Shown here: positions 1-64,000 of the stretch, piece by piece
How the letters are laid out: each line of letters starts with the position of its first letter
Position numbering within the stretch: the stretch's first letter is position 1
From: Naegleria gruberi
Lineage: Eukaryota
Assembly: GCA_000004985.1 (NCBI GenBank)
Contig: GG738871.1
Direction: 5' to 3' (one strand)
DNA: 64,000 bases
Program-made: the position numbers and the translations under genes
Notes under the pieces: model-generated
What the model was told of the DNA's origin: nothing
The model's database searches: none
Seen by the model: the letters and a program-made list of their open reading frames with translations, nothing else

Positions 1-60
1 AATTTGATGGAGAATCTCTAAAGATGAACTTGGAATGATTACAATAGTAAAATCAAAAAA

Positions 61-576
61 ATGTCATCATTAAAAGAAGGACATCTTTCCAACGATTCTT
101 TACATCTCATCGTTACTAATTGTCAAGAACCAAAACATAATTCATTCAGAACTACACTACAAAAGAAAGAAGGTGATGAAGTTTTTAAATGCGAAATTGA
201 TGAAAGTACTGATCAACAAACTTACTCAGTGACTGCCCTGTTGTATTTACATAATGATGGAACATTTGATTATTCTTTGGATGGATATTCTGCTAATGAT
301 GAAATGGGTTCTACAATTACAAATTCATTCTTTGGGGTGTGGAATCTAGTGGACAATTCTCTAACTCTTACTCCCGTCTACAAACACAAATATCTGAGTG
401 AAGGTTGGGAATTGATAGACAACAAATATATTGAAATGCATACAGTGAATACCAATAATTATGATGGCAATTCTATTTTGGCATGGAATCCAAGTAACTA
501 CACAGACACTATTACCTGTTTTTTATATAAGGATAAGAAAGAAGTTGCCACTTTCAAAAAGTTCAGTCAACCATAA
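61..576 (+). CDS. hypothetical protein (171 aa), no recognisable motif
   Basis: Complete ATG..TAA ORF, long for a 30% GC background where stops are frequent; no family recognised by eye. Confidence 0.3.
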   Translation: MSSLKEGHLSNDSLHLIVTNCQEPKHNSFRTTLQKKEGDEVFKCEIDESTDQQTYSVTALLYLHNDGTFDYSLDGYSANDEMGSTITNSFFGVWNLVDNSLTLTPVYKHKYLSEGWELIDNKYIEMHTVNTNNYDGNSILAWNPSNYTDTITCFLYKDKKEVATFKKFSQP

Positions 577-621
577 CTCTCAATATCCAAGTGCCTAAAA
601 GTGGATTAACAAAACTGAAAT

Positions 622-694
622 CGCCCACCGTGGGGGTCGAACCCACGACCACAAGGTTAAGAGCCTTGCGCTCTACCGACTGAGCTAGACGGGC
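622..694 (-). tRNA. tRNA-Lys (anticodon CTT)
   Basis: Reverse complement reads GCCCGTCTAGCTCAGTCGGTAGAGCGCAAGGCTCTTAACCTTGTGGTCGTGGGTTCGACCCCCACGGTGGGCG: 7-bp acceptor stem, D-loop AGCTCAGTCGGTAGAGC, anticodon loop CTCTTAA, T-loop GGTTCGACCCC; near-identical to metazoan/fungal tRNA-Lys-CTT. Confidence 0.9.
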
Positions 695-1275
695 TACACA
701 TTACCTCAGAAAACTCTCAATAAAATTATTAAGACTTGATAATTATCAAGTAGTAAGTATTTTTCTTGTATAAAGTGAACTGAAAAACTAATTGAAATAC
801 TGTCTGAATAAAATATTGGAAACAAGAATAAAGTAGACAAATTAATCAACAACCAAAATATCCATTAATAAAACTAATTTATTGCACTTTCAAAATTGAA
901 AACAATCTCTCACTATCAGCAATCATACTGCGACAAAGATGTTCCGCGAGGAGCAACATATGGTTTGGATGGTTCGATTGCTGTGTTATGGGCCATTCCT
1001 ACCAGTTGTTCTTTTTTCGTTAATTCAATTTATTCAACTATAAGGTTTTATAATTGTTGCAAAGAACAATCACTGGCCATCAATTTTGGCAGCTTTTCTC
1101 AAATTGCAAAGAAAAGTTCATTCGCAACTACAGTAAGTTTTAAAGCAAAACAACTTAAAAAAAATTACAGTTTTCCCGCGCTTCTTATTGTGTTGCAACA
1201 GCCACTGTTTCAATTTTTTATTATTTACTTTATACATTTCATACAAATTAAATAATCGTAAAAAGTAGCAATAGA

Positions 1276-2904
1276 GTGAGAATGACTAGTATTTTGGAAG
1301 AATCAAGTAAATTGTTTAAGGAACGTAAATATGATGAATGTATTGAATTGATAAGAGATTATTATCCTTCCTTGAGCAGTCCTGAAGATTATAAGAATAC
1401 AGCCTTGTTGTACATGACCAAGGGTTTATGTTCCTTTAATAAGGTTGCAATGAATGGAGGATGTTCTTCCGATGATCATGTGGATTATTTGCTTACTTCC
1501 ATTGGCGATTTTCAACAAGTTGTGGATTACTTTGGTACTTACTGGGAAGAGTCCATGAAGGGAGAAGAATTTGAAACCTTGGTAGGAAAAACTGGTTTTA
1601 TGGACGCTTTTATATGTAAAATTAAGGCTGGATACTTGATCGGAAAGGCCTTGTTGGAAGCTTATAATTTTAATAATGAAATTGATATTGGTAAAGGGAT
1701 TCATGCCACTTCTCTCACTATTGACCATTTGAACAAGTTGAAGGAGGCTCAAGAGCACATCACCAAGGATAGAAAGGCTCCATTTGAGTTGATTGCCCAG
1801 TGTTATTTAATCAAGGGACAATGCCAAACAATCTGGGGTCTTTATCTTGAGGCTGGAGAATCTCTTAATACTTATTTAAAGATCTTGGAAGATGGAAATG
1901 ATTTGAGTGAGGAAAAGAAACAATCTGGGTTAGCAATCGGATATCATCATATGGGTAATTTGAATTATCTTACAGGAAATAATGAAATTGCCATCCAATA
2001 TTATTCCAAATCAATTGATAGATGCGAGAATTTAATGATGATTGACTTTAAACAACACCATGTTGATCATGTTATTGAATCACATTTAAAGAGAGCCAAG
2101 GTATTAGTAAGCTTTATTCTTGAACTCGCTGACCAATCAACTGTCGATGAGGAAAGAATTCATGAATGCTCTGAAATGGTTTGTGAGGATTATGAGTTTG
2201 TCATTAGAAATAGAAAGGAGAAGAACCATCTTTACAAGCTCAAATATTACAGATTCATTTTGAACATGATTGAAAAGCTTGGACACTACATATCTGAGGA
2301 AGACTTGGCACACTTTTATGAAAGAGCCTACTCTTTAATTAATGACTGCTTGGAATACTATGAGAACAATAGCAAATTATATCAAGATTTGGCCAAGTGT
2401 ACCTCCAAGATTGAAGATGAAGACAATTTGGACACAGCTCTGGAACTTTATGACACAAGTATCAAACTAATGACTCTTAATAATCGTGAACTTTCTTTAC
2501 CAATGAAAAAGTTTATTGCTCGTTCCCATTTCGAAAGGGGTGTAATTTATGTACAAAAGGAACAATTAGAAAAGGCTCTCCACGAATTTGATTTGTCGCT
2601 AAATTTCTCTCCAACCTTCCCAGATTCTCTCTATAATAGAGGTATTGTGAAAACTCATTTAGGACAATTAGAAAGTGCCAATGATGATTTTAAAAAGGCT
2701 ACCAACTTCAACCACCAGGATTTGGAAGCATACAGACAGTGGTTTCTCAATCTCAGAAAGGCAGGCAGCAAGAAGGAAGCAGAAAAGATTGCTGAGCATG
2801 TCTTTGAAAAACTTTCCAATGATGAAACACCTCTCGATTTTTACCTTGCAAAGATTGAATCTGGAGAATTAGCAATTGAGCAATCCAAGATTAGAGAATT
2901 GTAA
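1276..2904 (+). CDS. TPR-repeat protein (542 aa)
   Basis: Complete ORF; C-terminal tandem 34-aa TPR-like repeats (..FERGVIYVQKEQLEKALHEFDLSLNFSPTFPDSLYNRGIVKTHLGQLESANDDFKKA..). Confidence 0.6.
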   Translation: MRMTSILEESSKLFKERKYDECIELIRDYYPSLSSPEDYKNTALLYMTKGLCSFNKVAMNGGCSSDDHVDYLLTSIGDFQQVVDYFGTYWEESMKGEEFETLVGKTGFMDAFICKIKAGYLIGKALLEAYNFNNEIDIGKGIHATSLTIDHLNKLKEAQEHITKDRKAPFELIAQCYLIKGQCQTIWGLYLEAGESLNTYLKILEDGNDLSEEKKQSGLAIGYHHMGNLNYLTGNNEIAIQYYSKSIDRCENLMMIDFKQHHVDHVIESHLKRAKVLVSFILELADQSTVDEERIHECSEMVCEDYEFVIRNRKEKNHLYKLKYYRFILNMIEKLGHYISEEDLAHFYERAYSLINDCLEYYENNSKLYQDLAKCTSKIEDEDNLDTALELYDTSIKLMTLNNRELSLPMKKFIARSHFERGVIYVQKEQLEKALHEFDLSLNFSPTFPDSLYNRGIVKTHLGQLESANDDFKKATNFNHQDLEAYRQWFLNLRKAGSKKEAEKIAEHVFEKLSNDETPLDFYLAKIESGELAIEQSKIREL

Positions 2905-3003
2905 ATTTTAAAATAATACGATATTTCTTTTTCTCTTTAGAGAACTTTCATTGTAATATGCATATTTTTAAATCAAAAAAATAGCTCGACTTGGTTCCTG
3001 ATA

Positions 3004-4323
3004 TTGTTAACCATGAAAAATACCATTTCCATGCAGACAATTGGAGTTCAACAAACAGTTGATTATGTTGCTCCAACAAAATTTGAAACTCTCCAACTCA
3101 ACCTTCCCAACTCACATACAACAACAACAGATGTGAGGAGTATCCATTGTGGTGGTACGTTTTTTGTTGTGAGACCATGGTCATCAAATCGAAAATACTT
3201 TGCGGAGGAGCTCTATGTAAAGTTTACTACTCCATCACCTAGAGGATGCACACATTTACAATCCTTGCTAGGTTCTTCTTCATCATCTGATAGTAGTGAA
3301 AGCTCTGATACAAACCCATTTTATTTATTAGATTATCGATCTGCAATTGACAGGTTAGATTTCGTAAAATGTTATCAAATTGAGAATGTTTATTGTACAC
3401 AGGCATACATTATATTACAAATGGAGAATAATTTGCTGTTGGGATTTGGTCACGATACAGAACATGCATTTTATTGCAAGAAATTTATGGATGATGGAAT
3501 TAGAGAGATTACGTGTGGACCACTCTCTTTTCAAATTCTTGTTTGTGGAAATGATGGAATGGGTTATTATTTCAGAGTGGATGCTCCTACATTTTTAGAG
3601 GATGAAAAGTTCCATTTGGATTTCACTAAAAGAAAATATATCACGGCTGCAGTGAGTGGAAGATCAACATTTGTAGTTTATGAAAATGAGGATGGATCTC
3701 ATCACATTTTGAGTCACGGCGACGATCAATTTCGTATACAGAGTGGTCAACCTTCTGAAGATAAATTCTCTGAATTGGAAACACCATTTGATGGAAGAAG
3801 AATCCATCAAATTAAATGTGGATATTTTCACACTTGTGTTTTATTAGAAGATGGAGATGTTTACACATGTGGATACAATGCATATGGACAATGTGGAGTC
3901 CCAGGCCCAGATCAAAATTTCATCAAAGTTATCTTTCCATCCTTTCCATTACAACCAACCAATGATCATTTTCCTGCTGTTTATGAAGGTAGTTCAACAA
4001 GTAATCACAAATTCCAACCCACACGAATTATTTGCTCATCAATTGCCACCTTATTCTGCAATAAGGATGGATTTATGATTATTGGTGATCCAGTAACTGC
4101 CTTTTCTCCAAAATATCAATTCTTTCCTTCTGTTGATTGTATCTATTATGCTTTTAATCAGAAGATGAAGAGTAGCCTTTATACCCAAACTGTTGAATGT
4201 GGTGGATGGCATGTTGTAATTTACAACAAGAAGGTTGTGGAAAGTAAAAGTATGATATACTTTTATGATAATTTGAAAAAGATAATTACTGAAACAAGTT
4301 TTTCAGATATTCAAATAAAATAG
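3004..4323 (+). CDS. RCC1-repeat (regulator of chromosome condensation-like) protein
   Basis: Repeated RCC1 signatures e.g. IKCGYFHTCVLLEDGDVYTCGYNAYGQCG, ...LVCGNDGMGYYF. Confidence 0.6.
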   Translation: MLTMKNTISMQTIGVQQTVDYVAPTKFETLQLNLPNSHTTTTDVRSIHCGGTFFVVRPWSSNRKYFAEELYVKFTTPSPRGCTHLQSLLGSSSSSDSSESSDTNPFYLLDYRSAIDRLDFVKCYQIENVYCTQAYIILQMENNLLLGFGHDTEHAFYCKKFMDDGIREITCGPLSFQILVCGNDGMGYYFRVDAPTFLEDEKFHLDFTKRKYITAAVSGRSTFVVYENEDGSHHILSHGDDQFRIQSGQPSEDKFSELETPFDGRRIHQIKCGYFHTCVLLEDGDVYTCGYNAYGQCGVPGPDQNFIKVIFPSFPLQPTNDHFPAVYEGSSTSNHKFQPTRIICSSIATLFCNKDGFMIIGDPVTAFSPKYQFFPSVDCIYYAFNQKMKSSLYTQTVECGGWHVVIYNKKVVESKSMIYFYDNLKKIITETSFSDIQIK

Positions 4324-4435
4324 ACTCCTTTCATCCTTACCACTTAGTATCTTTTATTTCAAAATGTTTGAGTTAAACAAATTCTCGAACAATGAACTTG
4401 AACTTAGTAGAATTTCGAAAAGACAGTAAAAAAAA

Positions 4436-5605
4436 ATGGCATTCGAAGATTTAACCACAATCGTTTTGGATGTTGGTTCATTTCGTGTTAGAGCAGGAAT
4501 TGCAGGAGATGATGAGCCAAAAATTAATATTCCAACTCTTGCATCTCGGAATCCAAAATTTAAATCTACAAAATCTACAAATTTGGAATCCAAATTGACG
4601 AATAATGAACAAGATGATGCTGATACTTATTTGAAAAGGGAATATTTAATTGGATCGGAAATAATTGATTATGAAATAATGAATAATGATGGGAAATTAG
4701 AAATCACAAGTCCATTTGGTGATGGAAAGGAAATTAATGTTGATGTAATGGAAAGGATTTGGAGATTTACATTTGAACAATTAAAAGTTGAGCCAGAGGA
4801 GTGTCCATTAGTGATGATTGAACATGCATTGACTGAAAAGAGAGTTAGAGAGACAAAGATGCAAATCATGTTTGAGTCATTTGGGATTCCAATGTATTAT
4901 TCTGGATATGATTCAGTGATGAGTATGTATGCGAGTGGTAGAGTGACAGGAATTACAGTGAATATGGGATATGAGGAAACTCAAATTGTTCCAGTTTTTG
5001 AAGGATTTGCATTACCTCATGCAATAATGACAATGAATTTTGGAGGACGACAATTGACTGAATACTTAGCTCAAAAATTGAAATTGGATGGGCATAATTT
5101 AACTAATGATCAAGTGAGTCAATTGAAAGAGAAATTGTGTCGTGTAGCTGAGGATTATGATGAAGAATTGAGAACAATAGACAGTGCATCTTTTGAACTA
5201 CCTGATGGAAATGTTATTCAAATTAAGAATGAACGATTGACATGTCCAGAAATTTACTTTAACCCACAAATTTTTCAATCCCAAGAAATTGGTCCAATAC
5301 ACCTTCAAACCTATTCTTCAATTCAGAAGTGTGACATTGATGGAAGAAGATTTTGGTACTCGAACATTCTCCTCACAGGAGCTAGCTCATGTTTCCCTAA
5401 AATGACAGAGAGATTAACCAAGGAAATGGTCTTCTTGTCACCTTCCTCAATGAAAGTCAAGGTGATTGGTGCACCAGAGAGAAATATTCAGGCATGGTTG
5501 GGAGGCTCTATATTGGGATCCATTTCCGCCTCTCAAACGATGTTCATCACACGAGAGGAGTATGAAGAAGTTGGTCCAGTTCTTGTTCATAGGAGGTGTT
5601 TCTAA
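4436..5605 (+). CDS. actin-related protein (divergent actin fold, 389 aa)
   Basis: N-terminus LDVGSFRVRAGIAGDDEPK aligns with actin DNGSGMCKAGFAGDDAPR; C-terminus ..APERNIQAWLGGSILGSISASQTMFITREEYEEVGPVLVHRRCF-stop matches actin ..[44 protein letters not shown]-stop. Confidence 0.8.
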   Translation: MAFEDLTTIVLDVGSFRVRAGIAGDDEPKINIPTLASRNPKFKSTKSTNLESKLTNNEQDDADTYLKREYLIGSEIIDYEIMNNDGKLEITSPFGDGKEINVDVMERIWRFTFEQLKVEPEECPLVMIEHALTEKRVRETKMQIMFESFGIPMYYSGYDSVMSMYASGRVTGITVNMGYEETQIVPVFEGFALPHAIMTMNFGGRQLTEYLAQKLKLDGHNLTNDQVSQLKEKLCRVAEDYDEELRTIDSASFELPDGNVIQIKNERLTCPEIYFNPQIFQSQEIGPIHLQTYSSIQKCDIDGRRFWYSNILLTGASSCFPKMTERLTKEMVFLSPSSMKVKVIGAPERNIQAWLGGSILGSISASQTMFITREEYEEVGPVLVHRRCF

Positions 5606-6192
5606 TTGTTGGTTAATTGAATATTTTACAAGAATTGCCATATCTAATTGTTAAAACATGATGTAATTCCATTATCACATTATGGAGAAAGAGTGTATTT
5701 TACATGTAATAGTAAAAAATCAAGAGGAACCTCGATAATGATTAAACACTGGAGCTGTCCTTAATAATATTTGTTGATACAATCATATGGAAAAAATAGT
5801 GGCTTCTGCATTTCCATTATTCCTCACCATAGAGGAGTATGAGGATTTCGGGTTGCTAGCCATAAATAGTGGTTTGGATTTCCTTATTGCCCTTTACATA
5901 CCATAAATTGTCGTTTACTGATTTTTGCAACTTTGAATTCAATATTGAAACTTCCACATGACTGGTCTTCCAAATAAGTAAGCATCACCACAACAACATT
6001 AAGGATAATAAATCACAGGCCAATTAAGGAATAGTTGGTATTATTTATTGGTTCCAATAAGCGCAAGATCCACTCACAAAAAGGATTTGTGCTTATTGAT
6101 TGGTTTGTGGTAAGGAAAATTGATCGGTTGGGAGGAAAGGAGGAATTGGTCATTATCATCAGAGGATGCAATGATTAAGAGAAGGTTTCATG

Positions 6193-6540
6193 TTAAGGTT
6201 TAAAGTAACTTCTCATGGACTGGACAGAACGTGATGATGTGAGTTTCTTTCTCTTCTTTTCACCTTCGAGAGCCAAATCATCCTGTGGTAAATTATTCAC
6301 CACTCTCTGCACACAAGTCAATTGGTCAGTTAATTGTCTAGTCGATTTGTTATTCACAGTTCTTAAATTATCCATCTTATTCACTGTCATTTCATGTAAG
6401 GCAGCCTGAAATTCGAGCTTTCTCTGCGAATAACTCTTCTTAGAGATTGGGCTCAACATTGGAGCATCAACTTCGGATGCTGCTGAATCTGAAGATAATG
6501 ATGGATTCTCCATAATTTGAATTTCAACGCTATGACTCAT
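6193..6540 (-). CDS. small hypothetical protein (115 aa, Ser/Lys-rich)
   Basis: ORF only; no motif recognised; could be non-coding. Confidence 0.2.
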   Translation of the reverse strand: MSHSVEIQIMENPSLSSDSAASEVDAPMLSPISKKSYSQRKLEFQAALHEMTVNKMDNLRTVNNKSTRQLTDQLTCVQRVVNNLPQDDLALEGEKKRKKLTSSRSVQSMRSYFKP

Positions 6541-7684
6541 TGTTTTGATTTGTTTTTTTTGTGTTTTGATTTTAAAACCTCTTCAACAACAACCAATAAC
6601 TGCTATTCTTCCACAATAACCTTTGTGATTCTTTAATCGCCACATTCGTGTTGATATCAGAATTATTAAGCGTGCCTTAATATGGACCAGATGAACATGC
6701 CCAACAGCAAATCTTAGTACAGTGTATTATATTCAGCATTGTGGTGATGACTGATGAACCTGATTCAAAACATGTTCAACCGTGGAGCTAAACAGCTAAA
6801 AAGTCTTGACTACTATCCGGAGTTTTGAAAGGCCTTAGGTCAAAGAGAAATGATTGTAAAAAGAGTAGGAAATCTGAAGTATGTATACAATCAATACATG
6901 TACTCTTTTTCAATCATCAACAATCTTCATCTAAGGACTGAAACATATTTAAATACTTGCTTCATTCTTCCTCGGTACATGTACGTTCGCATACAGCATT
7001 CCGAGCACCGACTCTTTAATGCTAAAACAAGTCTATTGGCAGGTTGTTGAGCTGTGTCAAATTGAAGAAACTCAGAGATTCATGAATGCAACGTGTTACT
7101 GAAGGAGATAAAGAAATTGCATCCACACTACAATTCTACATGAACCTTCTAAAACAAGTCAGAGCACCCAATATCTTACGACAACGCTTGTTGAACAACT
7201 CACCCCTTTAGCAATGATTTTCTCCAATTTACAACTGGATAGTGTCAGCATTCATCTACAAATATTTCAAAATAGGATACAGCTGCAAGCTCAATTAGTG
7301 CAGCCACAGATTCAAGATAACAGAAAGTTGAGTTTTGTTACCAATTTGTCTCTATTGGTCGTTTTCAATATCGTTGCCATCTTTGCTGCAGTAACATAAA
7401 TTTAAATTGTTTCTATGCATTTCCAATAAGGAAAATTAGATTGGCTTCCAAATAGTCAAGTCATACCCAAGAACCTGCTTTGTATGTATCAAGGACAAAC
7501 TAGGCAAGTATCAATACCGCGTGCAGAAATTAACTGAGCGCTCAATTCGTCCAATCTAATAACCCTTTCACCACTACTTTAGAATATTCAAGAAACAAAA
7601 AAAAAAGTCAACCCCCATCAGTATTGAGAAAGGATAACAATCTCTTTCGAACCATCCCTCTTTCTTCAATCCACGATAAAAAAC

Positions 7685-9121
7685 ATGTCAACCAGTGTTA
7701 CCATAACCTCGAATCCAACAACAACATCTACAACCCAACAACCTATTCGAAAGCGTTCGACTGCTTCTCGAGATGGAAGTGGAGGTATCGAAGTGAATAC
7801 ATGTTGTGGCTCCGTCTCCATGTCCAATACCAAATGTCTGGTTGTAGTTGTTCTCCTTCTCAATATTATTGCATTCTGTGTACTGCTGGCTCTCTTAATT
7901 GATATTTATATTGGAAAAGTCAACCAAAACTTGGAATCCATCACCAAGAGAGGTGATGCTCTATTATATTCTGAAATTCTTTCTTGTAGTTCGAGGATGG
8001 CTGCTTCTTCCTCCAATGAGAATATTACCAAATTCTTCCTCGACAGATATGATGAATATCATCCAAAATATATGGCTCTGATGAATGAAATCATTAATTT
8101 GGTTCCTGCAAGTGCAGTTGGTCAAATTCAAAGTGAAACCAATGAGGCCAACAATATTACAAGGGATGAATCTGTTGTAATGGAGGAAGAGGCCATTAGT
8201 TTAGTAAAGGCAGGTGAAAAGGATGATGCATTGGAAATTTTAGATGGTTCTGAATATGCATCTGAAAAGGAGGATTATGATTCTGATTTAAAGGGATATA
8301 CAGATTATATTCGTACTGAAGAATTGAAAAAGGATGCTCAGACCAATGATAGAACATTGGCTTGTTTGATTCTCATATGTTGTTTGATGGCATTAGTTTT
8401 ACCTGTTGTGGTCATTTCACTGGTGGCCTCCTTCAGTAGAGAAAAGCAAGAACGTGCCAAATTGGAAAGAGCCAAAGCAATTGTTTTGAATGATACAATG
8501 GCAGATCCAAAACTTAAAGAGCTTTTCAAAAAGCATTGTGAGCAAGAGTTCAGTATGGAGAATTTCCTCCTCTTGGAAAGAATTGCTGAATACAAGAGTT
8601 TGTGTGAAAAGAGTTTTGACATTCAAGTATTCCTCTATGATTCTAGTTCTGATGAAGTCTCAACAAATTCTGGAAACACAACCAAGACAAGTGTTTCAAC
8701 ATCAACATCAAATTCTTATTCCAAGGATCCAAGCAAAAAGCCATCAGGCTACAATGAGAAGGATTTGGAATTGGTTGAAAAGCAAAAGAGAGATTTGGCC
8801 CAGAATGTCTTTGACCAATTCTTGAACATTAATGGTATCATGCCTGTCAATGTGAATAAGAAGATTGCTGATGATATTCTGCTTGAAATTCAAACAGCAA
8901 GCAATAGTTTCCAAAATTTAACTTCTCCAACTGATATGGAACTGGGTTCAATTGGTGCTAACACTATCCTCTTGTCAGATTCATTATTTGATGTTCTGGA
9001 GAATGAGGCTCAAATTGTAATGTTAGATACTCACACTAGGTTCAAACAATCACTTGCATTCCAAAAGAAAATGAAAATCGACAGCATTAAGCAAAAGATG
9101 AATAATAATAAGAAAAAGTAG
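7685..9121 (+). CDS. membrane-anchored RGS-domain protein
   Basis: Two hydrophobic helices (CLVVVVLLLNIIAFCVLLALLIDIYIG; LACLILICCLMALVLPVVVISLVASF); RGS signature ..LKELFKKHCEQEFSMENFLLLERIAEYKSL.. Confidence 0.6.
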   Translation: MSTSVTITSNPTTTSTTQQPIRKRSTASRDGSGGIEVNTCCGSVSMSNTKCLVVVVLLLNIIAFCVLLALLIDIYIGKVNQNLESITKRGDALLYSEILSCSSRMAASSSNENITKFFLDRYDEYHPKYMALMNEIINLVPASAVGQIQSETNEANNITRDESVVMEEEAISLVKAGEKDDALEILDGSEYASEKEDYDSDLKGYTDYIRTEELKKDAQTNDRTLACLILICCLMALVLPVVVISLVASFSREKQERAKLERAKAIVLNDTMADPKLKELFKKHCEQEFSMENFLLLERIAEYKSLCEKSFDIQVFLYDSSSDEVSTNSGNTTKTSVSTSTSNSYSKDPSKKPSGYNEKDLELVEKQKRDLAQNVFDQFLNINGIMPVNVNKKIADDILLEIQTASNSFQNLTSPTDMELGSIGANTILLSDSLFDVLENEAQIVMLDTHTRFKQSLAFQKKMKIDSIKQKMNNNKKK

Positions 9122-9226
9122 ATTTTTCCAATGATAGATATTTGGAAAGTAAATTACTGATTAGTGACAAGTAAGAATGTTAGAAAGTTATAGTGTGTTA
9201 ATAAGCTCCAATCATAATCAACAATA

Positions 9227-10567
9227 ATGGAAAGAAGAGGCAACAATAAAAAGTTGACAACCAACAACATTAAACCTTCATTCAAAAAAAACATGTCGAA
9301 GTCGCTTGTTGTTGTTGTTTCGTTCACAGCTGTTGTGTTACTCCTTGCATGCAGTGTATCTGTGATTACATGTTTGTATCCATCCCAAGTTGTTGATATC
9401 GAGAATTGGTATCTGACCCTTCCAATTGGTGATGTTAAAGACCCTACCGACATTTATCAACCAACATTAGCAACCTATTCCATTGATCCATACTTTGTTG
9501 TTGGACCAAATAATAATTCTATTCGTTTTCGTTCAGTCATTTTCAATGAAAGTGTTACAACTGTTGGTTCAAAATATCCAAGATCAGAACTTAGAGAAAT
9601 GGACCCAATCAATCCAGCCAAAGTCAAGATTTCATGGAATAACACAGTTGGTGTCCATACCATGATTATTGACCAAGCCATCACTCACTTGCCAATCACA
9701 AGAGACAGAGTCATAGCAGGTCAAATCCACGATGATAATGAATTCATCTTTACCATCACATTATCTGGCACAACTCTTTACATTAATGCTGCCAATAAGG
9801 CAACTGCTAAGGTCATTACCAAAACCTATCAATTAGGTACAATCTTTAGACTCAAAATTGAAGCACTCAATGGTACTACCAATTTCTACTATAATGACAT
9901 GTCCACTCCAATTTATACTCATCCATTGGTATTTAAGAATTCATACTTTAAGGCAGGTTGTTATGCTCAATCAAATTGTACTGTGGAAGGATCATTGTGT
10001 GGAGATTCAAATAATTATGCAGAAGTGTTGATTTACAATTTGACTACTACTCATGATTATTCATCATCACCATCGTACGTAAATAATTCATCATCCTCAT
10101 CTAATGGAACAATAATTAATAATAATAATGGAACAATTAATTCCAATTCAACCAATAATAATGGTACAATAATTAATAATAATAATGGAACCACTCCGAA
10201 TAATAACAACAATGGTACTATCAATAATAACAATGGAACAATCAATTCAAATTCTACAAATAATTCAACCAATAATAACAATGGAACAATAATTAATAAT
10301 GGTACAACTCCCGATAGTAATAACAATAGCACTAATAATAATAATGGTACAATTATTGATAATGGAGGCTCATCCAATAATAATTCAACAAATACTCCAA
10401 AGGCTTCAACTTCTAATCGGGTTGTTGTGAATATGGCTACTAGTTCTTTCATTCCTCATCATTCATTTGCTAATATTCTGCTCCGATTCATCCTAATGCC
10501 AATACTAGTTTCCTACATTGTCTATTCGCTGGCTTTCCATGATAGTAGCATCTTTCCCACCAATTAA
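9227..10567 (+). CDS. secreted/GPI-anchor-like protein with PL7 alginate-lyase-fold (Alginate_lyase2-like) domain and Asn/Thr-rich repeat tail
   Basis: N-terminal hydrophobic anchor/signal; PL7 catalytic motifs in correct order and spacing: RSELRE (R), QIHD (Q,H), YFKAGCYAQS (Y); then NNNGTIN-type repeats; hydrophobic C-terminus. Confidence 0.6.
   Translation: MERRGNNKKLTTNNIKPSFKKNMSKSLVVVVSFTAVVLLLACSVSVITCLYPSQVVDIENWYLTLPIGDVKDPTDIYQPTLATYSIDPYFVVGPNNNSIRFRSVIFNESVTTVGSKYPRSELREMDPINPAKVKISWNNTVGVHTMIIDQAITHLPITRDRVIAGQIHDDNEFIFTITLSGTTLYINAANKATAKVITKTYQLGTIFRLKIEALNGTTNFYYNDMSTPIYTHPLVFKNSYFKAGCYAQSNCTVEGSLCGDSNNYAEVLIYNLTTTHDYSSSPSYVNNSSSSSNGTIINNNNGTINSNSTNNNGTIINNNNGTTPNNNNNGTINNNNGTINSNSTNNSTNNNNGTIINNGTTPDSNNNSTNNNNGTIIDNGGSSNNNSTNTPKASTSNRVVVNMATSSFIPHHSFANILLRFILMPILVSYIVYSLAFHDSSIFPTN
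10080..10400 (+). repeat. imperfect tandem coding repeats encoding Asn-rich (S/T-N-N-N-G-T-I-N) low-complexity tract
   Basis: Visible reiteration of aataataataatggaacaat(t/a)aat... units; antisense frame gives the artefactual L-rich ORF 10057..10452. Confidence 0.7.
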
Positions 10568-10715
10568 TTAATTTAAAAATCATAATTATTTTTTAAAAAT
10601 AAAATATTAATCAAAAAAGTGTGATATTATCTTACACTCTTAAATAATATTATATTGTAATGTATTGCTCTGAGTAGTAATCAAATAGAAAGAATAGGTG
10701 CTCCGAACCAGCCGA

Positions 10716-10943
10716 TGAAATATCTCCTCTGAGAGCACTTCTACTCCTCCACAAGGACATTTGGCTAGCCAAATCACAAGTACCAAAGACAATTTCCAGC
10801 ACAATTTCACATTTAGTGCATTCAGTCTCGGTAATAGACAATGTTTAGGAAAGAACTTTGCTCTCTTGGAAGCAACAATGATGTTACAAAAGTACGAACT
10901 CAAATTGTTAAATGATGAAAGTAAGGATCCATTGCACCAATAG
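10716..10943 (+). pseudogene. cytochrome P450 C-terminal relic (heme-binding loop only)
   Basis: Frame reads ..FQHNFTFSAFSLGNRQCLGKNFALLEATMMLQKYELKLL.. which is FxxGxRxCxG cysteine-ligand loop + L-helix; in-frame stop immediately upstream (TGA at 10716) and the preceding 1.3 kb is occupied by another + strand gene, so no room for the other ~430 aa. Confidence 0.55.
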
Positions 10944-11047
10944 ACCTACTAATTTGAAAATTCAAAGTCAACTATTGCCTCTCAATGAAAAATGATAATT
11001 ATCTTTTCCTTTTTAAAAACCACAATATTTAACGTTTTACTATTAGA

Positions 11048-11071
11048 ATTCTTGACAATATTGTCAAGAAT
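11048..11071. repeat. 24-nt perfect palindrome attcttgacaatattgtcaagaat plus flanking 13-14 nt inverted repeat (ggaattattctagt / actagaataattc at ~11084 and ~11161)
   Basis: Read directly from sequence; lies in intergenic space between P450 relic and 3' end of metalloprotease gene. Confidence 0.6.
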
Positions 11072-11235
11072 GTTAAAACTATCGGAATTATTCTAGTAAC
11101 CATTGATCAGACCTACTGTTAAGGTAATGTTATAGTAAGGCATTTATGCAAGATTACTAGATGACTAGAATAATTCTTTTAGAACTTTGAATTTAATCTG
11201 GGGTGGATTTGAAAAATTAAATTTTATATTATACA

Positions 11236-12894
11236 TTAAAAATAGGCTGTTTCATTTTCCAAGCCAGTGACTGTCTGAATATCACCACCTTCAGTCTTGT
11301 AGACAAGCATGAAACTCTTGAGAACATTTGGCCAAGTATCTCCAAAATTAGAATTGGTGACATGAATAGAACCAGTGTTGGCCAATTGTCTAGCTCTTTG
11401 AGTCAAATCTTGAGTTCCATAAGTAAAGCAAATAATCTTTTCTGGGGAGTGGACATAGCCAAGGTGCTTCTTTGATGACACATTAACATGTTGACCCTCT
11501 TGACATGTAACAAGATAATAATCACTTTCACTCTTCAAAACCATTGAGAAGGACTTTGGCCAACCAGGTAAACTATCTTCAAAGTTATGGTTATTGGCTC
11601 CAATATTAAAATTATTTCCACCACTTAAATCTTTTGAGTCCTCAGTTACATCCACAGGTCCATAAGCAGCTGCAAGAATGGACAGATTAGATGAATCAAC
11701 TGGAGCAACAGGTTGAGTAGTTGGTTTTGATTGTGGTGGACCATTGACATTCACAACACATTCTTTTTGATACAAGTGATGATTAAGAATAATCTTGATA
11801 CTATCATCGTGCCACATTGCTCCCTTTTCAGTAGTGGATGGACAAAATACTTGAGAATTTCCTGGTTCCTTAACACAAAAGAAGAGATTGAAATTGTCAA
11901 ATCCTCTTGCCATTATACCAGTTGAAGTGTGATCACAACCAAAACAATGACCCAATTCGTGCATTGAAGCACCAATACCAGTAGCACAGTTGGCATAATA
12001 AGTTCCACGACCAGCACTGTCATCTCTCAAATGTGACTTATCGACAGAAGTGTCATTCATAAAGGAAGCTTGGATCTTATCAACAGAATTAGGATATGAG
12101 TACATATTGACATCAGCCCACATTGCCAAATATCCCCCACCCAAGGCGGCTCCCAATTTAGTCTTATTCAATACAGGATCATAATAATGTCCACTAGTTA
12201 TACAATAATAAACAGTTTGTGGAGTGTGTTTTGAGCTATTGACCAATTGATTATGAATATGGCTATATGCAGCATTACCACCATCATTCATCCAATCATT
12301 ACTCAAACTGGCAAATTCCTCTCTCGTATACTTTTCAGAGTAAACAACATCAATGAGTGGCATATTCTTGTGGTGAGGATCAACTTCTAATGGGAATGTT
12401 CTTCTACCGTCCTGAACCTTCTCAGCACAGAATGTTTGCATCATCAACAAGGCTACTTGCATTCTCTTAATAGCCTCACTTGAATCATTCTTTTCGTGTG
12501 GCATATTTCTGAAAGAACCATCATGATCCTTGCAAACAAACCAAATTCCCTTAACCTTTGAACCACTTCCTGAACCAGCTACATTGATCATATTCGGATC
12601 ATAATTAACCTTAAAGTGCAAATCAGAGTCCTTTCCCGATTGACTCGAGAGGTGAATATTATTCTCTCCTTCCTCCAACAAGACGAGAGCCTTGAAAAAA
12701 GTTTCATAGATAGGGAATTGATATTGTGTTCTCTTTCCGGTCATGGCAGAGACACAACTCACAAATAAAACCTCACCGACATCACCCTTTGATGATGGAC
12801 ACTGACCAAATAACCTGATCAAGCTGTAGCCGAGAGAAGAACCACTCTCATGATTATGAACAATGATTTGAGGCATTATTTTTGTTAAGTTCAT
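11236..12894 (-). CDS. metzincin zinc metallopeptidase, M43 (pappalysin/ulilysin/cytophagalysin)-like
   Basis: HELGHCFGCDHTSTGIMARGF = HExxHxxGxxH zinc site followed by Met-turn; HE(I/L)GHx(L/F)GxxHT pattern typical of M43. Confidence 0.5.
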   Translation of the reverse strand: MNLTKIMPQIIVHNHESGSSLGYSLIRLFGQCPSSKGDVGEVLFVSCVSAMTGKRTQYQFPIYETFFKALVLLEEGENNIHLSSQSGKDSDLHFKVNYDPNMINVAGSGSGSKVKGIWFVCKDHDGSFRNMPHEKNDSSEAIKRMQVALLMMQTFCAEKVQDGRRTFPLEVDPHHKNMPLIDVVYSEKYTREEFASLSNDWMNDGGNAAYSHIHNQLVNSSKHTPQTVYYCITSGHYYDPVLNKTKLGAALGGGYLAMWADVNMYSYPNSVDKIQASFMNDTSVDKSHLRDDSAGRGTYYANCATGIGASMHELGHCFGCDHTSTGIMARGFDNFNLFFCVKEPGNSQVFCPSTTEKGAMWHDDSIKIILNHHLYQKECVVNVNGPPQSKPTTQPVAPVDSSNLSILAAAYGPVDVTEDSKDLSGGNNFNIGANNHNFEDSLPGWPKSFSMVLKSESDYYLVTCQEGQHVNVSSKKHLGYVHSPEKIICFTYGTQDLTQRARQLANTGSIHVTNSNFGDTWPNVLKSFMLVYKTEGGDIQTVTGLENETAYF

Positions 12895-13032
12895 TTCTTT
12901 CCCGCCATTATTTACAAGGAGAGTAGTTCAATGGTTCGTAAACCTAACCATACCACAAGAATCTTGTAAATATTAGTATTGTACATTACTATTATAATAA
13001 ATTAAAGTTGTATTAATATTTTGTCATGTCAA

Positions 13033-16000
13033 CTAATAGTAGGAATGAATGGAGAGGCGAGAAGGTTTTTTATCGTTACCATCCTCATTTGAACTTGTAT
13101 CAGAATTTGTACTCGATTCCTCCTCAAGGCAATAAGGTGTGTCTCTATAGAGTAAACTTGATTGATTCGGATAGGTTGGATGATAAGGTCCATATTTCAC
13201 AGACCAAGTGTAAAAGTCAATAATTTCATGATCATTGACGTGATATTCAGCACAATTAGTCTTGAAACAGAGGAAAATTCTAAAGGCATGTTCAATGGCT
13301 GCACTAACAGATGGAGAATAGGTTTCGAACCAAACAGGGTCTCTTCTTTTTGCTCTTCCCCATGATTGATAATCATTGATGAGTATGTACTTTGTAACGG
13401 TATCATCCTTTTTAGAGTAACTATCATGAGAGGAACCCTCAGATGATCTATCCTCAAAGGTTGATTTCATCCAAACGATTGAAATATTGCTTTTGTAAAT
13501 TATTTGATCTAGGTTTGGTTTAGAGTAGGCAATTTGATAGAAATTATCGTGTACAGGATGGAAACTCCCAATTGGAGTTTGTGATCCGGGTTCTACTGTA
13601 ATAAATTCAATATAGCTTGGAACATGAATGCAAGGAGGCTCTTTTTCATAATGGAAATTAGTTTTAATATCGTTAAATGTGCAAATAAAGAAGTGTCTCT
13701 TTTCATAGGAATAGGTCAATAACCCATTATACACTGTTCTAGCTTTCTGAATACTATCATATATTTTCCTATTACAAGTGTTAACCAATTTTTCTGTTAA
13801 CAATAAAACTTACTTTGGAGGATATCTGTTTGTTTTGATAAGTGCAATATTGAAATAATCAGAAGGTCTAGTATCCTCATCAAATACTAAATCTTTTGCC
13901 CATTTTTCTTCTGCAAGATGAGCATTTACTCCTTCTGGAGAATCATGGCTAGCAAGAATGTGCTTTGGATTTTTAGAGGTACATGCAAATTCAAACATTA
14001 GTAATCGAGCAAGTCCATGGACATGTTTTTGAATTTTTGCAAATGTATGAACTCTTGGATAGTGCAACAATTCGTTCTTAACTTTGCTATGGTGATATCC
14101 AGGCACAGAAACAGCAAATCCACGTTTGGCATACTTATAGAGTCTGTATTCATAGGTAGTAGATTGTCTATCGATATCCACCAAGTTGACACCATGAGCC
14201 AAGGATCTTCTACATCTATCAGTTGACCAAACAGTGTTTCCATCAAAACCAACAGAAGCAGAATCAATATCAAAAGAGAGCAACACTTCAGCAGGGGACT
14301 TGTAAATTCTCAATACTACTTGTATTGGTCTAGTTTTGTAACCGTAGAAAGTAACTGCATGCTTGGTTCTCATTATAATTACATCGTCATCCACCACCTC
14401 ATGTACTTCTGTTGATTTTTTTTCAGAACTGCTTGTAAAATAAAGATAATTACTGTCACTGCCTGGACCCAAATCACGAACAAGTCTCTTTTTCAAATTT
14501 CCCTTAATAGTGTTGTAGATGTGCTCGATTTTTTCCTTTGCTTCTTCCTCGTCGACTGCATACAGAAACAAGTCAATGTCTGATTTTTGAAAACTGGAAG
14601 GAATATCAGGATCTGGAATATACTTTGCTTGACTCTTATCTATACTTTCTATTGGTTCTGGTGGAGAAATATTTGATTGTTTCGAAGTTTGATTAGCTTT
14701 CTTTCCACTAATATTGTGTTTTCGTTTCTCGTTTGCATCAGCAATTTTTTTCCTTATCCATTCAAGACCGCTAAATCTCTGCAAATGAGATCCTAAAACT
14801 CCACACCCATTTGAAATGGACGAAAATTGATGGTATTGACTTTGTACAACTGTGTTTGCTTTGTTGGTACTTGTTTTCCAATATTTGAAATCACTTTCAT
14901 CCAAATCGAACGATAAGGTCTTCCTCTCCAAAATAGATGTTGTGCTATAATGCTCAGTCGAGGAAGCGGCTGGCATATATTCAGTCATGATAGTCGTCCT
15001 TTCAGTATCGTTTTCATCTCCTTTGAAAAGACAGCCCAAGACACCTCCACCAGCAGCAAAAATTCCATTCCAATCTAAACCTTCGAGAAGACCATGAGTA
15101 AAGTTGTACCAATTCTTCTTGAAAGTTTCCAAACTATTCACTAGTTTTGGTTTTTCAACATGTCTTGAATATTTCAACTTGTTTGACAAATCCAAAATCT
15201 TGGGACATTTCACATAGTCAATCTTGAATTTCTCTCCAGAGTGAATCTCATCCAACTTTTCGAAAACAGGTGATAGAGTCAAGTACATGTCATCTAGTAA
15301 TGGGGAATCTCTATGTTTAACATAGAACTTTCTTAGCCAATCATCCCTTTCCTTCATTTGAATATTTTCGCTGGAGAGCAATTCGATTGGATATCTCAAT
15401 CCATCCAAGTATTCATCTAGAAGCGTGTTCAAACCATAAAATTCTGCCTCCTTCTTGAATTGAAGTCTCTTTGCATCTGACATGGTAGCAGGAAAATGAT
15501 TAAACTTTCTATTACAAATCAAATAGCTATAAATTAAAGAAAATAATTCTGGATTTCTGTCAATAAATAAGTACCCATCGAGACCAACTCGAAAATTTGG
15601 AGATTGAATATATTTGGTCACAATAAAGTCGTCATGTTGAGCCAAAACTCTGAATGGAATGATAAACTTTTGACCTGATACGTTCAACTTGACTACCAAA
15701 TCTGCACTCTCAAAAAACTCGTCTTTCCTATTGTTATCAAGCAAAAAGTCCTGGTATTTTTTGGAAATTTCAGAACTCAATTGTTTGATAATTTGCTCCT
15801 TCTGTCTCGATTCTTCTTCAATCAGTTGCATATCCTTTTCAATAGATAGAATGGGTGGCTGTGATTTCATTGTAGCATTATTTTCACATTCCAAAACTTC
15901 AGAATTGTGATAGGTCCTCATTAGTAATTGAATATGATGTGAAAGTTTTTCAGTTTTGAAAAATTTTGACTCCTCCATAATACATTTCAACAAGTTTAAA

Positions 16001-16611
16001 TTAAACTTTTCAATACCAAGACATTTCACCTTCCCTGCCATTCTCAAATGTTCCAAAACAAACTCAAAACCTATTGGATTTCTATCTATAAATTGAGTGT
16101 TAACACTCTCTTCAGTGCCATCATATAATTTCAATTGATCTTTCATGGATTGAAATAAATTGTCTCCTGCCTTTACATATAAAAAGCTGTCAGCATCACA
16201 CATTGTGACTAGTCCCATCTCTTTGGTAAGTTCCTGTCTTATAGTTGAATCTTCATCGGTCAGTCGGTCACGATTTGAAATTTTGGTATCAACAGGAATC
16301 TTTCCAAAAGTAGCCTCTCCCATCAATGTTCCTCTGGTAGTATAGAATAATTTATCTTGAATTTTAATTACCACTACATAATTTTGCATACGTCCCACAA
16401 CTTGACAAGTCTTATCTTCTGATGATGAAGCATTGATGAGAAGATTTTTGGTATTTTCTAATTGATCTCGGAGTGAAAGATTAGCATGAAATTGATCAAT
16501 CAGAGCCTCATCCATTTGATGATGACCATGATCGTGCTCTGTACTTTGTGATGAGAGAACATTATTTAAATCCCTCTTCAGAGAAGATGAGGAAACTTCA
16601 TGTTGACTCAT
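13033..16611 (-). CDS. BTB/T1 (KCTD-type) domain protein with C-terminal WWE-like domain, ~1177 aa; two exons (13814..16611 and 13033..13768) joined by 45-nt intron 13769..13813
   Basis: T1/BTB_2 match VKLNVSGQKFIIPF...LFIDRNPELFSLIYSYLICNRKF...KKEAEFYGLNTLL. The 933-aa ORF and the 256-aa ORF are in the same frame separated by one TAA; the downstream ORF has no ATG in its first 111 codons. GTAAGT(donor, overlapping the TAA)...AATAG 45-nt intron restores ..NRYPPK|KIYDSIQKA... C-terminal segment SWGRAKRRDPVWFETYSPSVSAAIEHAF...IIDFYTWSVKY...LLYR resembles the WWE consensus. Confidence 0.5.
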
Positions 16612-16811
16612 TTTTCAATTTTTTGAAAAGAAGAATCAAACATTTTTAATTTAAAATTTCTTTGAAAAAGTTAACGTTAAAAAAACATTTCATTATTTTT
16701 CATTGGAGAAGATGTTGTTGTAGGAGACTTGGGATTGTTTTTGTTGGATTGTAGAGGTTTTATTATCGAACGTATGATAGCGTGGAAATGTGATGATGCA
16801 AATTTAAAAAA

Positions 16812-17834
16812 ATGGACGAAAATACTAACAAACAAATTAATGATGATGAAGAGAGAATGGAAATAGGCAAAGTTTCTCTTGTTATTAATAATACGAAAGG
16901 AAATTCACCCTTCTCTGACGATGTAATTGGTGAAATTCTATCTTTTCATGATGATTTTATATTTGTAGTGATGAAATGTGCACTAGTTTCGAAACAGTGG
17001 CTGAATATAATTATGGAAAGGAGTAAATTGTCACTAACATGTAACCATAGTAAAATGAAGGGTAGATTTCTACCAAATATTGTAACTCTAGAATGGACAT
17101 GTAGTAGATATCAAAAGTTTACATTTGATAGTGGAATATTTGGTACTATGAAACAATTAACCAAACTAAAAATTGGTGAAAATAATATTGGTGATCAGAA
17201 CGCCAAATGTTTCATTGAAATGAAACAATTAACCAGTCTTGATGTTTATCACAACAATATTTCTAAGGAAGGAGCCAAGTTTATTGGTGAAATGACACAA
17301 TTAACCTATCTCAATGTTAATACTAATAATGTTGGTGAACTGGGAGCCAAATATATCAGTAAGCTCAACCAATTAATCACACTCAATATTGGACTCAATT
17401 CTATTGGTGAACAAGGAGCCGAATATATTAGTGAAATGAAACAATTAACTGACCTAAATATTTATAGTTGTAACATTGGTAATCGAGGAGCCAATCATAT
17501 AAGTAGAATGAAACAATTAATCTCACTTAATACTGGTCGTAATGGTCTTGACGATGAAGGAGTCAAATATATTAGTGAATTGAATCAATTAAATTTTCTT
17601 AATATTGCAGACAGTAATATTAGTGAAGAAGGTTTAAACTACATTAGTGGGATGAAACAAATAATTCATCTAGATATTAGTAACAACTTTATTGATGATG
17701 AAGGAGCCGAAATCATTAGTAGAATGAAACAATTAACACGACTTGACATTAGTAACAATAGCATAGGTGAAGAAGGCACCAAATATATCAGTGAAATGAA
17801 AAAATTGACATATCTTGATATTGGTGAATTTTAA
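16812..17834 (+). CDS. F-box-like / leucine-rich repeat (RNI-like) protein
   Basis: N-terminal F-box-like IGEILSFHDDFIFVVMKCALVSKQWLNII, then ~24-aa repeats N.IG..GAKYISEMKQLT.L.I. The LRR pattern continues in a +1 frame for ~20 codons past the stop (NFNICLQGMEYLTELKQSTM), so the 3' end may carry a frameshift. Confidence 0.55.
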   Translation: MDENTNKQINDDEERMEIGKVSLVINNTKGNSPFSDDVIGEILSFHDDFIFVVMKCALVSKQWLNIIMERSKLSLTCNHSKMKGRFLPNIVTLEWTCSRYQKFTFDSGIFGTMKQLTKLKIGENNIGDQNAKCFIEMKQLTSLDVYHNNISKEGAKFIGEMTQLTYLNVNTNNVGELGAKYISKLNQLITLNIGLNSIGEQGAEYISEMKQLTDLNIYSCNIGNRGANHISRMKQLISLNTGRNGLDDEGVKYISELNQLNFLNIADSNISEEGLNYISGMKQIIHLDISNNFIDDEGAEIISRMKQLTRLDISNNSIGEEGTKYISEMKKLTYLDIGEF

Positions 17835-19146
17835 TATTTGTTTGCAAGGAATGGAATATCTTACTGAATTGAAACAATCAACCATGTGAATCATCTAATA
17901 TTTGAATTTCTGTTGTTATTAGAGCGAGGAAACACACTAGGTACTTCCTCACGTATCAAAAATTTTGAAGGAGGGCAATAGCCAATGGCAATTGACCATA
18001 TACAGGACAGCTTTTCAGAGTGCAAGGAAAAGCGTCGACTGCATAACTTTCCAACCTTCTTGATCATTGGAAAGTCCTTCAAGGTAAGTATGAAGATTTA
18101 AGAGAGGCAAAGTGGGAATATATTTGAAGGCATTTTAATCTACAATTTTGAAATAAAAATTATGGTAGTAATTTTTAATTAAAAAGCCATTCGATATCAT
18201 TGGGCAAGTTATTTGCTCATCTTCAGTCTCAATCCAAAAATTATGATTAAGTATTGGATTAACATGATTAAGCAACTCAGAAAGAGTGTAAACAAATAAT
18301 GAATCAAAAAGCTTATTTATTTTCTTTCCATCACATGATCATTAATTTACTAATAATTAACAATCAAAACACAAACATTCATAATGATCGCCATCATCAT
18401 CAAATTAATATTTTACATTAAAGCTAGTAGACCGAGTTGATTCAACCGGTTGGGTATTAAACAAGGAGATTTGATCCTTGTCGTGATGTTTTCTCTCAAC
18501 TGGTTGATCATCCGAAGGTTGACAAATTTCTCCCTTGATGGTTCTTCCTACTCCACTGAAGGGTTTGAAAGGATGTTGTTGTTGAGGTTCTGAAGAATCA
18601 TTAGAAGAAGAGGAAGGAGGAGAGTGATGCTCCGGATCATCGAAAGGATGCCTATTCATATTCTCTCTTCAATAGATGATATATTTGTTTTATTAGAAAT
18701 GATTATTATTGGAGGGAGAAGAGTTTGTAATTTAATAATTTGGGAAAATAGCTTGTTATGTTCAATAGATGAAATTTCAATTTACAAGAATGGTATGTTT
18801 CTTTAATTGTAATTCTCGTCAACATGCTATCTATTCGAAAGTGGTAAATATTAATTGTGCTTAGTACTCAATTTTAAAAGTGGTAACACCTTACCCCGCC
18901 GCGGGTATTAGTTCACTAATTACTTGTGAAATTCGTCAATATCTTTGTGATGGGGACCTTAAAAGAAAGGTTGTTAACTTTTGTATTGTGGTCTGTGGGT
19001 AAATTGACGAGACAGGTATGGACAGGTTGCCAAATTTACAACCAGCATGAAAGGATAATAGAAGAGGTTGAAACACTTAATTTTCATACCAACAGAAAAA
19101 AACAAATCCATTCGAAACATATTTCATCACTCTCTCGGATACTACT

Positions 19147-20241
19147 ATGAAGATAACTGTACTAATGCTCTTGACAGTAATGGCCTTTTTGTTGATGGGT
19201 GTCAACAACTCGAGACAAGAAACCATCATTGTCGATCCACCAAGTAATGTGAACAGAACACAAATTTACATTACACAAAACTTTGCTGATGTGATTGATG
19301 CTGCAACTGCTGCCTATATTACTACATCCAAGGTATGTCCATCCATAATTCTATTAATTCACATCATTTAAATTATTATTGGAAACCTTTCGTCACCACA
19401 CAGTGGACAACAAGTTTGGCAGATTATGGTGTGCCGTACAATGTACCAACTTGTGCTTCCTCTCCAGAATGGCCATCTACATTTGATTTCAAATCTGATG
19501 TAATGACAATGTGTTATGAGTTGGAAACTAATGATCCAGTAAGTATTTTATTCACATTTAAATGTGAAATACTTATCCATATTTATTCAATAGTGGGCTA
19601 ATATTCACGAATTGGCAGGAACTTTGCTCTTAGAACAGGTCAATAACAAGTATAAGAGAAATATTCAACCACAATTCATCAAATTAAATACTACCAAATT
19701 AGCTTATTGGGAAACTCTCAAACAAGCTGCTAATTTTGGAGACTGTAATGTAATTATTGCTTCAAATAATTATGATTTGGTTAGAGCTTCTCAGGTTCAC
19801 TTCCAATGCATGTATGGATCATCAGGTTATGGATATTTGAGAACTGGATTGGATTTGGGAACTGTCATTATTAATTCTGATAAGGATATTAACAATACTA
19901 ATGTAACTGTTGGCACATTTACTGGAACAATTTATGATACCTATGTCACTAACAATTTCCAAGCTGCCAAAATCACTAGAAAGAATGCTGGTTGGGTGGA
20001 TGTTTTCCAAATGGTTGTTGAAAACAAGATTCATATTATGGTAGCTGAAGCTACTGATTTGCGTAATTGGTTAAGCAAGAATCAATATCGATGCGCCAAT
20101 TGCACAACCAAAATTATGGGCATTCCATTCTCATACAGTTCGTTTGTTACAAAGAATATTATCAAATCTGCAAGCTCCACAATTGTCATGAATTTGGCAG
20201 TTGTGCTGATCAGCTTGTTGGTTGGCCTTGTTTGTTTTTGA
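19147..20241 (+). CDS. secreted/membrane-anchored protein, 3 exons (19147..19332, 19404..19538, 19594..20241), possible solute-binding-protein-like fold
   Basis: Signal peptide MKITVLMLLTVMAFLLMG. Introns 19333..19403 (GTATGT...CACAG, 71 nt) and 19539..19593 (GTAAGT...AATAG, 55 nt) join three in-frame ORF pieces. C-terminal hydrophobic tail (GPI/TM). Fold assignment is weak. Confidence 0.45.
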
Positions 20242-20345
20242 AATTAATTTTATCACAATAATTGGTAAATGCAAGTTTATCAGATAATTTATTCTCAATC
20301 ATATACCATATCATAGTATCATAATAAACATTATAATAAATAATA

Positions 20346-21473
20346 TTAAGGTTTATTTTCTTCTCTTAGTGTCAATAGACAATCAACAACCCAAGAATCG
20401 ACAACTTTCACCCGTTCATCACTTGATTGTGATAGACTATCCTCTTCACTCGACGATACTACAGTTGATGATGAAGCAGAAGAGGAAACAGTTGTATAGC
20501 TGGAGAACATTGATGCATTCGATGAGGAACTGGCAATTGAATTCTTTCTGAGACGTTTTGTGTCTGGGAAATTATTGGAGGTTGGTCTCTTCTTATTCTC
20601 ACTGTTCGGTAACAACCTTCTTCTAGCATTGATAAACCAATAGTTGATTCGTTTTTGACTTAGACCAGTTTGATTTTGAATTTGTATCTTTTCCTCTTCT
20701 GTTGGATATGGATTTTCTTTGTGGGAAAATAACCATTCTTTCATTATGGAAACAGCTTGTTTAGGGAGGTTTCTATTGGAGGTTGTTCGAAATGGATTGG
20801 CTTCTTCTTCTTCTTGTGGGTTTTCCATAACAATGGCTGAGTTTGAGGAGGATTCTTGGGCTTGTTTCTTGTTCTTTCTCCTAATAGAAGTATCGATCAG
20901 TGGTGCTTGAATAGTATGAACAGTAGAAGTGGATGTATTCGAAATAGAATTGCTTTGTACTCTTGAATTATTTACAATTAATGGCGTTCTAAAATCACAA
21001 GATGAAGAACCAACATTTGAAACTTGAAAAGTATTCTCAATAGAAGCAGAACAACCAACAGATGTTGGTTTTAATTTCTTGTTGGTTGACAAGTCCATAT
21101 TTACAAATGTCAAATGATTAGGAATGCATGATTGAGTTGTTTTCTTTTGATTTGGTGGATTCTCATACATTGCATTATATTTTGAAGGTTGAAAGGTAGG
21201 AACTGGAGTTGTTGAGGAAGGAAACAAATTGGTTGGATTGACTTGATGAAAAACAAATGACGTTTTAATAGGAGGAGAAATGTTTCTCGATACATGAGTA
21301 ATAGCTTGGGAATTATTCGAATGTGAAGGTGGAAACAATGGAACGAATGGTACAGGTTTTGGAGGACAACAATATTGTGTCAACGTTTGAATTGGAGGTA
21401 AACGAGTTGTGATTGCCTCGTTGTTGGTTGACAGGGTTGGCAGTTGATTGAAAGGGATGAGGTTTTGTGGCAT
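20346..21473 (-). CDS. TALE-class homeodomain transcription factor
   Basis: [53 protein letters not shown]: three-residue loop extension (PYP) and WFINARRR helix-3. Confidence 0.75.
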
Positions 21474-21695
21474 TTCTTATTAGTGTCAAAATAGGTTGAA
21501 CATAATCGTGTCAAATACGTTTTTTGGATGATTTACCAAAATGCAGTCAACGTCTGTTCTTAAATTGAATTGTTGATAAACGTGGTTATTATGCAAATCT
21601 TGTTCATTGTTGACGTCAATAGAAATGCCATTTGAAAAAGTATTTGTTTGGATTGATCTCTTTTAGAAAATTTCTAAAAATGTAACATGTAAGGA

Positions 21696-23372
21696 TCAGT
21701 GTAATGTATCAAGCTTTTTGAGAGAATGCTCTGATGTAACTTCTCGTTCTATTTGTGACATCTGCCGTCTTGCCTTTAGTGCCTTTTCTAAATTGAGAGA
21801 AACCTGTGGTCCCCTCATTTTAATAATCTTATTCCAGACACCACTTGGTACTTTACCTCCAATATCAATAAATGATATTGTTGTCATTTTGGTTTGTTTC
21901 TCATTCAATTGTTCAATGAAAATGGCGCCGAAAAAGTATCCTCTGATGCATCCTTTCTTTACAGGTGTACTGGGCTCGTAGGATTTTCTGAGAACTGAAT
22001 AATTTGTCATTTGATTGGTCACTTGATTTGGTTCTCTTCTGACACTGGTACAAGCATAGATTTCTCTATCATCGAGAGGCCACGGAGTCTTAACAACAGT
22101 GGATGAACAACTGATAGGGTAGGTCTTGATTTGATTTCCCAGGGAATCAAAAGTTGTACTCTCCTCAATAAATTCAATGAATTTTGTGTGAGTTACATTC
22201 GGTTCTGAGAATTTAGTTAATCTCGAATCAATGAATGCATAGAGAATTTCCTCTGGTAAATCATCCACAATGCAAACTTCCTTAACAATGCTCAATCCTC
22301 CTTTGGATTTACTCTTTAACTTGCCCTTGGATACGAGTTTTTCCTTACTGATATAACTGGTCACATTCTTTGAATCGTAAATTTCCTTCCAAATATCCAT
22401 CTCCGAAAGAGTTTTGAAAAGGTTATAGTATTGATCAGTGATAATCTTTGAATCCTTTTCCAATAACAAGTTGGTGAGAGCTTCCTTCATTTCCACCTTT
22501 TTATGTTTTGTAGACATGTCGGAAGCAGTTGATTCAGTATCTACTTCGGAATCTGACAGATTTCCTGACCTAGAAGAATTGGCAGGACTATTACTCGATT
22601 GCTGAGCATTGGATTGTCTTCTTTCTCCAAAATAGATCAAATTATTGTCCAAAGTTTTCATAAACTCTTGTACATAGTCTTGACTCAATTGATTTGATTT
22701 GTTTGTCATTGGAATGGTAATTTCTTTTGAAACTAGTGAAAAGAGACAACCTGTGAAGAAGCTACTCGACAAGAATCTTGAAAAGTTGTCATTTCTCAAT
22801 TCCATATGTACAATACGTCTACAATTATCAAAAAGGTCTATATCAATATCTGAATTTTCATCATACTTTTCAAATCTATTTATCACATCATTTCTAACAT
22901 TATCTGTAAGGTTAAGTTGGTCTGATGACATATCCTCGAGGAATCTCTTGATGATTCCTGAAGCCTTGTGATATCTACTTCCTTTTTCATTGACAAAATC
23001 ATCATAGGCAATAATAAAATCCAAACTACTCAAATTATGTTCAAATATCAAGAATTGTCTAAAGGCAGGCAAAATTGCCAACTCGTCCGTTAAACAAGCT
23101 TCAAAATTAATAGTATATTGTATGACAACATCTTCTATCAATCTCATCAATAAACTCTCCACTGTTTGATTAGCATTTGTTGGTGTATTCAGAATGGTAT
23201 GAACATGATTATTATAGAGTGCCGTTTGCATTAGTGGAGAAGATGAAGAGGGTGAAATAGGAGAAGCGAGAGGAGAGGTTGAGTATTTCTTTCGAGAAGG
23301 TGATAGTGGAGAGGTTGGAGAAGTTGGTGTGGAAAGGGTGAGCGAGCTTGTACTCAGGGATTGTTGTTTCAT
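21696..23372 (-). CDS. RGS-domain protein with C-terminal START-like lipid-binding region
   Basis: RGS-like helices (AFRQFLIFEHNLSSLDFIIAYDDF ... FDNCRRIVHMELRNDNFSRFLSS); C-terminus ..TTISFIDIGGKVPSGVWNKIIKMRG.. resembles START domain C-terminal strand/helix. Confidence 0.45.
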   Translation of the reverse strand: MKQQSLSTSSLTLSTPTSPTSPLSPSRKKYSTSPLASPISPSSSSPLMQTALYNNHVHTILNTPTNANQTVESLLMRLIEDVVIQYTINFEACLTDELAILPAFRQFLIFEHNLSSLDFIIAYDDFVNEKGSRYHKASGIIKRFLEDMSSDQLNLTDNVRNDVINRFEKYDENSDIDIDLFDNCRRIVHMELRNDNFSRFLSSSFFTGCLFSLVSKEITIPMTNKSNQLSQDYVQEFMKTLDNNLIYFGERRQSNAQQSSNSPANSSRSGNLSDSEVDTESTASDMSTKHKKVEMKEALTNLLLEKDSKIITDQYYNLFKTLSEMDIWKEIYDSKNVTSYISKEKLVSKGKLKSKSKGGLSIVKEVCIVDDLPEEILYAFIDSRLTKFSEPNVTHTKFIEFIEESTTFDSLGNQIKTYPISCSSTVVKTPWPLDDREIYACTSVRREPNQVTNQMTNYSVLRKSYEPSTPVKKGCIRGYFFGAIFIEQLNEKQTKMTTISFIDIGGKVPSGVWNKIIKMRGPQVSLNLEKALKARRQMSQIEREVTSEHSLKKLDTLH

Positions 23373-24623
23373 TTTGTTTCTCTAGTTTCTAGTGAGGGAA
23401 TGACGACAATAGACAACTCCAAAATAGTGTTGATGATACCTGTATTGTCAATTAGAACAATTGTGCAATGATAACAAGGTGAAACTTGTTTTCTTTAAAT
23501 ATTTAAAATATTGAATATTATTAAACACTTCTCTGATGAAGGTTTCGAATAATAACTGTCAATTGATGATGATGGTGTTAAAAAAACAACAACAACTGAT
23601 GGTGGGTGGGTTAACAGTATATAATTGAATGTTTTTTGTACGAAGATAATTATGCCTGTTGGGATTGCGTTGTTGTTTTTGCAGATTTGAAACTGCTGAT
23701 GTTTGAGACTATTTTGGTATTCGTACGCTGTGTTTGTCTCTGATTTTGTATATGGCATGTTATGACATGTATTGATAATTGGGCAATGAAGTAAATTTCA
23801 TAAGGATTACCGAATGTTGTGTTAATAGAAAGTGAATCTAAGGCAAGGACAATAGAATCCATTGAATTGAATCCGACCCACTTCAAAATATTAACAATTT
23901 TATGAGCCATTTACTGTTCTTGTTTAAACATAATTTCTCTTCTCTAAAGATTCCTAATAAAATTAACTTCCCGATTATTCCTCATCATCAACCCATTTTC
24001 TTCAATATTGTTTTTTATCATCAACATTAAAAAATCCGCGCCATTATTACTACTCTTAATTTTTCATTTTGAAATTTTTTTAAGGTTTGACAATTTGAGT
24101 GAGGGATGAAACAAGTTGATCCTTATTACTTGTTTGAATCCAATGATAGATAGATTTTAGAAAAATCTAATGGTTGATTTGTTGAAATGTTCAACATATG
24201 CAAATGTTCTTTACTTGGGATGACATTTAACCTGAAACAATACTTTTTCTCATTTATTTCATCTACCAAAAATGATTATTAGCATTAAAAAGACCTTTTC
24301 CAATGCATACAGCAAACAACAAAATTGATTCTCTATTATTACATTACAACAGCAGCACATTTCATATTAATCTCAATACCTCATATTTGCTATGAACATT
24401 CCTGGTCAGCAACTACAGTTGTACTGCTTGCTGCCTTACAGCAGTGACTCAAGTCACATCAACCATCATCACAAAAAAAATAACTGAAACTTTGGACCAA
24501 CCTCTCATCATCTCCAGGTCCATCACAACAACAAGAACATCAGTTTTTTTAGATTCGCGAAAGAGTTTTGACTTCTTACTGTGAGGTTTTTATAATTTAA
24601 TAGCGGAAGAAGATTTTTGGAAG

Positions 24624-27239
24624 ATGAGATCCTACAAAATTAGCGTTTTGTTGGGATTACTTTTATTATTATGCTTTGGTTTTTGTATGATTAACGGAGA
24701 GGCTTCCGTTGATTCAGTCGAAGCTTTGGAAGGTAATTTATTGGTAACTGATGATGATATTGCCTCCTCGAGAAGTGATGGTGCTGTAAATTTATATGCT
24801 CACCTTGATAGTGCTATTCTTGGAAAGGGTTTGCCAGCTCTGCAAAAGAAGTATAAGAAATCCATCAAGAAAAACAAGAAAAAGACCAAATCCTATGCTC
24901 CAGCCAATAAGAAATTCTTCAAGAAGACTAAATCCTCTTCAGTCACCAAGAAAAAGAAGACCAAGTCCTCTCCTTCATCAAAGAAGAAAAAGATCAAGTA
25001 CTCTAAGAAGAATAAGACAACCAAGACTTCTTCTCCACCACAAGCAACAACAACAACTTCAACAACCACAACAACTAAAAAACTCACCTCCCTTCCACCT
25101 AAAGTTGCCGCAGTTGCCAAGCTCTCTCCTCGTCGTTGGAACATTTTAAAGAACATTTTTAGTATTTCAATGCTTGGTGGTCCAGCTTTCCATCCATTCA
25201 AGAATGAAATGATCTTTGTTTCATCTGCTTCTGGAGTTTATCAATTGTACAAGGTTGGTATCAATAGAAAGAAGGGAAAGATTACTGGTAAGCCAATTCG
25301 TCTCGTTCATACCAAGTCTAGATGTTCTGCTCCAAGATATCTCCACGATGGTTCAATTCTCTATTATCATGATCGTGGTGGTAATGAAAACTTCCAAATT
25401 GGTCTCATTACACCAAAGGGAAAGCACATTTGGTTGACCGAAGACTTGAAGGCCAAACATTTGATCAATCGTGTTACAAAGAACTATCTCTACTATCAAT
25501 CCAATTCTCGTAACAAGAAATTCTTTGATTTGTACAGAAGACCAATGCCACTCGTTAATAAGGATGGCTCTCTCATCAAGGCTGAACGTCTCTACACTCC
25601 TGAAGTTGGTATTCCACGTGTTACATTGGTATCCTCTGATGAAACTCAACTTGTCATTGAACAAAAGTATAGCAACATTCACAATGAATTATTCTTGAAG
25701 GATTTGGTTGACGGTACATTGACTCCACTCACAAAATCACTTGTTCCCGGTATGGCAAAGGTTAGATGGTCTCCTCTTCGTTTCTTGAATCGTGGTCACA
25801 CTAAAATGTTAATTTCTACTGATTACAAGTCTGATTTCAAGAGATTGGCTATTTTAGATTTTGAAGGAGATATCAAATCCAATCCAGCCAAATTTATTGC
25901 TTTGAAGGAAATGGAAACTCTCAAACATGATATTGTTGGTGTTATGGGTAATTCTCGTACCAAGTGGACTTATATTGAATTGAATCAAGATGGTTACAGC
26001 AAGTTGTATAAGGCCAAACTTGGTCCACAGGGATTCAAGACACCTCTTATTCCAGTTCCATTACCATTAGAAAATGGTGTAATTGTTCACGGTGATGCTC
26101 GTTCATTTGGTCACAGTTCTTCCATTACTCATGATGGTAATTTGATGGCTATTACCATGACCGATTCTGTTCGTCCAGTTAACATTTTCATGCTCGATCT
26201 CGATCCATACAATGTCAGATTCAATAAGAAGGCAAAGGAAGTTAAGAAATTGCAAGAGCAACAAAAGGAAAAGAAGGAAAATGATCCAACCACTTCAACT
26301 CTTGTCACCAAAGAAAAGTTCAAACATATTGCCATGTATTGGACTCTCCTCAATGATCGTCTTCCAGGTGCTCTCAAGGATTATGAAAACAAATTCTCCA
26401 CTGAAAAATTGATTAGTGTAAGCAGCTTTGATGGTTTGATGATTCCATTCTTTGTATATTCCCCAGTTGGTGATGAACCAGAAGGTGGATGGCCAGCAAT
26501 TATCAAACTTCACGGCGGTCCTGAAAGTCAAAGCAGACCAGTCTTTAGTCCATTGATTCAATTCTTGACACTCTCTGGATATGCTGTTGTTGTTCCAAAT
26601 GTTAGAGGTTCAAAGGGATATGGCAGAAAGTATTTGGATGCTGACAATGTTGAAAAGAGAATGCACGCTGTTAAGGATGTTGCTGCTATTGCTACATTCT
26701 TGCAAAGATATAAGGGTATTAACGGAAACAAGTTATTCTTGGGTGGTGGTTCTTATGGTGGTTATCTCACTAACTTGTGTATGACTCAAATTCCACAATA
26801 TTTTAAGGGTGGTATTTCTATTGTTGGTATGACTAACTTACTCACCTTCTACAAGAATACTGCTGAATTCAGAAGAAGGCAAAGATATGAAGAATATGGT
26901 AACTACCACACTCAAAAGGACTTCCTCAAGAGCATCTCACCAGTTACTTATATTGACAATGTTGTTGCACCAATGTTCATCATTCAAGGTAAGAATGACG
27001 AAAGAGTTCCTGCTGAAGAAGCTGAAAATTGGTATAACAAGCTCTTGCAAGAATCTAAGAAACCAGGCAAGTCACAACTCAAACACAGCAAGCTAGAGCT
27101 CTTTGCTGATGAAGGACACGGTTTCTCCAATAGAAACAATAGACTCAAGGCTTATCATGACTTGGTTGACTGGTTGAATTTAATCTTGAACGAACAACCT
27201 GAAGCTCCAAAACCAGCCGCTTCCACTGTTAGTAAATAA
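24624..27239 (+). CDS. secreted S9-family serine peptidase (prolyl oligopeptidase / dipeptidyl-peptidase family) with Lys-rich linker
   Basis: Signal peptide; K-rich low-complexity tract; beta-propeller region; catalytic motif LFLGGGSYGGYLT (GxSxGG), Asp in GKNDERVP, His in DEGHGF. Confidence 0.8.
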   Translation: MRSYKISVLLGLLLLLCFGFCMINGEASVDSVEALEGNLLVTDDDIASSRSDGAVNLYAHLDSAILGKGLPALQKKYKKSIKKNKKKTKSYAPANKKFFKKTKSSSVTKKKKTKSSPSSKKKKIKYSKKNKTTKTSSPPQATTTTSTTTTTKKLTSLPPKVAAVAKLSPRRWNILKNIFSISMLGGPAFHPFKNEMIFVSSASGVYQLYKVGINRKKGKITGKPIRLVHTKSRCSAPRYLHDGSILYYHDRGGNENFQIGLITPKGKHIWLTEDLKAKHLINRVTKNYLYYQSNSRNKKFFDLYRRPMPLVNKDGSLIKAERLYTPEVGIPRVTLVSSDETQLVIEQKYSNIHNELFLKDLVDGTLTPLTKSLVPGMAKVRWSPLRFLNRGHTKMLISTDYKSDFKRLAILDFEGDIKSNPAKFIALKEMETLKHDIVGVMGNSRTKWTYIELNQDGYSKLYKAKLGPQGFKTPLIPVPLPLENGVIVHGDARSFGHSSSITHDGNLMAITMTDSVRPVNIFMLDLDPYNVRFNKKAKEVKKLQEQQKEKKENDPTTSTLVTKEKFKHIAMYWTLLNDRLPGALKDYENKFSTEKLISVSSFDGLMIPFFVYSPVGDEPEGGWPAIIKLHGGPESQSRPVFSPLIQFLTLSGYAVVVPNVRGSKGYGRKYLDADNVEKRMHAVKDVAAIATFLQRYKGINGNKLFLGGGSYGGYLTNLCMTQIPQYFKGGISIVGMTNLLTFYKNTAEFRRRQRYEEYGNYHTQKDFLKSISPVTYIDNVVAPMFIIQGKNDERVPAEEAENWYNKLLQESKKPGKSQLKHSKLELFADEGHGFSNRNNRLKAYHDLVDWLNLILNEQPEAPKPAASTVSK

Positions 27240-27325
27240 ACATTCGTGTGAATTAGCTCTACAATTTCTTCAACATTACTTTGCATTGAAATGTTCTATT
27301 CCAAGAATTAGATTTAAAGAAAAAA

Positions 27326-28462
27326 ATGCCTCAATCAACCTTACAAAATAATTCACCCGATAGACTTTCAAGGCCAGGCGGTTTTACTGATGAATTAAGA
27401 GGATGTCCACTCCCTCTATATCATGACCATCCTGGCTATGTTTCTGAAATGCTATTTGTCAGTGAGGAAGATTTGAAGCTATTATCTTGTACGGATATTC
27501 CAAATCCTTTTCAGTTAACATTCACTCCCAGAATTTATTGTTATTATGACTTGGTAAAACAAATGAGAAGAAAGCTAAACCCAGTTGTTGATATTCATTC
27601 TATATTCAACAATAGTAATGGGGAAAAGGAACACATGTTGGGATCAGGATTTATTGTTTCACCCCCATCTTCAAAAGAAGTCTACATTTTTACATGTTTC
27701 CACAATGTGAGTGGGTTCAGAAAGAATGGAATTTGGTACAATAACGAGTCAGTTTATGTATTATTGGATCCAGATAGGAGTCAGAGACCTAACTTTACAG
27801 TAGAGCATTATTGTAAGTGTGAAATTGTTGAAACTGGATCTGTTTTAGAAAATGAATTGTTAACAGATCATCCTCAAGAAGATTGGGCCCTACTCAAAAC
27901 ATCAACAGAGTTATTACTTGAAGAAGATCCAAATTTCTTTTTTATTCCATCCCCATCCAATGTTTCTGAATTACAATCAAAAGAAGAGAAAACATATAGC
28001 GTGTGCCTTCAATCCATTCCAAGTAGAGTTCAAGAATTAGATATGAACACACATCCTTGTAATGTGAATATCAATATGGAGACAATTTGTCAATATATAG
28101 AATTTGATGTGAAAAGTGCAAGCTTTGGCAGAGGGAGAGGAGGAGATGAAGGTGTGTCTTTTTATGATTCCGTATCTTTCAAAGGTAGCTCAGGAGGGGC
28201 TGTTACGACGTGTAATCAACATTATGAAGATTGGTCATTGTTTAAAGAAAAAATCGAGTTATCGAATAGAGTTGTTGGAATTCATATTGGTGCTGAGAAT
28301 TTTGGAAAAGTCGATTGTTCAAACCATGTGAATAGATGTTGCAGTGTAAAAAATTGGTTCCAGTGCTATCTTTCGAAAGTGTACGACCCTCTGAGAGAAC
28401 ATTTCTCTCAAGCATTCCAAGAGTTGGTTGAGTCAGAAAGATACTTTTTTAATAAGAATTAG
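27326..28462 (+). CDS. intracellular trypsin-fold (S1-like) serine protease domain protein
   Basis: No signal peptide; His in ..GSGFIVS...IFTCFHNV, Asp in EDWALLK, Ser in FKGSSGGAV (GDSGG-like). Confidence 0.5.
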   Translation: MPQSTLQNNSPDRLSRPGGFTDELRGCPLPLYHDHPGYVSEMLFVSEEDLKLLSCTDIPNPFQLTFTPRIYCYYDLVKQMRRKLNPVVDIHSIFNNSNGEKEHMLGSGFIVSPPSSKEVYIFTCFHNVSGFRKNGIWYNNESVYVLLDPDRSQRPNFTVEHYCKCEIVETGSVLENELLTDHPQEDWALLKTSTELLLEEDPNFFFIPSPSNVSELQSKEEKTYSVCLQSIPSRVQELDMNTHPCNVNINMETICQYIEFDVKSASFGRGRGGDEGVSFYDSVSFKGSSGGAVTTCNQHYEDWSLFKEKIELSNRVVGIHIGAENFGKVDCSNHVNRCCSVKNWFQCYLSKVYDPLREHFSQAFQELVESERYFFNKN

Positions 28463-28873
28463 CAAGTAAGCACAATAAAAAAGATATTTTAAAGACAATT
28501 GATTATTAAAGCTCAGGGGCTGAATCACCTTAATGGTGAAACACTCTGGCAACTGCTTTGAAGAATGTATCTTATTGTTTCTTTGTTGGGGTTTCATTCT
28601 TGTTCATTCTATTTGATTCGAATAATGTTGAGCAAATTTACTATCAGAAACAGGTCTATTCCTCAAATGCCCCCAACATTTTGTTAATACGTAAATTGAG
28701 TGAGGTTTAGTTTCGAAACATTAATCATATTTTAAATTGATTTCTCGGATAATGACTTGAGGATTGATGGATAGTTTTATTGGATTCCTCAATCGTTTTC
28801 GAATCCAATGATATGAAAATTAATGTAGTAATTAATTAAATATTTAAATCTGATAATTCAATAAAAATAAAAA

Positions 28874-29524
28874 ATGTCTTTACACACTCCACGCAGAAGC
28901 CAACGCAATATAAATAAACCAAAGATACGTTATAGTAGAAATTTTTTAGTTGATGAAGATAGCGATGAAAATGATGAACCACCTACAAGATGTAAAAAGG
29001 TCAAACCAAGCAATGACGATCATCATGAAACAGTTTCAAACAATTCCGAAATGTTGAGTACAACACACCACGATAGTAATAACAATAGTAGGGAGGCATC
29101 TACAACAGAATCCATAAATCTAGATCAAGATACCAACACTGACCACGAATTATTTGAGCCATTGGAACAACAATTAACAAAACCTGTTATTATGGAAAAT
29201 GAAATGATGGAAACAACCATAACCTCGGAACAACAAAAACAAATGACAAGTGGAATCACAATCAGAAAACCTTCTGTTATGGAAAATCTGTTGGATAAAC
29301 CTATTAATTATCGTTTGGAAATTATTTCACAATTACTAAGCTCTCTTCAAAATGATTATGAACAAGCTGAACAAAATGCTGTATCCATGTCAGATGTAAT
29401 TAAAAGAGCCACATTTACAATTGAAGAATTGGATAAACTTGATAAGGAAAAATTAAATCAATTAAGAAAAGTGTTGCAAAACTCTGCCAATATTGCCACT
29501 GAAATATTGTTAGAAAGAAAATGA
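28874..29524 (+). CDS. hypothetical acidic protein (216 aa), predicted coiled-coil C-terminus
   Basis: Complete ORF; composition only. Confidence 0.3.
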   Translation: MSLHTPRRSQRNINKPKIRYSRNFLVDEDSDENDEPPTRCKKVKPSNDDHHETVSNNSEMLSTTHHDSNNNSREASTTESINLDQDTNTDHELFEPLEQQLTKPVIMENEMMETTITSEQQKQMTSGITIRKPSVMENLLDKPINYRLEIISQLLSSLQNDYEQAEQNAVSMSDVIKRATFTIEELDKLDKEKLNQLRKVLQNSANIATEILLERK

Positions 29525-30054
29525 TCATATTACATCATTGGAAGTGAATTGATTAACAGGAATTCTGAAACACAAGAACAGCTGTACAAAGTAGCACTCA
29601 ATGCAAACTTTAATAATTTATGGTCTTTCAGATAGCAATTGATTAATATTGGGAATAATTAATGAGTAGACAGTGACTGATTCCAAATGGTTTTGAATGA
29701 GAATTCTTTTGATAGCGGCCATGAATTCTTTGAATATCTTTTGTCTTCTTTTCAAGTCTCATTAGCAAATAGCCATAGGCAAAATCACTCAATTTTCTCT
29801 ACTTGCTATCACTACCACCAGCAATAAATAAGGTGATAGTAATATTTGAATTCATATTAATTACTCTTTTAAGGTGGTTCTAGAAAATCACTCATTTCCA
29901 ACAGTGCACTACACCAGAGCATATTCCTTATCCGATCACTATTGAATATCAATTATATGATTTTAAATTGCTGATTCGGAGCTGAGAAATTAGAAATCAA
30001 AAAGCATTCAAAATCGAAAAAATCCTAATTTTAAATTCCTTCTTACTCAAAAAA

Positions 30055-32165
30055 ATGCCTCAAAAACAACATCAAGGCGCCAACTACAACAACAACAATA
30101 CAATAATGAGGAGTTGTTTGTCGAATCGGAGAGGAATTGTTTTACTTGCTTTTTTAGTGATGGTGTTCATGATGAGTACATCAGCAACAGTAGCAGCCAT
30201 TCCTTCATCACCATCGGCAGCATCGGATGTTCTTCTTTATACAACACTGGAGGCTGAGTCACCAAATAATACAAATCCTAACGATCACAATACAATAGAT
30301 CCATCATATAATTATCCTATTTGGATTCCTTGGGCTATTTGTGGAGTATTATTCTTTGTTATTTTCATCATTACTTCAATTGCTGTTTGTTTATTTCAAG
30401 ATAGGAGAGAAAAGAGTTTTATTGCTTTGGTTACTTCAATTGTGGGAATTTCTCTGGTTGTATTTTCAATCTTTGTTGTTCCTGTTGATATCTTTAATGT
30501 TTCTCAAACTTTTGATCCAAAGGAAAATTCCCTCGTCATTAAGATTCTCTATTATAGTATTTATTTAATATTATTGATTTTTGGCTCTGTCATTATTCCA
30601 TTTGCTTATTTCTGGTATGAAGAAGATCCAAAATTAGGAGAGAATGAAGATGATGATGACAAGTATTCTCTATCTTCAAAGAAACAACAACCATCAAGAG
30701 CAAGTGGATTGGGATGGAGATTGTTTCACACTATCAAATTTACACTCTTTACATTCATTGCAGGTATTTTGATTATCATTATGGGTCTTGTCATGTCTGC
30801 TATTAGTGGAACTGTTGCTGATAAGAATAGTGTTACTGATTGGTTGAAACAATTGGTAGATGTCGAACATTTTGGAGATAGAGCTATTAGATTCATTGTT
30901 GGTTGTTTGGCTGTTGTGGGTTGTTTTGGATTCAATATTTATACAGCCTATGGTCTCTCTGCTTTACCAATTGGATTAATGAAGAGAAAATATCTCACCT
31001 ACAAGGATGAAAATGTTGTGGATAGAAGGGCTGATGAAGTTGATGAAGAAATTGACCTCCTTCAAAAGAAATATAGAATGAAGGGAACTTCCATGAATAG
31101 AGAAGATCAAAAGAAGTATGACAGACTCAGACAAGAAAAGACAGAACTCGAAAATACCTCAATTAGAATTGAAAGATCCAAGAAGAGTATCATTGCCAAG
31201 TTGGAACCATGCATGTATCCATTTAAATTATTGATTGGATTTGGTATTTTGGTGGTATGTATTAATTTTTATTGAATGTTTTTTTAATGATTTATTGAAT
31301 TAATTGTTTTATATTGTAATCAAAACAGGTAATCATTTTCCTTCTAATTTCTCTACTCATCAACTTGATTTATAGAACTGTTACCAGCAAGTGTGGTATT
31401 GCTTGTGGATTTGTCACTGAAGAAAATTGTTATTTCAATCCTTTGGATTTATTGCTCACCTACAGTTCCATTATTTTCCCAATTGACTATATTATTTTAG
31501 CTTTAATTATTTGCTTATTTATTTGGGCAAGTATGGTTTCACTTTCAACTATTGGATTGAGATTCTTGTGTGTTAAATTATACAAGTTAAAGGTCAGATC
31601 AACTGTTCCACAAGGTTTATTAACTTCTGGAATTTTCCTCATGTTTATCATGTTGGCAACCTCCTTCATGTTACCAAGTTTTGCTCCAGTCTATACTACC
31701 TTTGGTTCACAAAAATATCAAGATTCAACTGGAGCTTGGAAGCAATGTGCATTGGCTGCCTTCAACTTTACAGAACATAGTAATAATTCTCACTCCTTAT
31801 TTAATCATCCTGAAATTCCATCTCTATTTGGCGATTTGGATGGAAATTACACTAACGGAAATAACACTAACACCACAAGACCTTGTTACATGACAGAACT
31901 ATCTCAGAATGTTAACAGCGTGACAATTGGTGTTCCTGTTTTCAGTATTATTTTCTACTTTGAAAATTGGTTATTTGTACTGTGCTTTATTATTGGGTTC
32001 ATTGTTTCAATTTTCAAAAAGCCGGCATCATTTGAAGAAGCAGATACTTATGATCATGATGAGGAAATTATGAAACGACCACTCAGGGGAAGGTCCTACA
32101 AAGAGTATGCCACATCTTCAACACGATCAAGTATGTCTTTAAACTCTTACAATGCCATCAACTAA
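30055..32165 (+). CDS. LMBR1-like multi-pass membrane protein, 2 exons (30055..31254, 31329..32165)
   Basis: Multiple TM helices, PFAYFWYEEDP motif after a TM, central coiled-coil loop (KYLTYKDENVV...LLQKKYRMKG), more TMs after 74-nt intron GTATGT..AACAG 31255..31328 that joins the two ORFs in frame. Confidence 0.5.
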
Positions 32166-32334
32166 CAAAATAATTTATTAAAAAAGATTCTTCTACAACT
32201 TTGGCTTAATACTATTTAATCTTCTAACTCGACTTATAACTCGATTTGATTACCTTACTAACTGATATTAAAATTTATTTATGCTTCCCCGTTGCAGCCT
32301 TAGTGTTTTTTTTTAAAAGTAATACCTTGTTTAT

Positions 32335-34974
32335 TTAATTTGATTGTGTCACAATGGCAATGTCATCAAATTTCCAGATATTGTCATTCAAATCGACGTC
32401 GAATCCCATTTCCAACTTCTTTCCTGCACTGGCAACTTCCCACTTTTCTGGGCAAACCAGACGAAGCATCAAGAGTTTGAATAGCTCACTAACTTCATTT
32501 TCATTTCTAGTGGTAAAGTAAACAACGGTTGAATAAGTGCTACACACAATGTTCATCCTCTTTGTTCTCCACCTCTTTCTTTGATATTGGTAAATAGTTT
32601 CCAAGTCTAGGAGACGAACTGGAACAGTATGATGATCATCTGGGCCTTCTGATTCAATACCGAGTTGATTGAATTCATTCAACCCAATTGAATAGACCTC
32701 AACCTCTTGAGGTGACCTTTTGGATTTCTTTGTATAGACCAAGTGGCATTTTCCTACGTAAATATCGAGAATATTTGGATCGGAGAGAATTTCGGATCTG
32801 GTTGGTGGAATGATATCCATAGCATAACCCACAGCAGCATGACCATATTGATTATCACCCATTACATAGAAACTTCCATTCACATCCCTCAGATAGGATG
32901 TAAGGGAGTTGGAATAAATATCACAAATATTTGCATTAAATCTATGAATAATTTCTTTGAGAAGAGTAAAGTTTTCAACTGGACCTCCACTTCCAATTTC
33001 TCCATAATTATTTGAACCTGTAACGAAAACTTCGCCATTGGCTGTCAGCAACATGGTGTGATAGTCTCCGGCTTGTACTTTTACAATTCTGGATTTTGTA
33101 AACCTGCTTGTATCCAATTTAGTGAGCTCGTTAACAGTTGGAGGGAAGGAATTTCCAAGTTGGAAATCACTATTATCACCACACATATACACTTGATGGT
33201 CAAAAGTTAAAATTACTGTATGATCATAGCCACAAACAACTTGTTGGATTGGTCCAACTTGTTTTGATACTTTTGTGAGTTTGGTAATTTCTTGGTCAGG
33301 GCTTCCAATACCACATTGACCGAATCTATTACTTCCACAAGTGTACAGTGAGATATTGTCATGAGCCAAGAATAGAGTATGCTCGCCTCGAGAAATGATT
33401 TCCTTAATGTGTAAGAATTGAGCATCTGGAATTTCAGCCAAATCATTCCCAGGATGACCTAATTGTTGGCATGAATTTTCACCACATGACCAAATTCTAC
33501 CTGACTGACTCAAAAAGAAGGTATTATCAAAACCTGCAGCAACAAAAACAATCTCATCTGTAATGTGAGCATAATTGTTGACAAAATCGTGCTTGCTAGT
33601 AATCTTTGAAGTGGTTGGAATTTGTGTGGCATGGGATTGGGTTGGTAAAAATCTGGTAATATCAATAGGGTGAATGACTGTAGTTTCAATACCTTCTGCA
33701 AAACTGGTAGCTGAGCCAAAGAATGAGGTATTATGAGATCTACCTGTGAGTGATGAAGAGGAAGAGGATGAAGATGATTTGCTCTCAATAGTTGCAGAGC
33801 TTCCAAAATTCTTTTGTTGGTTATTCATATTATTATTATTATTATTTGGAGGCAAAAATGGTGAAAGGTAGTTCAAATTTACAGAGCTCCTATAGTATGG
33901 AGCGTTTGGAAGTGATTCAGGTTGAGTTGTTACTGGAGTTTTTTCGGTTTCTCCAGGAGTAATAATGATATCGAGTGATGATGGTTCATCGTTGCTATTG
34001 TACAATTGGTTGGAAAAACTAGTATCATTGTTGGAAAAGCTACTATTGAGCCCTGATGGAGGATTATATAATTGTTGTCCGATGGAGGTTGGAACTCTAT
34101 GGGCTGTTTCAATCAAGGATGATGAAACAGAGAATGAATTAGCTTGTTGGATATCATTGAATTCATCAAAATTATTTCTATTGGAAGGCACTGGGTTGAC
34201 ATTTTGTAAAATACAATCCTCATCATTGTTGAGGGAGAGATTGATTTCTGGAGCCTTTAAAAAGCAACTATTTTCTCGCTGGTTATAGGATTCAGCACTG
34301 ATCATGCTAATATTCGATCGTTGTTTTGTGACAGACATACTAGAGAGATTGAGTCTGTCAATAGGTGCAGATTTTCCAATCTTGTACATCCTAGTTGACT
34401 TAGATAAAACAAATTGATCAACAGCAATATCATGCAATAAATTATATCTGTTATCTCCACAATAGAATACCTTGTAGTGATGGTATGGTCTAATGAGAGA
34501 ACCACTTGGTAATCGTTTTCGTGAGTGGGCGTTAACTGGTGTTTGTGAAAGTCCTTTTGTCGTTTCCTCCGAAGAAACTGTCAGAAAATTATTCTGAGTA
34601 GTGGCACCATTCATAATGACATTATTGGTGTGAATATTTGTTGTTGATGGAGGAACATTAGAGGAGCAACTCATTCTATTCAACAAGTAATCAACACCAT
34701 CCAATTGACCTGATGAACCTTGACCGGACAAGAAGGCATCCTCTTCATCCTGTTTTGGAGAGGAAGTGGGCGATGAATTGTGACTGTACGAAGACGACGC
34801 ATTCGAACCTGTTCCAGCCTTTGTTTGTGGCGAAAGTGAATCGGATGATGTTCTATGAGTGAGTCCTGAAGGTTGACTAGCAGCCTTTGTTCGTAATCTT
34901 TGTGGTGGAACAAAATCGTCTCCTGCTGAAACACTCTCCTGTATACTAGCAAGTTTAAATATCTTGAACACCAT
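32335..34974 (-). CDS. RCC1-repeat protein with long Ser/Asn-rich N-terminal region
   Basis: Several RCC1 signatures: RIWSCGENSCQQLGHPG, YTCGSNRFGQCGIGS, YMCGDNSDFQLGN, FVTGSNNYGEIGSG, YVMGDNQYGHAAVG. Confidence 0.65.
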   Translation of the reverse strand: MVFKIFKLASIQESVSAGDDFVPPQRLRTKAASQPSGLTHRTSSDSLSPQTKAGTGSNASSSYSHNSSPTSSPKQDEEDAFLSGQGSSGQLDGVDYLLNRMSCSSNVPPSTTNIHTNNVIMNGATTQNNFLTVSSEETTKGLSQTPVNAHSRKRLPSGSLIRPYHHYKVFYCGDNRYNLLHDIAVDQFVLSKSTRMYKIGKSAPIDRLNLSSMSVTKQRSNISMISAESYNQRENSCFLKAPEINLSLNNDEDCILQNVNPVPSNRNNFDEFNDIQQANSFSVSSSLIETAHRVPTSIGQQLYNPPSGLNSSFSNNDTSFSNQLYNSNDEPSSLDIIITPGETEKTPVTTQPESLPNAPYYRSSVNLNYLSPFLPPNNNNNNMNNQQKNFGSSATIESKSSSSSSSSSLTGRSHNTSFFGSATSFAEGIETTVIHPIDITRFLPTQSHATQIPTTSKITSKHDFVNNYAHITDEIVFVAAGFDNTFFLSQSGRIWSCGENSCQQLGHPGNDLAEIPDAQFLHIKEIISRGEHTLFLAHDNISLYTCGSNRFGQCGIGSPDQEITKLTKVSKQVGPIQQVVCGYDHTVILTFDHQVYMCGDNSDFQLGNSFPPTVNELTKLDTSRFTKSRIVKVQAGDYHTMLLTANGEVFVTGSNNYGEIGSGGPVENFTLLKEIIHRFNANICDIYSNSLTSYLRDVNGSFYVMGDNQYGHAAVGYAMDIIPPTRSEILSDPNILDIYVGKCHLVYTKKSKRSPQEVEVYSIGLNEFNQLGIESEGPDDHHTVPVRLLDLETIYQYQRKRWRTKRMNIVCSTYSTVVYFTTRNENEVSELFKLLMLRLVCPEKWEVASAGKKLEMGFDVDLNDNIWKFDDIAIVTQSN

Positions 34975-36508
34975 GATCTTGTTGTTTTCTCTTTAAAAAA
35001 GGCCTAGTTTAGTTCTACTGGAGTAGTAGTTTTGAGTGGTTCTGGTTGTTGTTGTTGTTGTAGTTTTGACAACGTTTTTCCAAATCAGCGTGCAGAGTTT
35101 GTAGTTGTGCTGGTTGTTGTAGTTTTGTTTTTTTGAAAGGTTGAGAAAAAAAGGTGTTGGAGGCAATTTTTTAAAGTTTTGTCAAGTTTGAAAAAGCCTT
35201 GTGGTTCTTCAAAGTGTTTCGTCCAAAATCAGCACCGAGTTACCCCACTGGGTTGTTCTTTTCTACTTTTCTTCAAATAAAAGTAGAATGGAAGTAGAGA
35301 GCAAAATATTAATATTATACAATAGTCAGCTCACACTACTGATTAAAACTCTTTGCAATACAACAACAATACTATCTTTTGATGTCCAATGATTTTACTG
35401 TAAATTAAGTTTGCCGCCAGAAATTTGTTTGTTGGCTCACTTAAACTTGTATTTTACTAGATTTAGTGTTTTGTTGTCTACTGATACAATGATGAAGATG
35501 ACACAATGAAAAAGGCACGATAATGGTAATTGGCCTTGCAGATGTTGGTTTGATTGGTGCGTTTTTTTCTCTTGTTCCTTCTCGAGTCAACCAAGAGTTT
35601 TAAAATTTGATTTTGCAATACAACAGCAACAATGCAACTTGTAATTTTACGACTCTTCGTTTTTTGGAATAATTTCTCCAAATGTGATGATTGAAAGAGA
35701 AGATGTTGAGTCGAATTGTTTATGGTTCAATGGTTTTGAATTGACTGTTTAGGAGTTTTAGTTGTGAAAAGGAATCGATAATTAACAAATTAAAAATGAA
35801 TCAGTGATTGATAAGATTTTGACCAAAGGTTTATTATTCGAAACAAAAAAAGAGAAAATGATAAACTATTTCATAAGACTTCAAATTCAGCATTGGCACT
35901 AACAAACCATGACTGTCGGACGACTTCCTTTCTTCAATGTTTCAACTCAAAGCAATTGTATTCGAATCTCGTTAATTTTATACAAAATTGAAGTTATTTC
36001 TAACTCTACAATAGTGGCAATTGACTTTCTTTAAAAATACATCAAATTGCCAACAGAATCCATCATCATCAAACAAATATTGCAAGTGGAAATGCAGAAA
36101 ACAGAAACAGAACGACGTCATATTATTCTTCTTGGTCGGAAGAATATCACTTAATATCTGCCATTAAGCATGCGCGTGAGGATTAATCTTATTGAAACCC
36201 TCCTTTTATTTATCAAGGTTTTTTATGTAGACGGCAGTTTGGCGCACAATACCTCAACATCTCTACAGTTGAAACGCACATTTTGAACGCATCTTACTTC
36301 AATTGTGCTTCTTCTAATTATTCATGCTATTATTTAACGTGCTTGTATTAAGAAACTACAGAAAAAACAAAAGGAAAAAGTGAGGGATAACTGATCAATT
36401 AATAATTAAGAGCGAAACAAGGGTATATTCGGAAGAAGAAAACAAACCTCAACACTAATTTCATGTGCAATTGTTATCAACAACATCAGAGTAAAACAAT
36501 TCATAAAG

Positions 36509-38725
36509 ATGAGTATAGAAATTAAAGTAAAACCCAAGATGAGTCATCAACAATCCAAACAGCATGATGAAATTGTCAATGATCATAAGGCTCACAATCA
36601 GAAGAATCATCATCAGAGACCTTCTGTTCTCTTGTCGTGGCACAATTTAGAGTTTAAAGTAAAGGTGGCTGCTAGTCAGGCTTCAAGAAGAATTGCACCA
36701 TCAAGTTCGGAAGAGCAATTGAATGGAGAATCACAACAAGAAAATGCATCATCACAAAAATCTTGGAATCCTGTCAATTACTTTAAACAGAAAATAGCAA
36801 AGGTTGAGAAACAAGTATTGCAACCAATGACTGGTTTTGTAGAGCCAGGCACAGTTTTGGCAATAATGGGCCCTAGGTAAGTTTTTGCATCTTGTTTATT
36901 TACAGTTGAATGCGGTTCAAATTTTTCAATCTACAATTTGATTCAGTGGTTCTGGCAAGACAAGTTTTCTCAATTTGCTAGCTCAAAGAGTTAAACCAAG
37001 TGGAGGAACAATTAAAATCAATGGAGAAAATGTATCAAATCATATGAGCTCATTCATGGCATGCAGTGCATTTGTGGAGCAGGATGATGTCTTGATGGGT
37101 TCACTCACGGTCAGAGAAACATTGAGATATGCGGCCTTATTGAAAATGCCATCAAGTAAATATACAATGAGAGAAAAGATGGAACGAGTTGACCATTTGT
37201 TGAAAGAATTGGGATTGGAAAAGAGTGCAGATACAATTGTAGGAGTTCCCGGACTTTCGAAAGGTATTTCAGGAGGTGAAAGAAAAAGACTCAGCATTGC
37301 TGTGGAAATTATCAATGATCCAGCTGTATTATTTTTGGATGGTAAGTGGTTTTATCTTTATATGTAAATTAATCATTCTTTGAATTTGTTTTGATATTAT
37401 TATCATTAGAGGTAACAACTGGATTGGATGCAAGAACAAGTTTAAATGTAATTCAAACAATTATGAAATTGGCAAGAAAGGGAACAACTATTGTATTAAC
37501 AATTCACCAACCTCGTTCAGATATTTTCCAAATGTTTGATAGGCTTATTCTTCTTGCACAGGGAAGAATTGCTTATTTTGGAGATGGTCAGCATGTTTCA
37601 CATTATTTTGAAAAACTTGGCTATCAATGTCCAGAAGACTACAATATTGCAGATTATTGTATCGATCTGATTAGTGAAAATCCGTCCTACACCAGTGATA
37701 ATCCAAAGAAGAAACTAGACGAAGCAAGAAGAATTACCTCAATATTGGATCACTATGAAAAACACACTTCACAATCAATGAAGACGCCAAAATACGATTC
37801 AGAAAGTCAAACAGATTTCAAAGCTTTGAAACTCACTAGAAACAATGCCTTCTCACAATTTATCATTCTATGTCTGAGAGGGTTACTTAATACTGTAAGA
37901 AATAAGCAATTAACAACTGTGAAAGTTTTCCAACAAATAGTAATGGCATTACTGGTTGGTTTGATTTTTATTCGATTGGGACATACCCAAACAGATGTAC
38001 AAAATAGAATTGGAGCATTATTTTTCATAATGGTAAGTTTTTGAACCCAATTTTAAATTATATTGATTTCATAATAGACCAATCAAATCATGTCTCCACT
38101 CTTTGGATCAGTTTCAAGTTTTCACAATGATAGACCTGTTTTATTCAGAGAAAGAGGGGCGAACCTTTACAATATTGGCAGTTTTTACTTTTCCAATCTG
38201 GTTGTTCAAATGCCTTTATCAATGTTTTTCCCAATATTCTTTGGATCAATGGTGTATTATTTAGTAGGTCTAAATGAAAATGTAGAACGATTCTTCATGT
38301 TTATACTCATACTGATAGTGGTAGCCATCTCTGCCAGTAGTATGGGTTCTCTGTTTGCAGTGCTGAGCCCATCGTTTGGTGTGGCCATGTCAGTCATTCC
38401 TCTCATCACAACCATGTTGATGCTCTTTGGAGGATTCTACAGAAATGTCTCAAATATTCCACCTTACTTTATTTGGATTTACTGGATATCGGTATACCAC
38501 TTTGGGTTTGAGGCATTAGTTCACAATGAGTTAGTTGGAGCTGTCTTTGAATGCCCTACATCCTTCTGTGCCTCACCAACTGGAGAAGCAGTTATTGAGG
38601 TTTTGGAAATGAATGGTCCTCTCTCCAACATTTGGATCAACTTGGGTTTCATGTTGGCTGTGGCACTCATTTGTCAAATTATCAGTTTTATTGTGTTGGC
38701 ACTTTTCGTCAAACCAAAACGATAA
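36509..38725 (+). CDS. ABCG (white/brown-type) half-transporter, 4 exons (36509..36876, 36947..37341, 37410..38032, 38078..38725), 677 aa
   Basis: Walker A GPSGSGKT is reconstituted across intron 1 (70 nt). ABC signature LSGGERKRLSIA. Walker B LFLD|E spans intron 2 (68 nt). Intron 3 is 45 nt with an in-frame stop. C-terminal 6-TM domain. NBD-then-TMD order as in ABCG. Total 2034 nt = 678 codons. Confidence 0.75.
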
Positions 38726-38870
38726 ATAAATTTTTTATTAACACTATATTTATATTACATTATTTATACATGTAATTAATAAATTATTAAAGAGAAATTC
38801 TAAATTAATAAATGCTCATAAGATTGAACAAGATTCTCATCACAAATTAATTTTTTAAATTTTAAAAAAA

Positions 38871-41639
38871 ATGTACTGCAGTAGTACCTCATCGCCAACT
38901 GCTGATACTACTCTGAATAATAACAACAACAGTTCAGTGGAAGACGAAAGCACTAAGAGACGATATTTCAGAGATATACCGATCGTTAAATTTCCAACAG
39001 ATTATGTGCAACGGAATGATGTTTACATGTACACTGAAGATATATCCTACTTTTTGGGAGGTATAATTCCTGCTTCCGATATTGAAAGTTTATTTGAGGA
39101 ATTTAGAAAAATTTGTCCCAAGAAGATTAAACACGAGCAACAAGAAGTTGTAACTTTTAAATATAAAAAGCAGAGTAAAAAGAGGAAGAAAAAGATATTT
39201 GATACTATAAAGGAACGAATGTTGACTTTTCAAGAAGGACATACAAAGTCAACACCAAGAAGTGTCATAGAGGCAACGAGGAATGCTGAAAGATTCTGTT
39301 TTTTGAATGCAGAACGAGTTCATTCAATGTTTTTAAATGCACTTGTGGAATCTGAATCGGATTTACCTGTTGCTTTCATCTTGTTGAGATCGATTTTGGA
39401 CGAAAAGATAATCAAATCTCCATATAAATCATCAATAGGAATTCATGCAGATTATCCATCTATGGAGCAGAAACAAGAGGGAAAAATGGATATTGTCTTT
39501 CCTCCAGAATTTAAACGTTCGAAACATGCATTGTGGACTATTAGGAAAAAAAATACAAAGGAAATGGAATCGGAAAAGAAAAAGCCCTCAACAGAAGAAA
39601 AGAATTCCAAGTCTGCAACATCTTCAACATCCAAACCAGCTGAAGCACCATCGTCTTCTGGAAAATCGTCAGAAAAGGAGGAAAGGGAAGAATCTCTATT
39701 CCTTCCATTGGGTGGGCATGAAAGTTCCATAGACTCACCAAAAATTATAGAAAAAACGAGTAATAGCACCACTACCAATAATACTAAGAATATTTCTCAA
39801 CCAATAATTCCAACATTTACTCACAGTTTAATATCAATAGGAAAATCAGTGAGAGTTTTATATTCAATGGATACTAGTAAGAATAATTCAATCAATTTAA
39901 CGATATCAATTAAGGAATATGATGAAGCTATCAAGGCAACAGAGAAACAGACGAGAAACATCACTCTAACTGATAATAGAGTTAAGGAATTGTGGATTTT
40001 GGACTATGCATTTGGATTGAGCTATTCTGGAGGAATTGCGGGAATACCCTCGTCTCAGTACTTTAATTCTGGACTATCTGTGGTTTTGGATAAAAGTTTA
40101 CAGCCAATGTTGGAACAGATAAGGACTAAAATCAATATCCCTTGCGTACCCTTCTCAGAGAGTATTCTCAAGAAGGATGTCAAATCTCCTCAACAATTGT
40201 CCAGACTATGTGAGGAAATGGTCACCGACTCATCAGATGCACCATCGACCAATACCACAAGTGCAAGCAGTACAATGACTGATAACACGACAGATAATTG
40301 TCCACCTGTAAATAATATTGAATCCTCTTCCTCCTTCATTATTCCACCAACAACTAGTATTATCCCTCCTGTAAATAAGAGTAAATCAAGCGAAGAACAA
40401 CAACCTAAGACAAACTCTCAAGAGTTTACTAATCACTTCACACTTCCCGATGATGGCAAAATAGATTTGAATAAGTGTGATATTAGCATAACTTATGCTC
40501 CATGGGAAGAGGCATCTAGTCCAGTTGGTAGCAATAATGATGCATATTCTGATAGCCACTCTGTCTTTTTCGATGATGACGATCATGAATTATATATTAA
40601 TAGGAAGAGAAAGAATATGGAAGACCCTTCGAGCAGCGATGAGGAGGAGGAGGATGAGAATGATGAAACGTCAAAGAAAGGAAAAATTAATGAGCCAGAA
40701 GAAGAGTTAGAACCTCATCATATTACTGTACTTAAACGATTATTACAGTTCCAGTTGATTCGAGAAGAAGATTACGATAACAAACTCAAATTTTTCCAAG
40801 CCATCAATGAATATAGATCAGGATCTCTTCAATCCCTCCAAAAAATCATCAATTCCGAAATGGAGAGCCTGAACAATTTTACAGAGTATGAAAACTTTAT
40901 TTGTCCTCTGTCTAAGAAATTCATTTTGGATCCTGTTCTGGCTACAGATGGATTACTCTATGATAGAACGGCACTCTCTCAATGGATGATAACCTTCTCC
41001 TCTGTTTCATTGCTTGGTGGCTGTAGAGTGACATCCTTTACAAATATGCCATCTGCTGTTGAGGAAATTAATAGAATTCTCTCCAAAAAAATTGGACATT
41101 GTATTGAATTTATTGAGCAAATTGTCGAACAAAAAGTTTATTGCATTGATTTAATTCCTTTAATAGATCAAGTTGTATATTATGATTCTACCCTCAAACG
41201 GTATAGACGAAAATTGTTGGATTTTAAGGAAAAAATTATCTATCAAAATATTTCAACTATTGCAAATGGTCAGGATAGATATTTTGATTGTGGAAAGGAA
41301 ATTTTAGAGTTGGAAACTGAAAAGAATGTAAGAATTCAATATTCAATATCCATGTTGGAGAAGAACCCAAACCCTGACTATTACACATACTTCTCCCATG
41401 TTATTTATGAGTGTTGCAACCGTTCTATCAATGAATTGAAACAGGTTCCAAATTTGTCAACACAAATTCTCAACAATATTCTGACTGTTCTATTTCTCAA
41501 AAGAGAGTTTAATCATCCTCAATTCTTTAGTTCTGTAAATATTGATCTTTTCACTCAACCGACAGCTAATCATTGGATGCACATGCTAATACTCCTCTCT
41601 CAAACTGAGGCAGAGATTCTTGCATCAAATCATCAGTAA
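38871..41639 (+). CDS. U-box domain protein (putative E3 ubiquitin ligase), 922 aa
   Basis: U-box signature FICPLSKKFILDPVLATDGLLYDRTALSQWM near residue ~680; long Ser/acidic low-complexity linkers. Confidence 0.55.
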   Translation: MYCSSTSSPTADTTLNNNNNSSVEDESTKRRYFRDIPIVKFPTDYVQRNDVYMYTEDISYFLGGIIPASDIESLFEEFRKICPKKIKHEQQEVVTFKYKKQSKKRKKKIFDTIKERMLTFQEGHTKSTPRSVIEATRNAERFCFLNAERVHSMFLNALVESESDLPVAFILLRSILDEKIIKSPYKSSIGIHADYPSMEQKQEGKMDIVFPPEFKRSKHALWTIRKKNTKEMESEKKKPSTEEKNSKSATSSTSKPAEAPSSSGKSSEKEEREESLFLPLGGHESSIDSPKIIEKTSNSTTTNNTKNISQPIIPTFTHSLISIGKSVRVLYSMDTSKNNSINLTISIKEYDEAIKATEKQTRNITLTDNRVKELWILDYAFGLSYSGGIAGIPSSQYFNSGLSVVLDKSLQPMLEQIRTKINIPCVPFSESILKKDVKSPQQLSRLCEEMVTDSSDAPSTNTTSASSTMTDNTTDNCPPVNNIESSSSFIIPPTTSIIPPVNKSKSSEEQQPKTNSQEFTNHFTLPDDGKIDLNKCDISITYAPWEEASSPVGSNNDAYSDSHSVFFDDDDHELYINRKRKNMEDPSSSDEEEEDENDETSKKGKINEPEEELEPHHITVLKRLLQFQLIREEDYDNKLKFFQAINEYRSGSLQSLQKIINSEMESLNNFTEYENFICPLSKKFILDPVLATDGLLYDRTALSQWMITFSSVSLLGGCRVTSFTNMPSAVEEINRILSKKIGHCIEFIEQIVEQKVYCIDLIPLIDQVVYYDSTLKRYRRKLLDFKEKIIYQNISTIANGQDRYFDCGKEILELETEKNVRIQYSISMLEKNPNPDYYTYFSHVIYECCNRSINELKQVPNLSTQILNNILTVLFLKREFNHPQFFSSVNIDLFTQPTANHWMHMLILLSQTEAEILASNHQ

Positions 41640-41817
41640 TTTATTATAAACATTTCTAATATGAACAATGACCAAGTGTATTAATATTTTCGGTAAAGTT
41701 AATAAGGATAAAATATGTTATTAATAAATATCTTATTGAACTGTATCTCTAAATTGTCATGATGATTTTAATTAAACACTTGAAGTCTGACAAGTTACCA
41801 TATCATCTCAAAAAAAA

Positions 41818-42421
41818 ATGTCATTCTCACTTCCAACAGAAAAACCAATCGTTCTCTCCTACTTTCAAAAATACGACAATAACAACTCTTCATCTATCGG
41901 ATTAAAAGAACTAACTCAACTCTTATCCGATTTGGGTTTTAAAATTGAACAAAAAAATAGTGAAAACAATGAACGTTCTTGGCGGGAATTGAAAAAGAAG
42001 GAAGTTAAGGCAATCGCAACCTTGATCGATAGAGATTGCTCCAAGTCGATTTGTTTTGAAGAGTTTTATATTTGGTGGATTAAATTGAGTGGATCGGGAT
42101 TTTCTACATTGACTAAGAAGGTTAAAATGTTGACTGCTGCTTATGATAGTTTTGTTGTATGTTGTTGTTATTTAATATTTAATATTTAATATATAATTAT
42201 TTTATCATCACAAATATTAAATGTTGATAAAGAATTTCGATAAAGATAAAAGTGGATTTTTGGATTTCCCTGAAGAATTTGATCAATTCTATCAAGCCTA
42301 TTTCCAAGATGCTGGTGATGCTACTCATTCTAAAGAACAAGTTGCTAAAGAACTTGACAAGGATGGAGATGGAAAAGTTTCATTCCAAGAATTGGTTCAA
42401 ATTTTAGGAATTTTAAACTAA
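41818..42421 (+). CDS. EF-hand calcium-binding protein, 2 exons (41818..42156, 42233..42421), ~175 aa
   Basis: EF loops DRDCSKSICFEEF, DKDKSGFLDFPEEF, DKDGDGKVSFQEL; 76-nt intron GTATGT...ATAAAG joins the ORFs in frame. Confidence 0.55.
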
Positions 42422-42525
42422 ACTCCAACTATTAGAAACATTTCAATTATTTCATTATCAAATTATGTATTTTAAAATTTAAAACTCAATAATATCACAT
42501 TTAAATTAAAATACTAAAATTTTTA

Positions 42526-45500
42526 TTGATCTTTACCACCATCAAATGTCACCTGCCAAAAACATTATTAAAAAAAATGAGCATGTCAAATGGCCTGGGA
42601 GATCTAAACAACTCCCAATCCAATCTGATGAAACTGGCCACTCTCAACTCATCCTTCCAACAACAACAATCCATCGACCAAGACATGGGCACCTTTGAGA
42701 AGAAACTTGCCGCCGAAGCCGAAGCCTTCGAGAGAGCCTTGATCGAGGAAACCTCGCAACCTCTCCGTCGTGCACTCCAACGTTACGAATTCTATACGCG
42801 CCAAGAGGAACAACGTCAGGAGAGGAAGAGAGAGTTGGGTTCATTGGTGAAGAGAAAAGAGCGCGGTTTTCAGCAATATACTACTACTCAGCAACGGCTA
42901 GAGAAAAAATGTTCCACCTCGAATCATCACGATTACGATGCCTATTTGTGTTTGGGTCAAGGAGGACAGTTGGTAGAGAAGAATTATTATGGTCCCTTGT
43001 TGGTGTATAGTAGTAATAGTAGTGCTTCTAATAATTCATCATCGGATGGTCAGGATGAAGAGGAGAGTTTGATATTGAATAAGAAACACTCTGATCATCA
43101 TCACCATCATGAAAAATCTGAAGAGACAATGGATGAACATCATTCGGATGATGATTTGATTCATGAAGCTATTTTGGAGGAACAAAAACACTTGATTGAA
43201 ACTTTTACTGCCATGCAAAATGGTGAATTACCAACACCTTCTGGAGTTGCTTCTAAACCTGTCTATTTGGGTGAGGATGGTACCTTGTATAATTTGTATT
43301 ATGAACCATTGCCAAAACAAGATTCAAGCATGTTGAGAGGTAGAGGAAAATTTTCACAAATTGCCTATGGATCAAGTGCAAAATCTTCTGAAGCTGAAAT
43401 TGTGGAAGGTATCAATAAGGCTAAACAATTGAAGGATAAGAAGAATTTAACAAATGAAGAGGAATTAATTGTTAAAAAGTATGGTCAAGTTGTCAATGGT
43501 AGTGAAGAGTTGATTGACAAGTATGTTAGAAGAGGAAGAATGCTTGATCGTTATGAATATCAACATGATCCTGATTTGTACTTGTCAGCACCAGATCCTG
43601 AAAGTTTCACCTCCTTTGATGATTATGAAGAAGCTCTCTTAAACTGGACCAAACAAGTCGAATCCAAGTTGGGCTATTTGCAATTACCTCGTGTAATGGG
43701 CAGACATTATTTCCGTCCAGCCGAAAGATCTGAAAATAGTGCTGCAGCTGAAAATGCCATTGATCAACGTGCTAGTACTCATCTCCATGGCAGTAGACAT
43801 ATTTCTGAGAATCTTACAGCTATTGCATTGAAAGGTGGTTTTGATGATGACAGTTTAGATGGTCCTAACACTATTGGTCACGAAACTTGGGAAGCTCAAC
43901 TCGTTCCTCTCGAACCAAAACCAGAGTTTTATGAAACTTTTAAAGAATATGAAATGGCAATGATTCGTTGGGCTATTGTAACTCTCGGATTACCATTCCT
44001 TCCTCCTCATGTTGCCCAATATCAAACTTTACTCGGTTTGAAATTAGTCAATGAACCAACCTTCCAAATTTCTGGTGTTCAAGTCTCCTCTCAAGACAAT
44101 GAAGAAAAGGAAGATCTTGAAACTAATATCAATGATGATGATAGATTGGATGACGATAAGGTCTCAATTCGTTATGAGGTCAAGAATGAATGGGAAAATC
44201 TTAAACCAAATGTTAAACAAGAAATTACTAATGGTATTCAGCAAGTGGTCAATACCAAAATGGAAAATAAGAAAAAGTATAGATCCTATCACAAACCAGT
44301 ACTTCCTATTATACATGGTACTTTGAAATCTGAAAGAAAGGCCGTTCAGCTCAAACTCGTAGCAGGTGAAAGAACCAAGCCAGAAAATGTCAGAAGTTGG
44401 ATCGTTTACCAAAGACAAAAAAAGTCTCTCAGTTGTGTTCCAGCTCAACTTACTTTGACTTATTCTTCAGCCAACGCATCCGATATAGATCACCAAATTC
44501 CATTGAGAAGAAAGGATTTAACTCCTTTGGATATTCGTGCCTCTCAAGATTGTGAAGAGGTAGAAAGAGATGTCGTGAACTTTGACTCACCAGAGTACGA
44601 TCTCGGTGAGATTGACTTTAATTTGCTTGCCAATAATCCAAATTACATGATGTTCCTTCAAATTGTACTTGCTAGAAAGGATAATGAAAAGAGATTTGAC
44701 CACCTCAACAGTTGGTACTTCCCTAAGGAGGAACCTTTCTATTTGAGTGAAATGTTTAGTGGTTTGTGCTCTGTTCTTGATAAGGTTGAACATCCTTCAC
44801 AAATGAAGGTATCTCACTTTGAAGGCATTTTCCAATCTTCTGTCTATTTGGACGATTTCCAAAAATTCTTGAACACTGACTTGAAACTTAGAATGAGTAT
44901 GATGAAGAATGGTGTGGAAATTCCTGTTGAAACTTATGGTAAACTCATGTTCTGCTCCACAACCAAACAACACTTTAGTGCCATACTCAAATTTTTCCAC
45001 AATTCCAACTCTCCTCTCACTCACGTAAAGGTTGCTCACTATGTCAAGGAATTCTTCAAGCAAGAAAATTCCAAGGACATTATTTCAGAGTACCTTCAAG
45101 ATGATGATTATACTACCTTGCAATACATTGCTCGTGCTGTAACACTTTTCGATGAGGTACCAGTTCAATTGTACGAATACTCAGAATCAACAAGAAATGC
45201 TGTTATTAACATTGTCTTGTCTGATCAAGGTAAAAAGAAGGAAGATTCCACATTGAGAATGGTAGACAAGTTCCTTGTCAACTTGCTCATGTTGTACTAT
45301 ACTAACTGCATTACAGTTTCTCTTGTTGAGGAAGATAAGGCCTACCCACACGTATACCCATTCTTGGTTACTAAACTTGAAAAGTACATTGATGAAGTTA
45401 ACAAGTATCTCAAGTGCAGCAAGTCCTTCCTTAAATCCCACATTTGGAAGATACTTGGATCTAGAACCAAATCTGTTACTGCACTTGGTAAATTTGTACT

Positions 45501-46962
45501 TTCCTTCTTATTCTTCTTGTCATGGAAGGATGATATCAAGAATGCTCTCAAATCAGAAGATACAGAGCTGCTCAATAATATTAGAAAGCTAGCCTCAAGT
45601 ACCTTCAGTCACGTCCAAAATGCAACAGCCAGATTGTTCCCATTATTGAAGGAGTACGAAGACTTGTTGACTAAGGATTATAGAGATGGTAACAGGGTTT
45701 TGAGAGATTTGGACTTGGCAGAGACTAAATCTGCCAGACAAGCTGTAGTAGACTCTCGTCCTCCACTTGTTGCTTCCATGGTTCTTGAATTCTTGAATGA
45801 ATCTCTTACTGTTAGAAAGGAAGAATTTGGTTCTCAACAAGATGCCTACTATCACATGATTGTTGGTCTTATTGAATCACGTGTTTTCACATTGGTTCTT
45901 GATGAAGTTCTTGCAACTGTCACCCAAAAGAGAGTTCACCAAGGTACCGTTATGGGATCCTTGTTTATTGCCAAGTTTGCTAAATTCCTTGTTTGCAATC
46001 AATTGGTTCCACAAGACAAGACCAGTGATAACAACCCTACCAAGTGGGGAGCTCTTAAAACAGCCTTCTCATTGAAGAGAAAGGAGGTTGTTGAAGTCAA
46101 ACAGGCTCTCTATTCTGGTTCCAAGGTTGAAATCAATAGTGCCATTCTTCTCTCCATGTGGGACTTTATTGGAAAGCCTGACAGATTGAGAAAGACCTAC
46201 AGACCTCGTTGTGCCATGTTGATTGCCTTCCGTCATCTTATCAAGGTACCTGAAATTTTCAACATGATGCCAAGGGATGCCTTTACCAACTTTTATACCA
46301 AATTATTGGAATTGTGTAAGGATGATGTAGATATGGAATTCAACAGAAATGCATGGAGATTATTCTATCAACTTATTAAATTCCATGGTGAAGATGTTAT
46401 GAAAGATATTGTAAATCATAACATGTCCAGTTTCTTGAATCTCATTACCGTTCAAAAGTCCATCATTGCTACTAATGCCCTTCATTACTTTAACAAGATT
46501 TTCAACTTGCCAATCGAAAGAACCATCTCCAACAAGTTGAGCTCTTTTGCCACTCCAGATCTCCGTTGTGAAAAGGGATACAATGTTCCTCAAAAGACCA
46601 ATGCTCAATACATCAAGACAGTCGATATGCTCATCAACTTTATTATCAATAAGAATATGGTGGAGGCTATCTTTTCCAATGCATACAACTTGTGGTCTAA
46701 GGACTTTAAGGGTTGGCCATTCCAAAGTTTAGCCACTCTCTTCTTCACAATCAACACTCACTCTGCATGCACTAAACTCCAACAAGCATTCCAAAAAGCT
46801 AATATTGGCAATACATTGGGTGTTGTTTGTAAAATGGTTTCTGCACCAGAGGACAGTGGTTATCATGACTATAAGAGAAGATTTAATCTTGATAAGGATG
46901 TCATGGATTGGAACATGAAACACAAACATTACTTGTATATTAAAGCAGATGAAAAGAAGTAG
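42526..46962 (+). CDS. large uncharacterised protein (~1460 aa); probable start at ATG 42577 (A-rich context)
   Basis: Uninterrupted 4.4-kb ORF in AT-rich DNA; no domain recognised by eye. Confidence 0.5.
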   Translation: MIFTTIKCHLPKTLLKKMSMSNGLGDLNNSQSNLMKLATLNSSFQQQQSIDQDMGTFEKKLAAEAEAFERALIEETSQPLRRALQRYEFYTRQEEQRQERKRELGSLVKRKERGFQQYTTTQQRLEKKCSTSNHHDYDAYLCLGQGGQLVEKNYYGPLLVYSSNSSASNNSSSDGQDEEESLILNKKHSDHHHHHEKSEETMDEHHSDDDLIHEAILEEQKHLIETFTAMQNGELPTPSGVASKPVYLGEDGTLYNLYYEPLPKQDSSMLRGRGKFSQIAYGSSAKSSEAEIVEGINKAKQLKDKKNLTNEEELIVKKYGQVVNGSEELIDKYVRRGRMLDRYEYQHDPDLYLSAPDPESFTSFDDYEEALLNWTKQVESKLGYLQLPRVMGRHYFRPAERSENSAAAENAIDQRASTHLHGSRHISENLTAIALKGGFDDDSLDGPNTIGHETWEAQLVPLEPKPEFYETFKEYEMAMIRWAIVTLGLPFLPPHVAQYQTLLGLKLVNEPTFQISGVQVSSQDNEEKEDLETNINDDDRLDDDKVSIRYEVKNEWENLKPNVKQEITNGIQQVVNTKMENKKKYRSYHKPVLPIIHGTLKSERKAVQLKLVAGERTKPENVRSWIVYQRQKKSLSCVPAQLTLTYSSANASDIDHQIPLRRKDLTPLDIRASQDCEEVERDVVNFDSPEYDLGEIDFNLLANNPNYMMFLQIVLARKDNEKRFDHLNSWYFPKEEPFYLSEMFSGLCSVLDKVEHPSQMKVSHFEGIFQSSVYLDDFQKFLNTDLKLRMSMMKNGVEIPVETYGKLMFCSTTKQHFSAILKFFHNSNSPLTHVKVAHYVKEFFKQENSKDIISEYLQDDDYTTLQYIARAVTLFDEVPVQLYEYSESTRNAVINIVLSDQGKKKEDSTLRMVDKFLVNLLMLYYTNCITVSLVEEDKAYPHVYPFLVTKLEKYIDEVNKYLKCSKSFLKSHIWKILGSRTKSVTALGKFVLSFLFFLSWKDDIKNALKSEDTELLNNIRKLASSTFSHVQNATARLFPLLKEYEDLLTKDYRDGNRVLRDLDLAETKSARQAVVDSRPPLVASMVLEFLNESLTVRKEEFGSQQDAYYHMIVGLIESRVFTLVLDEVLATVTQKRVHQGTVMGSLFIAKFAKFLVCNQLVPQDKTSDNNPTKWGALKTAFSLKRKEVVEVKQALYSGSKVEINSAILLSMWDFIGKPDRLRKTYRPRCAMLIAFRHLIKVPEIFNMMPRDAFTNFYTKLLELCKDDVDMEFNRNAWRLFYQLIKFHGEDVMKDIVNHNMSSFLNLITVQKSIIATNALHYFNKIFNLPIERTISNKLSSFATPDLRCEKGYNVPQKTNAQYIKTVDMLINFIINKNMVEAIFSNAYNLWSKDFKGWPFQSLATLFFTINTHSACTKLQQAFQKANIGNTLGVVCKMVSAPEDSGYHDYKRRFNLDKDVMDWNMKHKHYLYIKADEKK

Positions 46963-47031
46963 ATTTCAACAACGTCAACACAAATATCTAGAAGATTTTA
47001 TTTTCCTGCTCAATAAAAATTTAATGAACCA

Positions 47032-49401
47032 TTGGCCTTTCTTAATTCTCCCAAACTCCAACAACCAGTAAGCAACTTGCTAACCGTAGAACCTCATATA
47101 CTGTGCCACAAACAATTTGTTATCCTCCAAAAATCCGCAGGAACCGTAAACAGCTATCTTGAACATTCTAACTTGCCGTTTTTAGCCATGGTATTGTTTG
47201 ATGAATTTTCAAATTTTCATAACAGCAGAAAAAAACCTCAAAAGACAGCACGCACCAAGGTTGTTGTCTTCTCTCATAGAATCAACAAGAACAAGAACAT
47301 GATGCAACAACCTATTAGGAGTATGGTGATGAATAGCAGCCTCAAGATGAAGCTAGGACTTGTTTTAATTCTCTCCATCCTCTTCTTCTCATGTTCTCTT
47401 CATAACATGGTAACATGCTCAAATAGTAATCAGGATTTTAAAAACATGAATCATCAACCAATTATTGATAATATAATCGCGAATAGTGCTATTGAACAAC
47501 AACAACAACATGAACAAATATCAACCAATAGCAGATCATTAATAGATTTAAAGGGATTATTGAAGAAAACTAAGGGACTTTTAAGACTTCCATCAAAGAA
47601 ACACTTTCTCACAATAGATTTCAAGTTGCATTCAAGATCCAATGTCATTGTTAATTCAAATGCTAGTGATAAGAAGGAACCACTCTATAGAGGAAGAGCT
47701 TTATTGAACTATCAGGGAAGTAACAATAGATTGAGACTTGTTTCGACCTCTTCTTTGCTAAAAAAGACAATTTATTATGATTCAGACAAGATGTCATATA
47801 CTGATCATGATTTGTCTGGAGAAAGAGAAGATGTAATTGTTCCAACAAGTGAAGTGCCATTCCACAAGTTTTTCCAAGCTTTACATGATGAAATGATGAG
47901 TGGAATTGCTCATTCCAATTATATTCCTGCAAAAGTTCCAATTTATGATGAAGCAATTGAGAGATTGTGTCCAAATTTTAGAAATTCAAGACATTTAGTT
48001 TATTTTGGAGAGCAATATTATGTTTTTTGTATTGGAAGGGAAAGTGTTTCACATAAGAATGAGGACGAAACACTCAATGCAAATCTTTTGCTTACCAAGT
48101 TTATTATAGCTCAGGAATTTATTGTGGAAATTTCAAATATTCACTCAAGTCTACTTCCATTAGATTTCAATCTCAGTAAAATGATTAGAGGAATTTTCAC
48201 ACAACAAAACGAAGAGGAAAACTTTAATTTGTTCGTGGAATCTCCAACCATTCAAGAAGAATTGAGAAAATTCGATTTGAAATACAGAAAGAAGAGTCAG
48301 TCAGGTTTGAAAGACTTATTCCCAAAGGAAAGAGCTATTTTCTCGGAGAGAAGTTATACTCCAGATCCAGATCCAACTCATTCCCACTTTTTCAGTTCTG
48401 TCAGCTGTAAGATTCCATATCTTCGTGGTAAATTATGTAAGGAAACTGACAGTTTGGTAGCTAAGGATGACAGGAAGATTTGTTTCTTTTTACATGGAGC
48501 TGGTCAATGGTATGTTTTTGTTCATTTCACATTCATGTTCTAATTAACATCATGTCAATTTCTATATTCTGTTTTTCAAAACTAAATTAGGCCATCTGAT
48601 AAGGGAGAACCAACTAGAAAAGATTATACAGATTATTGGGGTCCAATGTCTGATTACACACCTCAATGCTCTGAAAGATGGTACATTAGAGAGGAAACCA
48701 AATACAGAGGATGGGACAATCGTGAACTTCAACAAAGTTTTTGTGATTTCCTCCTCTTGAAACATCTCCCACAACTGGCCAATAGCACTGCTGACAGAAC
48801 TGTCAAGAATGCCATCATTTATGCTCATTCAATGGGTAATTTAATTCTTGCAGGAGCCATCAAGAATGGAATTTGTAATTTGGAAAAGGAAACCATCTCC
48901 TGGTACAATATTCAGGGACCAATGAAGGGAAGTAAGGCAGCTCACATGTTACAAGATTTGTGTGCCAATAGAGTTTCAGTGCTTACCCCTGGAATTGCCA
49001 AGACCATTGCTGCTAAGGGTGGTTACTGTCTCTCTAAGGAAAGTGAAACTCTATTCCCAACCTATGAATCCTTAAAGATTGATTATCCAGGAATTGATCA
49101 ATTGGGTGAAATTGCTGCTCCATATATTAAGGGACACATGTGTGGTACGAGCCCATCTGGATTGAATACAATCTATGCTCCTGCTCTTTCATTCCTGAGT
49201 AATTTGGTCAAGTATGGAGAAGCAAATGATGGAATGGTTACAATTAGTTCATGTCGATTGGCTCCTTTGGAATCATTCACTTCAAATCACTATACTCAGA
49301 ATTATATGGTTGAAGCAAATCATGCTGATGGTACATGTCAATCTGGTGATGCTTGGTTTGGTTCTGTAAAGCCATGTTCATATTATCTTTTGAAGAAATA
49401 A
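47032..49401 (+). CDS. secreted alpha/beta-hydrolase (lipase-like), 2 exons (47032 or 47299..48509, 48591..49401)
   Basis: Hydrophobic signal/anchor MKLGLVLILSILFFSCSL sits ~100 aa into the ORF, so ATG 47299 is the more likely start. FFLHGAGQW oxyanion-type motif and GxSxG nucleophile elbow IYAHSMGNLI. 81-nt intron (TG|GTATGT...AATTAG|G) restores the W codon. Confidence 0.5.
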
Positions 49402-49660
49402 ACTTATGTTTCAATTAGAAAAAAGACAATGAAATTTATCTAAATTGATTATCTGCGCTCAACAGGTGTGCAGTTGGATATTCTTCAGTATTCGTTACAA
49501 AGTTTACAAAATTATCTTCCGCCGGATTGTGGTTCGTGCGCACAATTTTTCCACCTCACCAATTCTTGCTGGGTACAGCAAGAAAACAAGGCGAATTGAA
49601 ATAAATAGTGTTGTGAAATGATTTTCTTTTGAAAACATATCAAAAAAATCTATTCACACA

Positions 49661-50244
49661 ATGGCTTCTAGCTCAATCAAGGCAATTTTCTTGCTTTCTC
49701 TCATTGTTGCTCTTCTTTTCGTTGATCAATCAGTCCAATCTTTGAGAAGTTATGATCTAGATCCAAAAGAAGTTGTTCTTCCATTCTACACAAAAGCTTT
49801 AACTGCCAACAATCAAACTGGCATCAATGGGCTCGCTCCATTACTCGACAAGATGTTAACCAAAAATTTCCAATCCATCAATGCAGAAGAAACCAAAAAC
49901 AAGGCAACCATGATTGCAAGTATTCAATACTTTTGGAAATTAATCCCAAATCTCAAATGGGAAGGTATGTATTAATAATGTTGTTTACAATAATATTGAA
50001 TTCAATATATTACAAAAAATTGAATATTAAAGTAAGAGAAATGCTTCAAGATAGGAATAGAGTAATTGTCAGATCACGTGCTAGTGGTAATCCAATTGGA
50101 AATTTCTTTGGAGTTCCATGTAATGGATCCAAAGCATTTGATATCATGACCATTGATATTCATACAGTTGAGAATAATCAAATTGAAACTATTTATCATG
50201 AAGAAGAATGGACTCTTGCCATTAAACAATTATCTGGAAAATAA
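49661..50244 (+). CDS. secreted SnoaL/NTF2-like fold protein, 2 exons (49661..49964, 50033..50244), 171 aa
   Basis: Signal peptide; ..VIVRSRASGNPIGNFFGVPCNGSKAFDIMTIDIHTVENNQIETIYHEEEW.. resembles SnoaL-like polyketide cyclase/NTF2 family; 68-nt intron GTATGT..TTAAAG. Confidence 0.45.
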
Positions 50245-50269
50245 ATAGTACCATGATTGACTTCATCAA

Positions 50270-52188
50270 TTAATGACATCTCTTTTTTTGACAATCAATG
50301 ACCAACCATTGATAGTAGAATGCTTGTGGTGATAATGGCTCCATACCTTCCTGTAGTACAATAGCAAGCTTTGGTCTTTGAGAAATTAGTACTTCTAATA
50401 GGTCGAGTGTAGGCTCAGTTTGTAGATTTAGATATTCAAGTTGCGGCCAACAATTAATGTTTTCTAGTAAAAAATTGAAGAGACCTAAATCAGTGCTTTC
50501 AATAACTTTCAAGTTGGGAAATGATTCTGTGAGAAGAGGATACATTTCATGACTGCAACAATAATTAACCAGTTCAGTTACATTCGAGTTAGATCCAATC
50601 TTCTTGTCTTGTTTATCCAAAACTCTATCCAATATTACTTTCTTCAAATTGGCACATGATTGAATTAAATCGAATGTGCCTGAATTGATTTCAATCTCTT
50701 CTAAAGTATTGATATATAATTCTACAATCTTTTTGGATTTCTTTGAATCTAATTCTCCAAATTCTCCAAAGCTTTTTATATTTGGTGCAACAGCTTTCAA
50801 AGAGCTCAATAATTTTTCATATTGTTCATCATTAAAAGTATACCCAGAACCAATATCTATATATTCCAATTTTGGATTTGGATTTCCTCCAAAATAGACA
50901 TCTTCGTCTTGCTCTTCGTATCCACCCTCATACCAAACTCGTTGTGCTCTAAAACTTTTCAATGTTAGGAAGTCTCCAAGTTTTTTCAATATGGCACCAG
51001 TAATACATGACACAGGTTCTAAATCTATTACTTCAATACTTGATTGTTTTTCTAAGAATTTTAACAGACCTTCATCTGTAATGTCTAATTCTATTTGAGT
51101 TGAGCCATCGTCACTAGCAATATCAAGTGTTTTCAATTTTGGACAGAATTTGCAAATTAATTCTAATTGATCGTCATCAACAGATGTAGAACTAATCAAA
51201 TAGAAATGTTCCAGGTTAGGAAACAATCCAAGTATATCAAAAATACAGCAAGTATCATTAAAGTACTTGTCTACTCTTAATGTCTTTAGATTATAAAATA
51301 TAGGTATGTAGGCAAAAGTTTCGTCAAATGCTTCCTTTCTATCCTCTGTAATGTTATCAATAATAGGTATACGAACACCTCCTTTTCCCCTTCCCAAACC
51401 ACCCACTGTGTATTGGTATTCCTGATGTTCAATATTGAGGCACAATATCTCTATATCTTTCAATTTTGTTAGAATTTTGAAAAGTTTAGATCTGGTTAAT
51501 GTCATTTCAATTTCCACAGCCTTCAATCCATAACCAATTGGTTCTGATTCAATAGTTTTGATAAATTTTTGACTCTCTAATGCCTCATAAATATGTCTTC
51601 CTCTATTTTCGTCTGGTAATTTGACACTAAGAGTTTCGACCTGAAGTGGAGTTGGGCTTTCTTTTCTTATATTCAATAATTCAAATACAGATTCATCATC
51701 AAAATCTAATTTGAAAGAGCTTGACAACTCTTCAATTGATCCATTTCTTTTAGCTATTTCTGTTAGAATCTCTGTAATTGGCTCCACATTCGGCTCTCCC
51801 ACCCAAAGCTTTTCCATTTGTCTTTTTCCAACACTTATCATATTAATTTACCCATGAAAACAAACCTCAATGCATTCACAATTGACCATTCTTTGATTTT
51901 TACATTTCTGGAATACTTTTTTGGATGCTCTTTCACATAATACTTGCAAATAACTTTTTTAATATATTCCATTGTCCATTCATAGGTATCTTTGCAAGTC
52001 ATTGCCAACATTAACACTCCTCCAGTGGATAAATATTGAAAAATCACAGTCCATTCATCCCGAGTCAAATCAGAGAAGGAATATGTATTTACTTGATCGG
52101 ATGTTGATGATAATTTAATCTTTTTGTGATCGGCATTATCATTTTGATCTTTGTCAACTGAGTCAAGCGCTTGATTGCTTCGTTTCAT
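50270..52188 (-). CDS. F-box / LRR (RNI-like) protein; F-box exon (51866..52188) and LRR exon (50270..51821) possibly joined by 44-nt intron 51822..51865
   Basis: Upstream ORF has F-box FSDLTRDEWTVIFQYLSTGGVLMLAMTCKDTYEW. Downstream ORF is leucine-rich repeats. The two ORFs overlap by 4 nt in different frames. Splicing AG|GTTTGT...AAAAAG|A gives a 1875-nt in-frame CDS, but the donor is weak. A frameshift or two separate genes are the alternatives. Confidence 0.4.
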
Positions 52189-52372
52189 TTTTTATTATTT
52201 AACCTTTTCAAATGTGGATCACAACGTTGCATTCGATATGTTTTTCTATTTTGTAAAACCACTGAAAAAGAGGGATTTTCATCAGATATAGCAGTTTGTT
52301 AAATGAAATGATTCCAAAATCTTGTCAATTTGCGAAATAACGATAAATAAACCTTAATTTACAGAAATGAAT

Positions 52373-52491
52373 GGCTACGGCCATATCACGATGAATGCAC
52401 CTCATCCCGTCCGATTTGAGAAGTTAAGCATCGTCGAGCCACATCAGTACTGAGGTTGGAGACAACTTGGGAACCTGTGGTGCTGTAGTCT
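52373..52491 (+). rRNA. 5S ribosomal RNA
   Basis: GGCTACGGCCATATCACGATGAATGCACCTCATCCCGTCCGATTTGAGAAGTTAAGCATCGTCGAGCC...GGGAACCTGTGGTGCTGTAGTC aligns with the eukaryotic 5S consensus (GCCTACGGCCATACCACCCTGAACGCGCCCGATCTCGTCTGATCTCGGAAGCTAAGCAGGGTCGGGCC...); helix I pairs 5' GGCTACGGC with 3' GCTGTAGTC. Confidence 0.85.
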
Positions 52492-52495
52492 TTTT
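52491..52495 (+). terminator. RNA polymerase III oligo-T terminator of 5S gene
   Basis: TTTTT immediately after the 3' end of the 5S helix I. Confidence 0.6.
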
Positions 52496-52878
52496 ACCTT
52501 ATTAATTTCTTCAGGTTGCAACTGTCAATTTCTGAATTAATTTATTATTATTGTTATTTCAGATATCATCCCAGCAGTTGTTCTGACCGATTCATGTTCA
52601 TCCACTCACTTGAAATTTTGTACGTTATGATTGGAATGTGAGTTTAATTCAATATTGTATATTCAACGTTCAATTATTTTCCATCCAGTATTACCGATAA
52701 TTTATTGAATTTTAATCAAGGAAAAAAAAGCGGTTAAAACTGCGGGTATTATCTCAATCAATATTAAGACCTATAAAGAGATATTTGAAAGAATTGTAGC
52801 CCTACATGTCTAGTTTATGGGGTAAAAAATTGAAAATTGTAACATTAGTTGTATTAATAAAAATTGATATCTTACTGA

Positions 52879-52949
52879 TGCGTCGACCGGGAATTGAACC
52901 CGGGTCACGGCGATGGCAACGCCGTATTCTACCACTAAACCATCGACGC
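52879..52949 (-). tRNA. tRNA-Gly (anticodon GCC)
   Basis: Reverse complement GCGTCGATGGTTTAGTGGTAGAATACGGCGTTGCCATCGCCGTGACCCGGGTTCAATTCCCGGTCGACGCA; anticodon loop TTGCCAT; close to canonical eukaryotic tRNA-Gly-GCC. Confidence 0.9.
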
Positions 52950-53052
52950 TTCATATTCATAATATTTGTAATTCAGACATGAAAATTAACTACTGATGTC
53001 TGTCCAGACAAACACTCTAATAATTATTGTAATTGATTTTGAATGTTAAAAA

Positions 53053-54249
53053 ATGTCAAAACATCAAATAATGATTAGTGTCACTTTGGCATGCTTGTTA
53101 TTGGTGACGACCGTTGCTTCTAAAGTAATAACACCATCATCACGATTAATTTCTGTAACAACTCCTTCCGATAGAGCAGCCATTTCTGTAAATAGTTTTA
53201 TTGACAAATTCCTTGATCCGAAATCGAATTATTTATTCGATACTTTTACCAATTCATCAAAAACTGTTTCACCTTTAACAGGTTATTGGACTTTCGCCCA
53301 AGGATTTCACTCCATTATTGATAATGCCTTTAGAATTTCACAACAAAAACAGAGTTTATTGGATAAACCATTTTCCTATTATGTCCAATTGATTTCACAA
53401 TTATACAGTGGACAAGATAAGATTGGATGGGATAGACCCTATGTGGATGACATGAATTGGATGGGAATTACATTGTTTTGGGCTTTTAAAGTTACAGGAA
53501 ATCAAACTTATTTGGATAAATGTCTGTATCTGTATCAGATTATTGAAGGAAATTGGGACGAAACTTGTTGTGGATCTGTAAAGGGAGGAATTTGGTGGGA
53601 TTATTCTCATTCACAGAAGGCTACTGCTTCCAATGCAGGTCCTGCAATTTTAGCTTCACTTTTATATCAAGAAATTGGAAATCTAAATTATTTGAGTTTC
53701 TCATTGAAAGTTTTCAATTTTTGGAATAATTTAATGGTAGATAAAAAGACAAGTGCTGTATGTGATCATATTTCAGCAAAGGGAGATATTGAATGCTCTT
53801 GGAGATTTACCTACAATGAAGGATTAATGATTGGAGCTGCCACCAATCTCTACAAAATTACAAATAATCAAACCTATCTCAATATTGCTTCTAATATTGC
53901 CAATTTTATGATTAGCAATGAAGTAACATTCTCAAAGATTGGAGGAACTGTTCTCTTCGATGGTACCAATTGTGTTGGAGATTGTGTTCAATTTAAGGGA
54001 ATTGCATTCAGATATTTACAATTTCTCTTCAATAATTTGAATGATAATTATCCAATCAAATCTAAAATTCAACAAGTTTTGAATTCTAGTGTGGAAAGTA
54101 TTTGGGAATTGGCCAGAAATCCTAACCTTGAATTATTTGGAGTCAATTGGGCAGGTCCTTCTCCATCCAATACTTTACAATATTATGAAGCTCAAGTGAA
54201 TAGTGTTGTAATGACTCTTTCACTTGCTGTTTCACAACAATTGAAATAA
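53053..54249 (+). CDS. secreted glycoside hydrolase family 76 (Dfg5/Dcw1-like alpha-1,6-mannanase)
   Basis: Signal peptide; GGIWWDYSHSQKATASNAGPAILASLLYQ resembles the GH76 GG(L/M)WW...N.....A.LA.RLY block; alpha/alpha-toroid-like periodicity. Confidence 0.5.
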   Translation: MSKHQIMISVTLACLLLVTTVASKVITPSSRLISVTTPSDRAAISVNSFIDKFLDPKSNYLFDTFTNSSKTVSPLTGYWTFAQGFHSIIDNAFRISQQKQSLLDKPFSYYVQLISQLYSGQDKIGWDRPYVDDMNWMGITLFWAFKVTGNQTYLDKCLYLYQIIEGNWDETCCGSVKGGIWWDYSHSQKATASNAGPAILASLLYQEIGNLNYLSFSLKVFNFWNNLMVDKKTSAVCDHISAKGDIECSWRFTYNEGLMIGAATNLYKITNNQTYLNIASNIANFMISNEVTFSKIGGTVLFDGTNCVGDCVQFKGIAFRYLQFLFNNLNDNYPIKSKIQQVLNSSVESIWELARNPNLELFGVNWAGPSPSNTLQYYEAQVNSVVMTLSLAVSQQLK

Positions 54250-54689
54250 TAAAACATCACTTGTCAATAAATTTAAATATTAATAAATTTAAACCACATT
54301 CAAAGGAATGCAGAATGAACAACATTTTCTTATAGCGAGAATATCAATGATATATATAAGAAACATAACGGCAACCCAAACCAAAAACAAACACTGTTCC
54401 AACAAATCTGTTTCTGTTCTAAATATATTCTTTTATTTTTAATTACCTCAAATAATGACACCGCCAGTGAGCTTTCTATCTGTATAGTGATGTGGCTCGA
54501 TACTGATAATGCTTAACTTTTTAAATTGTGGCTTCCAAATGTTTTAACTTACGGCTGTTGGTTTATCATAGCAGGAGTATCTTCTGTTCCTGATGATGAG
54601 ACATTAGCTTCATTGAGAAGTTAATTTGTTTGTAGAGACATTTCTTTGTGTTGTTTATTAGCCGCCTTGATGAAAGTAAGTGTTTAAGT

Positions 54690-57231
54690 TTATTTCAATT
54701 TCTTTTTACATTTCTTAATCATCTTCTTGGTTGGTTTATCTTGTGGAAATTTAGAGAGATGATCCTGGAATATTGTAAGAGCTTGTTCATAGTCTTTCTT
54801 TGCAACTAGTTCAATTCCTTGATTGTAAATTGCCCATTCTTTTTTCTTCTTCTCCATTTCGTCCAATTCGTACATCCATTCTATATTTCCAAAAGTTTAG
54901 TTTCAAACTATAATCAAAATACATACCATCCATTTGAACTTTCAATTGATTTCCCATTTCAAACAGGTCACATTCCTTCGATTTAATCTTATCAGAAAGT
55001 GAGAAGAAGGAATCGGTATCTTTCACCAGCTCCTTTTCACATACAAATCTAAACTCAAAGCTTTGAGCATTTTCCTTATAAACGCTCTCACTCACTAAAT
55101 TTGGAATATTCAATTTGATCGCTTGTTGAATCATTCTATCAAGATTTGCATTGTAATTTCCAAAAATTGTAAAGTTTTTCATCTTTTCAGTTCCAATATT
55201 TCCAACTGAACATTTTTCAGTCAACATTGAAAATCTCAAATTGACCTTGCTATTAATCTTCTTTGTTCTTTCAATTAATTGTCTTGTTTGATCGGCTGCC
55301 TTCTTTGAATGATCTTTACAATCAAAACTGGAATTCCATGAAAATGTAATACATTGATTTTCAATATTACCCATGAAAGATCCGCTCTTATTGGACCAAG
55401 ATTGGAGCGTGGTGAATAATTCGGTAAGAGTATTCGAAACATCGTTCAAATTTCCAAATAATTCATTCAAATTCTCAATATACAATCTCATAAAGGTAAT
55501 ATCCTTATTGATTAGTCCTAACCTAAACATATTCGAATCTGTCTTAATGAAGAGAATCTTTCAGATTGTCGAGCCATTGAAGAGAATGATCTTCTCGACT
55601 CATATATTGAATTGATCTTAACTAATTTGTTAATTGGTTCAATATTTTGATTTTTGGTTTCTCCCTCAATGGAAGCTAACAAGTGAGCTGGAATGAAGGA
55701 TCTGTATTCGTTGATTCGTTTGGTCATTGATAAGAAGTGAGCTTGTAATTGGGATACTTCAGAAAATCTGGAAGGTTCTACATGGAGTGAATCCAATTCC
55801 ATATTCGAAACCATTTCGAATAGTGCGATTAAATTGTAAAATGGATGAGTAATTTTTATAGAACTGAACATTCCCAATCCAGAACCAAGCAGAAGAATCA
55901 CTAAATTTCCAATCAATGCACAAATAATGGCAATTATCATGTTTCCAATATAATTCCATTGAGGAACTGAAAAGACAATCACCCTTAATATTCTTCAATC
56001 AGAAATCTTATTAGAAACCAAGTGAACTTACCAATCTATATTAGAGGAGGTACATAATCTGAAAATTGCATTTCTTCTCGTTGCAGAATTAACCCCCAAC
56101 ATGACATTACAAGAAATATTCATAATTCCAGGATAGAGTTGACTAATTTCATTGTAAACATGTTTAACTTCTGTATTATTAATTGTGTTGATTGTGTCCA
56201 AATTTGCAGTTTCTACATCCCCTACGGGTGGTGGAGGGAAATTAGCTAATTTTTCATTAAACAATCTTTTCCAATTTAGGTAAATACTTACTTGCAACAA
56301 TTTTCTTCTCAACTTGACCTTCCAAAATAAAAGCAATTGCACCATCAATCGAATCAGTCGATTCTTTCAGAAACCACGAAAAGGTTGTCGTACTGAAATC
56401 CAAATAATGAATCCAATCAAAAACTCGAGTTGAATTTTCCAACCTGAACGAATTGACCAATGAAATTAAAATCACTGGAACTCCAGGACTACTGAATGTT
56501 TCGCTAAAGATTGGAGTATCTGGATATTTAGCAGCAATTTTCTTGACTTGTCCTGTTTCAAAAGTTGGAACTTGACTTAGTAAAATTGGACAAACGACAG
56601 AACTAGCTCCAAAATCACAAATATAATAAGTGTCAAAAATTGGTCGAGTTGTAATGAGGATGAATGGTCTGACATTCTCTTTGGGTGTAACAAACCCATT
56701 TCCATATCCCTCAAAATTATAGAGTTTTACAGCTTCAACAATTGGATGAAGTTTCGTCTCACTTTTTACGAATTGCAATAAATCCAAATTTAACTGATCG
56801 TAATCAGAAGTATTCTGACTGACATGTATTTTCATTTGGTTTTTGGAAGTTTCTGATGAGATGACCAATTCAGACAATGTATTATTAACCTGTTGCACGA
56901 GAAATGCAAATTGATGTTCAGTCAATTGTGTTGCCATCACTTCAACTGTCGAGGCAAAACTTGTTAACCAAATGATGGACGTTACCAATAGAGTAGCCAA
57001 AATCATCATGGATACCATCAAGACAAGGCATATTTTAATACTAATGATGGGTTTTCTTGTCAGAGATGATGCTTCCTCTCGAAGTAAGAGGTCTGTATCT
57101 TGTGAGGTTGGTTGTATTGACATTTTTTTGTGTTTTGATGCCAAAATCTCTACGATTAGTGAGGTAAGGGTAGCACAGATCTTGATTCTTCCATGCCATT
57201 TCCAATTTAAACTCCCATCAAAGATTGTCAA
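54690..57231 (-). CDS. receptor-type class III adenylate/guanylate cyclase, multi-exon (ORF pieces 56257..57231, 56028..56348, 55518..55982, 54811..55530, 54690..54875); splice junctions not resolved
   Basis: N-terminal TM helix (ISIKICLVLMVSMMILATLLVTSIIW) then ~250-aa extracytoplasmic region; second TM segment (IIAIICALIGNLVILLLGSGLGMF); cyclase catalytic homology KDITFMRLYIENL...GSFMGNI...KCSVGNIGTEKMKNFTIFGNYNANLDRMIQQA (cf. YTVIGDTVNTASRMES); TPR-like C-terminal exon. Pieces are collinear on the minus strand in different frames with 45-90 nt gaps/overlaps, as expected for short introns. Confidence 0.45.
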
Positions 57232-57411
57232 TGAAATTTACAATAAAATTAAAGATGACAGAATCAATTGGATGGACGAGATTTTTTAAGTATGAAAGGT
57301 ATTGAATAAGTGAGCGATAACAGTGACTAAATATGACCATCTATTTCGATTTTGGTACCTCAATTCATATTACTAATTTGCTGAGGTGCAATTAAATTTG
57401 GTATTATTTAA

Positions 57412-59441
57412 TTAAATAATTTGAAATTCCTTTTCAATGGTTGATTGAGTGGCTACTCTAAATTCTAATGGTCCATTGTAGAGTGATAATCTGTCTGTGT
57501 CCCAATCGAAAAATGCAGGTCCACAATTATCTCCATAACTGTTTAGTTCAATAATCTTTACAATTTCCTTTTCTAGATCAATGACTACAAAGTCAATACA
57601 ACAATCATCGAGAGGTATCTTGTGTTTGACCTTTTCAAAATAATTCAAGATAATTCTCTTCATGGATTGATATTCTTCTATTGGAACATTTGGAAAGAAA
57701 GATGAACTGAAATATTGAGTCATGGCTGTCATTTTCTTGTTTCTGATAAAAGTTCTGACTTCTCTCCAAATAGGAATGTCAATCCACTCCCTTTGTTCAT
57801 AAAATATGATTGTACATGATTCATTTCTAATATATTCTTATCAATTACTTACCTGATCACAATTTGAATGGGCATTGATTCATTACTTTGATGTTGAACT
57901 GCATCACTTCCCAATGAAACTGATAAATCAACATGAGATCTATAACTAATAGTCATTAATTTGATAAAATCCTCTCCTGATTTGACTTTCATACATTTCT
58001 GAGCACATATTTGAGTTATGGCCGATTGATACTTTTCATGTTTGAGTGAAAGTCGATCTCCACTTGAATCTACCTCCAAGGAATATAGCTCACTCCATTG
58101 TTTGACCATCTCCTCTACCATGGCATCATATTGATTGACTTTGAAAGCAGCATCCTTTGGAGAACGATGTGAAAGTTTAACAAAGGCTTCTCTATTTGGA
58201 AATTCACTCATCACTTGATTGATTCTGTTGGCTAATCCTTTCAAAATTTCTTCCTCTTCACTCTGTGTTTGTGATCCAAAGAACCATCTTTCGTATTCCT
58301 TTACAATGGCTTGAGCTTCTCCATAAGAAATTGAAAGAAAACGTGTTTTGAAAGTTTCCTCACCCAACTTGTCCATCCAAGTATTGCAATCAGTGAGATC
58401 GACATATAAAGTCAAACTAGCATTAATTAATTGCTTCTCTGGGATTATTTTGAACCATTCCAAATCATTTTCCTTAATTTCCAATGTAGATCCATCTTGC
58501 AAACATGGGAAATCTGATAATTTCTTCAACAACTCGAATACAGCATCTCTTAATAGGTAATGATATGAAAAACAGAATAATAAAGTGATTGGAAGAAATT
58601 GTTCTACTTGGAAGAGAAGGAATTTCTTCAATGAGCATAAATCTAAATGTCTAATTCTGAAAACTTCATTGAAAAACTTGAAGAGATTTACAACTCTTGT
58701 CAATTTCTCCAATTGATTGTTATCAGATTGACAATAATAAATTTCCAAGCATTCTTCCATAATTTTGTGAAATAAAAGTGGTTTTTCAATCCTATTACAT
58801 CTGGATATACGGAAAATATGCTTAAATTCACTTTCTCCTTCATAAATATTAAATAAATCTTGCAATATTTCAATTAAACTATTTTCATCATGATTCGAAT
58901 TTTCAATCTTTTCAATTACTTGTTCCAAATTATCCAAACAATTTCCTAACTTGCTTTCGATCTTCCATCTTCTTTCAATAGGTATCTTTCTCATAATACT
59001 TTCATTCTTCATCTCAATTTCATCTTCAGCAAGATTCGAATCGTCATCATTACTAGTGAGTGATGGAAATAATTCAAAATCTGAATTTTCATTCCGATGA
59101 TCCAAATCTTGTTGATCATTTATCAATTTACGAAAATCATCAATTAATTCACTCCAAAATTGTGAATCTTCCGATACTTGTTTTCCCAACTTTTCATTCA
59201 ATGCTTGTTTACAATCTTGTGCAAGATTTGTAATTTTGTAATTGTTATTGCCATCATCATCGTCAGCATCTTTATCAGTGGAGAGAAGAAATACTTTTGA
59301 AAAGAGAGAGCACATTAAACTCTGAGAATTAGGACTCATACGCAAATAGTCCAATACGGTGAGTAGATTTTCAGACATTTTTATTTTGTGCTTCAAATTC
59401 GAAAATGAAGTTGGAAAATTGAGATGCACTTGAAGGATCAA
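57412..59441 (-). CDS. CDC123: Cdc123-family (D123, ATP-grasp-like) protein with long N-terminal extension; 2 exons (57853..59441 or start 59378, and 57412..57742), intron 57743..57852 (110 nt)
   Basis: Motifs REAFVKLSHRSPKDA and DFVVIDLEKEIVKIIELNSYGDNCGPAFFDWDTD match Cdc123 ATP-grasp core. Upstream ORF ends ATC AG|GTAAGT; acceptor TTTTATCAG|A restores frame into ..R NKKMTAMTQYF.. Confidence 0.55.
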
Positions 59442-59547
59442 TATTTTATGAAAGGAATATTAAGACTATACATTGAATATTTAAAGTATTTAAAATTAAA
59501 TATTGTTAAATTATTAAATTGTAAAATTGTAAAGAGTTTAAAAAAAA

Positions 59548-60771
59548 ATGAACAAGTACAAATCGATTCTTTCCTCCTCATCAACATTAAGCAATTCCAC
59601 ACCAATGATGATGATGACGAAACACCTCCCGAGAGCCACATTATTTTCCCTGAAAAAATCTTCTCCGAATCATGAAGAATTAAATTTCGGAATTTCAATG
59701 ATGATGATGAAGAAGAATACAAGACGATGCTTTTCCTCCTCATTAAACAATCAAAAAGAAACAAAATCCAATAGTGATGATGATTATAAAATTCAATATG
59801 AAAAATACACTAAAGATTTAGCCCAACGAGTGGTTGATATTTTCCATGCACAAAAGAGTTGTCAATTAACAAGTTTTGGAGGATCGGAGAGTACTAGTGT
59901 TGAACATTTGAAAACTTCAATCATTCCGATGGCTATTGTTAAAAAGACAGTCTCTGATATTTATTTATCGGAATTTAAGAAGAAACCAAAGAAGGAACAA
60001 GAAGAACATTTGGAAGGAATTAAATATTATGAGGATATTTCAGGATTTGAAGATGATGGATATAATCTTAAACATTTTGATATTTATATTTGCATGCCTG
60101 ATGGAAGTGATCATCTTGTTAATATTTCCAATGCTCCAGAGCCATTGCAAATCAGAAGAAAATTACTCCCAACAGAGACAGCCATTGTCAGTATTGCAAC
60201 TGGTCACAGCGATCAGATTATGAGCTCACTATTCCAGAGAGTGGGTAGAATGCCTCCACGTGCCACAATTTCTGCCACTCTTGAAACTATTCCAAAAGAG
60301 TCTGAGGGATTTCATCAAATTTGGACTGAACAATTTAGAATGCATCCAAATGTTTCGATTCAAATGAAGAAGAATAGTGCCAATATTTTCAGAGTGAGAG
60401 TTGTCAAGAGTGCCTTCTTTTTGGATGAAGGATCAGCCATGAAAGAAATTCAAGATATGGATCATTTGAGTAGGGAAGTTATTCCAGATTCACTTTCTGC
60501 ATCAGCCAATATCAAATCAATTATTAGAAGATTGAATGGAAATCCAGAGAGAGTTGCAGCCATTTTGGAGAAGGGTTTTGGAATTCATTTGAGTGACTTT
60601 TTCGTTTATGAACTCAATTCATATTGCATGAGAATTATGGGCAGAGATGTGAGCTATGGCAATGGAAAGAAGGAACCATCACAATTTTCAACCTATGAAT
60701 TGGACCATGGTTATAAAATTTCAACCGAGGCCATGTTTAATCAATACCTTACCAAATTCCATAATGCATAA
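59548..60771 (+). CDS. hypothetical protein (407 aa), N-terminus resembles mitochondrial presequence
   Basis: Complete ORF; Ser/Met/Lys-rich N-terminus; no domain recognised. Confidence 0.35.
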   Translation: MNKYKSILSSSSTLSNSTPMMMMTKHLPRATLFSLKKSSPNHEELNFGISMMMMKKNTRRCFSSSLNNQKETKSNSDDDYKIQYEKYTKDLAQRVVDIFHAQKSCQLTSFGGSESTSVEHLKTSIIPMAIVKKTVSDIYLSEFKKKPKKEQEEHLEGIKYYEDISGFEDDGYNLKHFDIYICMPDGSDHLVNISNAPEPLQIRRKLLPTETAIVSIATGHSDQIMSSLFQRVGRMPPRATISATLETIPKESEGFHQIWTEQFRMHPNVSIQMKKNSANIFRVRVVKSAFFLDEGSAMKEIQDMDHLSREVIPDSLSASANIKSIIRRLNGNPERVAAILEKGFGIHLSDFFVYELNSYCMRIMGRDVSYGNGKKEPSQFSTYELDHGYKISTEAMFNQYLTKFHNA

Positions 60772-60958
60772 ATTATTAATTGATTTTGAAACTACAAGAA
60801 ACGTTTTATTATTAATTATGCATAAAAATGTTTTATTTATTATTTCAAGAAACTGTTGCAAATTGCAGGAAAGGATGAACGTTACCAAAGGAAAGGAACA
60901 GCTAAAGAACAATAACAAATACAAATTTAAATATTTTTGTTTTTATAAAAGAGAGAAT

Positions 60959-61390
60959 TTAGAATCTCAATGGGGAGAAGAATTCCTTCATAGCCTTACC
61001 ACCCTTCAAGTACTTAGCTTCAAACTTCTTCTTGATGGCCTTCTTGGCTTCCTTCTTTTGTGTAGCATCTTCAGAGGTCTTATCAGCAATCAAACCCTTG
61101 AAATCCATGTCCAAAGTGTGTCTAGTTGGCATCATATGTTGGTAGTTGACAGACTTGATGAAAACAGTGAGCTTGCTTCTTCTCTTCATGGCAGTCAATG
61201 ACATAGACTTGGTGACGGACTTTGGATATTGGTCAATACCGACAACAACAGCGTGTGGGAAGGACTTATCGTTGGCAGCATCATCGAAGTTCTTGGCAAT
61301 AACAGCCTTTCTGCCGGCATATCTACCTTGCAAGATGATGACGATTTTACCTGGCTTCAAAAACTTGGTTTGTTGGACTTCCTTTGCCAT
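60959..61390 (-). CDS. RPL27: 60S ribosomal protein L27e
   Basis: MAKEVQQTKFLKPGKIVIILQGRYAGRKAVIAKNFDD...YNYNHMMPTR...FFSPLRF-stop aligns along its whole length with human RPL27 ([31 protein letters not shown]...FFQKLRF). Confidence 0.9.
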   Translation of the reverse strand: MAKEVQQTKFLKPGKIVIILQGRYAGRKAVIAKNFDDAANDKSFPHAVVVGIDQYPKSVTKSMSLTAMKRRSKLTVFIKSVNYQHMMPTRHTLDMDFKGLIADKTSEDATQKKEAKKAIKKKFEAKYLKGGKAMKEFFSPLRF

Positions 61391-61658
61391 TTCGTGTTTT
61401 GGATTTTTTTTTCGAACAAATTTTTAGTTAACTAGCGATCCCCAACTTTACAACAAAGATAAAAATGAGCCATTTTTAACTCAATGCAAGGAAAACAACA
61501 AAACAAGCACCATGAAGTGACTTTGCTTCTTCTCCACCAACATTCCGAGAAGGTTTGACTCACCATAACATCTTCATCTTAACAAGTCTCTCACTACCAA
61601 TAGGTCTTCTTGTTGTTCTTGTTCATCTAATATTGATTGAAGGCAAAGAAAGAAAAAA

Positions 61659-62003
61659 ATGTTCAACCCTGGAAATCTTGGAAAATTCCTTCACTTGTTT
61701 GGATCAACTAGAATTGGAAAAATTGGTGATAAACTCTCTCTTCTTAAAGGACAAGGTGAAGCTGGTGGTTTGGTTCGTGTTACTATGAGTGGACTCGGAA
61801 AGATTGAAAAACTCGAACTTGACGACAAGCTCTCCGGAAAGAGTTTGGAAACAATTGAAGACCTTGTTGTGAGTGCTTGCAACTCTGCAAAGGAAGATTT
61901 GGAAAGAAAGACCAATGAAGAAATGATGAATTTGAGATCTGACCCAGAACTCCTTGCCGTCTTTGCTAGAATGTTCAACAAGGGACCAAATGAAACTAAT
62001 TAA
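61659..62003 (+). CDS. YbaB/EbfC-family nucleoid-associated protein homolog (114 aa)
   Basis: MFNPGNLGKFLHLF...GEAGGGLVRVTMSGLGKIEKLELDDKL...SLETIEDLVVSACNSAKEDLERK... aligns along its whole length with E. coli YbaB (MFGKGGLGNLMKQAQQMQ...[31 protein letters not shown]...LEDLVAAAFNDAARRIEE). Confidence 0.6.
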   Translation: MFNPGNLGKFLHLFGSTRIGKIGDKLSLLKGQGEAGGLVRVTMSGLGKIEKLELDDKLSGKSLETIEDLVVSACNSAKEDLERKTNEEMMNLRSDPELLAVFARMFNKGPNETN

Positions 62004-63333
62004 ATTATTATTAACTTTGAAAGTCATCATTGTCATGCTCTCCGAGATTTTAGGATAATTCTCTCTCATACTCAACAACAACAATAATAGTACTCTACTC
62101 GTTGTGGATTTTCTACATTAATCAGCATTATTATTCAAATAATTAATTTGGATGTAATTTAATAAAACAACAAAAACTTTAAAATTCATTTGTTTTTATT
62201 GAATATAAATAAACATAATATTAAAAGTTTTTTCTCCCTTCCGATTCAAATCATTGAATACTAGTATTATATTATATAGGATGTATTCTTATACTCCCAA
62301 ATTGTTAATTAATTAACCAAACACCGAATGACTAAGAACAAGTGCAAAATCGACTTCTTTAAAGCACATCTTCTCCTAGATGAATATTCACTTCATCATT
62401 ATCGATGAAGTATCACCACCATCAAAATTTGTCTCTAATATTTTCACATTGTAAGCAATATTCTCTTTGGTTGGCTAGAAATATTCTTCAACCCTTTAAA
62501 ACTGCAAACACTTTGTTGAGGAAGAGAACAACAAAATCAAAAAAAATGTTTCCTCTTCCACTTCTCTATTCATAATAGAATTTGTTCATTAGCACAAAGT
62601 TGTATGTATTGTACTGTTTCGACGGGATGAAGGCTGGTTGCGCGAAGGTACTTGGTTGATGTTGCTCTCTTGGTTGAATGGTTATCAAAGGCTTGATATT
62701 GTTCTGTTATTGCTGGTTCTTTCAATGATGATCAACGTTTAAATGACGAGTCTGAAGATAATGCGAGGACAAAAAAACATTTGGCTTTTATATCTGATTA
62801 TGAACCAAACAGACAATGTCTAGTTGATGATGGTTATTTGATTAGAGTGTGCTCTACTCGATATCTTTAACAATCAGTCCATCCCGTCAAGAATTTCTCG
62901 AATACTAACTACATATTTTAGAATTGAACCTTTTTGAAAAGGTAAATAGTTCTTGCTTGAGAGGGATGGTGTGTTCAGAATACTTGTTTTGAATATCAAG
63001 TTTCGGCTTGTTTGAATTTTAATGATGATTAAACAATTGATGAGGCATTTATCCGACGCCCAAATAACTGGAGACAAACCTTTTGCTACCTTAACTTTCT
63101 GATGATTCAACAATTCAAAGCTTGTTGTTTGGACTTTTGTTCTGAATAGCCATCCCTGACAATATGTTTACTTACCATTTACTGTTTTTTAATTTAATAT
63201 TTAACAATTTTAGAATAAAGAAAATGAGTTGAAATGTAAATTTATATTGCTGTTATGTGTCTTAAAATCATTAATCTTGTGTTATTCAAACACTTAGAAA
63301 TGTACTATTTACATCTTATTGCAGGGGAACAAT

Positions 63334-63981
63334 TCAATTTACTAATTGGTTATTCTTCTTGACCTTACTCAAAGTGCATTTCAAAATGAAATCAGTATCA
63401 TTTCGCAAAGATTCATCGACAAATTCAATAGCATCCTCACATTGATGAATTGCCTCCCAAACCACATCTCTATCTTTTTTCAGTTCACCCCCTACATATC
63501 TCAATGCCATTCCATCTTGTTTTACAGCTACTAAGGCCAGCTCCTTATCATTCTGGAGAACATATCGAGCATATCGAATCATTGAACCATTTTGTTTAAC
63601 TCCTTCCATGAACACTTCCTTGTCTTCCAACATGTCTCTGAAGAGAAATCCCAAAGTGAGTGGATTTTTCCTTACCAATTTCAATACAATTTCTCTATCT
63701 TGTAAAATGTGATCCTTTCTATCTTCACGAATGCTCCCATTATAAGGAATACACCCCAAAGCATTGATATTCAAATCAATGGCTTCCTCAAGGAATGAAT
63801 AATCTTTGATAAGTTCAGGATCAGCAGACGAAATTGAGTAATAATCCAACCTCATTGCTGTCAACATGATTTGTGCATCAGCTTTAAATTCCTGTCCAAT
63901 GTAAAAACAGGATCCACGTACTTGACTAACCAGTTCCAGAATGAACTCCCTATTTTTCATCAATTCTTCATCAACCCTCAA
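63334..63981 (-). CDS. DUF4116-repeat protein (possibly 5'-truncated by window edge)
   Basis: Repeats of the type AV.QNG.AL.YA...L..D.E.VL.AV (..NGSMIRYARYVLQNDKELALVAVKQDGMALRYVGGELKKDRDVVWEAI..). Confidence 0.4.
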   Translation of the reverse strand: MRVDEELMKNREFILELVSQVRGSCFYIGQEFKADAQIMLTAMRLDYYSISSADPELIKDYSFLEEAIDLNINALGCIPYNGSIREDRKDHILQDREIVLKLVRKNPLTLGFLFRDMLEDKEVFMEGVKQNGSMIRYARYVLQNDKELALVAVKQDGMALRYVGGELKKDRDVVWEAIHQCEDAIEFVDESLRNDTDFILKCTLSKVKKNNQLVN

Positions 63982-64000
63982 TAATGATTCAGGTTGAATT

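What the first reader, a model, noticed from the sequence alone, without database searches (positions are those of the whole stretch)
9227..10567. PL7 alginate-lyase-fold catalytic motifs in a secreted, Asn-repeat, GPI-like protein of a eukaryote
The N-terminal 250 aa carry the three PL7 family hallmarks in order and with family-typical spacing: RSELRE, QIHD and YFKAGCYAQS. These hold the catalytic Arg, Gln/His and Tyr of the beta-jelly-roll lyases. PL7 is overwhelmingly bacterial, and eukaryotic copies are sporadic. Here it is fused to a eukaryote-style Asn/Thr-rich repeat stalk and a hydrophobic C-terminal tail suggestive of GPI anchoring. That implies a cell-surface uronan-directed lyase or binding module in this organism. 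It may be an old horizontal acquisition that has been domesticated.
Basis: partly seen in the sequence, partly recalled or inferred. Interest (0 to 1): 0.55.

Follow-up and report, generated by a model that had tools for sequence, protein, structure and literature searches.

The report
Naegleria surface-anchored PL7 alginate lyase
This is a real nuclear gene of the soil amoeba Naegleria gruberi for a bacterial-type alginate-cutting enzyme (PL7 lyase), probably tethered to the cell surface on a sugar-coated stalk to help the amoeba eat slime-protected bacteria. It is a solid but fairly ordinary case of a gene borrowed from bacteria.

Summary
ORF 9227..10567 (+) is Naegleria gruberi NAEGRDRAFT_68135 (XP_002676505.1 / D2VH95), which public records call only 'predicted protein'.

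- **Family:** residues 49-278 are a full-length PL7 domain. Pfam PF08787 scores 107 bits against a cutoff of 29.7. PDB 1uai (polyguluronate lyase AlyPG) matches at E=5e-48. The AlphaFold model fits 1uai at TM 0.95 and 1.6 Å.
- **Active site:** Arg119, Gln166, His168 and Tyr246 align with R72, Q117, H119 and Y195 of AlyPG.
- **Genuinely eukaryotic:** the scaffold is 417 kb, the neighbours include actin, U1 snRNA and 5S rRNA, and codon usage matches the host.
- **Paralogs:** N. gruberi has at least three, on separate scaffolds. Among 174 relatives examined, only the four Naegleria-clade proteins end in a hydrophobic GPI-type tail.
- **Stalk:** only this copy has the 125-residue stalk, which is 39% Asn and carries 19 N-glycosylation sequons.
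- **Relatives:** an unidentified heterolobosean has three secreted copies. Everything else is soil or freshwater bacteria at 49% identity or less.

The most likely reading is an old bacterial acquisition turned into a surface-displayed, probably G/MG-preferring, alginate endolyase for feeding on alginate-coated prey. Activity, anchor type and role are inferred. This is a new member of a known kind, of moderate to low interest.

The parts
9227..10567 (+). Complete single-exon ORF (446 aa including the stop codon), = N. gruberi NAEGRDRAFT_68135 / XP_002676505.1 / UniProt D2VH95
9227..9292 (+). Optional 22-aa basic N-terminal extension (MERRGNNKKLTTNNIKPSFKKN). The public model starts at the next ATG (Met23, nt 9293), and paralogs have short n-regions consistent with Met23.
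9293..9370 (+). Predicted signal peptide (MSKSLVVVVSFTAVVLLLACSVSVIT), with Kyte-Doolittle hydropathy up to 2.7. It ends where the mature N-terminus of bacterial homologues and of the 1uai chain begins (C-x-YPxQ).
   Evidence: no signal-peptide predictor was available
9371..10060 (+). PL7 beta-jelly-roll catalytic domain (aa 49-278)
   Evidence: Pfam 107 bits; PDB 1uai E=5e-48; AlphaFold pLDDT above 90; Foldseek TM 0.95 and 1.6 Å to 1uai
9581..9598 (+). SA3 block RSELRE (aa 119-124). Arg119 aligns with Arg72 of AlyPG.
9722..9733 (+). SA5 block QIHD (aa 166-169). Gln166 and His168 align with Gln117 and His119 of AlyPG. His is the proton acceptor in PL7 (PMC8618178).
9944..9973 (+). SA4 block YFKAGCYAQS (aa 240-249). 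Tyr246 aligns with Tyr195 of AlyPG. Tyr is the proton donor in PL7 (PMC8618178).
10067..10441 (+). Asn/Ser/Thr-rich stalk (aa 281-405): 49 Asn of 125 residues, 19 N-x-S/T sequons (mostly NGT and NST), built from imperfect 12-21-nt tandem repeats, predicted disordered
   Evidence: pLDDT below 50
10466..10537 (+). C-terminal hydrophobic segment FANILLRFILMPILVSYIVYSLAF (aa 414-437). It is preceded by small residues (M-A-T-S-S) and an 8-residue spacer, and followed by 9 residues (HDSSIFPTN). It is either a GPI-attachment signal or a C-terminal membrane anchor.
   Evidence: (helix)

Best explanation
**What it is.** NAEGRDRAFT_68135 is a genuine nuclear gene of Naegleria gruberi. It descends from a bacterial PL7 alginate lyase of the AlyPG type, which the literature places in subfamily 3.

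**How it probably works.**
1. A signal peptide sends the protein into the secretory pathway.
2. The 230-residue beta-jelly-roll domain cleaves polyuronate chains by beta-elimination. His168 abstracts the C5 proton, Tyr246 protonates the leaving O4, and Arg119 and Gln166 neutralise and position the carboxylate.
3. The QIH signature and the closest characterised relatives suggest a preference for G- or MG-containing alginate, in an endolytic mode.
4. The C-terminal hydrophobic signal keeps the enzyme on the outer face of the plasma membrane, and therefore inside nascent phagosomes. Attachment is most likely by a GPI anchor.
5. A 125-residue, heavily N-glycosylated Asn-rich stalk holds the domain away from the membrane.

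**Likely role.** The enzyme loosens the alginate capsule or biofilm matrix of bacterial prey such as Azotobacter and Pseudomonas, so that the amoeba can reach, engulf or digest them.

**Family context.** It belongs to a small family of three or four Naegleria paralogs. All carry anchor tails, and one (P0200) has QVH instead of QIH.

**Shown:** family membership, fold, intact catalytic residues, eukaryotic genomic context, the paralog family, clade-specific tails and bacterial affinity.

**Inferred:** enzymatic activity, substrate preference, glycosylation, anchor chemistry and feeding role.
For: **Family and fold.**
- Pfam full-length hit.
- PDB 1uai E=5e-48 and 5zqi E=2e-44, with all three motif blocks aligned.
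- 16 invariant family columns are all kept.
- AlphaFold pLDDT is above 90 over the domain.
- Foldseek's top 43 hits are all PL7 alginate or glucuronan lyases, followed by two PL18 alginate lyases.

**Mechanism and specificity from the literature.**
- PL7 uses His as proton acceptor and Tyr as donor, and has the blocks RXEXR, QXH and YXKAGXYXQ. QIH goes with polyG/polyMG and QVH with polyM, with known exceptions (PMC8618178).
- AlyPG-like Isoptericola AlyA is a subfamily 3, endolytic enzyme that prefers G (PMC6117692).

**A real eukaryotic gene.**
- 417-kb scaffold.
- Neighbours include actin, RCC1, LRR and BTB genes, plus U1 snRNA and 5S rRNA.
- RSCU r=0.88 and GC3 0.30, like the neighbouring genes.

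**Paralogs.** P0003 and P0200 lie on other large scaffolds.

**Anchor.**
- P0200, P0002 and P0303 end in hydrophobic runs at the very C-terminus, preceded by small residues.
- Only these four of 174 motif-bearing relatives have such a tail. The others end about 29 residues after the SA4 block.

**Bacterial origin.**
- At least 384 bacterial loci, mostly soil Actinomycetota, Patescibacteria and Bacteroidota, at 34-49% identity.
- The Naegleria clade has 99-100% bootstrap support inside that radiation.

**Precedent for the role.** A predicted alginate lyase of Acanthamoeba castellanii has been proposed to open alginate biofilms (PMC7641382, PMC10761080).
Against: - There is no biochemical, expression or localisation data.
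- The QIH/QVH rule has documented exceptions.
- Pseudomonas alginate lacks G-blocks and is acetylated (from my own knowledge). A strictly G-specific enzyme would therefore fit Azotobacter better than Pseudomonas.
- This protein's tail is followed by 9 non-hydrophobic residues and contains an Arg. That is atypical for a GPI signal and also compatible with a single-pass C-terminal anchor.
- No GPI or signal-peptide predictor could be run.
- No Naegleria species other than N. gruberi, and neither Willaertia nor Acrasis, appeared among the listed relatives. The gene is therefore not needed for bacterivory in general.
- Whether N. gruberi can metabolise unsaturated uronates was not checked.
Confidence: 0.6

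Rival explanations
1. The enzyme is the same, but it is held by a conventional C-terminal transmembrane helix (type I, with a 9-residue cytosolic stub), or it is shed or secreted. It is not GPI-anchored.
For: - 9 residues (HDSSIFPTN) follow the 24-residue hydrophobic run, which contains Arg420.
- AlphaFold models the run as one continuous helix.
- The homologues in the other heterolobosean (P0004, P0005, P0199) are plain secreted forms.
Against: - The three closest relatives have hydrophobic runs that end at the last residue. That is the classical GPI pattern.
- The stub carries no positive charge, unlike typical cytosolic flanks.
- Small residues (A-T-S-S) lie about 9 residues before the hydrophobic run, as expected for an omega site.
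Confidence: 0.25
2. It is an active PL7 lyase, but its natural substrate is not prey alginate. It could be another polyuronate such as a glucuronan or another bacterial or fungal acidic exopolysaccharide. It could also be an endogenous Naegleria polymer, for example material remodelled during encystment or excystment.
For: - PL7 also contains beta-glucuronan lyases (PDB 7nde appears among the fold hits).
- This subfamily is abundant in non-marine Actinomycetota and Patescibacteria, whose substrates are mostly untested.
- Surface tethering would also suit wall remodelling.
Against: - The closest characterised enzymes, AlyPG (1uai) and AlgAT5 (5zqi), were aligned at E=5e-48 and 2e-44 with all three motif blocks conserved. 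Both are alginate lyases.
- The glucuronan lyase 7nde is only 21% identical to the model.
- I know of no polyuronate in Naegleria (from my own knowledge, not tested here).
Confidence: 0.15
3. It is a catalytically dead, lectin-like alginate- or uronan-binding adhesin that uses the PL7 fold only to grip prey.
For: The surface display on a stalk resembles adhesin architecture.
Against: - All invariant catalytic and substrate-binding residues of the family are retained in this protein and in its paralogs.
- No substitution occurs at Arg, Gln, His or Tyr.
Confidence: 0.03
4. It is a bacterial contaminant or an assembly artefact, not a Naegleria gene.
For: All homologues outside Heterolobosea are bacterial.
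Against: - The gene sits inside a 417-kb scaffold between eukaryotic genes and near a U1 snRNA.
- GC and codon usage match the host.
- The Asn-repeat stalk and tail are fused in frame.
- Paralogs lie on two other large scaffolds.
- No bacterial sequence is more than 49% identical.
Confidence: 0.01

Closest known systems
AlyPG / ALY-1 polyguluronate lyase of Corynebacterium sp. ALY-1 (PDB 1UAI; PL7, placed in subfamily 3 with Isoptericola AlyA, PMC6117692), and AlgAT5 (PDB 5ZQI)
   Same: - Full-length alignment at E=5e-48.
- Identical RSELREM, QIHD and YFKAGxYxQ blocks, with R72, Q117, H119 and Y195 all conserved.
- The same Cys pattern at the mature N-terminus and in the NC...C loop.
- The model superposes at TM 0.95 and 1.6 Å.
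   Different: - The bacterial enzymes are small soluble secreted proteins of about 220-270 aa.
- The Naegleria protein adds a eukaryotic signal peptide, a 125-aa N-glycosylation-rich stalk and a C-terminal membrane or GPI signal.
- The Naegleria clade also has two 2-residue insertions, after RFRxxI and after REM.
Characterised eukaryotic PL7 enzymes: fungal PsAlg7A/7C (Paradendryphiella salina), Trichoderma parareesei PL7A glucuronan lyase, red-alga PyAly (Pyropia yezoensis)
   Same: They share the family, the beta-jelly-roll fold and a sporadic eukaryotic distribution (PMC8618178 reference list).
   Different: - They are only 12-21% identical to the Naegleria model in structural alignment, with TM 0.73-0.79. 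They belong to other PL7 lineages and so reflect independent histories.
- As far as I know they are soluble enzymes of marine or plant-associated organisms, not membrane-tethered proteins of a bacterivorous amoeba.
Predicted alginate lyase of Acanthamoeba castellanii
   Same: It is a free-living bacterivorous amoeba with a bacterial-type alginate lyase gene. The proposed role is to open alginate biofilms (PMC7641382, PMC10761080).
   Different: - It belongs to a different eukaryotic supergroup.
- Its family and architecture were not examined here, and it too is uncharacterised.
- No relation to the Naegleria genes was shown.
PL7 paralogs of an unidentified heterolobosean (JGI sample 3300062347: P0004, P0005, P0199)
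   Same: - They carry a eukaryotic signal peptide and QIHD.
- There are three paralogs, on AT-rich contigs with eukaryotic neighbours.
- A neighbouring AdipoR-like gene has its best named matches in Willaertia and Acrasis.
   Different: - They are short secreted forms with no stalk or tail.
- They are 61-66% identical to two bacterial-type relatives compared (P0014 and P0006), but only 46-52% to the Naegleria clade.
- Monophyly with the Naegleria clade gets only 16-22% bootstrap support.

Membership tests
Polysaccharide lyase family 7 (CAZy PL7; Pfam PF08787 Alginate_lyase2) | Significant full-length match to the family HMM | tested here: met
   E=1.5e-30, 107.2 bits against a gathering score of 29.7, profile positions 1-225 of 225. 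The paralogs score 117-128 bits.
Polysaccharide lyase family 7 (CAZy PL7; Pfam PF08787 Alginate_lyase2) | Beta-jelly-roll fold superposable on solved PL7 structures | tested here: met
   The AlphaFold domain has pLDDT above 90. Foldseek gives 1uai TM 0.95 at 1.6 Å and 5zqi TM 0.94.
Polysaccharide lyase family 7 (CAZy PL7; Pfam PF08787 Alginate_lyase2) | Three conserved blocks in order, R-x-E-x-R, Q-x-H and Y-x-K-A-G-x-Y-x-Q, with the catalytic His and Tyr and the Arg and Gln | tested here: met
   RSELRE at 119-124, QIHD at 166-169 and YFKAGCYAQS at 240-249. They align to R72, Q117, H119 and Y195 of 1uai and are invariant in 75 sequences. The block definition comes from PMC8618178.
Polysaccharide lyase family 7 (CAZy PL7; Pfam PF08787 Alginate_lyase2) | Beta-eliminative cleavage of alginate or another polyuronate | not testable with these tools
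   This needs a recombinant enzyme assay.
PL7 subfamily 3 (AlyPG-like) | Clusters with AlyPG, Streptomyces and Isoptericola enzymes in a subfamily classification (dbCAN-sub or a CAZy tree) | tested here: inconclusive
   The best PDB relative is AlyPG. Isoptericola, Streptomyces and other actinomycete loci are among the best 80 bacterial relatives. No formal subfamily HMM or tree with CAZy reference sequences was available.
GPI-anchored surface protein | N-terminal cleavable signal peptide | tested here: inconclusive
   From Met23 there is a short polar n-region, a 16-20-residue hydrophobic core, then SVSVITC before the conserved mature start YPSQ. No SignalP-type predictor was available. If Met1 is used instead, the n-region is 25 residues long.
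GPI-anchored surface protein | C-terminal signal: a small-residue omega site, a polar spacer of about 8 residues, and a hydrophobic run reaching the C-terminus | tested here: inconclusive
   This protein has A-T-S-S, then the spacer FIPHHS, then a 24-residue hydrophobic run, but 9 more residues follow. Sister proteins P0200, P0002 and P0303 meet the pattern fully.
GPI-anchored surface protein | Actual GPI attachment (PI-PLC release, lipid labelling) | not testable with these tools
   Experimental test only.
Gene acquired by horizontal transfer from bacteria | Nested among bacterial sequences, patchy in eukaryotes, and integrated and adapted in the host genome | tested here: met
   - At least 384 bacterial loci and 3203 proteins at E<=1e-20.
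- The only eukaryote-type relatives are heterolobosean.
- The NJ tree places the clade inside the bacterial radiation, although deep nodes are weakly supported.
- Codon usage and neighbours are those of the host.
- The donor lineage and the number of transfers are unresolved.

The most novel reading that the evidence does not exclude
Naegleria has turned a bacterial PL7 lyase into a dedicated, GPI-anchored 'biofilm-grazing' surface enzyme family, an architecture not described for any polysaccharide lyase.

- Complementary paralogs (QIH types, and a QVH type in P0200) would together cover the G-, MG- and M-blocks of alginate.
- The long N-glycosylated stalk of this copy would project the active site through the amoeba's own glycocalyx into the prey matrix.
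- The family would then determine which mucoid bacteria (Azotobacter cysts, alginate-overproducing Pseudomonas) the amoeba can eat.
Probability: 0.3. Interest if true: 0.55.

Novelty: new member of a known kind. Interest (0 to 1): 0.33.

Why it matters
- **Predation and biofilms.** Alginate capsules and biofilm matrices are classic bacterial defences against protozoan grazing. A surface-displayed alginate lyase in a model free-living amoeba would be a concrete, testable counter-measure.
- **Gene transfer.** It would be a clean example of a bacterial gene rebuilt with eukaryotic trafficking parts: a signal peptide, an N-glycan stalk and a lipid anchor.
- **Enzyme resource.** It offers a eukaryotic, non-marine branch of the AlyPG-type PL7 clade (literature subfamily 3) for enzyme mining.
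- **Annotation fixes.**
  - Three 'predicted proteins' of N. gruberi can be named PL7 lyases.
  - The model of XP_002672853.1 appears truncated at its 3' end.

Tried and rejected
- **NCBIfam scan** of this protein and four relatives found no family.
- **Foldseek afdb50** was not installed.
- **Viral contigs:** the best match was only 35% identical, so there is no sign of a phage or giant-virus vector.
- **P0003 locus:** an exact look-up found nothing on record, so its truncation was judged from the variant P0303, which clusters with it at ≥90% identity.
- **Literature:** nothing was found on a Naegleria PL7 or alginate lyase.
  - Searches combined Naegleria with alginate lyase, polysaccharide lyase and CAZy/LGT, and also used the accession numbers.
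  - The Acanthamoeba genome paper and its supplements do not mention alginate.
- **One or two transfers into Heterolobosea:** NJ with 300-500 bootstraps on 216 columns left this open. All five eukaryote-type sequences were monophyletic in only 16-22% of replicates. No maximum-likelihood software was available.
- **Bacterial contamination** was considered and rejected.
- **A dead-enzyme lectin** was considered and rejected.
- **Introns:** none was needed, since the ORF covers the whole Pfam model without a break.
Full report
**1.

The window carries an uninterrupted ORF at 9227..10567 on the + strand, 446 aa.

The match is far beyond chance:
- Pfam PF08787 (Alginate_lyase2) matches aa 56-276 over the whole profile (1-225 of 225), at E=1.5e-30 and 107 bits against a gathering score of 29.7.
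- phmmer against all PDB chains gives the PL7 polyguluronate lyase AlyPG/ALY-1 (1uai) at E=5.4e-48 and AlgAT5 (5zqi) at E=1.9e-44.

Counting along the 1uai alignment, four active-site positions line up. That AlyPG's active site consists of these four residues is from my memory. The general roles of His (proton acceptor) and Tyr (proton donor) in PL7, and the three conserved blocks, are stated in PMC8618178.

| This ORF | AlyPG (1uai) |
|---|---|
| Arg119 | Arg72 |
| Gln166 | Gln117 |
| His168 | His119 |
| Tyr246 | Tyr195 |

In a 75-sequence family alignment these are exactly the invariant columns.

An AlphaFold2 model built on that alignment has pLDDT above 90 across the catalytic domain. It superposes on 1uai at TM 0.95 and 1.6 Å, and on 5zqi at TM 0.94. 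The top 43 Foldseek hits are PL7 alginate or glucuronan lyases, followed by two PL18 alginate lyases.

**2. Whose gene it is**

From Met23 the protein is 100% identical to 'predicted protein [Naegleria gruberi]', also known as EFC43761.1, XP_002676505.1, UniProt D2VH95 and NAEGRDRAFT_68135. It lies on a 417,575-bp scaffold.

The window is plainly eukaryotic nuclear DNA:
- An actin-family gene, RCC1, TPR, LRR and BTB proteins and a PF12044 metallopeptidase flank the gene.
- A U1 snRNA, a 5S rRNA and two tRNAs are present.

The catalytic-domain DNA has GC 0.36 and GC3 0.30, inside the range of neighbouring genes (GC3 0.27-0.35). Its codon usage correlates with theirs at r=0.88. Contamination is excluded, and the gene is fully adapted to its host.

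**3. Anatomy**

- **Start codon.** The public model starts at Met23 (nt 9293). The first in-frame ATG (9227) would add 22 basic residues. Only 105 bp separate it from the stop codon of the upstream gene. The paralogs have short n-regions, which favours Met23.
- **Signal peptide.** From Met23 the N-terminus looks like a signal peptide: MSKS, then a hydrophobic core, then SVSVITC. It ends where the bacterial mature enzymes begin, at C-x-YPxQ.
- **Stalk.** After the catalytic domain (aa 49-278) comes a 125-residue stalk (aa 281-405).
  - It has 49 Asn, 19 Ser and 19 Thr, with 19 N-x-S/T sequons, mostly NGT and NST.
  - It is encoded by imperfect 12-21-nt tandem repeats.
  - AlphaFold models it with no confident structure (pLDDT below 50).
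- **Tail.** A 24-residue hydrophobic segment follows (aa 414-437). AlphaFold models it as a helix. Small residues and an 8-residue spacer precede it, and 9 residues (HDSSIFPTN) follow it.

**4. It is one member of a small Naegleria family with a clade-specific anchor**

A first search found a second N. gruberi protein, P0003 (XP_002672853.1), and a metagenomic relative, P0002. A profile search added a third N. gruberi protein, P0200 (XP_002678504.1), on another scaffold of about 500 kb.

P0002 comes from the same metagenome that holds a contig encoding a protein 100% identical to P0200. It is therefore probably from a Naegleria too.

| Protein | C-terminus |
|---|---|
| P0200 | ...SDGVSFGTSGLIQLVYSCLLVFLFVIFA |
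| P0002 | ...NDVSAVRFGLVNLVIVCLVFAFMALF |
| P0303 | ...NSSTIGMLIFFLFTFFLF |

P0303 clusters with P0003 at ≥90% identity and is an environmental variant of it. All three tails are classical GPI-type signals: the hydrophobic run reaches the last residue and small residues lie upstream. P0303 also restores the last beta-strand, so the annotated 247-aa P0003 model looks truncated at its 3' end.

Among 174 relatives that carry the SA4 motif, only these four proteins have a C-terminal hydrophobic tail. The others end about 29 residues after the motif.

Membrane tethering is therefore a conserved innovation of the Naegleria clade. This protein's own tail, with its 9 extra residues and an internal Arg, remains ambiguous between a GPI signal and a transmembrane anchor. 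The long Asn-rich stalk is unique to this copy.

P0200 reads QVHD, whereas 185 of 190 relatives read QIH. By the imperfect literature rule (PMC8618178), this hints that the paralogs differ in M/G preference.

**5. Relatives and origin**

The next-closest proteins, P0004, P0005 and P0199, are 46-52% identical to the Naegleria-clade proteins. All three come from one JGI sample.
- Their contigs are AT-rich (GC 0.34-0.36).
- The neighbours are of eukaryotic type: protein kinase, F-box, Kelch, RRM, metacaspase, AP-5 sigma, RGS, START, P450 and LIM.
- An adjacent AdipoR-like gene has its best named matches in Willaertia magna (48%) and Acrasis kona (45%).

The organism is therefore another heterolobosean. 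Its three copies are short secreted forms.

Everything else is bacterial. At least 384 loci were found among species-representative genomes. The best 80 are soil Actinomycetota, Patescibacteria, Niastella and other Bacteroidota, and uncultured Gammaproteobacteria, at 34-49% identity. A profile search found 3203 proteins at E<=1e-20. Viral contigs hold nothing closer than 35%.

Neighbour-joining trees with bootstrap gave these results:

| Grouping | Bootstrap support |
|---|---|
| Naegleria clade | 99-100% |
| P0004 + P0005 | 97% |
| All five eukaryote-type sequences together | 16-22% |

The second group is 61-66% identical to two bacterial-type relatives compared (P0014 and P0006), and it lacks two 2-residue insertions shared by the Naegleria clade. 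One old transfer followed by fast evolution in Naegleria cannot be separated from two independent transfers. The donor lineage is also unresolved.

No Naegleria species other than N. gruberi, and neither Willaertia nor Acrasis, appeared among the relatives listed. The database does hold Willaertia and Acrasis proteins.

**6. How it most likely works**

- **Shown:** PL7 membership, the fold, an intact active site, secretory-type termini, the clade-specific tail and bacterial ancestry.
- **Inferred:** everything in the model below.

The protein is exported and remains on the outer leaflet, and hence inside phagosomes, by a GPI or C-terminal anchor. It is projected on a heavily N-glycosylated stalk. 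It cleaves alginate endolytically by beta-elimination, probably with a G/MG preference. That preference follows from QIH and from its nearest characterised relatives: AlyPG, and the G-preferring subfamily 3 Isoptericola AlyA (PMC6117692).

The ecological reading is that the enzyme helps a bacterivorous soil amoeba breach the alginate capsule or matrix of prey. This parallels the proposal made for an uncharacterised Acanthamoeba castellanii alginate lyase (PMC7641382, PMC10761080).

Rival readings:

| Rival | Confidence | Main point |
|---|---|---|
| Transmembrane anchor or shedding instead of GPI | 0.25 | The 9-residue stub and internal Arg are atypical for GPI |
| Non-alginate or endogenous uronan substrate | 0.15 | PL7 also includes glucuronan lyases, but 7nde is only 21% identical |
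| Inactive lectin | 0.03 | Contradicted by complete catalytic conservation |
| Contamination | 0.01 | Refuted by genomic context and codon usage |

**7. Comparison and novelty**

This is a bona fide PL7 member by every feature testable in silico. It is closest to the AlyPG-type enzymes, which the literature places in subfamily 3, although formal subfamily assignment was not run.

Eukaryotic PL7 enzymes are already known from fungi and a red alga. Those are only 12-21% identical in structural alignment and represent other lineages.

New here:
- There is a heterolobosean branch of the AlyPG-type clade.
- Naegleria has a small paralog family.
- The architecture of stalk plus anchor is, to my knowledge, undescribed for polysaccharide lyases.

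No paper in the searchable library mentions these genes. Public databases already attach the Pfam domain to them.

I rate it a new member of a known kind. It is a sound, testable case of horizontal transfer and domestication with modest surprise value.

Noticed in passing
N. gruberi paralog XP_002672853.1 (P0003), not in this window: The annotated 247-aa model ends abruptly (…TSFVEIVYGNI) and lacks the last beta-strand. P0303 (291 aa), an environmental variant that clusters with it at ≥90% identity, continues with …DNYAEVQIYNVSTTHDY and a GPI-type tail. The public gene model is probably wrong at its 3' end.
   Followed up: partly
N. gruberi paralog XP_002678504.1 (P0200), not in this window: This third PL7 paralog has QVHD instead of QIHD and KYARSELREM instead of YPRSELREM. 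Only 5 of 190 relatives read QVH. The paralogs may therefore differ in M-block versus G-block preference.
   Followed up: partly
L002, L003 and L087 (JGI sample 3300062347): Three AT-rich contigs (12.6-147 kb) come from an unidentified heterolobosean-like eukaryote. Each carries a short secreted PL7 gene that is 61-66% identical to the bacterial-type relatives P0014 and P0006. This may be a second, more recent acquisition.
   Followed up: partly
window 17924-18091 (-): U1 spliceosomal snRNA gene (Rfam RF00003, 70.4 bits, just above the gathering score of 69.5).
   Followed up: no
window 52373-52491 (+) and 52879-52949 (-): A 5S rRNA gene (105 bits) lies about 390 bp from a tRNA-Gly(GCC) gene. 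A tRNA-Lys(CTT) gene lies at 622-694 (-).
   Followed up: no
window 7685-9121 (+): The upstream neighbour (478 aa) has two hydrophobic segments and a sub-threshold RGS-domain match (19.9 bits against a gathering score of 23.9), interrupted by a Ser/Thr-rich insert. It may be a membrane-bound RGS protein. Its stop codon lies only 105 bp before the first ATG of the PL7 ORF.
   Followed up: partly
window 11236-12894 (-): The convergent downstream neighbour is a PF12044 'Metallopep' putative zinc peptidase (202 bits, aa 9-378). It has a C-terminal extension of about 170 aa with no Pfam match.
   Followed up: no
P0201-P0204, P0211, P0212 and similar bacterial relatives: Many of the closest bacterial homologues come from Patescibacteria (Levy-, Roizman-, Davies-, Moran- and Nomurabacteria). 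Several have an N-terminal membrane anchor followed by a Pro/Thr-rich linker, so they are surface-tethered PL7 enzymes in ultra-small bacteria. Their substrate is unknown.
   Followed up: no

Follow-up and report, generated by a model that had tools for sequence, protein, structure and literature searches.

A two-exon Naegleria gruberi gene that probably encodes a tandem BTB_2, Gad2-family nucleotidyltransferase and divergent WWE protein

The window analysed here, a stretch of 64,000 nucleotides of the Naegleria gruberi contig GG738871.1, carries the gene NAEGRDRAFT_79929 on its minus strand. The whole coding region (13033..16611) consists of two exons, encodes 1177 amino acids and ends in a TAG stop codon at 13033..13035. 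Exon 1 (13814..16611, minus strand) is a continuous open reading frame (ORF) from its ATG, and contains codons 1-932. Codon 933 is split by the intron, its first two bases being in exon 1 and its third in exon 2 (13033..13768, minus strand), which goes on with codons 934-1177 and the stop codon. Between them lies a spliceosomal intron of 45 nt in phase 2 (13769..13813, minus strand; 24% G+C), of the form GTAAGT…AATAG, in which an in-frame TAA (13810..13812) overlaps the donor.

The ORF track presents the same locus as two minus-strand ORFs, one of 933 codons (16611..13810) that starts with the ATG at 16611, and one of 256 codons (13803..13033) that is given a TTG start. They share one frame, which a single TAA interrupts. 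The first methionine of the downstream ORF is codon 112, with no ATG across the 111 codons before it, and the downstream region contains 1 stop in the ORF's own frame versus 34 and 6 in the other two. An earlier note, made from the letters of the window, had described two ORFs sharing a frame across a single TAA, the second lacking an early ATG, and the ORF analysis agrees with this description. When the 45-nt element is removed, the product is a protein of 1177 aa identical to the public one (EFC43851.1 / XP_002676595.1 / D2VH97_NAEGR), and the N-terminus of the exon 1 product also matches the public model. The locus is best explained as one N. gruberi gene with an ordinary GT-AG intron between its two exons, in which the GTAAGT donor happens to create an in-frame TAA, so that the ORF track shows two ORFs. 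The intron and the fused protein are already known: GenBank has contained both since the N. gruberi genome was annotated. The note had called the intron hidden, but the gene model has included it from the 2010 genome onwards, and its spliced protein is public.

The junction reads CCA AA/GTAAGTTTTATTGTTAACAGAAAAATTGGTTAACACTTGTAATAG/G AAA, and the joined exons give ..NRYPPK/KIYDS.. in the protein. A consensus GT 5' splice site (GTAAGT) and an AG 3' splice site are both present at 13813..13769, and GTAAGT occurs only 10 times per strand across the 64 kb. An intron of an ABCG-like gene in the window (38033..38077) is also 45 nt long and has the same GTAAGTTTT…ATAATAG form, and in donor, acceptor and length the 13769..13813 element resembles other introns of the window. 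The donor, the acceptor, the length shared with the ABCG intron and the preserved frame had all been pointed out before, and each was confirmed on the sequence. Five homologues (from N. lovaniensis, N. fowleri and metagenomic sequences) align without gaps across the splice junction (..RYPPK/KIYD..), and the proposal that the splice fuses the two ORFs is borne out by these alignments and by the public model.

A metagenomic contig from a ~98.7%-identical strain (L002) has an intron of 53 nt where the window has 45 nt. All the gene indels between the two (8 nt) are inside the intron, and there are 0 in the 2501 nt of flanking exon (1765 + 736 nt). The 53-nt element puts the two ORFs in different frames. 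Because the intron is 53 nt in L002, its length is not limited to multiples of three, and 13769..13813 behaves as non-coding sequence in which indels are tolerated. Judged from these sequence comparisons, from the scarcity of GTAAGT and from the single stop in the downstream frame, the 45-nt intron is real and no product of chance. Readthrough of the TAA was rejected as a candidate, since it is impossible in the L002 strain, where the element is 53 nt long. Substitutions between the window and L002 (8 synonymous and 17 non-synonymous, at 1.3% divergence) give no clear signal of purifying selection over so short a distance. Conservation of intron position is unusable as evidence, because the N. 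fowleri orthologue has two introns elsewhere and none at RYPP, and a search of metagenome contigs for an exact match to the spliced junction, as a transcript proxy, found nothing. A fragment split off by a prokaryotic gene caller on a metagenomic contig now represents the protein in its cluster.

If the TAA were a true stop, the protein would consist of the 933-aa ORF alone, and 13033..13803 would be either another gene or a remnant in decay, as the two ORFs of the track and their splitting by a prokaryote-style gene caller on L002 would suggest. However, the downstream ORF lacks an ATG for its first 111 codons, its family motif and WWE-like domain are collinear with full-length homologues, the public collection holds the spliced sequence and not the 933-aa one, and strain-to-strain indels are confined to the 45-nt element. 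Already contradicted by these comparative data, this explanation has a practically negligible chance of being right. Regulated retention of the intron could instead yield a truncated 933-aa isoform, and both isoforms could be functional. Intron retention is the usual mode of alternative splicing among protists, and the intron is short, 3n long and has a stop at its first codon; against this, the 53-nt intron of the sister strain indicates that its length is not constrained, and the 933-aa product would cut a conserved module, which makes regulated retention very unlikely. A retained-intron product of 933 aa would end before the last nucleotidyltransferase motif and so have no WWE domain either. 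We consider it quite probable that the locus is one two-exon gene, encoding an 1177-aa protein composed of two BTB_2 domains, a Gad2-family nucleotidyltransferase, a linker and a divergent WWE domain.

The N-terminal part of this protein is formed by two T1/KCTD-type BTB_2 domains linked by a coiled coil. The first (15916..16380, minus strand; residues ~78-232) is interrupted by a disordered loop at residues 101-147, and the second (15418..15693, minus strand; residues 307-398) contains FIDRNPELFSLIYSYL … EAEFYGL. The Pfam search with PF02214 gave an E value of 1.6e-13 and 51.3 bits, against a gathering cut-off of 21.4, in two stretches. The second of these stretches corresponds to the first domain, where the BTB of KCTD9 matches residues 142-232 (E 0.097), AF2 pLDDT is 80-94 outside the loop, and the region is conserved across all homologues. 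For the second domain (pLDDT ~90), Foldseek retrieved the T1 domains of KCTD16 and KCTD5 with probability 1.0 and a target-normalised TM-score of 0.67-0.75. The Pfam and Foldseek matches uphold the T1/BTB_2 domain claimed earlier, and two such domains are present where one had been described. The KCTD/T1 proteins KCTD5, KCTD16, KCTD9 and SHKBP1 are alike in having BTB_2 above the Pfam threshold and in T1 superposition, but the N. gruberi protein differs from them in that its BTB_2 domains are two in tandem and an enzyme module takes the place of the KCTD C-terminal domain.

The 600-aa middle region, left unassigned in the earlier note, holds a Gad2-family domain with an intact catalytic signature. 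By its sequence, this nucleotidyltransferase domain is the best-conserved and largest part of the protein. The exon-1 part of the Gad2-family (PF26128) pol-β-fold module (13816..15399, minus strand; residues 405-932) contains the motifs AGG, SDIDLF and FDID, along with a ~125-aa disordered insert at residues 538-662. The hG[GS] motif is AAGGGV (15040..15057, minus strand; residues 519-524, with AGG at 520-522), which aligns with the AGG of phage Gad2 and has A/G/G in 56-59 of the 67 family members. SDIDLF (14566..14583, minus strand) provides the DxD catalytic carboxylates D678 and D680; these are present in 65/67 members and align with NDIDVYF of phage Gad2, in which D45 and D47 are invariant (alignment A10). 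The third catalytic carboxylate, D781 (also D783), lies in SFDIDS (14260..14277, minus strand), is found in 66/67 members, and aligns with FDFTVC of phage Gad2, where D106 is invariant. The pol-β signature hG[GS]…[DE]h[DE]h…h[DE]h is complete (AGG, D678-I-D680 and F-D781-I), its elements being shared by 56-66 of the 67 members.

The module continues in exon 2 (13516..13767, minus strand; residues 934-1017) with the motif PxxQxxxGSFxP…[WF]…Y (EPGSQTPIGSFHPVHDNFYQIAY). Residues P993, Q996, G1000, S1001, F1002, P1004 and Y1014 are conserved in 50-55/67 members from diverse eukaryotes, and AF2 pLDDT is 64-94 across residues 930-1000. The Gad2-family module, with its G-G…DxD…D signature and long disordered insert, thus takes its last motif, PxxQxxxGSFxP…Y, from exon 2.

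The precomputed PF26128 matches are those of the homologues, and cover all the close ones (P0001-P0005) and 60/62 wider matches. PF26128 is also the accession of the founding phage Gad2 (SPbetaL7, WIT28108.1) and of the homologues of that protein, as it is of the Naegleria homologues. A profile-profile comparison with phage Gad2 gave E 7.8e-6 and a probability of 84% over 142 columns, with AGG, DxD, FD and KY..G[FY] in register, and a profile compared with the single Gad2 sequence gave E 0.011; the alignment covers only the N-terminal ~150 residues of Gad2, and the relationship is remote. No match to the nucleotidyltransferase core was found in phage genomes by tblastn, no confirmed relative in IMG/VR viral contigs scanned with the central alignment, and nothing meaningful in a PHROGs scan. 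The central-region profile did not match any chain among PDB sequences, and Foldseek with the full-length model against the PDB returned BTB matches only; since the BTB domain dominates that model, the central module was remodelled alone. Fold similarity to solved pol-β-fold nucleotidyltransferases was found.

Phage Gad2 and the N. gruberi module share AGG, [SN]D[IV]D, Q-[IV]-[IV], FD.x.C, FD and R[LV]xKYxxxG[FY] in the same order. In contrast, phage Gad2 (Gabija anti-defence 2) is a 400-aa single-domain phage/prophage protein of Bacillota that blocks Gabija, without BTB, WWE or the C-terminal GSFxP motif. It has been predicted to be a nucleotidyltransferase (bioRxiv 10.1101/2023.05.01.538930), and as late as 2026 its mechanism was given as unknown (PMC12904381). 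The N. gruberi protein is the product of a eukaryotic nuclear gene with no Gabija system to inhibit, and the founder's function does not carry over to it. Class-II CCA-adding enzymes, bacterial poly(A) polymerases and TENT5/FAM46 are only 10-17% identical to the module and have a different domain context, and nothing points to a tRNA or mRNA 3'-end specificity like theirs.

After the nucleotidyltransferase module, a low-complexity linker leads to a divergent WWE-like domain (13138..13380, minus strand; residues ~1063-1143) with the sequence SWGRAKRRDPVWFETYSPSVSAAIEHAF…EIIDFYTW…LLYRD. Pfam WWE (PF02825) gave no match at E<=10 for the whole protein, its C-terminal 244 aa or the 90-aa core, and the C-terminal profile reached only E 0.12-0.73 against the WWE domains of TRIP12, DTX1 and PARP11. 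When the orthologue group was compared with paralogue C-termini by hhalign, the probability was 96.5% and the E value 7.7e-10. Of the three paralogues in this comparison, P0004 (E 1.9e-10) and P0005 (E 8e-10) match Pfam WWE significantly and P0016 is borderline (E 4.3e-4); the further family members P0011 and P0012 pass at about 1e-10. The WWE-like domain claimed in the note thus fails as a direct Pfam match, but holds as a homologue of paralogues with significant WWE matches.

AF2 models the domain with pLDDT 76-92 and a β-α-β4 pattern, and the W…W…E triad is present, with SWG, VWFETY and AIEHAF aligning with the triad of TRIP12 and DTX1. Every solved WWE ligand complex has a conserved adenine-binding Gln, which forms a hydrogen bond with the adenine of ADPr, iso-ADPr or ATP (PMC11269756). 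At this position the N. gruberi domain has Val (IDFYTWSVKY vs IDFNSMQQIN in TRIP12), the closest orthologues (P0001-P0003) have His, and P0004/P0005 have Gln. Given its score below the Pfam threshold and the Val in place of Gln, the WWE-like domain may not bind nucleotides at all. It is like the WWE domains of RNF146, TRIP12, DTX1, PARP11 and ZAP in its triad and in the order of secondary structure elements, but it is fused to a nucleotidyltransferase and not to an E3 ligase or PARP domain. In L001, a Tse2-like ADP-ribosyltransferase adjoins an orthologue, which would fit a link to ADP-ribose.

Taken by its domains, the protein looks like an enzyme, and could work as a BTB-oligomerised nucleotidyltransferase. 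Its module might extend an RNA 3' end or some other acceptor by nucleotides, or produce a compound derived from nucleotides, and the WWE-like domain might serve in regulation or targeting, binding either a nucleotide-like ligand or a partner. The earlier note had read the protein as a Cul3 adaptor linked to poly(ADP-ribose) (PAR), that is, a non-enzymatic substrate adaptor in which BTB recruits Cul3 and WWE reads PAR on targets, giving a PAR-dependent ligase adaptor. Many BTB domains of the T1/KCTD type are known to oligomerise only, without binding Cul3, and KCTD16, the source of the top structural matches here, is known as a Cul3 non-binder. The BTB_2 domains do resemble KCTD5, which has a Cul3 complex structure (8u81), and the C-terminus shares homology with genuine WWE domains, those of E3 ligases binding PAR, ADPr or ATP (PMC11269756). 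However, this reading takes no account of the nucleotidyltransferase module, which is the largest and best conserved and has intact catalytic residues, and it relies on a WWE-like domain that has no Pfam match and carries Val at the adenine-binding Gln position. The plain-adaptor reading is unsupported by the enzyme-like makeup of the protein and is unlikely. The adaptor and enzyme readings are not mutually exclusive, as BTB could still bind Cul3. A catalytically dead pseudo-enzyme, in which the central domain serves only as a scaffold, would be compatible with the ~125 disordered residues between the G-G and DxD motifs and with a family whose members have no known activity; but all three carboxylates and the G-G motif are kept here and in at least 56/67 relatives, which have shorter loops at the insert site, and the flanking structure has pLDDT >90. 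This makes loss of catalysis quite unlikely.

The Gad2-like module family includes at least 5800 clusters at 50% identity, from protists and giant viruses. Its sequence matches include Acrasis, Pelomyxa, chytrids and Aureococcus, and Foldseek E values reach 6.6e-23 against proteins of Fadolivirus, Pithovirus-like viruses, Bodo saltans virus and Pandoravirus. Giant-virus and protist proteins named 'ankyrin repeat', 'BTB domain-containing' or 'VWFA' have the same module and motifs, and none of them is characterised. The most frequent partner domain is BTB_2 (17/67 members), others being Ank, TPR, zf-MYND and VWFA. The combination of two BTB_2 domains with WWE was found mainly in Naegleria-type sequences, and the full 2xBTB_2-nucleotidyltransferase-WWE architecture recurs in P0004, P0005, P0011, P0012 and P0020. 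The note had taken the architecture to be undescribed, but the Pfam annotation of N. fowleri paralogues already lists BTB_2, Gad2 and WWE. Literature searches on PF26128, and on BTB, WWE and nucleotidyltransferase in Naegleria, returned nothing relevant, and no published function or description of the family was found.

The finding as first stated matters little, with the gene model public and the relatives labelled BTB_2, Gad2 and WWE, although it illustrates cleanly how an ORF track can break up a eukaryotic gene at a short intron that is 3n long and has a stop in frame. A possible and tentative interpretation is that the Gad2-like module represents a large uncharacterised enzyme family that shares ancestry with a phage anti-defence protein and that in Naegleria is coupled with BTB domains for oligomerisation and with a nucleotide/ADP-ribose sensor of WWE type, suggesting an enzyme of eukaryotic nucleotide signalling or of host-virus conflict. 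The chemistry of the module, if established, would annotate thousands of proteins at once, and might illuminate how Gad2 defeats Gabija.

NAEGRDRAFT_79929 is one gene with two exons. Its coding sequence is divided between an upstream ORF of 933 codons with an ATG start (16611..13810, minus strand) and a downstream ORF of 256 codons (13803..13033, minus strand), which begins 7 bases past the first with a listed TTG start and has its earliest Met codon at codon 112. The ORFs share a common frame with a single TAA between them, and the minus-strand junction reads CCA AA/GTAAGTTTTATTGTTAACAGAAAAATTGGTTAACACTTGTAATAG/G AAA. The element between the slashes (13769..13813, minus strand) is 45 nt long and has 24% G+C, compared to 35% in the coding sequence; excising it leaves an open frame of 3534 nt (1177 codons). 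The GTAAGT hexamer occurs 10 times per strand in the window versus ~22 expected from base composition, and this under-representation makes its presence exactly at the ORF break more telling.

Three independent lines, namely the public protein, gapless homologues and strain indels, indicate that the 45-nt element is an intron. The spliced 1177-aa translation is identical at every residue to EFC43851.1 / XP_002676595.1 / UniProt D2VH97, a Naegleria gruberi entry named "predicted protein NAEGRDRAFT_79929" from a scaffold of 417,575 bp, while the unspliced 933-aa product was absent from the public protein collection searched. Homologues are also gapless across the junction (..KTNRYPPK/KIYDSIQKAR.. 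vs ..KSDRYPPSYLFDQLSKVH..), including those of N. lovaniensis (P0001, 45% identity) and N. fowleri (P0002), the N. fowleri paralogues P0004 and P0005, and the metagenomic P0003, an intron-less orthologue of 1158 aa encoded by one uninterrupted ORF at 975-4451 of contig L001 (ENA ERZ929261).

The third line comes from the metagenomic contig L002, which represents a strain ~98.7% identical to the window and aligns over 15578..12132. The 1765 nt of exon 1 covered by L002 differ by 14 substitutions and the 736 nt of exon 2 by 11, both with no indels, and the remaining indels are all past the stop codon except for 8 extra bases in the 45-nt element, which is 53 nt long in L002 with the same donor and acceptor. 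That strain thus has the two ORFs in different frames, and splicing is the sole way to join them. The exact spliced junction was not found in a scan of metagenome contigs. On L002 a prokaryote-style gene caller treated the intron as a gene boundary and called two products, a fragment of 588 aa (L002:3-1769) and a 'protein' of 257 aa starting with TTG (P0007, L002:1781-2554), together corresponding to 15578..13033 of the window, and an L002 gene-caller fragment now represents the 90%-identity cluster that contains the real N. gruberi protein.

The earlier note had described the ORFs, the junction, the intron length and its likeness to an ABCG-like intron correctly in all details, and its fusion of the two ORFs was borne out by the public protein, the homologue alignment and the L002 indels. 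The intron was not hidden, since the identity of the spliced translation to the public protein means that it already belongs to the public N. gruberi gene model; as a finding, it is known and ordinary. Three other short introns in the window, each connecting neighbouring ORFs, show the local intron style: one in the ABCG-like transporter gene (38033..38077, plus strand) is also 45 nt long and of the same shape (GTAAGTTTT…ATAATAG), and two others on the plus strand (31255..31328, 74 nt; 48510..48590, 81 nt) start with GTATGT and end with CAG/TAG.

The N. fowleri orthologue (L003:1501-5698, VFQX01000027.1) has no intron at the RYPP position. Its two introns lie just past AAGGG (~aa 612) and between ITVDPG and TQAIGSF (~aa 1137), so intron position in this gene is not a conserved feature of the genus, which has no bearing on whether the 45-nt element is an intron. 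Right past the N. gruberi intron position, P0001-P0003 contain a basic insert of ~70 residues (alignment A1, columns ~1222-1295) that is missing from N. gruberi, P0004 and P0005. A missed exon was considered and rejected, because N. gruberi exon 2 is unbroken; the insert is thus a true length difference.

The encoded protein comprises two BTB_2 domains, a coiled coil, a predicted Gad2-family nucleotidyltransferase module, a linker and a divergent WWE domain. The T1/BTB_2 assignment of the earlier note held, with a Pfam match to PF02214 over two stretches (E 1.6e-13), of which the strong one covers residues 307-398; the first (~78-232) is broken up by a disordered loop and matches KCTD9 weakly. 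The full-length AlphaFold model, built from an alignment of 67 sequences (mean pLDDT 68), resembles the T1 domains of KCTD16 and KCTD5.

The middle region, which had been left unassigned, shows the highest conservation in the protein, and precomputed PF26128 ("Gad2") matches were found on all close homologues. Its conserved motifs include AGG (520-522), SDIDLF (677-682), Q764, R768, Y770, E775, FDID (780-783) and DG (790-791), followed by R/N/S/YE/R/KY/RG residues in series up to 831. Judged from the sequence, these correspond to the hG[GS]…DxD…D signature of pol-β-fold nucleotidyltransferases, with the predicted catalytic residues intact and conserved. Exon 2 encodes a further motif, PxxQxxxGSFxP…[WF]…Y (EPGSQTPIGSFHPVHDNFYQIAY, residues 992-1014), kept in 50-55 of 67 family members. 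On its own, the 933-aa ORF would cut short a conserved module, which is a fourth argument for splicing. Between G-G and DxD, residues 538-662 (14626..15000, minus strand) form a disordered low-complexity insert of ~125 residues (pLDDT <50). The corresponding loop has ~20 residues in relatives, and the Naegleria-type homologues all have a long insert of differing sequence.

A profile of the central region matched 5803 representative clusters at E<=1e-3, of which 707 reached E<=1e-30, from 1.84 billion representatives searched. Matches included Acrasis kona, Pelomyxa schiedti ("ankyrin repeat protein"), Aureococcus, the chytrids Gonapodya and Blyttiomyces, and many protist transcriptomes. Partner domains among the 67 members were BTB_2 (17), ankyrin (4), WWE (3), TPR (2) and zf-MYND (1). 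Structural relatives of the module model (residues 405-1017, BFVD) are frequent among giant viruses that infect amoebae and other protists, such as Fadolivirus, Pithovirus-like viruses, Bodo saltans virus, Megavirus, Hokovirus and Pandoravirus, where they are usually annotated just as 'ankyrin repeat', 'BTB' or 'VWFA' proteins.

The founding Gad2 is encoded by Bacillus phage SPbetaL7 (OQ921347.1, 109563..110765), where it is annotated "Gad2", and its prophage homologues bear the same accession, PF26128. A profile of 26 of these homologues aligned with the eukaryotic profile over 142 columns (E 7.8e-6, probability 84%) with every catalytic motif in register, and the single Gad2 sequence gave E 0.011. 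The likeness is confined to the N-terminal ~150 residues of Gad2, and no BLAST-level relatives were found in the phage genomes or viral contigs searched. These comparisons point to a kinship that is real but remote. Nucleotidyltransferase activity has been predicted for Gad2 (bioRxiv 10.1101/2023.05.01.538930), and its mechanism was listed as unknown in 2026 (PMC12904381).

The WWE claim of the earlier note was supported indirectly. The N. gruberi protein itself had no Pfam WWE match at E<=10, and a six-sequence C-terminal profile matched the WWE domains of TRIP12, DTX1 and PARP11 weakly (E 0.12-0.73). At the aligned position, P0004 and P0005 match Pfam WWE (E 1.9e-10 and 8e-10), as do, significantly, three proteins of the same architecture (P0011, P0012 and P0020), and the P0004 domain matches that of DTX1 (E 6e-4). 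In hhalign, the N. gruberi orthologue group aligned with P0004, P0005 and the borderline P0016 (WWE E 4.3e-4) with probability 96.5% and E 7.7e-10. The protein has the Trp-Trp-Glu triad (SWG, VWFETY, IEHAF), and the predicted model has the expected β-α-β4 pattern (pLDDT 76-92). The paralogue matches, the hhalign result and the triad identify the N. gruberi C-terminus as WWE by descent. In all solved WWE-ligand complexes a conserved Gln double-hydrogen-bonds adenine (PMC11269756). This position is Gln in P0004 and P0005, His in the closest orthologues and Val in N. gruberi (IDFYTWSVKY vs IDFNSMQQIN in TRIP12), and it appears doubtful that the domain has retained binding of ADP-ribose-type ligands.

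Directly downstream of the P0003 gene, L001 encodes a Tse2-like ADP-ribosyltransferase (L001:4783-5244; PF18648, E 7e-25). The adjacency of an ADP-ribose-producing enzyme and a WWE-bearing protein may have biological meaning or be coincidental; no such neighbour is present in the N. gruberi window. The neighbouring genes there encode a PF12044 putative metallopeptidase (11236..12894, minus strand), a leucine-rich-repeat protein (16812..17834, plus strand), a TALE/KN homeobox protein (20346..21473, minus strand) and an RGS and START-like protein identical to XP_002676597.1 (21696..23372, minus strand), none with an evident functional tie to NAEGRDRAFT_79929.

By analogy with T1/KCTD domains, the BTB_2 domains would oligomerise the protein. 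The central module may transfer a nucleotide to an RNA 3' end or another acceptor, as its closest folds do, or alternatively make a nucleotide-derived product, and a putative ligand or partner on the WWE-like domain could regulate or localise the enzyme. The earlier note had proposed a PAR-linked Cul3 adaptor. That model may still hold for the BTB part, but it omits the enzyme module and rests on a WWE domain without the key adenine contact, and as a whole is improbable. An enzyme family for nucleotide-based signalling or conflict, common to protists, giant viruses and phages, is a possible but rather unlikely further reading.

The earlier note did not recognise its BTB-WWE architecture as one already described. 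Relatives are already annotated with BTB_2, Gad2 and WWE. A literature search found no paper on this combination or on the eukaryotic Gad2-like family. The interest that remains lies in a very large, uncharacterised family of predicted Gad2-like nucleotidyltransferases from eukaryotes and giant viruses, and in the recurring Naegleria fusions that join this module to BTB and WWE domains.

What the first reader, a model, noticed from the sequence alone, without database searches (positions are those of the whole stretch)
54690..57231. Receptor-type class III adenylate/guanylate cyclase assembled from five collinear minus-strand ORF fragments
A single-TM extracytoplasmic sensor region (56257..57231) is followed by a second membrane segment (55518..55982), a class III cyclase catalytic domain (54811..55530: KDITFMRLYIENL...FTIFGNYNANLDRMIQQA) and a TPR-like tail (54690..54875). 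Receptor-type class III cyclases built this way (ectodomain, TM, cyclase) are known from Dictyostelium ACG and trypanosomatids but are uncommon elsewhere. The ectodomain has no obvious family. I could not place canonical GT..AG introns at the 55518/55530 junction. The gene may therefore use non-consensus splice sites or contain a frameshift.
Basis: partly seen in the sequence, partly recalled or inferred. Interest (0 to 1): 0.5.

Follow-up and report, generated by a model that had tools for sequence, protein, structure and literature searches.

The report
Naegleria Cache–HAMP receptor with dead cyclase domain
The fragments form one Naegleria gruberi gene for a bacterial-style membrane receptor whose "cyclase" domain has the right fold but lacks the residues needed to make cAMP or cGMP, so it is a mis-annotated, probably non-enzymatic member of a large amoeba gene family rather than a rare receptor cyclase.

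Summary
The ORF fragments are real and collinear, and they belong to one minus-strand gene of Naegleria gruberi (54690-57123). The gene has four exons, three short GT..AG introns (70, 48 and 46 nt) and one frame break inside exon 3.

The architecture is N-terminal tail, TM1, double-Cache ectodomain, TM2, HAMP, Ser-rich linker, class III cyclase-homology domain (CHD) and a TPR-like tail. This is the bacterial dCache–HAMP–class IIIb adenylate cyclase layout, already reported for Naegleria and Euglena. It is not the Dictyostelium ACG or trypanosome type.

The window's own CHD does not hit Pfam PF00211. Family profiles and an AlphaFold model nevertheless match solved class III cyclases (CyaB E=1.5e-9; Foldseek E=1e-11).

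The catalytic set is degenerate: metal Asp1 is Tyr, Asp2 is Gln, substrate Lys is Asn, transition-state Arg is Met. Asp1, Lys and Arg are absent from all ~119 related heterolobosean cluster representatives, so this is most likely a pseudo-cyclase receptor.

The frame break is best explained by one missing A in TTAAAG at 55543-55547, a sequencing error or a recent lesion, and not by an intron. A 98%-identical environmental strain gives dN/dS = 0.04 for the N-terminal half.

The public gene model is a chimera with the upstream D123 gene.

The parts
54690..57123 (-). Whole coding region of the gene, ATG 57123 to TAA 54692-54690. It encodes 756 codons once one A is restored.
   Evidence: Splice model and translation. 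End-to-end alignment to N. fowleri FDP41_009271, E=1e-121.
56292..57123 (-). Exon 1: cytoplasmic N-terminus, TM1 and most of the dCache ectodomain.
   Evidence: A 98%-identical genomic contig (L001) has indels only upstream of ATG 57123 and none in the exon.
56222..56291 (-). Intron 1, 70 nt, GTAAGT...GTAG.
   Evidence: The intron is retained and conserved in genomic contig L001. The public model P0001 uses the same splice.
56032..56221 (-). Exon 2: the C-terminal (membrane-proximal) part of the dCache domain.
   Evidence: The conserved CN...R.C...IDW motif is shared with paralogues.
55984..56031 (-). Intron 2, 48 nt, GTAAGT...TTAAG.
   Evidence: Only this acceptor keeps the frame into the conserved motif DW(V/L)I(V/M)FSVPQWNYIG.
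54927..55983 (-). Exon 3: TM2, HAMP, Ser-rich linker and cyclase-homology domain. It contains the frame break.
55543..55547 (-). Site of the frame break. TTAAG is read as TTA-A(A)G, and adding one A restores a 756-codon ORF.
   Evidence: Frame A peptide RFSSL and frame B peptide KTDSNMFRLGL meet here. Together they align to N. fowleri TFSSKLATNSMFKIGF. No GT lies in the 47 nt between the flanking motifs SFSS and NMF (read directly from the sequence shown).
54881..54926 (-). Intron 3, 46 nt, GTATGT...ATATAG.
   Evidence: Splicing creates the family-wide motif DEWMYEL.
54690..54880 (-). Exon 4: TPR-like C-terminal tail plus the stop codon.
56956..57048 (-). TM1, residues 26-56.
   Evidence: One of only two hydrophobic segments in the protein (Kyte-Doolittle maximum 2.62).
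55983..56955 (-). Double-Cache (dCache_1-like) extracytoplasmic sensor, residues 57-341. The span includes introns 1 and 2.
   Evidence: AlphaFold2 model with pLDDT 85.9 and pTM 0.86. The top 50 Foldseek PDB hits are almost all bacterial dCache ligand-binding domains, led by PctD (E=2e-6), TlpA, Tlp3, TlpC, PctA and KinD. hhalign against the dCache regions of bacterial cyclases gives E=4.8e-5. The domain has 5 NxS/T sequons and 4 Cys, of which three are invariant in the three-sequence ectodomain alignment.
55860..55982 (-). TM2, residues 342-382.
   Evidence: Hydropathy maximum 2.84. The FSVPQWNYIG.MIIAI motif is highly conserved.
55677..55859 (-). HAMP domain followed by the conserved YRxFIPxHLL segment, residues 383-443.
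   Evidence: hhalign of 38 family segments against a set of six bacterial-cyclase segments (Pfam-defined HAMP in P0005 and P0017) gives probability 96.1% and E=3.3e-9 over 61 columns. Pfam HAMP itself is not hit.
55522..55676 (-). Ser-rich, low-complexity linker, residues 444-495. It contains the frame break and a 30-nt-spaced direct repeat.
   Evidence: The distance from YRxFIP to the first catalytic position is 74-107 aa in the family members sampled. It is 76 aa here if the stretch is read as coding.
54928..55521 (-). Class III cyclase-homology domain with a degenerate active site, residues 496-693.
   Evidence: A three-sequence profile hits CyaB 3r5g at E=1.5e-9. The AlphaFold2 model has pLDDT 93.1. 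Foldseek top hits are CyaB (E=1.2e-11, TM 0.73), Cya2, OaPAC and CyaC. Catalytic positions read Y, N, Q, T, N, M against canonical D, K, D, T, N, R.
54693..54927 (-). TPR-like helical tail, residues 694-756 (EWMYELDEMEKKKKEWAIYNQGIELVAKKDYEQALTIFQDHLSKFPQDKPTKKMIKKCKKKLK).
   Evidence: The tail is conserved in P0002 and N. fowleri. It is homologous to the tail of bacterial cyclases; P0006 reads AEIYNQGIDLYYQRQWDEAIKQFEQVL...PSQTYIKRC. The family profile aligns through it. The P0005 tail hits Pfam TPR_2 at E=9e-4, and there are weak consensus-TPR PDB hits.

Best explanation
This is a single Naegleria gruberi gene encoding a type-II, two-TM receptor of bacterial design. The order of parts is a short cytoplasmic N-terminus, TM1, an extracellular double-Cache ligand-binding domain, TM2, HAMP, a Ser-rich linker, a class III (IIIb-like) cyclase-homology domain and a single TPR-like tail.

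Shown:
- the gene structure;
- the three domain identities (dCache, HAMP, CHD);
- membership of a large heterolobosean paralogue family;
- loss of metal-binding Asp1, Asp2 (Gln here), the substrate Lys and the transition-state Arg.

Inferred:
- Ligand binding to the distal Cache module is relayed through TM2 and HAMP to a dimeric CHD that cannot cyclise ATP or GTP.
- The protein therefore acts as a pseudo-cyclase receptor.
- Its output is conformational. It could work through its conserved degenerate pocket (FEN..., CGN[VI]GT) and TPR-like tail, or by pairing with or titrating catalytically competent cyclase paralogues. It does not produce cAMP or cGMP itself.

In the reference sequence the ORF is interrupted by one missing base in an A-run inside the linker. 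I judge this more likely a sequence error or allele-specific recent lesion than an intron or an old pseudogene.
For: Organism and family:
- P0001 is a 100%-identical N. gruberi protein.
- 110 cluster representatives reach E<=1e-30.
- Named members are N. gruberi, N. lovaniensis, N. fowleri and Percolomonas proteins.

Gene model: plus collinear alignment to N. fowleri FDP41_009271 (E=1e-121).

Domains:
- dCache.
- HAMP.
- CHD homology: profile against PDB; 14 of 39 relatives hit PF00211; fold match.
- The nearest non-family homologues are bacterial dCache/CHASE2–HAMP–PF00211 cyclases that share the tail.

Degenerate catalytic residues:
- The alignment to CyaB is, and the residue tables are.
- Among the 48 closest and 71 mid-range representatives there is no Asp at D1 and no Arg at the Arg position. 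Lys at the substrate position is absent from the closest set and rare in the mid-range set.
- Canonical D-K-D-T-N-R is seen only in the distant hits. These include Acrasis, Willaertia and Pharyngomonas proteins.

Selection: 13 synonymous against 2 non-synonymous differences to a 98%-identical strain over 319 codons (dN/dS 0.04, Fisher p=1e-7).

Frame break as a 1-nt deletion.
Against: - The window's own sequence fails Pfam PF00211, HAMP and dCache_1. All domain calls rest on profiles and predicted structures.
- Catalytic-residue assignment depends on alignment, and there is a one-residue indel just before the Asn/Arg motif.
- The family keeps Asn, Thr, often Asp2, and conserved acidic residues at D1+2 and D2-2. 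A re-built, non-canonical active site is therefore not excluded.
- No expression or activity data were available.
- The frame break could be genuine. In that case this copy would make only a 495-aa Cache–HAMP protein, or nothing.
- The independent contig L001 stops before the break.
Confidence: 0.7

Rival explanations
1. It is a catalytically active receptor adenylate or guanylate cyclase. Ligand binding would switch on cAMP or cGMP synthesis in a homodimeric CHD.
For: - True CHD homology and fold.
- The class IIIb Thr and the transition-state Asn are retained.
- About half the close paralogues keep Asp at the second metal position. The family conserves acidic residues at D1+2 and D2-2, which could in principle re-form a metal site.
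- UniProt labels N. lovaniensis and N. fowleri relatives as 'Guanylate cyclase domain-containing protein'.
Against: - In this protein Asp1 is Tyr, Asp2 is Gln, Lys is Asn and Arg is Met.
- Asp1 and Arg are absent in all ~119 family representatives, and Lys is absent or rare.
- From established knowledge of class III cyclases, both Asp residues coordinate the two catalytic metal ions, and the Lys and Arg contact the base and the triphosphate. I take it from memory, not from a paper read here, that loss of any of them abolishes or cripples activity in studied enzymes.
Confidence: 0.1
2. The frame break is genuine and the locus is a pseudogene. Alternatively it encodes only a truncated 495-aa Cache–HAMP protein with no output domain.
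For: - The reference sequence has the break, and frame A stops 8 codons after it.
- No frame-restoring intron compatible with the homologues exists.
- The public annotators had to skip the TM2–HAMP region to obtain an ORF.
Against: - Everything else is intact. There are no other stops, all three introns have good splice sites, and all family motifs are kept downstream of the break.
- dN/dS is 0.04 for the N-terminal 319 codons against a related strain.
- A single missing base in an A-run is also what a base-calling or assembly error looks like.
Confidence: 0.25
3. The frame is restored by splicing of a further, weaker intron: 55622..55543 (80 nt, GTTAAG...TTAAG) or 55622..55558 (65 nt, GTTAAG...GAAAG). 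On this reading there is no frameshift at all.
For: - Both candidates are GT..AG, of typical length for this gene, and give an open frame into the CHD.
- The TTAAG acceptor resembles that of intron 2.
Against: - Splicing would cut the HAMP-to-CHD distance to about 50-54 aa, against 74-107 aa in the family members sampled.
- The removed stretch is open in frame, Ser-rich like the homologues, and aligns without gaps to the N. fowleri protein.
- Its GC content (0.34-0.35) is at exon level, above that of the three real introns (0.22-0.33).
- The donor GTTAAG differs from the GTAAGT/GTATGT used by the other three introns.
Confidence: 0.13
4. The fragments belong to different transcripts, as in the public model, which joins the upstream gene to parts of this one.
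For: NCBI/JGI model P0001 (1006 aa) fuses ORF 57849-59441 to the ectodomain and CHD.
Against: - P0001 skips the upstream gene's own D123 C-terminal exon (57412-57732).
- It also skips this gene's start codon and TM1, TM2 and HAMP, and the conserved tail.
- The four-exon model is collinear with full-length homologues in three Naegleria species.
Confidence: 0.02

Closest known systems
Bacterial dCache/CHASE2–HAMP–class IIIb adenylate cyclases with a C-terminal TPR-like tail. Examples are metagenomic P0005, P0006, P0007, P0012 and P0017. The catalytic domains resemble P. aeruginosa CyaB (3r5g) and Spirulina CyaC (1wc1).
   Same: - Same domain order: TM, Cache-type sensor, TM, HAMP, CHD, TPR-like tail.
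- The class IIIb Thr is retained.
- The tail is homologous (NQGI.L....W/Y.EA...F...L...P....I.KC).
- Best profile and fold matches.
   Different: - The bacterial proteins keep D-K-D-T-N-R and pass PF00211 and HAMP Pfam thresholds.
- The Naegleria protein has lost D, K, D and R.
- It carries a roughly 35-50 aa Ser-rich insertion between the post-HAMP FIP..LL segment and the CHD.
- It lacks the terminal PP..W.GV motif.
Naegleria fowleri FDP41_009271 (P0173, 'Guanylate cyclase domain-containing protein') and the N. gruberi, N. lovaniensis and Percolomonas paralogues.
   Same: Full-length collinear homologue (33% identity, E=1e-121). Same degenerate CHD motifs.
   Different: Only 33% identical, so it may not be a strict orthologue. 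The N. fowleri gene has no frame break.
The Cache–HAMP–nucleotidyl-cyclase-III subfamily reported in Euglena gracilis and N. gruberi (PMC6366073), and the 'bacterial-type adenylate cyclase' with a Cache domain in Naegleria (PMC4822843).
   Same: Same architecture and same organism group. This literature already establishes the kind.
   Different: Upadhyay et al. found Cache in a single Naegleria protein. The family here is invisible to the Pfam Cache and HAMP models and has a degenerate catalytic centre. In the passages I read, neither paper mentions this.
Dictyostelium ACG and trypanosomatid receptor adenylate cyclases
   Same: An extracellular sensor linked through membrane to a single class III CHD that works as a dimer.
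   Different: From my own knowledge (not tested here), ACG has a CHASE-type sensor, and the trypanosome enzymes have a periplasmic-binding-protein-like ectodomain with one TM, no HAMP and active catalytic residues. Here the sensor is dCache with two TMs and HAMP, and the CHD is degenerate.
Catalytically canonical heterolobosean HAMP–CHD cyclases: Acrasis kona Cya1 (P0155), Willaertia magna (P0164, P0146) and Pharyngomonas (P0141).
   Same: They share the TM2–HAMP–CHD organisation and match the family profile.
   Different: They retain D-K-D-T-N-R. They are plausible ancestors or partners of the degenerate family.

Membership tests
Class III nucleotidyl cyclase (Pfam PF00211 Guanylate_cyc) | Sequence match to the PF00211 model | tested here: not met
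   There is no hit at E<=1 for either half of the window protein or for the repaired full-length protein. 14 of 39 family relatives do hit, with a best E of 2.5e-10.
Class III nucleotidyl cyclase (Pfam PF00211 Guanylate_cyc) | Homology and fold of the cyclase-homology domain | tested here: met
   The family profile hits CyaB 3r5g at E=1.5e-9, and CyaC and Cya2 at E~1e-4. The AF2 model (pLDDT 93) gives Foldseek CyaB E=1.2e-11 with TM 0.73-0.75.
Class III nucleotidyl cyclase (Pfam PF00211 Guanylate_cyc) | Two metal-binding aspartates | tested here: not met
   The window has Tyr and Gln at these positions. Asp1 is absent in all ~119 family representatives, and Asp2 is present in 23 of the 48 closest.
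Class III nucleotidyl cyclase (Pfam PF00211 Guanylate_cyc) | Substrate-specifying pair (Lys with Asp/Thr for ATP; Glu with Cys for GTP) | tested here: not met
   The Lys position is Asn. The class IIIb Thr is retained (FTIFG). The residues fit neither the AC nor the GC code.
Class III nucleotidyl cyclase (Pfam PF00211 Guanylate_cyc) | Transition-state Asn and Arg | tested here: not met
   Asn is kept (NANL). The Arg position is Met here, and Leu or Met in nearly all of the close family.
Class III nucleotidyl cyclase (Pfam PF00211 Guanylate_cyc) | cAMP or cGMP synthesis | not testable with these tools
   This needs an enzyme assay.
dCache_1 extracytoplasmic sensor | Double PAS-like fold on a long N-terminal helix, lying between two TM segments | tested here: met
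   AF2 model with pLDDT 85.9. Nearly all of the top 50 Foldseek PDB hits are dCache ligand-binding domains, with E down to 2e-6 and TM 0.5-0.58. The two TM segments flank the domain.
dCache_1 extracytoplasmic sensor | Match to Pfam PF02743 or PF22673 | tested here: not met
   The window protein gives no hit. Paralogue P0004 reaches only E=0.16. 3 of 39 relatives hit PF22673 at about 1e-3. hhalign against bacterial dCache regions gives E=4.8e-5 and probability 68%.
HAMP domain (PF00672) | Roughly 50-aa two-helix module directly after TM2, with a conserved Pro and a DE.g.L connector | tested here: inconclusive
   Pfam HAMP is not hit. Profile-profile comparison with a set of bacterial-cyclase segments that includes Pfam-defined HAMPs gives probability 96.1% and E=3.3e-9. 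The position and the motif (ITHPF...SEVSQLQ.HF..M) fit.
Dictyostelium ACG / trypanosomatid receptor cyclases | CHASE-type or PBP-like ectodomain, no HAMP, active CHD | tested here: not met
   Here the ectodomain is dCache, a HAMP-like module is present, and the CHD is degenerate. The defining features of those two families are taken from my own knowledge.
Discoban/bacterial-type Cache–HAMP–class III cyclase subfamily (PMC6366073, PMC4822843) | TM, Cache, TM, HAMP and a single NCIII domain, in Naegleria or Euglena | tested here: met
   The architecture is established.

The most novel reading that the evidence does not exclude
Heterolobosean amoebae (Naegleria species and Percolomonas) have expanded a bacterial-type dCache–HAMP–cyclase into a family of more than 100 sequence clusters in which the cyclase domain has become a conserved pseudoenzyme. 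It lacks metal Asp1, the substrate Lys and the Arg. It has its own invariant motifs instead: FEN in place of F.GD, an acidic residue at D1+2, and CGN[VI]GT.

These proteins would be ligand-gated receptors that signal through a dead cyclase dimer. They might bind nucleotide, regulate active cyclase paralogues, or carry a different chemistry at a displaced carboxylate pair. The passages of the two architecture papers I read do not describe such a class; I did not search the literature specifically for it.
Probability: 0.55. Interest if true: 0.5.

Novelty: new variant of a known kind. Interest (0 to 1): 0.35.

Why it matters
Naegleria is noted for an unusually large cyclase repertoire. The pangenome paper counts at least 81 (PMC9928731), and my recollection is that the genome paper gives about 108.

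If a sizeable share are Cache–HAMP receptors with dead catalytic centres, then counts of "cyclases" overstate the organism's capacity to synthesise cAMP or cGMP. They would also hide a family of chemoreceptor-like pseudoenzymes in a eukaryote that shows chemotaxis and stress-induced differentiation.

Practically, the public model for this locus is a chimera of two genes that omits four parts of this one:
- the start codon and TM1;
- TM2;
- HAMP;
- the conserved tail.

The corrected four-exon model and the single-base lesion at 55543-55547 are directly checkable.

For this one locus, however, the result is mostly ordinary. It is one more paralogue of an architecture already reported in Naegleria and Euglena.

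Tried and rejected
- Exact-protein contig look-ups found nothing: the neighbouring GH76 ORF, ORF 54811-55530 and P0001. No second assembly across the frame break could be obtained.
- Contig L001, reached through P0052, ends in exon 2.
- MAFFT scattered the separate exon fragments, and those alignments were discarded.
- The third word-indexed homologue search, run with a 39-sequence profile, was swamped by its candidate cap and returned only 5 proteins.
- All GT/GC..AG pairs that restore the frame were enumerated, giving 34 candidates.
  - Most delete conserved HAMP or CHD sequence.
  - The 19- and 25-nt GT..AG options at the junction itself, worked out by hand from the sequence shown, do not restore an open frame.
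  - A 32-nt GC..AG candidate (55574-55543) has an implausible length and donor.
  - Only 55622..55543 and 55622..55558 remain, and they are disfavoured.
- Removing the 30-nt direct repeat in the linker does not fix the frame.
- I did not pursue the amino-acid-sensing dCache motif beyond noting, by eye, that many paralogues carry a S-Y-x-D-like motif where the window has TFSS. I also did not see the R.WY motif I recall from bacterial amino-acid sensors in the family ectodomain sequences printed.
Full report
**1. Observation**

The window has about 34% GC throughout. It comes from Naegleria gruberi, because a 1006-aa 'predicted protein [Naegleria gruberi]' (P0001) is 100% identical to parts of the translation.

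**2. Gene structure**

Reading the minus strand and translating spliced models gives four exons:
- 57123-56292
- 56221-56032
- 55983-54927
- 54880-54690

They are separated by three short canonical introns:
- 70 nt, GTAAGT..GTAG
- 48 nt, GTAAGT..TTAAG
- 46 nt, GTATGT..ATATAG

The start is ATG 57123, not the ORF start at 57231. A 98%-identical genomic contig from an ENA metagenome (L001, from assembly ERZ929261) has 2-nt and 4-nt indels just upstream of that ATG and none inside the exons.

The model is collinear over residues 8-755 with N. fowleri FDP41_009271 (817 aa; 33% identity, E=1e-121). It is also collinear with many N. gruberi and N. lovaniensis paralogues. Only one copy of the family lies in the window.

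**3. The frame break**

Exon 3 changes frame between about 55563 and 55521. Inserting a single A into TTAAG at 55547-55543 gives an uninterrupted 756-codon ORF.

Both frames match the N. fowleri homologue around this point. Frame A reads ...RFSSL and frame B reads KTDSNMFRLGL. Together they align to TFSSKLATNSMFKIGF.

Read directly from the sequence shown, the 47 nt between the flanking motifs SFSS and NMF contain no GT. An exhaustive list of frame-restoring GT/GC..AG pairs leaves only two candidates: 55622..55543 (80 nt) and 55622..55558 (65 nt), both with a GTTAAG donor. Three observations count against them:
- They would shorten the HAMP-to-CHD spacing to about 50-54 aa, against 74-107 aa in the family members sampled. 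Read as coding, the spacing here is 76 aa.
- The stretch has exon-like GC content.
- It aligns to the N. fowleri protein with only a one-residue gap.

I therefore favour a one-base deletion. Whether it is an assembly error, one allele or a fixed lesion cannot be decided here, because L001 ends in exon 2.

Against old pseudogenisation, exons 1-2 differ from L001 by 13 synonymous and 2 non-synonymous changes over 319 codons (dN/dS 0.04, Fisher p=1e-7). No other defect is present.

**4. Domains**

*Membrane segments.* There are only two hydrophobic segments, at residues 26-56 and 342-382.

*Ectodomain.* Residues 57-341 carry five N-glycosylation sequons and four Cys. With a 26-sequence family alignment, this region folds with pLDDT 85.9 and pTM 0.86. 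Its best PDB matches are bacterial double-Cache ligand-binding domains almost throughout the top 50. These include PctD, TlpA, Tlp3, TlpC, PctA, Mlp24, KinD, TlpQ and McpU, with E down to 2e-6. A profile-profile comparison with the dCache regions of bacterial cyclases agrees (E=4.8e-5).

*HAMP.* The segment after TM2 (IKITHPF...YRSFIPAHLL) matches a set of bacterial-cyclase segments that includes Pfam-defined HAMP domains, at 96% probability and E=3.3e-9.

*Cyclase-homology domain.* Pfam PF00211 is not hit by the window sequence at E<=1. However, several results establish homology:
- A three-sequence family profile hits P. aeruginosa CyaB at E=1.5e-9, along with other class III cyclases.
- 14 of 39 relatives hit PF00211 individually.
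- The AF2 model (pLDDT 93.1) superposes on CyaB, Cya2, OaPAC and CyaC, with E about 1e-11 and TM about 0.73-0.75.

*Tail.* It is conserved in paralogues. It is clearly homologous to the C-terminal TPR-like tail of the bacterial dCache/CHASE2–HAMP cyclases, which are the nearest non-family homologues.

**5. Catalytic residues**

I aligned all 168 collected proteins to the family HMM and used canonical bacterial cyclases as a ruler. The window protein compares with the canonical set as follows:

| Position | Canonical | Window |
|---|---|---|
| Metal Asp1 | D | Tyr |
| Substrate Lys | K | Asn |
| Metal Asp2 | D | Gln |
| Class IIIb Thr | T | Thr |
| Transition-state Asn | N | Asn |
| Transition-state Arg | R | Met |

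Across the 48 closest and 71 mid-range cluster representatives, Asp1 and Arg never occur. Lys is absent from the closest set and rare in the mid-range set. Asp2 survives in about half of the closest set.

The canonical D-K-D-T-N-R set appears only in the distant hits. These include bacterial enzymes and heterolobosean proteins from Acrasis (Cya1), Willaertia and Pharyngomonas.

The degenerate family has its own conserved motifs: FEN replacing F.GD, a mostly acidic residue at D1+2, and CGN[VI]GT. This argues for a selected, non-canonical function rather than decay.

From established knowledge of class III cyclases, both aspartates bind the two catalytic metals, and Lys and Arg contact the base and the triphosphate. 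A homodimer of this domain should therefore not cyclise ATP or GTP. It also cannot supply either complete half-site to a heterodimer.

**6. Most likely mechanism**

This part is inferred. A ligand binds the membrane-distal Cache module. The signal passes through TM2 and HAMP to a dimeric pseudo-cyclase domain and TPR-like tail. The output is conformational or goes through partner binding, possibly by modulating catalytically competent cyclase paralogues, and not through second-messenger synthesis by this protein.

A re-built active site using the displaced acidic residues is not excluded. I give that about 10%.

**7. Comparison with what is known**

The architecture is the bacterial dCache–HAMP–class IIIb type. 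It is not the Dictyostelium ACG or trypanosome type.

It is already on record for this lineage. Upadhyay et al. noted a Cache-containing 'bacterial-type adenylate cyclase' in Naegleria (PMC4822843). The Euglena genome paper describes a TM–Cache–HAMP–NCIII subfamily related to N. gruberi genes (PMC6366073). Naegleria is reported to have at least 81 cyclases (PMC9928731).

Three points go beyond the passages I read:
- The family is large, with 110 representatives at E<=1e-30. The named members I sampled are from N. gruberi, N. lovaniensis, N. fowleri and Percolomonas.
- For this protein and most relatives scanned, the Cache and HAMP parts go undetected by Pfam.
- Its cyclase domain is uniformly degenerate.

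**8. Annotation**

The public model P0001 fuses the upstream gene to this gene's ectodomain and CHD. The upstream gene comprises ORF 57849-59441 and a D123-family C-terminal exon at 57412-57732. The fused model omits this gene's start codon and TM1, TM2 and HAMP, and the tail. That appears to be a gene-prediction workaround for the frame break.

**9. Verdict**

This is one more paralogue of a known kind, with a probably dead cyclase domain and a single-base lesion. As a single locus it is of modest interest. The family-level pseudo-cyclase pattern is the part worth following up.

Noticed in passing
window 57412-59441 (-) and 54690-57123 (-): The public N. gruberi model P0001 (1006 aa) is a chimera. 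It joins the upstream gene (ORF 57849-59441) to this gene's ectodomain and CHD. It skips the upstream gene's D123-family C-terminal exon (57412-57732; Pfam D123 E=8e-5). It also skips this gene's start codon and TM1, TM2 and HAMP, and the tail.
   Followed up: partly
window 53053-54249 (+): A single-exon 398-aa ORF just downstream is a glycoside hydrolase family 76 protein (Pfam E=7e-32) with an N-terminal signal-like hydrophobic stretch. It converges on the receptor gene.
   Followed up: partly
L001:1-2659 (ENA assembly ERZ929261, run ERR1078381, project PRJEB11402), matching roughly window 56130-57350 and beyond: An environmental metagenome contig is about 98% identical to this locus, including intron 1 and the upstream D123 exon. 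A close N. gruberi relative was therefore present in that sample. The differences are almost all synonymous.
   Followed up: yes
window 55545-55600 (-): The Ser-rich linker contains an imperfect direct repeat spaced 30 nt apart (GAAGATCATTCTCTTCA / GAAAGA--TTCTCTTCA, encoding RRSFSS / ERFSS). The frame break lies immediately after the second copy. This suggests slippage-prone sequence.
   Followed up: partly
family proteins P0022-P0135 (CHD region); window 55370-55500 (-): The degenerate CHD family has its own near-invariant motifs: FEN where canonical cyclases have F.GD, an acidic residue two positions after the lost Asp1, and CGN[VI]GT. On neighbouring strands the two acidic residues might sit next to each other, one rung away from the canonical metal site.
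   Followed up: no
family members in alignment A6 (for example P0092, P0079, P0095): Some more distant family members are 1100-1300 aa long. They carry N-terminal ankyrin repeats (3 of 39) or a NIT nitrate/nitrite-sensing domain (2 of 39, E=1e-30) ahead of the Cache–HAMP–CHD core.
   Followed up: no
ectodomain, window about 56480-56560 (-): By eye, many paralogues carry a S-Y-x-D-like motif at the position where, from memory, bacterial dCache_1 domains have their ligand-contacting Y.D. The window protein reads TFSS there, so its ligand pocket may differ from that of its paralogues.
   Followed up: no

Follow-up and report, generated by a model that had tools for sequence, protein, structure and literature searches.

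What is a gene of the bacterial YbaB/EbfC family doing among eukaryotic genes in the nuclear genome of Naegleria gruberi, and where does its product act? The gene lies in a 64,000-nucleotide stretch of contig GG738871.1 (hereafter the window), whose GC content of about 34% fits N. gruberi. An uninterrupted ORF runs on the plus strand from ATG to TAA, exactly from 61659 to 62003, and forms a complete, single-exon CDS of 114 codons followed by the stop. Its product is 100% identical to the N. gruberi protein XP_002676518.1 (EFC43774.1, NAEGRDRAFT_79937, UniProt D2VHB6), whose database title is 'predicted protein'. The ORF is a real, expressed and strongly conserved bacterial-type YbaB/EbfC gene of the N. 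gruberi nuclear genome.

A first-pass annotation of this DNA had proposed an end-to-end alignment with YbaB and membership of PF02575, and both were recovered. The 114-aa product matched Pfam PF02575 (YbaB_DNA_bd) with E=6.7e-13 and 49.1 bits (gathering cutoff 25.5), and its residues 1-100 aligned end to end with residues 1-103 of E. coli YbaB (PDB 1pug; E=1.6e-8). All members of the eukaryotic clade described below scored above the same gathering cutoff, with 50.8-75.1 bits. On the NCBIfam equivalog TIGR00103 the 114-aa protein reached 41.7 bits, under the cutoff of 49.45, which points to a divergent member of the family for which the function of the bacterial protein is not assured. The conserved core beta1-beta2-beta3-alpha2 (residues 30-93; 61746..61937, plus strand) carries the family-invariant residues G33, G36, G37, V39, D68, L69, A73 and N75 (62 sequences) and the core motif G-E-x-G-x-G-L-V ... 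E-D-L-V-x-x-A-x-N. The alpha1/beta1/beta2/beta3/alpha2 fold of the family is present, and the AF2 model (mean pLDDT 79.8; residues 30-90 above 90) has alpha1, three strands and a long alpha2. The motifs that had been picked out by eye are there, except that the helix reads ETIEDLVVSACNSAKEDLE (ETIEDLVV) and not LEDLVV.

No transit-peptide extension had been seen on the ORF, and upstream stops in orthologous loci together with the mass spectrometry coverage bear this out; the accompanying reservation that an upstream exon could not be excluded can be dropped. Across 14 orthologous loci an in-frame stop lies 1-30 codons 5' of the start (6 codons in N. gruberi) and no upstream Met is conserved, the sole exception being the environmental contig L015. 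Its sister L016, whose protein is identical, has a stop 14 codons upstream, and the L015 extension is thus not conserved. The start of the L002 gene reads TAA AAA ATG: the stop is one codon upstream, no AG separates it from the ATG, and splicing of an upstream exon in frame is therefore impossible there. The 96-aa JGI call P0004 begins at the wrong Met; with the genuine ATG at L004:3997 it starts with MFNPGN. Since peptides cover 89.5% of the 114 residues, no more than 12 can have gone unobserved. Tryptic peptides 1-9 and 10-18 at the N-terminus come to 18 residues, and therefore at least one of them was observed. This excludes a long cleaved presequence and argues against the cleavage of more than 12 residues.

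Both ends of the protein are remodelled. Helix alpha1 (residues 1-32, MFNPGNLGKFLHLFGSTRIGKIGDKLSLLKGQ; 61659..61754, plus strand) keeps the bacterial length and is basic, Ser/Thr-rich and Gly-rich. The segment preceding the conserved G-E-x-G motif was compared between 13 sequences of the eukaryotic clade and 50 bacterial sequences. Its length is about 32 aa in both sets, with a net charge of +3.6 in the clade versus +0.1 in bacteria, 1.0 versus 4.0 acidic residues, 3.9 versus 1.0 Ser plus Thr, and 1.2 versus 5.5 Gln. In the AF2 model alpha1 is kinked at G15-T17 with low confidence (pLDDT 51-57). At the other end, a clade-specific amphipathic helix (AF2 helix at residues 96-107, PELLAVFARMFN; 61944..61979, plus strand), recognised from the model, the alignment and a comparison of tails, stands in place of the LPPGxKxPF tail of bacterial and plant proteins. 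That tail, scored by its PPG, occurs in 43 of the 50 bacterial sequences and in none of 11 from the eukaryotic clade. The median pI is higher as well, at 6.7 for the clade and 5.0 for bacteria. The composition of alpha1 is presequence-like, and we propose that this helix may act as an uncleaved matrix-targeting signal on a protein that would keep the dimer core.

The product was found in the set of N. gruberi mitochondrial proteins published by Horvathova et al. 2021, where XP_002676518.1 is listed on Sheet 1 of Supplementary Data 2 (PMC8134430). This sheet holds 946 putative mitochondrial proteins of the 4198 detected, assigned by PCA co-fractionation with 376 markers over three OptiPrep sub-fractions (PMC8134430). 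The protein was identified by 13 unique peptides with 89.5% coverage (PMC8134430), and the possibility that the ORF is unexpressed, which the first-pass annotation had kept in view, is thereby removed. Its log2 LFQ rose from 25.6 through 27.8 to 29.4 towards the mitochondria-richest fraction, as it did for HslU, Mgm101 and the HMG-box protein; the entry was placed in category 18 and is undiscussed in the article text (PMC8134430). The 114-aa product co-purifies with mitochondria, in a single co-fractionation dataset, some of whose assignments may be false positives. By this co-purification it is an old bacterial relic at work in the mitochondrion, and neither a recent transfer nor a contamination. 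Of the options raised at first reading, that of an organelle factor is right, the organelle being the mitochondrion and not a plastid. The authors' predictors call no presequence for XP_002676518.1 (TargetP mitochondrial 33 versus other 55; PSORT II mitochondrial 13; PMC8134430), an observation that stands against a mitochondrial location. In the available portions of the Andalucia and diplonemid mitoproteome papers, no YbaB entry was found in the text.

In the densest fraction the LFQ was 29.4 for the 12.5-kDa YbaB protein, 29.9 for the 29.7-kDa HMG-box protein and 27.3-29.3 for six mitoribosomal proteins, four of which have listed masses (17-40 kDa). Per unit mass, with LFQ/mass as a crude proxy, the YbaB protein looks about 3-9 times as abundant as the mitoribosomal proteins and near the HMG-box nucleoid protein. 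Bacterial YbaB/EbfC is a tweezer-like DNA-binding dimer, and every one tested bound DNA (PMC9610160). The reading that we favour, tentatively and at somewhat less than an even chance, is that of an abundant, nucleic-acid-binding dimer associated with the mitochondrial nucleoid. It is preferred to a role at the ribosome or the insertase because of the higher LFQ per unit mass than ribosomal proteins and because the contacts of the chloroplast homolog STIC2 are not specifically kept (see below). After synthesis in the cytosol the protein would enter the mitochondrion with no extension to be cleaved off, the recoded alpha1 (basic, hydroxylated, acid-poor and amphipathic) being most likely the uncleaved matrix-targeting signal. 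In the matrix it would probably form a beta-sheet-mediated dimer with two protruding helical arms that binds nucleic acid, and its most likely target would be the bacterial-like mitochondrial DNA of about 50 kb, on which it would serve as an architectural protein beside the HMG-box protein.

Some features of the protein sit less well with a nucleoid role. Of the two arms implicated in the DNA binding of EbfC, helix alpha1 is kinked here and rich in Gly, with a low-confidence model, and the C-terminal tail of bacteria has been lost. STIC2, the sole functionally studied eukaryotic homolog, and the structurally related kinetoplastid proteins mS60, mS58 and mS50 all belong with the ribosome and not with the nucleoid.

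A close rival, which we regard as distinctly possible, is that of a mitochondrial ribosome-associated factor. Such a protein could be a STIC2-like helper of co-translational insertion working with mtFfh/mtFtsY and Oxa1, or a structural or heterodimeric partner within the mitoribosomal small subunit like mS60/mS58, possibly paired with the second YbaB-domain protein of N. gruberi, XP_002682435.1. STIC2 binds ribosome-nascent-chain complexes and the C-termini of Alb3/Alb4, together with cpSRP54 (PMC11480477), and a bacterial-type SRP is retained in Naegleria mitochondria (PMC8321541). The STIC2 contacts with motif III of Alb3/Alb4, G111, E112, K115 and E131, map to a gap, G37, R40 and D56 in the Naegleria protein, for which the partner would be Oxa1 and not Alb4. 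No clear STIC2-specific signature is seen at these positions, G37 being the residue that bacteria have, R40 being found family-wide and D56 varying within the clade. A ribosomal role is also at odds with the lack of relation between the Naegleria clade and the plastid type (0% bootstrap; 5-23 bits versus 75-89 bits; see below), with the absence of the extensions of about 200 aa of mS58/mS60, and with the abundance per unit mass, which seems about 3-9 times that of the mitoribosomal proteins.

The kinetoplastid mitoribosomal proteins mS60, mS58 and mS50 have the YbaB fold in common. The YbaB profile matched three mS60 orthologs with E 0.03-0.15, and the N-terminal domain of mS60 reciprocally matched H. 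influenzae and E. coli YbaB with E 0.007-0.008; on PF02575 this domain scored 24.0-27.4 bits against the gathering cutoff of 25.5. In two mitoribosome papers that cover mS60 we found no mention of YbaB. The direct match between mS60 and profile A3 was weak (E 0.47-2), which again does not favour an mS60-like role for the 114-aa protein. XP_002682435.1, a protein of 215 aa, scored 30.7 bits on PF02575; its N-terminus is MTS-like, it is listed in the same mitochondrial proteome (PMC8134430), and it aligned weakly with mS60 over 95 residues (E 0.29). It is a better candidate for an mS60 ortholog than the 114-aa protein. A wider scenario, speculative and in our view unlikely, would make the 114-aa protein the near-unaltered YbaB of the proteobacterial mitochondrial ancestor, retained by Discoba and imported after alpha1 had become an uncleaved presequence, and would have the same ancestral gene give rise, by duplication and extension, to XP_002682435.1 and to mS60, mS58 and mS50. 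If this were true, organellar YbaBs would ancestrally have been factors coupling ribosome and nucleoid (compare chloroplast STIC2), and 'kinetoplastid-specific' mitoribosomal proteins would derive from a bacterial nucleoid protein.

The setting of the gene bears on an explanation outside the organelle. Close by, as had been noted, are the genes of RPL27e and a DUF4116 protein. The cytosolic ribosomal protein RPL27e (eL27; PF01777, E=8.6e-25, plus a KOW domain) is encoded at 60959..61390 on the minus strand, and the DUF4116 gene, identified from its ORF and Pfam, lies at 63334..63981 on the minus strand. The start codons of RPL27e and YbaB are 268 bp apart. The divergent intergenic region between them (268 bp, 61391..61658) is a putative bidirectional promoter; it ends in a conserved GAAAAAA-ATG start context and contains, in an alignment of five such regions, a conserved box TTTACAACAAAG (61447..61458) that reads TTTACAATGAAA in the other Naegleria-type loci. 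On the far side of RPL27e, at 59548..60771 on the plus strand, lies 'gene X', the third conserved member of the block, whose 407-aa product has no Pfam or PDB match and belongs to no known family. This product does not appear in the portion of the proteome table covered, from which 344 rows were cut, so its absence carries no weight. The bacterial context dnaX-ybaB-recR is absent at the locus, the neighbours (RPL27e, gene X and DUF4116) being eukaryotic.

The head-to-head pair of RPL27e and YbaB is kept in N. lovaniensis, in Willaertia and in the environmental contigs L002, L004, L005, L006 and L015. The order gene X(+), RPL27e(-), YbaB(+) is found in N. gruberi, N. lovaniensis, Willaertia and L004; L002, which starts inside an upstream plus-strand gene, has RPL27e(-) and YbaB(+). 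L005 joins gene X, RPL27e and YbaB to SPT2(-). A GLUCM-like gene (-) precedes RPL27e(-) and YbaB in L006 and L015, YbaB is followed by SPT2(-) in L005, L006, L010 and L016, and in L011 gene X(+) comes immediately upstream of YbaB(+), both genes having one orientation. By alignment, gene X is 49-56% identical in Naegleria/Willaertia and about 26% in L011/L005. Between Naegleria and L006/L015, YbaB is 29-37% identical and RPL27e itself only 55-62%, so the synteny block must be very old.

This pairing with the gene of a cytosolic ribosomal protein, kept across very deep divergence, is what a cytosolic or nuclear protein co-regulated with RPL27e might show, for example one whose target is the DNA of the nucleus or the circular rDNA plasmid of the Naegleria nucleolus, in which case the proteome entry would be a fractionation artefact. 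The missing N-terminal extension and the predictors, which lean to 'other' or cytosol, agree with it, and so does the gradient enrichment of 3.8 log2 units, at the low end of the markers looked at (4.0-5.6; PMC8134430). We nevertheless consider it improbable: the authors assigned the protein to the mitochondrial cluster among 4198 proteins (PMC8134430), the N-terminal composition has moved towards presequence character in 13 of 13 clade members, and the paralog, like every other organellar YbaB homolog, resides in an organelle.

The orthologs of N. lovaniensis, N. fowleri and Willaertia magna are 68-79% identical to the N. gruberi protein, and UniProt automatically names those of N. lovaniensis and N. 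fowleri 'Nucleoid-associated protein'. A single-sequence, word-indexed search gave 5 hits only, and an exhaustive profile search of 1.84 billion representatives just three matches below 1e-10. With the clade profile, Willaertia and seven environmental sequences scored 97-146 bits, above a bacterial plateau of at most 92 bits. Sub-clades were recovered with 98-100% bootstrap in sequence-only trees. The monophyly of all 13 eukaryotic sequences was unstable: one alignment gave it 54% support and a second 0-5%, and a set of 243 taxa showed no clean split. The common origin therefore rests on the synteny chain. From synteny we also infer that the contigs L005-L016 are heterolobosean-related. For the orthologs of Naegleria and Willaertia, dN/dS values are 0.06-0.22, and dS is saturated or nearly so. 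The comparison of base composition that had been suggested gave a GC3 of 0.33 for YbaB, like that of its non-ribosomal neighbours (0.28-0.34). Synteny, selection and GC3 together indicate a very long vertical inheritance of the gene, both within the Naegleria/Willaertia lineage and in related uncultured eukaryotes.

The phylogeny and profile searches proposed at first reading for finding the donor pointed to Proteobacteria, and left the alpha and gamma classes unseparated. The best bacterial match of a Naegleria-only profile was P0013, an alphaproteobacterial protein 78% identical to one of a Kiloniellaceae MAG, with neighbours that are nearly all of Rhodospirillales/Kiloniellales type. The clade-wide profile leaned slightly towards Alteromonadales-type gammaproteobacteria; labelled alpha and gamma sequences could not be told apart by score, the Naegleria profile giving maxima of 58 (alpha) and 51 bits (gamma) and the profile of the clade 85 and 89 bits, the sets compared not having been sampled without bias. 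On this sequence evidence the origin is proteobacterial, with alpha and gamma undistinguished, and a mitochondrial (alphaproteobacterial) ancestry would be compatible with the data.

The family had been described as 'essentially restricted' to plastids in eukaryotes. This is too strong, given the second N. gruberi YbaB-domain protein and the match of kinetoplastid mS60 to PF02575. It is true that the eukaryotic members described so far are chloroplast proteins only (PMC9610160), and this distribution would suggest that the YbaB is of plastid type and came from an alga or cyanobacterium, by endosymbiotic or eukaryote-to-eukaryote transfer. This origin was rejected and is effectively refuted. 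The plant and charophyte sequences compared are authentic database entries, fished with a plant STIC2 bait, and the conclusions rest on these entries. On the clade HMMs their chloroplast YbaBs scored 5-23 bits versus 42-89 bits for Proteobacteria, plants grouped with the Naegleria clade in 0% of 900 bootstraps, and the mean distance of the clade was 2.8 to plants versus 1.6-1.7 to bacteria. Plants moreover retain the Gln-rich alpha1 and the MPPGL tail, both lost in the clade. A recent bacterial transfer (an endosymbiont had been suggested as donor), contamination of the assembly or a chance ORF without expression, for which the bacterial family assignment and nothing more speaks, is refuted by contiguity with eukaryotic genes (as had been argued against contamination), by orthologs at the same position in four named species, by host-like GC3 and strong purifying selection, by the 13 peptides, and by a best bacterial identity of about 30-37%, no close relative having been found in single-protein scans of 185,579 prokaryotic species genomes.

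The existence of the gene and its proteomic detection are already public but uninterpreted. A full-text literature search returned no paper that connects YbaB to Naegleria or to the nucleoids of mitochondria, and none citing the accessions, and a 2022 review of the family gives plant chloroplast proteins as its only eukaryotic members (PMC9610160); on these two grounds, no earlier description of a mitochondrial YbaB/EbfC protein was found. New are the remodelled termini, the lack of any extension, the depth of the synteny, the rejection of a plastid origin and the structural link to kinetoplastid mitoribosomal proteins. Should a role as mitochondrial nucleoid or ribosome factor be confirmed, the protein would be a further bacterial relic in heterolobosean mitochondria beside T2SS, SRP and TAT, and a natural case of a structural helix recoded as an uncleaved import signal. 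The fold relationship with mS60/mS58/mS50 would then suggest a source of some 'lineage-specific' kinetoplastid mitoribosomal proteins. The Naegleria YbaB is also a small, tractable protein for the question of DNA factor versus ribosome factor, which is unsettled even in bacteria and chloroplasts. The family is missing from humans and N. fowleri has an ortholog, which makes the protein parasite-specific in principle.

Compared with bacterial YbaB/EbfC (E. coli YbaB 1pug, H. influenzae 1j8b and B. burgdorferi EbfC), the Naegleria protein is encoded by a eukaryotic nuclear gene outside any dnaX-ybaB-recR context and is mitochondrial. Its alpha1 is recoded, being basic and rich in Ser, Thr and Gly, with few Gln and acidic residues, its C-terminus is an amphipathic helix in place of the LPPGxKxPF tail, its pI is higher (about 6-8 versus about 5), and it falls under the TIGR00103 cutoff. 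mS60, like mS58 and mS50, is different again: these are proteins of 230-1100 aa with large extensions and highly divergent sequence, and integral subunits of the ribosome, whereas the Naegleria 114-aa protein has the canonical size and is much closer to bacterial YbaB.

As a patchy relic of bacterial type in Naegleria mitochondria, absent from most eukaryotes and found in the same proteome, the protein resembles the miT2SS Gsp proteins, mtFfh/mtFtsY and TAT. Those systems have been followed into several supergroups of eukaryotes, and an ancestral status has been argued for them, whereas YbaB is so far known only from Naegleria, Willaertia and environmental eukaryotes, and its affinity may be alphaproteobacterial or gammaproteobacterial. 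A precedent for the proposed mode of import is given by mitochondrial Hsp10 (chaperonin 10) and rhodanese, small matrix proteins with an uncleaved N-terminal amphipathic import segment within the mature fold; their fold and function are unrelated, and the likeness is one of analogy only. Plant chloroplast STIC2 (At2g24020 and At4g30620, titled 'nucleoid-associated protein, chloroplastic') differs in its cleavable transit peptide of about 48 aa, in having kept the bacterial alpha1 and the MPPGL tail, in its separate lineage, with 0% bootstrap for a grouping with the Naegleria clade, and in the contact residue E112, which is Gly in the Naegleria protein. Like the Naegleria protein, it is a nuclear-encoded YbaB homolog in an organelle of bacterial origin, and the setting is similar too, the organelle in each case keeping a bacterial-type SRP and a YidC/Oxa1/Alb3 insertase.

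The gene for the cytosolic ribosomal protein eL27 (RPL27e), which lies head-to-head with the gene for the 114-aa YbaB protein, has no intron in N. gruberi. RPL27e is interrupted by an intron on two contigs carrying orthologous YbaB loci, that of Willaertia (L012, 4423..4905, minus strand), where the raw translation runs into stops past MVKGEVQQTKL, and L005 (371..931, minus strand, with the C-terminal exon at 371..577). These introns independently support a eukaryotic source for both contigs. The alignment of the RPL27e/YbaB intergenic regions (A7) revealed two conserved blocks in Naegleria-type loci: a GTGTTTTGGCGTA-T(8) block adjoining the RPL27e start (61391..61420) and a TTTACAAYRRAA box (61447..61458). 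Both blocks may belong to a bidirectional promoter.

The third member of the synteny block, gene X (59548..60771, plus strand), was located on L001 (3895..5106), L012 (3280..4365), L004 (1711..2988), L011 (1..1224), and L005 (2..319). Searches of Pfam and PDB returned no relatives of the gene X protein, in whose C-terminus an RLN...L..F motif is invariant. The synteny of this gene of about 400 codons with YbaB is kept among very divergent eukaryotes. On L011, gene X is found immediately 5' of YbaB on the same strand and its product has an MTS-like N-terminus, MTRLASRSTSSFRPFHRAAW. Gene X may be functionally tied to YbaB or may itself be mitochondrial. For a 530-aa ORF (57849..59441, minus strand), the sole match was a weak, sub-threshold one to HVSL (PF09749; E 0.005).

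No ORF was found in the 1.3-kb stretch 3' of YbaB (62004..63333). A C/D-box snoRNA-like match to Rfam snR75 (62723..62799, plus strand) scored 28.6 bits, below the gathering score of 40 (E 0.0033), and a second TGATGA...CTGA unit was spotted by eye around 63020..63110. The stretch is possibly a snoRNA cluster.

On the environmental contig L015, an in-frame upstream ATG (ORF 1652..2188, plus strand) would add 61 residues to YbaB. The sister contig L016 encodes an identical YbaB protein but has a stop 14 codons upstream, and the N-terminal extension is probably spurious.

A second N. gruberi YbaB-domain protein, XP_002682435.1 (215 aa; PF02575, 30.7 bits), is encoded outside the window; it has a predicted presequence and is listed in the same mitochondrial proteome as the 114-aa YbaB. 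The kinetoplastid mitoribosomal small-subunit protein mS60 of T. cruzi aligned with it over 95 residues (E 0.29). XP_002682435.1 is a candidate mS60 ortholog or a candidate heterodimer partner of the 114-aa YbaB.
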